DNA from: Candidatus Hodarchaeum mangrovi
GTDB taxonomy: Archaea > Asgardarchaeota > Heimdallarchaeia > Hodarchaeales > Hodarchaeaceae
NCBI GenBank assembly: GCA_016839515.1
Contig: JAEOUE010000169.1
Coordinates: 1-11,314 of the forward strand
Direction of reading: 5' to 3'
DNA: 11,314 nucleotides
Made by a program: the position numbers and the translations under genes. Position 1 is the first letter of the stretch, and each line of letters begins with the position of its first letter. This document shows positions 1 to 11,314 of this stretch, in pieces. The notes under the pieces are model-generated. The model did no database searches and was not told the DNA's origin. It saw only the letters and a list, made by a program, of their open reading frames with translations.

Positions 1-2
1 TA

Positions 3-521
3 TACGAACCAATGCCAACTATTGTACCAATTGGAGCAGATCAGGCTCCTCATGCTCGTCTTTCACGTGATCTCGCTAGGAAAAAACAAATTCAAGATGA
101 ATATCAATTTCAATTACCAAGCTTTATTTACCACCGTTTAATTGAAGGATTAGATGGATCTGAAAAAATGTCAAAACGTAACCCTTTATCTACTTTAACG
201 TTATTTGAAACACAAGAAGGTCTTCATACTAAAATTTTTAACGTTTTAACTGGAGGAAGGGTTTCTCTTAAAGAACAGAAAAAATTGGGAGGAAATCCCC
301 ATATTTGTCGAATTTTTGATTTATATCGATTTTTTTTTGAAAATAACAATGAAAAATTAACTGAACTTGCTCAGAAATGCTTAAATGGCGAAATAATGTG
401 TGGTGAAGATAAAAAAAACTTGATCTCAATAATCGCTAGTTTTATGGATATGCACAAACAAAAACGCCTAGATGCGTTACCTAAAGCACGTGAAATTGTT
501 CTAGAGCGTCATGAATATTAA
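3..521 (+). CDS. trpS: Tryptophanyl-tRNA synthetase, archaeal/eukaryotic type, C-terminal part (5'-truncated by the window edge)
   Basis: The frame is open from base 3 (YEPMPTIVPIGADQAPH), so ATG 12 is internal. It carries VPIGADQxPHxRLSRD, the class I KMSKS-like motif (GSEKMSKR), TGGRxSxxEQKKLGGNPxxC and G-EIMCGEDK, all typical of archaeal TrpRS. Confidence 0.95.
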   Translation, partial: YEPMPTIVPIGADQAPHARLSRDLARKKQIQDEYQFQLPSFIYHRLIEGLDGSEKMSKRNPLSTLTLFETQEGLHTKIFNVLTGGRVSLKEQKKLGGNPHICRIFDLYRFFFENNNEKLTELAQKCLNGEIMCGEDKKNLISIIASFMDMHKQKRLDALPKAREIVLERHEY

Positions 522-532
522 CATATAGCTAT

Positions 533-877
533 TTAAAAAAAATCTTTGTTGGAATACTGCTTCTTCAATTTTTTATCCAGGTAAGCACGATATTTTAAAG
601 GATCGTCAACAAATTTTGTTCTTTGTTGATGTTTTTTCGCTCTCTTTTTTGATGTATATTCTTTTACTTTAAGATTACATCTTCCACTAGAAATTTCTAG
701 TGCTGAGGGTCGGTGAAAGCACAAAGCAAATTTACATTTATACGCAACACAATCGTCTCCCTCTACCATCCTACAGAGAAAAAGTTTTTTGTCACCTTTT
801 TGAGTAATCTTAAGATATTTTTCACTACATCTAAAAAATTTACAGGTTGTTTCACACATGAGGTCTGGTTTGCTCAT
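533..877 (-). CDS. Small Cys-rich (8 Cys) probable metal-binding hypothetical protein with a Lys/Arg-rich C-terminal tail
   Basis: 114 aa ORF. ATG is preceded by an SD-like GGTGGCGTGA. Cys spacing is CX3CX4C-X17-C-X7-CX4CX4C-X13-C. It ends convergently 11 bp from the trpS stop. It resembles, from memory, an uncharacterised family of TACK/Asgard archaea. Confidence 0.75.
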   Translation of the reverse strand: MSKPDLMCETTCKFFRCSEKYLKITQKGDKKLFLCRMVEGDDCVAYKCKFALCFHRPSALEISSGRCNLKVKEYTSKKRAKKHQQRTKFVDDPLKYRAYLDKKLKKQYSNKDFF

Positions 878-1392
878 TCACGCCACCGAAAACACATAAA
901 TAACTTTGTTATCATTCTTTTAATTTAAAATCATCAAATACAGCATTATCCAAAAAAAAGATTTTGATCAACAATAGCAAATCATCCAACAACTAAAAAA
1001 ATCTAAATGTGTTCTCCATCCATTTATTTTCCTCAGTAGTGTTTCTTGAAAGAAAAAAACATGTTTAAAACCAAGAATTTCTCAGAGTTGCTAAGGTTGG
1101 ATTTAGCTTAATCCTTTAAAAACCTTTCAGACAATCATCCTTTATAGTACAAAAGGCAAATGAATGAAAAAAAGGTCGCGTAGAGTCAAAAAATTTCCTT
1201 TTTTCTGTTTAGATTTAATTATTATCTTTAATAAATTCGGAATAATTTTGCTAGATTATGTTAATTAGGCTTTAATATTATTATTGAAGGTAGAACTAAT
1301 AAAATAAAAAAAATGAATTATAAAAGTTAATAGTAAAGATTATGATCAATTTGATTGCTAGCTATGATTGGCTAATCTTAAAAAAGTATCAC

Positions 1393-1421
1393 TTAAATAC
1401 TTAAATTAAAGTATTTAAATA
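1393..1421. promoter_or_regulatory. Near-perfect 26-bp palindrome overlapping a TATA-like box upstream of the GTPase cluster
   Basis: TTAAATACTT (1393-1402), AAATTA, AAGTATTTAA (1409-1418): the 10-bp arms are exact reverse complements. TTTAAATA lies at 1414-1421, followed by an SD-like GAGGT before GTG 1442. Confidence 0.45.
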
Positions 1422-1441
1422 TTTAATAAGAGGTTCCCTCA

Positions 1442-2452
1442 GTGAGCCACTATCTCAAACAATTAAAGCAGTCTTCAACTCGCAAAATCATTCTTCTAGG
1501 CTTATCACAAGCAGGGAAAACTTCGATTAAAGATGTAGTTTTTGGAGGAAAAGCACCAGAGGAAACAAAAGATTATGCAGCTACTTTAAATTATGAACGC
1601 CAAATTGAAGAAGTAGCTGATGAACCCATTACTGTAATGGATCTTGGGGGTCAGGAGGTTTTTTTAAAAAGATTCTTAAGCAGTATGAGCTCATTTATAT
1701 TCAGTAATGTAGCAGTTCTGGTATTCATATGCGATATTTTCACCCCAGATAAATTTCCAGCATCAAGAAAAGCATTTGTAGAGGGAGTTAGTCGACTAGA
1801 AGAAATGTCTGATGTACAACCAGCTATCTATGTGCTACTCCATAAAACGGATTTAATGACCGATCTTACTCAGAGAGCAGAACGAATGGAATTTTTGATG
1901 GAGATGTTCCAAGATGCTGCACCAAATAAAAATATAACATTTTTGCAAACCTCAATTTATGACAATTCAATCCATGAGGCTTTTAAACGGATAACTGCTG
2001 AAGCTAGTGAAATTATTCCAGAGGCGGAAGAAATAGAAAAAGAAGAAGATCTAGAAACAATAAAAAAACGATTACGATTGCGTCCTATCCAGCAGGTCCT
2101 CCATACTTTGAAATTTATGAATAGACTAGATGAGGTCCTGTTAATATCTTTAGATGACCCTGATTTTCGAATAAATGCATCTGATCTAGATATAAATGAG
2201 ATCCAACATGTCTTAAATCTAATGACACGAACAAACGATCTCCAATTAGTCGCAAATTCCAGATCAGAACTTCAACGCTTTGGCTCGGTATTAATCTATC
2301 GATCTAGACTTGAAAGTTTACCACAATTATTAATCATTCTTATTTCAACTGATGCAAAATCAACCTTAGAAACTAAAAATATTTCAGATATTGAGGAGGA
2401 TGTACGATTACTGGCTAAACAATTAGAAAGTATGATTCAACAATCCACATAA
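1442..2452 (+). CDS. Rag/Gtr1-like small GTPase with C-terminal roadblock-like domain (paralog A)
   Basis: G1 GLSQAGKTS, switch I YAATLNYE, G3 DLGGQ, FIFSNVAVLVFICD, G4 HKTD, G5 TSIYD. HKxD and TSIxD are Gtr1/RagA hallmarks. An acidic linker precedes a ~120-aa alpha-beta-beta-alpha-beta-beta-beta-alpha pattern. GTG start. Confidence 0.9.
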   Translation: MSHYLKQLKQSSTRKIILLGLSQAGKTSIKDVVFGGKAPEETKDYAATLNYERQIEEVADEPITVMDLGGQEVFLKRFLSSMSSFIFSNVAVLVFICDIFTPDKFPASRKAFVEGVSRLEEMSDVQPAIYVLLHKTDLMTDLTQRAERMEFLMEMFQDAAPNKNITFLQTSIYDNSIHEAFKRITAEASEIIPEAEEIEKEEDLETIKKRLRLRPIQQVLHTLKFMNRLDEVLLISLDDPDFRINASDLDINEIQHVLNLMTRTNDLQLVANSRSELQRFGSVLIYRSRLESLPQLLIILISTDAKSTLETKNISDIEEDVRLLAKQLESMIQQST

Positions 2453-2465
2453 GGCAGGCTTCATT

Positions 2466-3407
2466 TTGTACCAGAACCTTCTAGTTCTTGCAGGATTATC
2501 TCATTCAGGGAAAGACCTTTTGTTTAATCAAATTACAAAATTCAGTAAAAGTGAATCAAATCAAAAAGTCGAGGATATTATAATTTATTTTGATTGGCTT
2601 TTTAAAACCTTTAAAAAATCTGATACATCTTATTTAAATGATCTTTTAGCCCCAATCAGAGAGAGAATACTTAAACGAATACATACGCTAATATATGTTC
2701 ACGATATTACCTATCAACGATTAGATGAAACGGTCAATGACTTTAAAGAAGTCATTACCCAGATTGAGTCTTACAATAAATCATTTAAAGTTATTCTGCT
2801 GCTAAACCGAGGTCATCTTATTCCAAATGATATAGAACGAAATAATATTTTAAGAAATGTTTCTGCACGTTTACAACAAATTATTCCTCAAGATATTTCA
2901 GCATATGTTGTTTCTCTGAAAGGTCCTGATGAACAACGGTTAACAAACATGATAATTAGCCAAATAATAAGTAGAGGGGTAGATTTTAGCCTTCAAAAGG
3001 AAAAAGAAAAGAATCAGCAAACAATTACTTTAAATAATTCTCAACAGAAAGCAATTCAATCCATTTTGACTGAAAAAATGACCGATTATGGATTTGCAGG
3101 GGCATACATATTGACTGATAATAACAAGGTCATTTTAGCCAAAGGTAAAAATCAAAGCTGGGAAGAAAAAGTAGGCCCACAGATTATCCGTGTTCTTGCT
3201 CAAGAAGGGGCTTTTGAGGTATCTCAAGGATCAAAAATTAACATTGTACGGGTCGAGGATTTTCTTATGATCACTCAGTTAGTTACAAATAGAATTAAAC
3301 TGATTTTACTTGGAAGGGAAACAAATTTTAAACTAAATAAGGAATCTTTTGCCACAATAGAGCGAAAATGTAGTGAATTAGTGAAATCCTTAAGTTCGAA
3401 ATTATAG
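2466..3407 (+). CDS. Degenerate Rag-like pseudo-GTPase with C-terminal roadblock-like domain
   Basis: TTG start 13 bp after the upstream stop. P-loop LVLAGLSHSGKD; strand IIIYFDW lacks DxxG; IHTLIYVHDIT; G4 position LLLNRGH; G5 position YVVSL. The C-terminal IQSILTEKM..FAGAYILTDNNKVIL..FLMITQLV..IKLILLG..helix pattern fits roadblock/LAMTOR topology. Confidence 0.7.
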   Translation: MYQNLLVLAGLSHSGKDLLFNQITKFSKSESNQKVEDIIIYFDWLFKTFKKSDTSYLNDLLAPIRERILKRIHTLIYVHDITYQRLDETVNDFKEVITQIESYNKSFKVILLLNRGHLIPNDIERNNILRNVSARLQQIIPQDISAYVVSLKGPDEQRLTNMIISQIISRGVDFSLQKEKEKNQQTITLNNSQQKAIQSILTEKMTDYGFAGAYILTDNNKVILAKGKNQSWEEKVGPQIIRVLAQEGAFEVSQGSKINIVRVEDFLMITQLVTNRIKLILLGRETNFKLNKESFATIERKCSELVKSLSSKL

Positions 3408-3408
3408 G

Positions 3409-3416
3409 TTTATATA
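3409..3416 (+). promoter_or_regulatory. Possible internal archaeal TATA box (TTTATATA) for the third and fourth cluster genes
   Basis: Consensus-like TTTATATA in the 47-bp gap after the 3407 stop, followed by SD-like GGAGA before ATG 3455. The AT-rich background weakens the signal. Confidence 0.35.
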
Positions 3417-3454
3417 AAAGGAATTATACTTAGTACTTGGAGATTTGAATCTAG

Positions 3455-4258
3455 ATGATAACGGGTCTTATCTGCACTACCATGACTGATATGGGCCCCT
3501 ACCCTCTTTTGAATTTATCTTCATTGTCAGAAGATACTACGGTCAAATTAAGTGTGATTGGGATGACTATTCTTTCAATGGGTGCAGGCACGGTTGCTGA
3601 AAAACAACATTATAGACTACATGGATCTATTCCAGTACCTGATACTCCTGATTACGAAGCATTGGCAATGTCTTTCACAGTTATTCCAAAAACTACAAAA
3701 GATGCCCGAATTATTCAACATGGACGTGAATAAACTATTTGGCTGATTTTTGAATCAAAGAATCGAGAACAAGTATTTTCTATGCATTCACAAATTGAAA
3801 AAACTCTCCAACGAGAATCAAAAGTTCTAAAGGAAGAAGATGACTTAATTGACCCAGGAAAAATGCAAACAATCTTTAATCGAATGAAAAATTTATGCGA
3901 AGAGTTATCAAATGGAACCATACCATCTATGGAATATCAGCCTCAAGTTTTGGCTGAACGAGGAGGACTGGAATACTATACAATCAATGATGTAGGGGAT
4001 CCCCTTCCATTACAACCAAACGATGAAATCATGGACAATTCGGTTTTAATTATAGCGAATACGATTTTAAAGAGATTATTGGTTATAAAATTAAAAGAAA
4101 ACGTATCACAGCGTTTAATGTTTATAGCAGGACGGAGTGCATCTAATTTAAATTCAAACAGATTTAAAAATGAATTCACTATTCGTAACGTGTTAGACCC
4201 CTTAGAAAGGGAAATGATTATTGAAAAGATTGGAATATTGCGCGAAATCAGTGAATGA
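3455..4258 (+). pseudogene. Single gene (267 codons) interrupted by an in-frame TAA at 3731-3733: N-terminal uDENN/longin-like domain plus C-terminal gelsolin-like domain
   Basis: ORFs 3455-3733 and 3782-4258 are in the same frame (offset 327 nt). The 16 intervening codons are open and read TIWLIFESKNREQVFS, a hydrophobic beta-strand that continues the fold. No obvious SD precedes 3782. A true nonsense allele, a base-call error and readthrough cannot be told apart here. Confidence 0.75.
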
Positions 4259-4274
4259 TCGGAGATTACCCTAA

Positions 4275-5204
4275 ATGTCATACCTTACACGAAAGAAAGC
4301 CAGTAAAGTCCTAATCCTTGGATTAGCAGAATCAGGAAAAACAACTATTATACGAGCTGTTACAGAAGGAAAAATACTATCCAAGGAAACAAATTATAAT
4401 CCAACAATTGACTATGAAAGAAAACAAAAAGTTGTTGCTGGAACAGAGATTACGATCTTCGATTTAGGCGGACAAACTGCTTTTCTTGATCGATTTACAG
4501 GCGAACTATCAGAATTTATCTTTAGCGGAGTAAAAGTTTTAGTCTTTGTAATTGATTCGCTAAATATCCCTGAAATTCAACGTGCAAAATATTATCTTGA
4601 TTTAAGTTTGAAAAAAATTAACCAATTTAGTCCTGAAGCATCGATTTTCATATTTCAACATAAAACCGATCGTGTACCCAAGAATCTTAGAGATGAGGTT
4701 AAACAAACCATTTATGAATATCTTGCAGCAGGAGTAACTCAAACCTTAAAGTATTATGAAACTACAGTATTTAATGATTCTATTTTTAGTGCTATGGGAG
4801 ATGTTTATGCAGAAGCAAGTGGAGCAAAGAAAACTCTCCGGCCCTTACTAGAAACATTTATCAGACATAATTATGCTGATATGGCTCAAATATATACAAG
4901 AGAAGGAGCTCCTTTAACTAAAATCGAAAATATAGATAGATTTGATCATATATCGTTAGCTGAAATCAAAGAAGTATTTGATGCACTTATGAACCGGTTA
5001 TCAAATTCAGAGTATCAAGAATCAACATCTATTCTCATGGAATCAGCGAGAAGAGTCTTTATGATACGAATATTAGATAATGGACTGTCAATATTCTTTG
5101 GATTCCCTAAAGAACGATTACGTGAACATAATGAACCAGTTCCATCATTATATAATAAAGTTCTTGCGTTTTGCTCTCAATTACAAAGCATAACTGAAGG
5201 TTAG
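4275..5204 (+). CDS. Rag/Gtr1-like small GTPase with C-terminal roadblock-like domain (paralog B)
   Basis: G1 GLAESGKTT, switch I YNPTIDYE, G3 DLGGQ, FIFSGVKVLVFVID, G4 HKTD, G5 TTVFND. C-terminal LRPLLETFI..ADMAQIYTREGAPL pattern is roadblock-like. SD-like GGAGA upstream. Confidence 0.9.
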   Translation: MSYLTRKKASKVLILGLAESGKTTIIRAVTEGKILSKETNYNPTIDYERKQKVVAGTEITIFDLGGQTAFLDRFTGELSEFIFSGVKVLVFVIDSLNIPEIQRAKYYLDLSLKKINQFSPEASIFIFQHKTDRVPKNLRDEVKQTIYEYLAAGVTQTLKYYETTVFNDSIFSAMGDVYAEASGAKKTLRPLLETFIRHNYADMAQIYTREGAPLTKIENIDRFDHISLAEIKEVFDALMNRLSNSEYQESTSILMESARRVFMIRILDNGLSIFFGFPKERLREHNEPVPSLYNKVLAFCSQLQSITEG

Positions 5205-5389
5205 TCTATTTCACAGTATTTTTACCTCTTAAGAAGGAATTTTCTAGGAAAAAGCACAAATTTTCTATCTCTCAAGGATTTTCTCTGTAAAGCAAAAAAG
5301 CATCAATTCGTTTAAATACTCAACAAATGCAGGGGAATTAAATATCAATTATTAAAAAAATTGATTTGTTTTGAAGGAGAGATTATAAC

Positions 5390-6436
5390 ATGCTAGTGCA
5401 AAGTGTTGATAGTTGGATCACCCCTGTATTTTATTTCCTTGGAGGTATCCTTCTAGGACTATTAATCGAATTAATTATTTTCACGAGGTTTAGAAGATCA
5501 CTTTCAAGGGTAAAATGGAAAGGATTCATAATAATTTCCAATTCTTTAAGAGGAATCCCTTTTTTCTGGTTTTTCTTACTAGGTTCTTATCTGGCAATTG
5601 TAAGTATTCCTACCGATGTCTTAAATATTGATTTAACATTTCTTGATCTATTGGCAAGAGGATTTTTCTTGATTTTTATTTTAACATTCCTAATGATTCT
5701 TGCTAAAATGACTAATGGCTTTATCACTCATTATTCGGAAAAAACAGAAGGAGCTTTAGCTAGTACCACTCTAGTTACTAATATAATAAATTTAATCTTT
5801 CTTTTACTAGGATTTTTAATTATTATTCAGTCATTGGGTATCGACATAACTCCATTGCTTACATTGTTAGGTGTTGGAGGATTGACAGTCGCTTTGGCTT
5901 TACAACCTACCCTATCGAATTTTTTCTCTGGAATATATATTATTGCAGCTAAGGAATTTTCTGTAGGTGATTTTATAAGACTTGATACAGGTGAAGAAGG
6001 ATATATCGTTGATATGAATTGGAGACATACAATAATTCGACCTCCTGCTAAATATGATATTATTATCCCGAATATTCGACTTGCCACAGCCTCGGTTACG
6101 AATTTTGGAATATCCTCAAAAGAAATTCAAATCACCATTCCTTTAGGAGTAGGTTATGAAAGTGATTTGGAACATGTAGAACAAGTAACCGTTGAAGTAG
6201 CTATACAAGTAATAGAGCAAGTACAAGGAGAAAAACCTACTACTCTACCTTATATCCGATACCATACATTTTCTCCTTCATCTATTGATTTTAATGTGAA
6301 TATCTATTCTAAAAAGTTAAAAGATAGGGCTAAAATCCGTCATGAATTTATCAAACTCCTCTATAAACGATACAAATCCGAAGGTATAGATATTCCATAT
6401 CCAACCACTGTAGTATTATCAAAACCTTTAGCATGA
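5390..6436 (+). CDS. mscS: Small-conductance mechanosensitive channel (MscS family)
   Basis: About five TM segments, then LGIDITPLLTLLGVGGLTVALALQPTLSNFFSGIYI, FSVGDFIRL, GYIVDMNWRHT, IIPN, GVGYESDLE, EGIDIPYPT. SD-like AAGGAG upstream. Confidence 0.95.
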   Translation: MLVQSVDSWITPVFYFLGGILLGLLIELIIFTRFRRSLSRVKWKGFIIISNSLRGIPFFWFFLLGSYLAIVSIPTDVLNIDLTFLDLLARGFFLIFILTFLMILAKMTNGFITHYSEKTEGALASTTLVTNIINLIFLLLGFLIIIQSLGIDITPLLTLLGVGGLTVALALQPTLSNFFSGIYIIAAKEFSVGDFIRLDTGEEGYIVDMNWRHTIIRPPAKYDIIIPNIRLATASVTNFGISSKEIQITIPLGVGYESDLEHVEQVTVEVAIQVIEQVQGEKPTTLPYIRYHTFSPSSIDFNVNIYSKKLKDRAKIRHEFIKLLYKRYKSEGIDIPYPTTVVLSKPLA

Positions 6437-6693
6437 GGAATTATTATTCTTCTTTACAGATTTCAAAGATCTTTCAGATTTTTTTTCCAAATAGCGGTGA
6501 AAATTCTAAAAGATTATAAAATTAGACGTAAAACGCCATTTAAAAAGGAAAAATTTTAGGTAGAAACAAAATTCTTGAATCGTTTTATCCTAAATCCTTA
6601 TAATGTTGAAGTTTTATTATCTACAATAAATTTCAGGTGATCGTATCAAAGGGTTTTTGAGAGATTACTAGCACGTTTAAACTTGATAAGTAT

Positions 6694-7869
6694 ATGATAA
6701 ATAATACATTTAATTTAATTTTTCCTCAGATAGATGAATTAGTTAACCAATCGTTCACTGTTACCTCATTTTCTTATAGATCTCCTCGAACAGGAAACAC
6801 TTCACAAACTTTAGTTCTGCCAACCTATGAAATCCTTCGCAGAAGTGATCTTTCTAGCAATATGCAGTTTATTACATCCAAACTGAAATCTCTTGGTTTT
6901 ATTCCGTTCCTTCGAGCTCATCCGACACAGGAATCAAGAGGTTTGCTTTTTATTTTACCAATGAATGAACGAATGCTAGATACAAAACAAAATCTAAAGA
7001 CTCCGGCAGTTCTTTTCGCTTTTACGGTACTTTCAGTAATATTCTCAGGAATAAATATTTGGAGGACTTTAAGACAAATTGAACCAGGATTAGATCTCAT
7101 TGTCACTATTGGGCTTTATTTAATAGGAATCATGGGTATAGTAGGAATTCATGAATTAGGACATCTTGTAGCTTCACGCCTTCATGGGATCAATGCCAGT
7201 TGGCCATATTTTATCCCCAATCCTTTTAGTTTTGGAACTTTTGGAGCGTTTATTACTCAGAAATCCCCAAGTAAATCCAAAAATGCGCTATTTGATGTAG
7301 GGTTATCAGGACCTATTTTTGGATTCGTAGTGGCATTGATTTTTACTATTTGGGGTCTATTTCTATCTTTTACAGTCTCAAATCTTCCAAAAATAGGAGA
7401 AGATATCTTTTTCACAAATTTTCTCCAGTTTAATAGTCCTACGCGATATAGAATACCTCTATTCGAGCTATTAGCATTTTTAATATTCCCTAATACCTTT
7501 TATGAATCTGAAATTATACTCCATCCTCTTGCACTCGCGGGTTATATTGGATTATTACTTACTGGGTTAAATTTAATACCGATGGGACAAACAGATGGAG
7601 GACATATTGCACGTAGTCTAACTTCGGAAAAAAATCATCGGGTAGTAACTTATATTAGTGCAGGAGTTTTAACAATCTTAGGATTCTGGTTCTTTGCCAT
7701 TCTACTACTCCTTATGTACTCACAGACAGGCCATCCAGGTCCCCTTGATGACATATCCTCAGTGAGTAATTCTAGAAAACTTATAACAATCTTAGGATTG
7801 GTTTTAACAGTATTATGTCTACCATTTCCAGTAGAGATATACACTTGGATAATTAATTTATTTACATAA
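6694..7869 (+). CDS. Site-2 protease family (M50) intramembrane zinc metalloprotease with N-terminal soluble extension
   Basis: HELGH (HExxH) at the end of a TM helix, PYFIP..FGTFGAFI, LFDVGLSGPIFG, LHPLALAG, and NLIPMGQTDGGH (third Zn ligand motif). The exact start is uncertain. Confidence 0.93.
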   Translation: MINNTFNLIFPQIDELVNQSFTVTSFSYRSPRTGNTSQTLVLPTYEILRRSDLSSNMQFITSKLKSLGFIPFLRAHPTQESRGLLFILPMNERMLDTKQNLKTPAVLFAFTVLSVIFSGINIWRTLRQIEPGLDLIVTIGLYLIGIMGIVGIHELGHLVASRLHGINASWPYFIPNPFSFGTFGAFITQKSPSKSKNALFDVGLSGPIFGFVVALIFTIWGLFLSFTVSNLPKIGEDIFFTNFLQFNSPTRYRIPLFELLAFLIFPNTFYESEIILHPLALAGYIGLLLTGLNLIPMGQTDGGHIARSLTSEKNHRVVTYISAGVLTILGFWFFAILLLLMYSQTGHPGPLDDISSVSNSRKLITILGLVLTVLCLPFPVEIYTWIINLFT

Positions 7870-7874
7870 GTTAA

Positions 7875-9668
7875 TTATTTTAATGTTGAATAGTAAAATT
7901 CTCCAATTTCTTTTTGAGTTTTGTCCATTTGAGAATCTGCCTTATTAATTCTTGCCCGTCCAGTTTCTGTGTCTCGTCGAAAAGTTATATCTAGGCTCTT
8001 AAGAAAAGCATTCATTCCTTCACGTTTTGCTAAAGGTCCAGAAACATAACCATGCTTAGCTGGGATCCCATTGAAAAGCATAATTCGATCTCCAGTAAAA
8101 TCAGCAAGTTGAATATCATGCTCAATGGATATTACAGCACTAGCTGGATTACGTTTAATCTGGTTTCTAATAACACTAGCAATTTTTGTTCTTTCAAGGG
8201 CATCTAGGAATGCAGAAGGTTCATCTAGGATGAATAAATCTGCTTCACGAGCTAAACATGCTGCAATAAAGACCCGCTGGTTTTCCCCTCCAGAAAGATC
8301 CTGCATGTTACGTTTGAGAAAATGAGTGATCCCAAGAGGATTTAACAGTTGTAATTGCCAGTATTTTGTATTTAAATATTTTCCAGTAGTTTGTTGTAGA
8401 AATTCTGAAACATTAAGGTCATAATTCTTGGAAATCAACTGAGGTTTGTAACTAATAACCGCAGGAATTTTGGCAACATTTGGAATTTTACCAGAGATTA
8501 AATTAGCAAAAGTTGTTTTTCCTAATCCATTTTCTCCCACAGCCACCATAATTTCTCCTAAAAAGATACTTCCTTCTCTGATATCGAGACTAAAATCCCC
8601 TAATCTTACTGACATTGATGGCCAAGAAATTGCTGGTCCTAGCTTAATTGCTCTTTCTTTTGCTGTTCTTTTAAATGAAATTACTCGTGGTCGGAAATGA
8701 ATATTTTCATCCTTTAACCATCCAGTTAAAAACGAATTTAATCCTTTTTTAACAGAAAGAGAGCGTGAAACGACTCCATAAACATGAGGTTCTCCCCATA
8801 AGATGTGGATAAGATTAGACCAGTAATCTAAAACTGATAAATCGTGTTCAACAACAAGAACATAACGCCCTGCTCTTTGTTTTAAGTTAAAAATTCTAGC
8901 TAGAGCTAGTCGTTGTTTCACATCAAGGTATGTAGCAGGTTCGTCTAATAAATATACATCAGCTGGTTGTATAAGGGCATAGGTTATCGCAATTCTCTGT
9001 AATTCCCCTCCACTCGTCTGATTTAATCTCTTACCGAGTAGATTTCTCACCTCTAAAATATCCATGACTTCAGTGTCTTCAGTTTCAATATTTGCATAAA
9101 GCTCCTCAACCGTAATAGCTTTATGTTTCATTTGATCTAGATTCTGTTCCTTGATAGAGACTTTAATGGTTCCTTGCGAAACATCGTCCAAGAATCTTGC
9201 CATTCCAGGAGTTGTCAATGAATTAAGAAATTTGTCAAAGGAATCAGGGGTCGAAAATCCGCCATTAGGTTTGATGTCTCCTGCAAGAATATTTAAGAGT
9301 GTAGACTTTCCAATTCCGTTTTCTCCAACGATTCCAGTCACTAAGCCTTTGTTTAGAAGGGGGAGACCATAGAGTCGGAACTCAGAGTCAACATACTCAT
9401 GAACTGGACTCCATGTTTCTACCTCTCCTGGAATATTAACTACACTTATTGCCCGTTTAAAACAGGCATTAACACAGACACCACAATTGATACAGTGTTT
9501 TTCTACTATTTGTGGGAACAAGGAATCTCCACGAAGTTTTATTGCTTTGGGAACGATTTGGGGATTGTTTTTCTTACCAGTCATATTTACTGGACAAAGG
9601 TTAATGCAACGGTAATTACAGGTATCAGGTGAACATTTATTTCTTAATACAACCGTTTTCTTCTTCAT
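7875..9668 (-). CDS. rli: ABCE1/RLI1 ribosome recycling ATPase with N-terminal 2x[4Fe-4S] domain (divergent)
   Basis: CX4CX3CX3CP and CX2CX2CX3C Fe-S motifs. Two NBDs: GENGIGKST/TSGGELQR/LLDEP/EHD and GENGLGKTT/LSGGENQR/ILDEP/EHD. C-terminal hinge TFRRD..TGRARINK..SQMDKTQK. Confidence 0.95.
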   Translation of the reverse strand: MKKKTVVLRNKCSPDTCNYRCINLCPVNMTGKKNNPQIVPKAIKLRGDSLFPQIVEKHCINCGVCVNACFKRAISVVNIPGEVETWSPVHEYVDSEFRLYGLPLLNKGLVTGIVGENGIGKSTLLNILAGDIKPNGGFSTPDSFDKFLNSLTTPGMARFLDDVSQGTIKVSIKEQNLDQMKHKAITVEELYANIETEDTEVMDILEVRNLLGKRLNQTSGGELQRIAITYALIQPADVYLLDEPATYLDVKQRLALARIFNLKQRAGRYVLVVEHDLSVLDYWSNLIHILWGEPHVYGVVSRSLSVKKGLNSFLTGWLKDENIHFRPRVISFKRTAKERAIKLGPAISWPSMSVRLGDFSLDIREGSIFLGEIMVAVGENGLGKTTFANLISGKIPNVAKIPAVISYKPQLISKNYDLNVSEFLQQTTGKYLNTKYWQLQLLNPLGITHFLKRNMQDLSGGENQRVFIAACLAREADLFILDEPSAFLDALERTKIASVIRNQIKRNPASAVISIEHDIQLADFTGDRIMLFNGIPAKHGYVSGPLAKREGMNAFLKSLDITFRRDTETGRARINKADSQMDKTQKEIGEFYYSTLK

Positions 9669-9960
9669 CAGTCGTTACCTGAAATATTAAAAGGAAAAAT
9701 TAATTCATTTTTAATTTATTGAGAAAAAACTTCTCAATTCCATTATATTCTGCTTATGGCATGAATATTTTTCTTACTTTGATGGAAAATAGATTAATAT
9801 TATTAAAAAAACTGTTTTTTTCACCAATTATGGCGTTACAAATTTGGTTGATAAGAATACTTGAACAAATTAAATAAAATTTATACCCCTCATCTTATAA
9901 AAGAAAAAAAAAAGAATTTTAATCGCTTATCAAATCTAATAAACGGAGATTAAACAATCA

Positions 9961-10473
9961 GTGGAACAAATTGCTCATTTAGAATGGACTCTCGGGATTG
10001 GCTTGATTTGTGCTTCAATCTGGAACATAGAAGTAACCGCACTTGGATTTTTTCTTCTAGGTATTGGTTCAGTATTTCCCGACCTTTTTGATTGGTTCAT
10101 CTTCCGTGGAAAGCGATTCTCTGAAGGACATAGAGAATTATCTCATACAGTTTATTTCTTAGGATTATTAATATTATTGAGTATTATTGTACCAATTATC
10201 GGATACCTAACATTTGGTAGTATCCTTCATATTTTTGAGGATGTTTTAGCAGGACGAGACTATATCTATATTTTTTCACCGCTTACTCATCGTGGAGGGA
10301 TTCGCTTGATCACTAAAGAACAATCAATAAAAATAGGGGGATTTATTCGTGATATAATTAAAGGATCATTTTTAGGCTCCGAAAATATTGGAAATGAACT
10401 ATCTTGGTTCTGGTTTCTAACCATAATTGGGTCATGGTTTTTAATTGGGGGAATCTTAATGTATTTTGGTTAA
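9961..10473 (+). CDS. Membrane-bound metal-dependent hydrolase (YdjM-like), paralog 1
   Basis: N-terminal His, GSVFPDLFD, HRELSHT and LHIFEDVL motifs between TM helices. GTG start with GGAG upstream. Confidence 0.8.
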   Translation: MEQIAHLEWTLGIGLICASIWNIEVTALGFFLLGIGSVFPDLFDWFIFRGKRFSEGHRELSHTVYFLGLLILLSIIVPIIGYLTFGSILHIFEDVLAGRDYIYIFSPLTHRGGIRLITKEQSIKIGGFIRDIIKGSFLGSENIGNELSWFWFLTIIGSWFLIGGILMYFG

Positions 10474-10487
10474 GGAGTGGATCTAGA

Positions 10488-11015
10488 ATAGAAGCATTAA
10501 AACATACAGAATGGGTGTTCGGCACAATTTTTATCTGGTTTGCGGTTTTTGACCTTGAATTTACTCCCATTTGGATTTTAATCGTAATATTCGGAAGTCA
10601 AATTCCTGATTTCCTTGAATTGATGCTTATTCGATTAAAATGTCCACAAAATACCGCTCGGAAGATATCGCATGATTACGCGATTGTGTTGTTTCTTTGG
10701 GTAATAATTCCTTTTAATTTATACCCTGAATTAAACCTTCTCACAACAGCGATAGCAGTCCATTATGTTATTGACTTATTTTCAGGACTTGAACCAATTT
10801 ACATTGCAGGTTTTTTATTTGGGGAACGAACAGCTATATTATATGTAACAACAGAACACCGAATTGCTATTGGGAAAAGAATTGATAATTGGGGATCAAA
10901 TTACTTGATTGCTGAAACTGAAGACCCTACTCCAGAACTCGCGTGGTTTTGGGTGATGCAGCTTTCAGGAACCATATTCTGTGGCATAGGGGCAATAATG
11001 TATCTTTCATTCTAA
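10488..11015 (+). CDS. Membrane-bound metal-dependent hydrolase-like protein, paralog 2 (probable start ATA 10488 rather than 10404)
   Basis: HTEW, GSQIPDFLE, ARKISHD, VHYVIDLFSG and ELAWFW are collinear with paralog 1. The ORF-track start at 10404 overlaps paralog 1 by 70 bp, whereas ATA 10488 aligns with the Met of paralog 1. Confidence 0.7.
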   Translation: MEALKHTEWVFGTIFIWFAVFDLEFTPIWILIVIFGSQIPDFLELMLIRLKCPQNTARKISHDYAIVLFLWVIIPFNLYPELNLLTTAIAVHYVIDLFSGLEPIYIAGFLFGERTAILYVTTEHRIAIGKRIDNWGSNYLIAETEDPTPELAWFWVMQLSGTIFCGIGAIMYLSF

Positions 11016-11165
11016 TACTTGGGGTAACCAAGCCAGTAATCAAGAGATTAACTTCCTACTTCTGAAACCATTTAAGACGAACTACAACACAAATATCTAT
11101 GGGGATTTGGTTTTGTTCGAATCTCTTGTGAATTATTAAAGGTTTGTTTGTTTAAAGTGATATAA

Positions 11166-11314
11166 ATGCCTCTACCACTCATAATTACTAAGATCAGTGA
11201 TCTTTTTTTCTTGAGTTATGAACTTTTAGTAAGTAATCGAAAATTAATTTTCCCTACCATGATTGGATTAATAATTGCTCTCGCGGTTGTTTCCCAAAGC
11301 GGGATTCTTGTTGA
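11166..11314 (+). CDS. Start of a membrane protein, probably an ABC transporter permease (FtsX/MacB-like); 3'-truncated and absent from the ORF track
   Basis: ATG 11166 with GTGA upstream. The frame is open to the window end: MPLPLIITKISDLFFLSYELLVSNRKLIFPTMIGLIIALAVVSQSGILV. An amphipathic helix, then NRK, then a first TM (IGLIIALAVVS) is the typical start of FtsX-like permeases. Confidence 0.6.
   Translation, partial: MPLPLIITKISDLFFLSYELLVSNRKLIFPTMIGLIIALAVVSQSGILV

Follow-up and report, generated by a model that had tools for sequence, protein, structure and literature searches.

[quoted passage not shown] Related arrangements are in print for Asgard archaea. In 'Ca. Prometheoarchaeum syntrophicum' MK-D1, two Rag-like genes share an operon, and their products are predicted to form a roadblock-mediated heterodimer (Tran et al. 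2024, PMC10933270). A conserved Asgard operon encodes a LAMTOR1-like roadblock protein, a Rab-like GTPase and a DENN-domain protein, and the preprint that describes it reports no Asgard homolog of the mTOR kinase catalytic domain (Liu et al., 10.1101/2020.10.19.343400). In an account that treats 15 longins, GAP-type longins are recognised by an arginine finger combined with a Gly-Pro ahead of strand 2, also in Asgard archaea, and longins of the FLCN/SMCR8 type are present in Heimdallarchaeia (Traffic 2025, PMC12290439).

In the window, by which we mean the whole analysed stretch of 11,314 nucleotides from Candidatus Hodarchaeum mangrovi, relatives of eukaryotic Rag GTPases are clustered with a longin protein resembling Rag activators, here in an Asgard archaeon of the Hodarchaeales. 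With moderate confidence, we read this locus as a Hodarchaeales operon encoding a Rag-type GTPase switch and its own regulator. An earlier sequence-only reading knew of no description of such an arrangement, and our literature searches, which found none, are consistent with this. It had also proposed four co-directional genes with gaps of 13, 47 and 16 nt, which the reading frames in the window bear out (all on the + strand):

1414..1421, + strand: TATA-like TTTAAATA, a putative promoter element (sequence motif only)
1442-2452, + strand: g1, Rag/Gtr-family GTPase by sequence, 336 aa
2466-3407, + strand: g2, degenerate G domain with a roadblock C-terminal domain, 313 aa
3455-4258, + strand: g3, two-domain longin protein as modelled, 267 codons, interrupted in the window
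3455..3910, + strand: N-terminal longin domain of g3, residues 1-152 (AF2 and Foldseek)
3731..3733, + strand: in-frame TAA at g3 codon 93, read in the sequence
3959..4255, + strand: gelsolin-like C-terminal domain of g3, residues 169-267 (AF2 and Foldseek)
4275-5204, + strand: g4, Rag/Gtr-family GTPase by sequence, 309 aa
5219..5223, + strand: run of five T, 15 nt past the g4 stop codon, a candidate terminator

The AT-rich spacer 5' of g1, which contains the TATA-like element, is 564 nt long, and GAGGT at 1430-1434 precedes the GTG start codon of g1. At the other end, the T run is followed by a 185-nt spacer and then the next gene. Both a DENN domain and a stand-alone roadblock protein are absent from the four-gene cluster.

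The sequences of g1 and g4 place them among the Rag/Gtr-family GTPases, and neither lacks a catalytic motif. Their scores against Pfam Gtr1_RagA, for which the cutoff is 22 bits, are 116.6 bits (1.6e-33) and 105.2 bits (4.5e-30), respectively, and the G motifs are intact in g1 (G1-G5: GLSQAGKTS, DLGGQ, HKTD, TSIYD) as well as in g4 (GLAESGKTT, DLGGQ, HKTD). The nearest solved relatives are Gtr1 (2e-18) and RagA (6e-15) for g1, and RagA for g4 (8.8e-16, or 1.6e-18 using the family profile); we assign neither protein to the A or C type, because both score nearer to RagA/Gtr1 than to RagC/Gtr2. The G domain of g1 is invariant at 150 of 190 columns in 19 genomes, and g4 is invariant at 97 of 180 columns in the G domain and 61 of 127 in the tail (20 genomes). 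The alignment of the g4 family profile to RagA reaches RagA residue 232 only, while g1 residues 150-336 align weakly but collinearly with the C-terminal half of Gtr2 (E 0.004).

The second gene encodes a protein of Rag shape whose G motifs are altered in a conserved manner. It matches Gtr1_RagA at 32.4 bits (8.2e-08), and reads GxSHSGKD at the P-loop, D-W-L-x in place of DxxGQ, and NRGH in place of [NH]KxD; all 21 sequences share these motifs unchanged, apart from D43, which 19 of them keep. Because an Asp follows the P-loop Lys, and the DxxG glycine and NKxD aspartate are lost, normal GTP binding or hydrolysis by g2 is argued against, in agreement with its earlier designation as a pseudo-GTPase paralog. 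In Foldseek, the AF2 model of g2 (pLDDT 79.5) finds its top matches in whole chains of RagA, RagC, Gtr1 and Gtr2 (E 3e-12 to 1e-10); the C-terminal domain, at residues about 191-310, matches MglB with a TM of 0.68-0.72. The sequence-only reading had given all three proteins a G domain and a roadblock-like tail. This stands for the Gtr1_RagA match of all three and for the tail of g2, which is a roadblock by model and fold search, whereas the tails of g1 and g4, searched alone against solved chains, gave no significant sequence match and are kept as candidates.

The third gene has 70 relatives in the database, the nearest being P0002 (267 aa, identical at 262 of 267 positions). In 65 of them a single protein spans 96% or more of the read-through. 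The g3 protein has no match among Pfam, NCBIfam or PDB sequences, and a comparison at the sequence level with NPRL2, FLCN or any solved chain gave a best E of only 0.48. We therefore describe g3 from the AF2 model of the intact P0002 (pLDDT 81), in which the longin domain has the topology b-b-a-b-b-b-a-a and is followed by a gelsolin-like domain of ~95 aa (b-b-b-b-a-b-a). The top Foldseek match is a Lokiarchaeal longin (8yqg, E 5.9e-06, TM 0.65), and the next ones are chains of GATOR1 entries (2.9e-04 to 8e-04) and of an FLCN-FNIP2 entry (1.5e-03), whose TM is low (0.17-0.25 on the target), as the match covers a single domain. The motif D12-x-G14-P15 is placed where strand 2 begins, and R85 and R91 are located in the loop preceding strand 5; across 32 relatives with identities of 21-57%, conservation of D12, G14, P15, R85, G90 and R91 is 90% or higher. 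This position is the basis for a tentative likening of R85 and R91 to the arginine finger of NPRL2, which we take to lie in the loop before strand 5. As modelled, the longin domain belongs to the fold class of the eukaryotic Rag/Arf GAP subunits, and the link to NPRL2 and FLCN is one of fold and motif only. The earlier description of the fourth protein as longin-like thus holds for its model, but the gene is not a single open frame here, and its C-terminal domain had been missed.

In the window, the TAA at codon 93 ends the first piece of g3 after 92 aa, and a second ORF, of 158 aa, starts at ATG 3782. The related loci have a serine codon at this position in 20 of 20 cases (TCA ten times, TCC six, TCG three and TCT once), none of these 20 genome loci has an internal stop in g3, and among 20 aligned homologs 19 have Ser and 1 has Thr at residue 93. 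We attribute the interruption to a nonsense mutation at strain level or else to an error of assembly. It is quite possible, if somewhat short of an even chance, that the TAA is a true nonsense codon and that the module is broken in this genome, with g3 a pseudogene or split gene and the switch left without its regulator. The contrast between TAA in the window and serine in all related loci speaks for this, as does the Met at residue 110 (Ile in P0002), which supplies a start codon for the downstream piece, and this 158-aa piece (P0043) is found on one contig only in the protein database, a contig as long as the window. Against it, all 5 differences between the window g3 and P0002 fall within residues 87-120, the other 233 residues being identical, and such a cluster resembles a local assembly or strain-mixing patch more than gene decay. 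In addition, a g2 that is 100% identical to that of the window is listed on 2 contigs. The longer measures 36,686 bp, which is also the length listed for the longest contig with the intact P0002.

Independent support for a functional link between g3-type modules and g4-type GTPases is added by four fused relatives, P0077, P0107, P0282 and P0281, in which an N-terminal part is followed by a g4-type GTPase. P0077 (597 aa) consists of a whole g3-like protein and a g4-like protein, and may represent two merged ORFs, as it is a single member and the g4 Met is retained at the junction. In P0107 (548 aa) and P0282 (540 aa) a different longin comes first, followed by the g3 C-terminal domain and, directly downstream of it, the g4-like GTPase, and in P0281 (554 aa) the g4-like part was found; the N-terminal part was checked in three of the four fusions (P0077, P0107 and P0282), all of which have the g3 C-terminal domain. 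The GTPase parts of all four align along the whole of g4 (226-248 bits) and with g1 in the G domain only (106-119 bits), and they group with g4 in the tree with a support of 91/90.

In the working model that we favour, the Rag-like proteins would pair via their C-terminal roadblock domains, like Gtr1-Gtr2, and g2 could be a partner without hydrolysis, or a scaffold. The g3 protein is probably a dedicated regulator and a putative GAP, which would dock onto the G domain of g4 and stimulate GTP hydrolysis by means of an arginine finger, either R91 or R85. Eukaryotic GAPs of the Rag type are longin heterodimers; the operon has no second longin subunit, which counts against this model. A different role for g3, as a nucleotide exchange factor, scaffold or effector of the Rag-like GTPases and not a GAP, with the four proteins still cooperating, seems to us unlikely, though deserving some weight. 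Platforms of longin and roadblock domains are reported to function mainly as GEFs (PMC10933270), no sequence homology of g3 to NPRL2/FLCN was found in our searches, and the g3-type longin is replaced by one of Fuz/MON1 type in the fused relatives P0107 and P0112/P0114 (weak matches to Pfam Fuz_longin_1, E 0.003-0.007), so that the same cassette would exist with a GEF-type longin. On the other hand, the Gly-Pro and the two arginines are retained among divergent g3 relatives, non-GAP longins are reported to lack this combination (PMC12290439), and the best fold matches after the Lokiarchaeal longin are chains of GAP complexes.

The four genes are a conserved operon-like block in Hodarchaeales. 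A gene order that varied among related genomes was to count against the proposed module, and the order was found to be kept in 18 of the 18 related loci with enough flank. The g2-g3-g4 series is found in 20 of 20 loci; g1 is complete in 18 of these, truncated where the contig ends in 1, and past the end of the contig in the last. Between g1 and g2, 17 of 19 loci have 10-11 nt, and between g3 and g4, 18 of 20 have 14-19 nt. Identities are 74-80% for g1, 70-75% for g4, 71-87% for the first 92 codons of g3 and 51-61% for the adjoining M50 protease. The wider neighbourhood (TyrRS, M50, ABCE1-like, YdjM) is likewise syntenic, so that within one order conserved gene order alone is weak evidence. Nevertheless, it is very improbable that the genes adjoin by inherited synteny only, with no joint system: in MK-D1 small GTPase genes are reported to lie, in general, outside operons with roadblock or longin genes (PMC10933270), which would fit such a reading together with the conserved neighbourhood, but here the same-strand gaps of 10-19 nt persist across genomes whose housekeeping neighbours are 51-64% identical, the content downstream of g4 varies next to a constant four-gene block, and the fusions of g3-type modules to g4-type GTPases occur. 

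The suggested link to actin is weak, its only basis being the gelsolin-like fold of the modelled C-terminal domain of g3, which matches actin-bound Thorarchaeota ProGel (7c2f_B, TM 0.68 over 89 columns), gelsolin domain 2 (5fae, TM 0.55), villin and adseverin chains in Foldseek. That this domain is a true gelsolin-type actin binder, coupling Rag-like switching to the Asgard actin cytoskeleton, strikes us as remote, given that these matches are at the fold level only (10-13% identity), that Sec23, whose chains are also among the matches, has the same fold adjoining the Sar1 GTPase, that relatives carry the domain joined directly to a GTPase, that a language-model search with this domain gave no usable match, and that a Pfam search found no actin-related gene in the window.

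Compared with the eukaryotic Rag heterodimers, the proposed switch shares the Gtr1_RagA family and the layout of a G domain and a C-terminal domain, but eukaryotes have two paralogs, whereas three are present here, one with degenerate G motifs, and the genes lie in one operon, in a window where no Ragulator-like gene was found. GATOR1 (NPRL2-NPRL3-DEPDC5) and FLCN-FNIP have in common with g3 the longin fold, the Gly-Pro motif and conserved arginines. They contain a longin heterodimer, in contrast to the one longin protein of this locus, which has a gelsolin-like domain instead of a DENN, NPRL2 C-terminal or DEPDC5-like part. As in MglA-MglB, a GTPase gene adjoins that of a roadblock/longin-superfamily regulator; MglB, however, is a separate roadblock protein, while here the roadblock is fused to the GTPase (as a candidate in g1 and g4) and the regulator encoded on its own is a two-domain longin protein.

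Among Asgard archaea, MK-D1 also has Rag-like paralogs side by side, and its fusions of longin and/or roadblock domains to a GTPase resemble the fused relatives described above, but its operon, as far as the report describes it, consists of the pair, with no mention of a longin gene, whereas here three paralogs and a longin are found (PMC10933270). The FLCN/SMCR8-type longins of Asgard archaea share with g3 a conserved arginine and the Gly-Pro that precedes strand 2; the account of them, as far as it goes, gives no genomic context, and its authors leave undecided whether the partner GTPase is ArfR or Rag/Gtr (PMC12290439). The operon of LAMTOR1-like, Rab-like and DENN proteins similarly joins a small GTPase to roadblock/longin-superfamily regulators related to FLCN-Ragulator, but its GTPase is placed outside the Rag family by the authors, in contrast to those of the present locus (10.1101/2020.10.19.343400). 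Finally, the Lokiarchaeal proteins LokiRagM (8zla) and LokiRagO (8yl2) are matched by g1 and g4 in sequence and also by the g2 model, and the best fold match of g3 is the longin domain of the Lokiarchaeota Roadblock-Longin protein (8yqg); these entries (8zla and 9m28 for LokiRagM, 8yl2, and 8yqg) are titled as monomeric, homotetrameric and dimeric single proteins.

The reading frames g1 to g4, which encode three Rag-like proteins (g1, g2 and g4) and a two-domain longin protein (g3), all lie on the plus strand, separated by 13, 47 and 16 nt, the same values as in the sequence-only reading. The window, with a G+C content of about 32%, has the following layout.

Features of the window, in order along the forward strand
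Upstream of the block: end of a tRNA synthetase gene (class I, Trp/Tyr-type)
533-877, minus strand: 114-aa ORF divergent from g1, with eight Cys and a basic C-terminal tail
1442-2452, plus strand: g1, Rag-like, 336 aa
2466-3407, plus strand: g2, Rag-like with altered G motifs, 313 aa
3455-4258, plus strand: g3, longin gene, reading frame interrupted by a TAA
4275-5204, plus strand: g4, Rag-like, 309 aa
5390-6436, plus strand: MscS-type mechanosensitive channel gene, between g4 and the M50 peptidase gene
Downstream of the MscS gene: M50 peptidase gene
7875-9668, minus strand: ABCE1/RLI-like ATPase gene
9961-11015, plus strand: tandem pair of a YdjM-family gene and a paralogous ORF

The 564 nt ahead of g1 are an AT-rich spacer that contains the TATA-like TTTAAATA (1414-1421) and a GAGGT; after g4 come five consecutive T and a spacer of 185 nt. 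All of these are motifs only. No Rfam family and no tRNA were found in the window, and a defence system was rejected, as PADLOC gave no match.

The Rag-family assignment made from the sequence holds for all three GTPase-like proteins, which score above the curated cutoff of 22 bits for Pfam PF04670 (Gtr1_RagA): g1 with 116.6 bits (1.6e-33), g4 with 105.2 bits (4.5e-30) and g2, weakly, with 32.4 bits. The closest solved relatives of g1 and g4 are Gtr1 and RagA, and both proteins match the Gtr1/RagA branch (2e-18 and 8.8e-16, respectively) better than the Gtr2/RagC branch (9e-12 and 9.5e-11). Their G domains share 33% identity and carry intact G1-G5 motifs (GxxxxGK[ST], DLGGQ and HKTD), invariant in 19 genomes for g1 and 20 for g4, including the DxxGQ G3 and the Rag-family HKxD G4. 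In the g1 G domain (1442-2011), 150 of the 190 columns are invariant across 19 genomes, while the neighbouring M50 peptidase is only 51-61% identical, which is an unusually strong constraint for a small GTPase.

In g2, by contrast, these motifs are altered. The P-loop reads GxSHSGKD, with an Asp after the Lys in place of Ser/Thr; the G3 region is D-W-L-x in place of DxxGQ, so that the DxxG glycine and the Gln are both absent; and NRGH replaces the [NH]KxD of G4, where the NKxD Asp is a His. These changes are shared by all 21 sequences, apart from D43, which 19 of them have. The AlphaFold2 (AF2) model of g2 (pLDDT 79.5) nevertheless matches whole RagA, RagC, Gtr1 and Gtr2 chains in Foldseek, with E values from 3e-12 to 1e-10, as well as the Lokiarchaeal LokiRagM and LokiRagO entries. 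With a Rag-like fold and a conserved loss of residues needed for GTP binding or hydrolysis, g2 fits the earlier label of pseudo-GTPase at the level of its motifs.

The proposal that all three proteins end in roadblock-like tails stands for g2 and is less clear for the other two. The g2 tail is modelled as a-b-b-a-b-b-b-a and matches the roadblock protein MglB with TM scores of 0.68-0.72. For g1 and g4 the alignments are weak or partial: the C-terminal part of g1 gives a weak collinear match to Gtr2 (E 0.004), and the alignment of g4 to RagA stops at residue 232. Searched alone, the g1 and g4 tails gave no meaningful match; comparison of the three tails by hhalign was not significant, nor was that of the full-length g2 and g4 family profiles. 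We infer that the g1 and g4 tails are roadblock domains as well. The three Rag-like proteins and g3 lack a C-terminal Cys motif, and no membrane segment is evident in them, so that a membrane link, if any, would be indirect.

The third gene is where expected, but the frame proposed for it is not continuous: an in-frame TAA at 3731-3733, overlooked in the sequence-only reading, occupies codon 93. We searched with the 267-residue read-through, in which the stop was written as X. This returned 70 relatives, of which 65 span 96% or more of the 267 residues in one protein; the remaining five are the 158-aa piece of the window itself plus four entries that are short or partial. P0002, the closest relative, is an intact protein of 267 aa annotated as a hypothetical protein of 'Candidatus Hodarchaeum mangrovi', and is identical at 262 of 267 positions. 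The five differences (residues 87, 93, 110, 119 and 120) fall within 34 residues (window 3713-3814) and include both the stop and a Met that gives the 158-aa ORF its start codon; the 233 residues outside this stretch are identical. At codon 93, 19 of the 20 aligned homologs have Ser and one has Thr, and the codon is TCN in all 20 related genome loci. A g2 protein 100% identical to that of the window is listed on two contigs. The longer of them, at 36,686 bp, has the same length as the longest contig listed for P0002, which indicates that a nearly identical assembly probably has an intact g3. The clustering of the differences may reflect a local assembly or strain-mixing patch, and the stop itself may be either such an assembly patch or a strain-level nonsense mutation. 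Recoding of TAA was rejected, because TAA is also the stop codon of g1 and the relatives all carry Ser or Thr at this site. The module is real and conserved, and the copy of g3 in this window is flawed by a stop codon.

We modelled P0002 with AF2, using 66 relatives as the alignment (pLDDT 81). Residues 1-152 form a longin domain (b-b-a-b-b-b-a-a), which is followed by a disordered linker and a second domain at residues 172-266 (b-b-b-b-a-b-a). The top Foldseek match is 8yqg, the dimeric longin domain of a Lokiarchaeota Roadblock-Longin protein (E 5.9e-06), followed by chains of three GATOR1 entries (2.9e-04 to 8e-04), a chain of an FLCN-FNIP2-Rag-Ragulator entry (1.5e-03), and then by DENND10, Lst4 and TRAPP longins. 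Those chains of about 365 residues would, by their size, be NPRL2. The second domain resembles Thorarchaeota ProGel (TM 0.68), gelsolin domain 2 (TM 0.55), Sec23, villin and adseverin; it is gelsolin-like and not of the DENN or NPRL2 type, and the window holds no second longin gene.

In g3, the first residues of modelled strand 2 (14-20) are G14-P15, a pair kept in at least 90% of the 66 close relatives and of 32 divergent ones (21-57% identical). R85 and R91, in the loop before strand 5, are invariant in the close set and kept in at least 90% of the divergent set, at a position that may correspond to that of the arginine finger in NPRL2/FLCN-class longins. In the divergent relatives G57 and D83 are invariant, and G4, D12, G36-M37-T38, P60, P62, F74 and G90 reach the same level of at least 90%.

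Sequence comparison places g3 less readily. At an E cutoff of 10, none of 21 family members matched Pfam, the family profile had no match among solved chains (best E 0.48), and searches of g3 against NCBIfam and PADLOC gave none. A language-model search with the longin part led to clusters of Asgard hypothetical proteins and, weakly, to NPR2 through a single neighbour cluster (score 0.88) in which 19% of members carry PF06218; with the C-terminal part it gave no usable match. The earlier description of g3 as longin GAP-like is consistent with the longin fold and the Gly-Pro motif, but these searches showed no sequence homology to the NPR2 or Folliculin families. A profile search of 1.84 billion representatives yielded 117 g3 relatives at E up to 0.001. 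Seven proteins of 332-375 aa (P0093, P0095, P0097, P0100, P0106, P0108 and P0109) have a g3-type longin with the Gly-Pro and arginine motifs, and in these a C-terminal tail of about 180 aa, without significant Pfam match, replaces the gelsolin-like domain.

A Pfam scan of 48 of the 117 relatives revealed proteins in which parts of g3 are fused to a GTPase. P0077 (597 aa) has a complete g3-like protein in front of a Gtr1_RagA domain, and P0107 (548 aa) consists of a weak Fuz-type longin, the g3 C-terminal domain (40% identity over 86 residues) and Gtr1_RagA; in P0186 (508 aa) a g3-type longin is joined to an Arf-like domain. A search with P0077 as query added P0281 (554 aa) and P0282 (540 aa), the latter with the g3 C-terminal domain at an hhalign probability of 97.8. 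P0107 and P0282 have two members each and P0077 has one. The GTPase parts of P0077, P0107, P0281 and P0282 match g4 over its full length (226-248 bits) and g1 in the G domain only (106-119 bits), and in a 23-row tree they group with g4 against g1 with support of 91/90. The order of the fused domains is that of the genes, g3 and then g4. P0077 may represent two merged ORFs, since it has a single member and retains the g4 Met at the junction. In our judgement, the fusions are the strongest evidence that g3 and g4 are functionally linked.

Two narrow peptide patterns, scanned once against species-representative genomes, picked out 20 related loci, all from Heimdall- or Hodarchaeota-type MAGs, some labelled otherwise. 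The gene order anticipated from the window is kept: g2, g3 and g4 follow one another in 20 of 20 loci, and g1 is full in 18, cut in one (L013) and beyond the contig start in one (L006). With start codons picked by script, the g1-g2 gap among 19 loci is 10 nt in 16, 11 nt in one and about 120 nt in two, and g3 and g4 lie 14-19 nt apart in 18 of 20. Conservation is higher in the block than in its neighbours, with identities of 74-80% for g1, 70-75% for g4 and 71-87% for the first 92 codons of g3, compared with 51-61% for M50 and 61-64% for the synthetase in eight of the ten loci holding it (35-36% in L016 and L020). Gene order alone is weak evidence, because the wider neighbourhood is also syntenic in these loci. 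A mirror-tree comparison of 14 of the 20 loci (all but L005, L006 and L013, which contig ends cut, and L001, L009 and L018, which have no long M50 match) gave r of 0.85-0.97 for all pairs; after regression on M50, the correlations are 0.79-0.82 among g1, g2 and g3 and 0.62-0.65 between g4 and the others. We judge these correlations not to be discriminating and to be confounded by shared ancestry.

Immediately 3' of g4 the gene content varies: the MscS gene is present only in the window (none of the 20 loci), L010 has a 201-aa ORF and L016 has nothing. The 114-aa Cys-rich ORF has no family in Pfam or NCBIfam, and tblastn matches with 48-56% identity were found at the equivalent position in 12 of the 20 loci. 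A further small GTPase gene, 31-38% identical to the g1 G domain, lies on the minus strand about 2.4-3.9 kb upstream of g1, past the 5' end of the window, in 15 of 20 loci (L001-L005, L007, L008, L010-L012, L014, L015 and L017-L019). The ABCE1/RLI-like ATPase is 41-44% identical in 14 of the 16 loci holding ABCE1 there and 63-64% in L016 and L020, a split that suggests paralog replacement or uneven divergence. The two YdjM-type frames as listed overlap by 70 nt, and the true start of the second is probably later, because matches from other loci begin at about its residue 27-29.

Taken together, these observations most likely describe a Rag-like switch regulated by g3, which would most likely be a GAP for g4, acting through R91 or R85, with g2 as the non-hydrolysing partner. 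The analysis shows the family assignments, folds, motifs, synteny and fusions, whereas dimerisation of the Rag-like proteins, docking of g3, the direction of regulation and the output of the switch are inferred. A more specific reading, to which we give only a small chance, is that the operon is a minimal pre-TOR Rag-GAP nutrient switch, with a roadblock-paired Rag-like dimer, one partner of which is catalytically dead, and an arginine-finger longin GAP directed specifically at the g4-type Rag. If this were true, the GATOR1 and FLCN longin GAPs would descend from Rag-linked longins of the g3 kind and not from Arf-linked ones. Hodarchaeales is the archaeal order proposed to be closest to eukaryotes, and this four-protein system is small enough for reconstitution; it could be used to test whether Rag-GAP regulation is older than eukaryotes and TOR.

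The sequence-only reading knew of no description of this four-gene arrangement, and we found none in the openly accessible article texts that our literature searches covered. A word search of the main text of Eme et al. 2023 gave no 'Rag', 'longin' or 'roadblock', and no publication was found for 8yqg, 8zla, 8yl2, 9m28 or 'LokiRag'. The text of Tran et al. 2024 (PMC10933270) reports one Rag-like gene pair in an MK-D1 operon and longin/roadblock-GTPase fusions, with GTPase genes generally outside operons with longin or roadblock genes. The text of the preprint of Liu et al. (10.1101/2020.10.19.343400) describes an operon of DENN, roadblock and Rab-like genes, the GTPase of which is not a Rag, and NPRL2-like longins elsewhere; that of Vargova et al. 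includes no neighbourhood analysis and places the eukaryotic Rags among Asgard RagGtr proteins. PMC4917890 names the search for GTPase partners through operons as an outstanding question.

Asgard Rag-like GTPases and GAP-type longins were already known separately, and the value of the present cluster lies in tying a GAP-type longin to Rag-family GTPases by genome context in Hodarchaeales. According to the text of PMC12290439, GAP-type longins are marked by a Gly-Pro motif that closes the loop leading into strand 2, beside the arginine finger, a combination that is specific to this type and occurs in some Asgard longins, and the authors ask which GTPases the Asgard proteins serve. For one family, the loci described here give a direct genomic answer: a Gly-Pro/arginine longin lies between Rag-family genes in every related genome examined, and in relatives g3-type modules are fused to a g4-type Rag. 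The G14-P15 of g3 is a Gly-Pro motif of the kind described there, and R85 or R91 may be the arginine finger.
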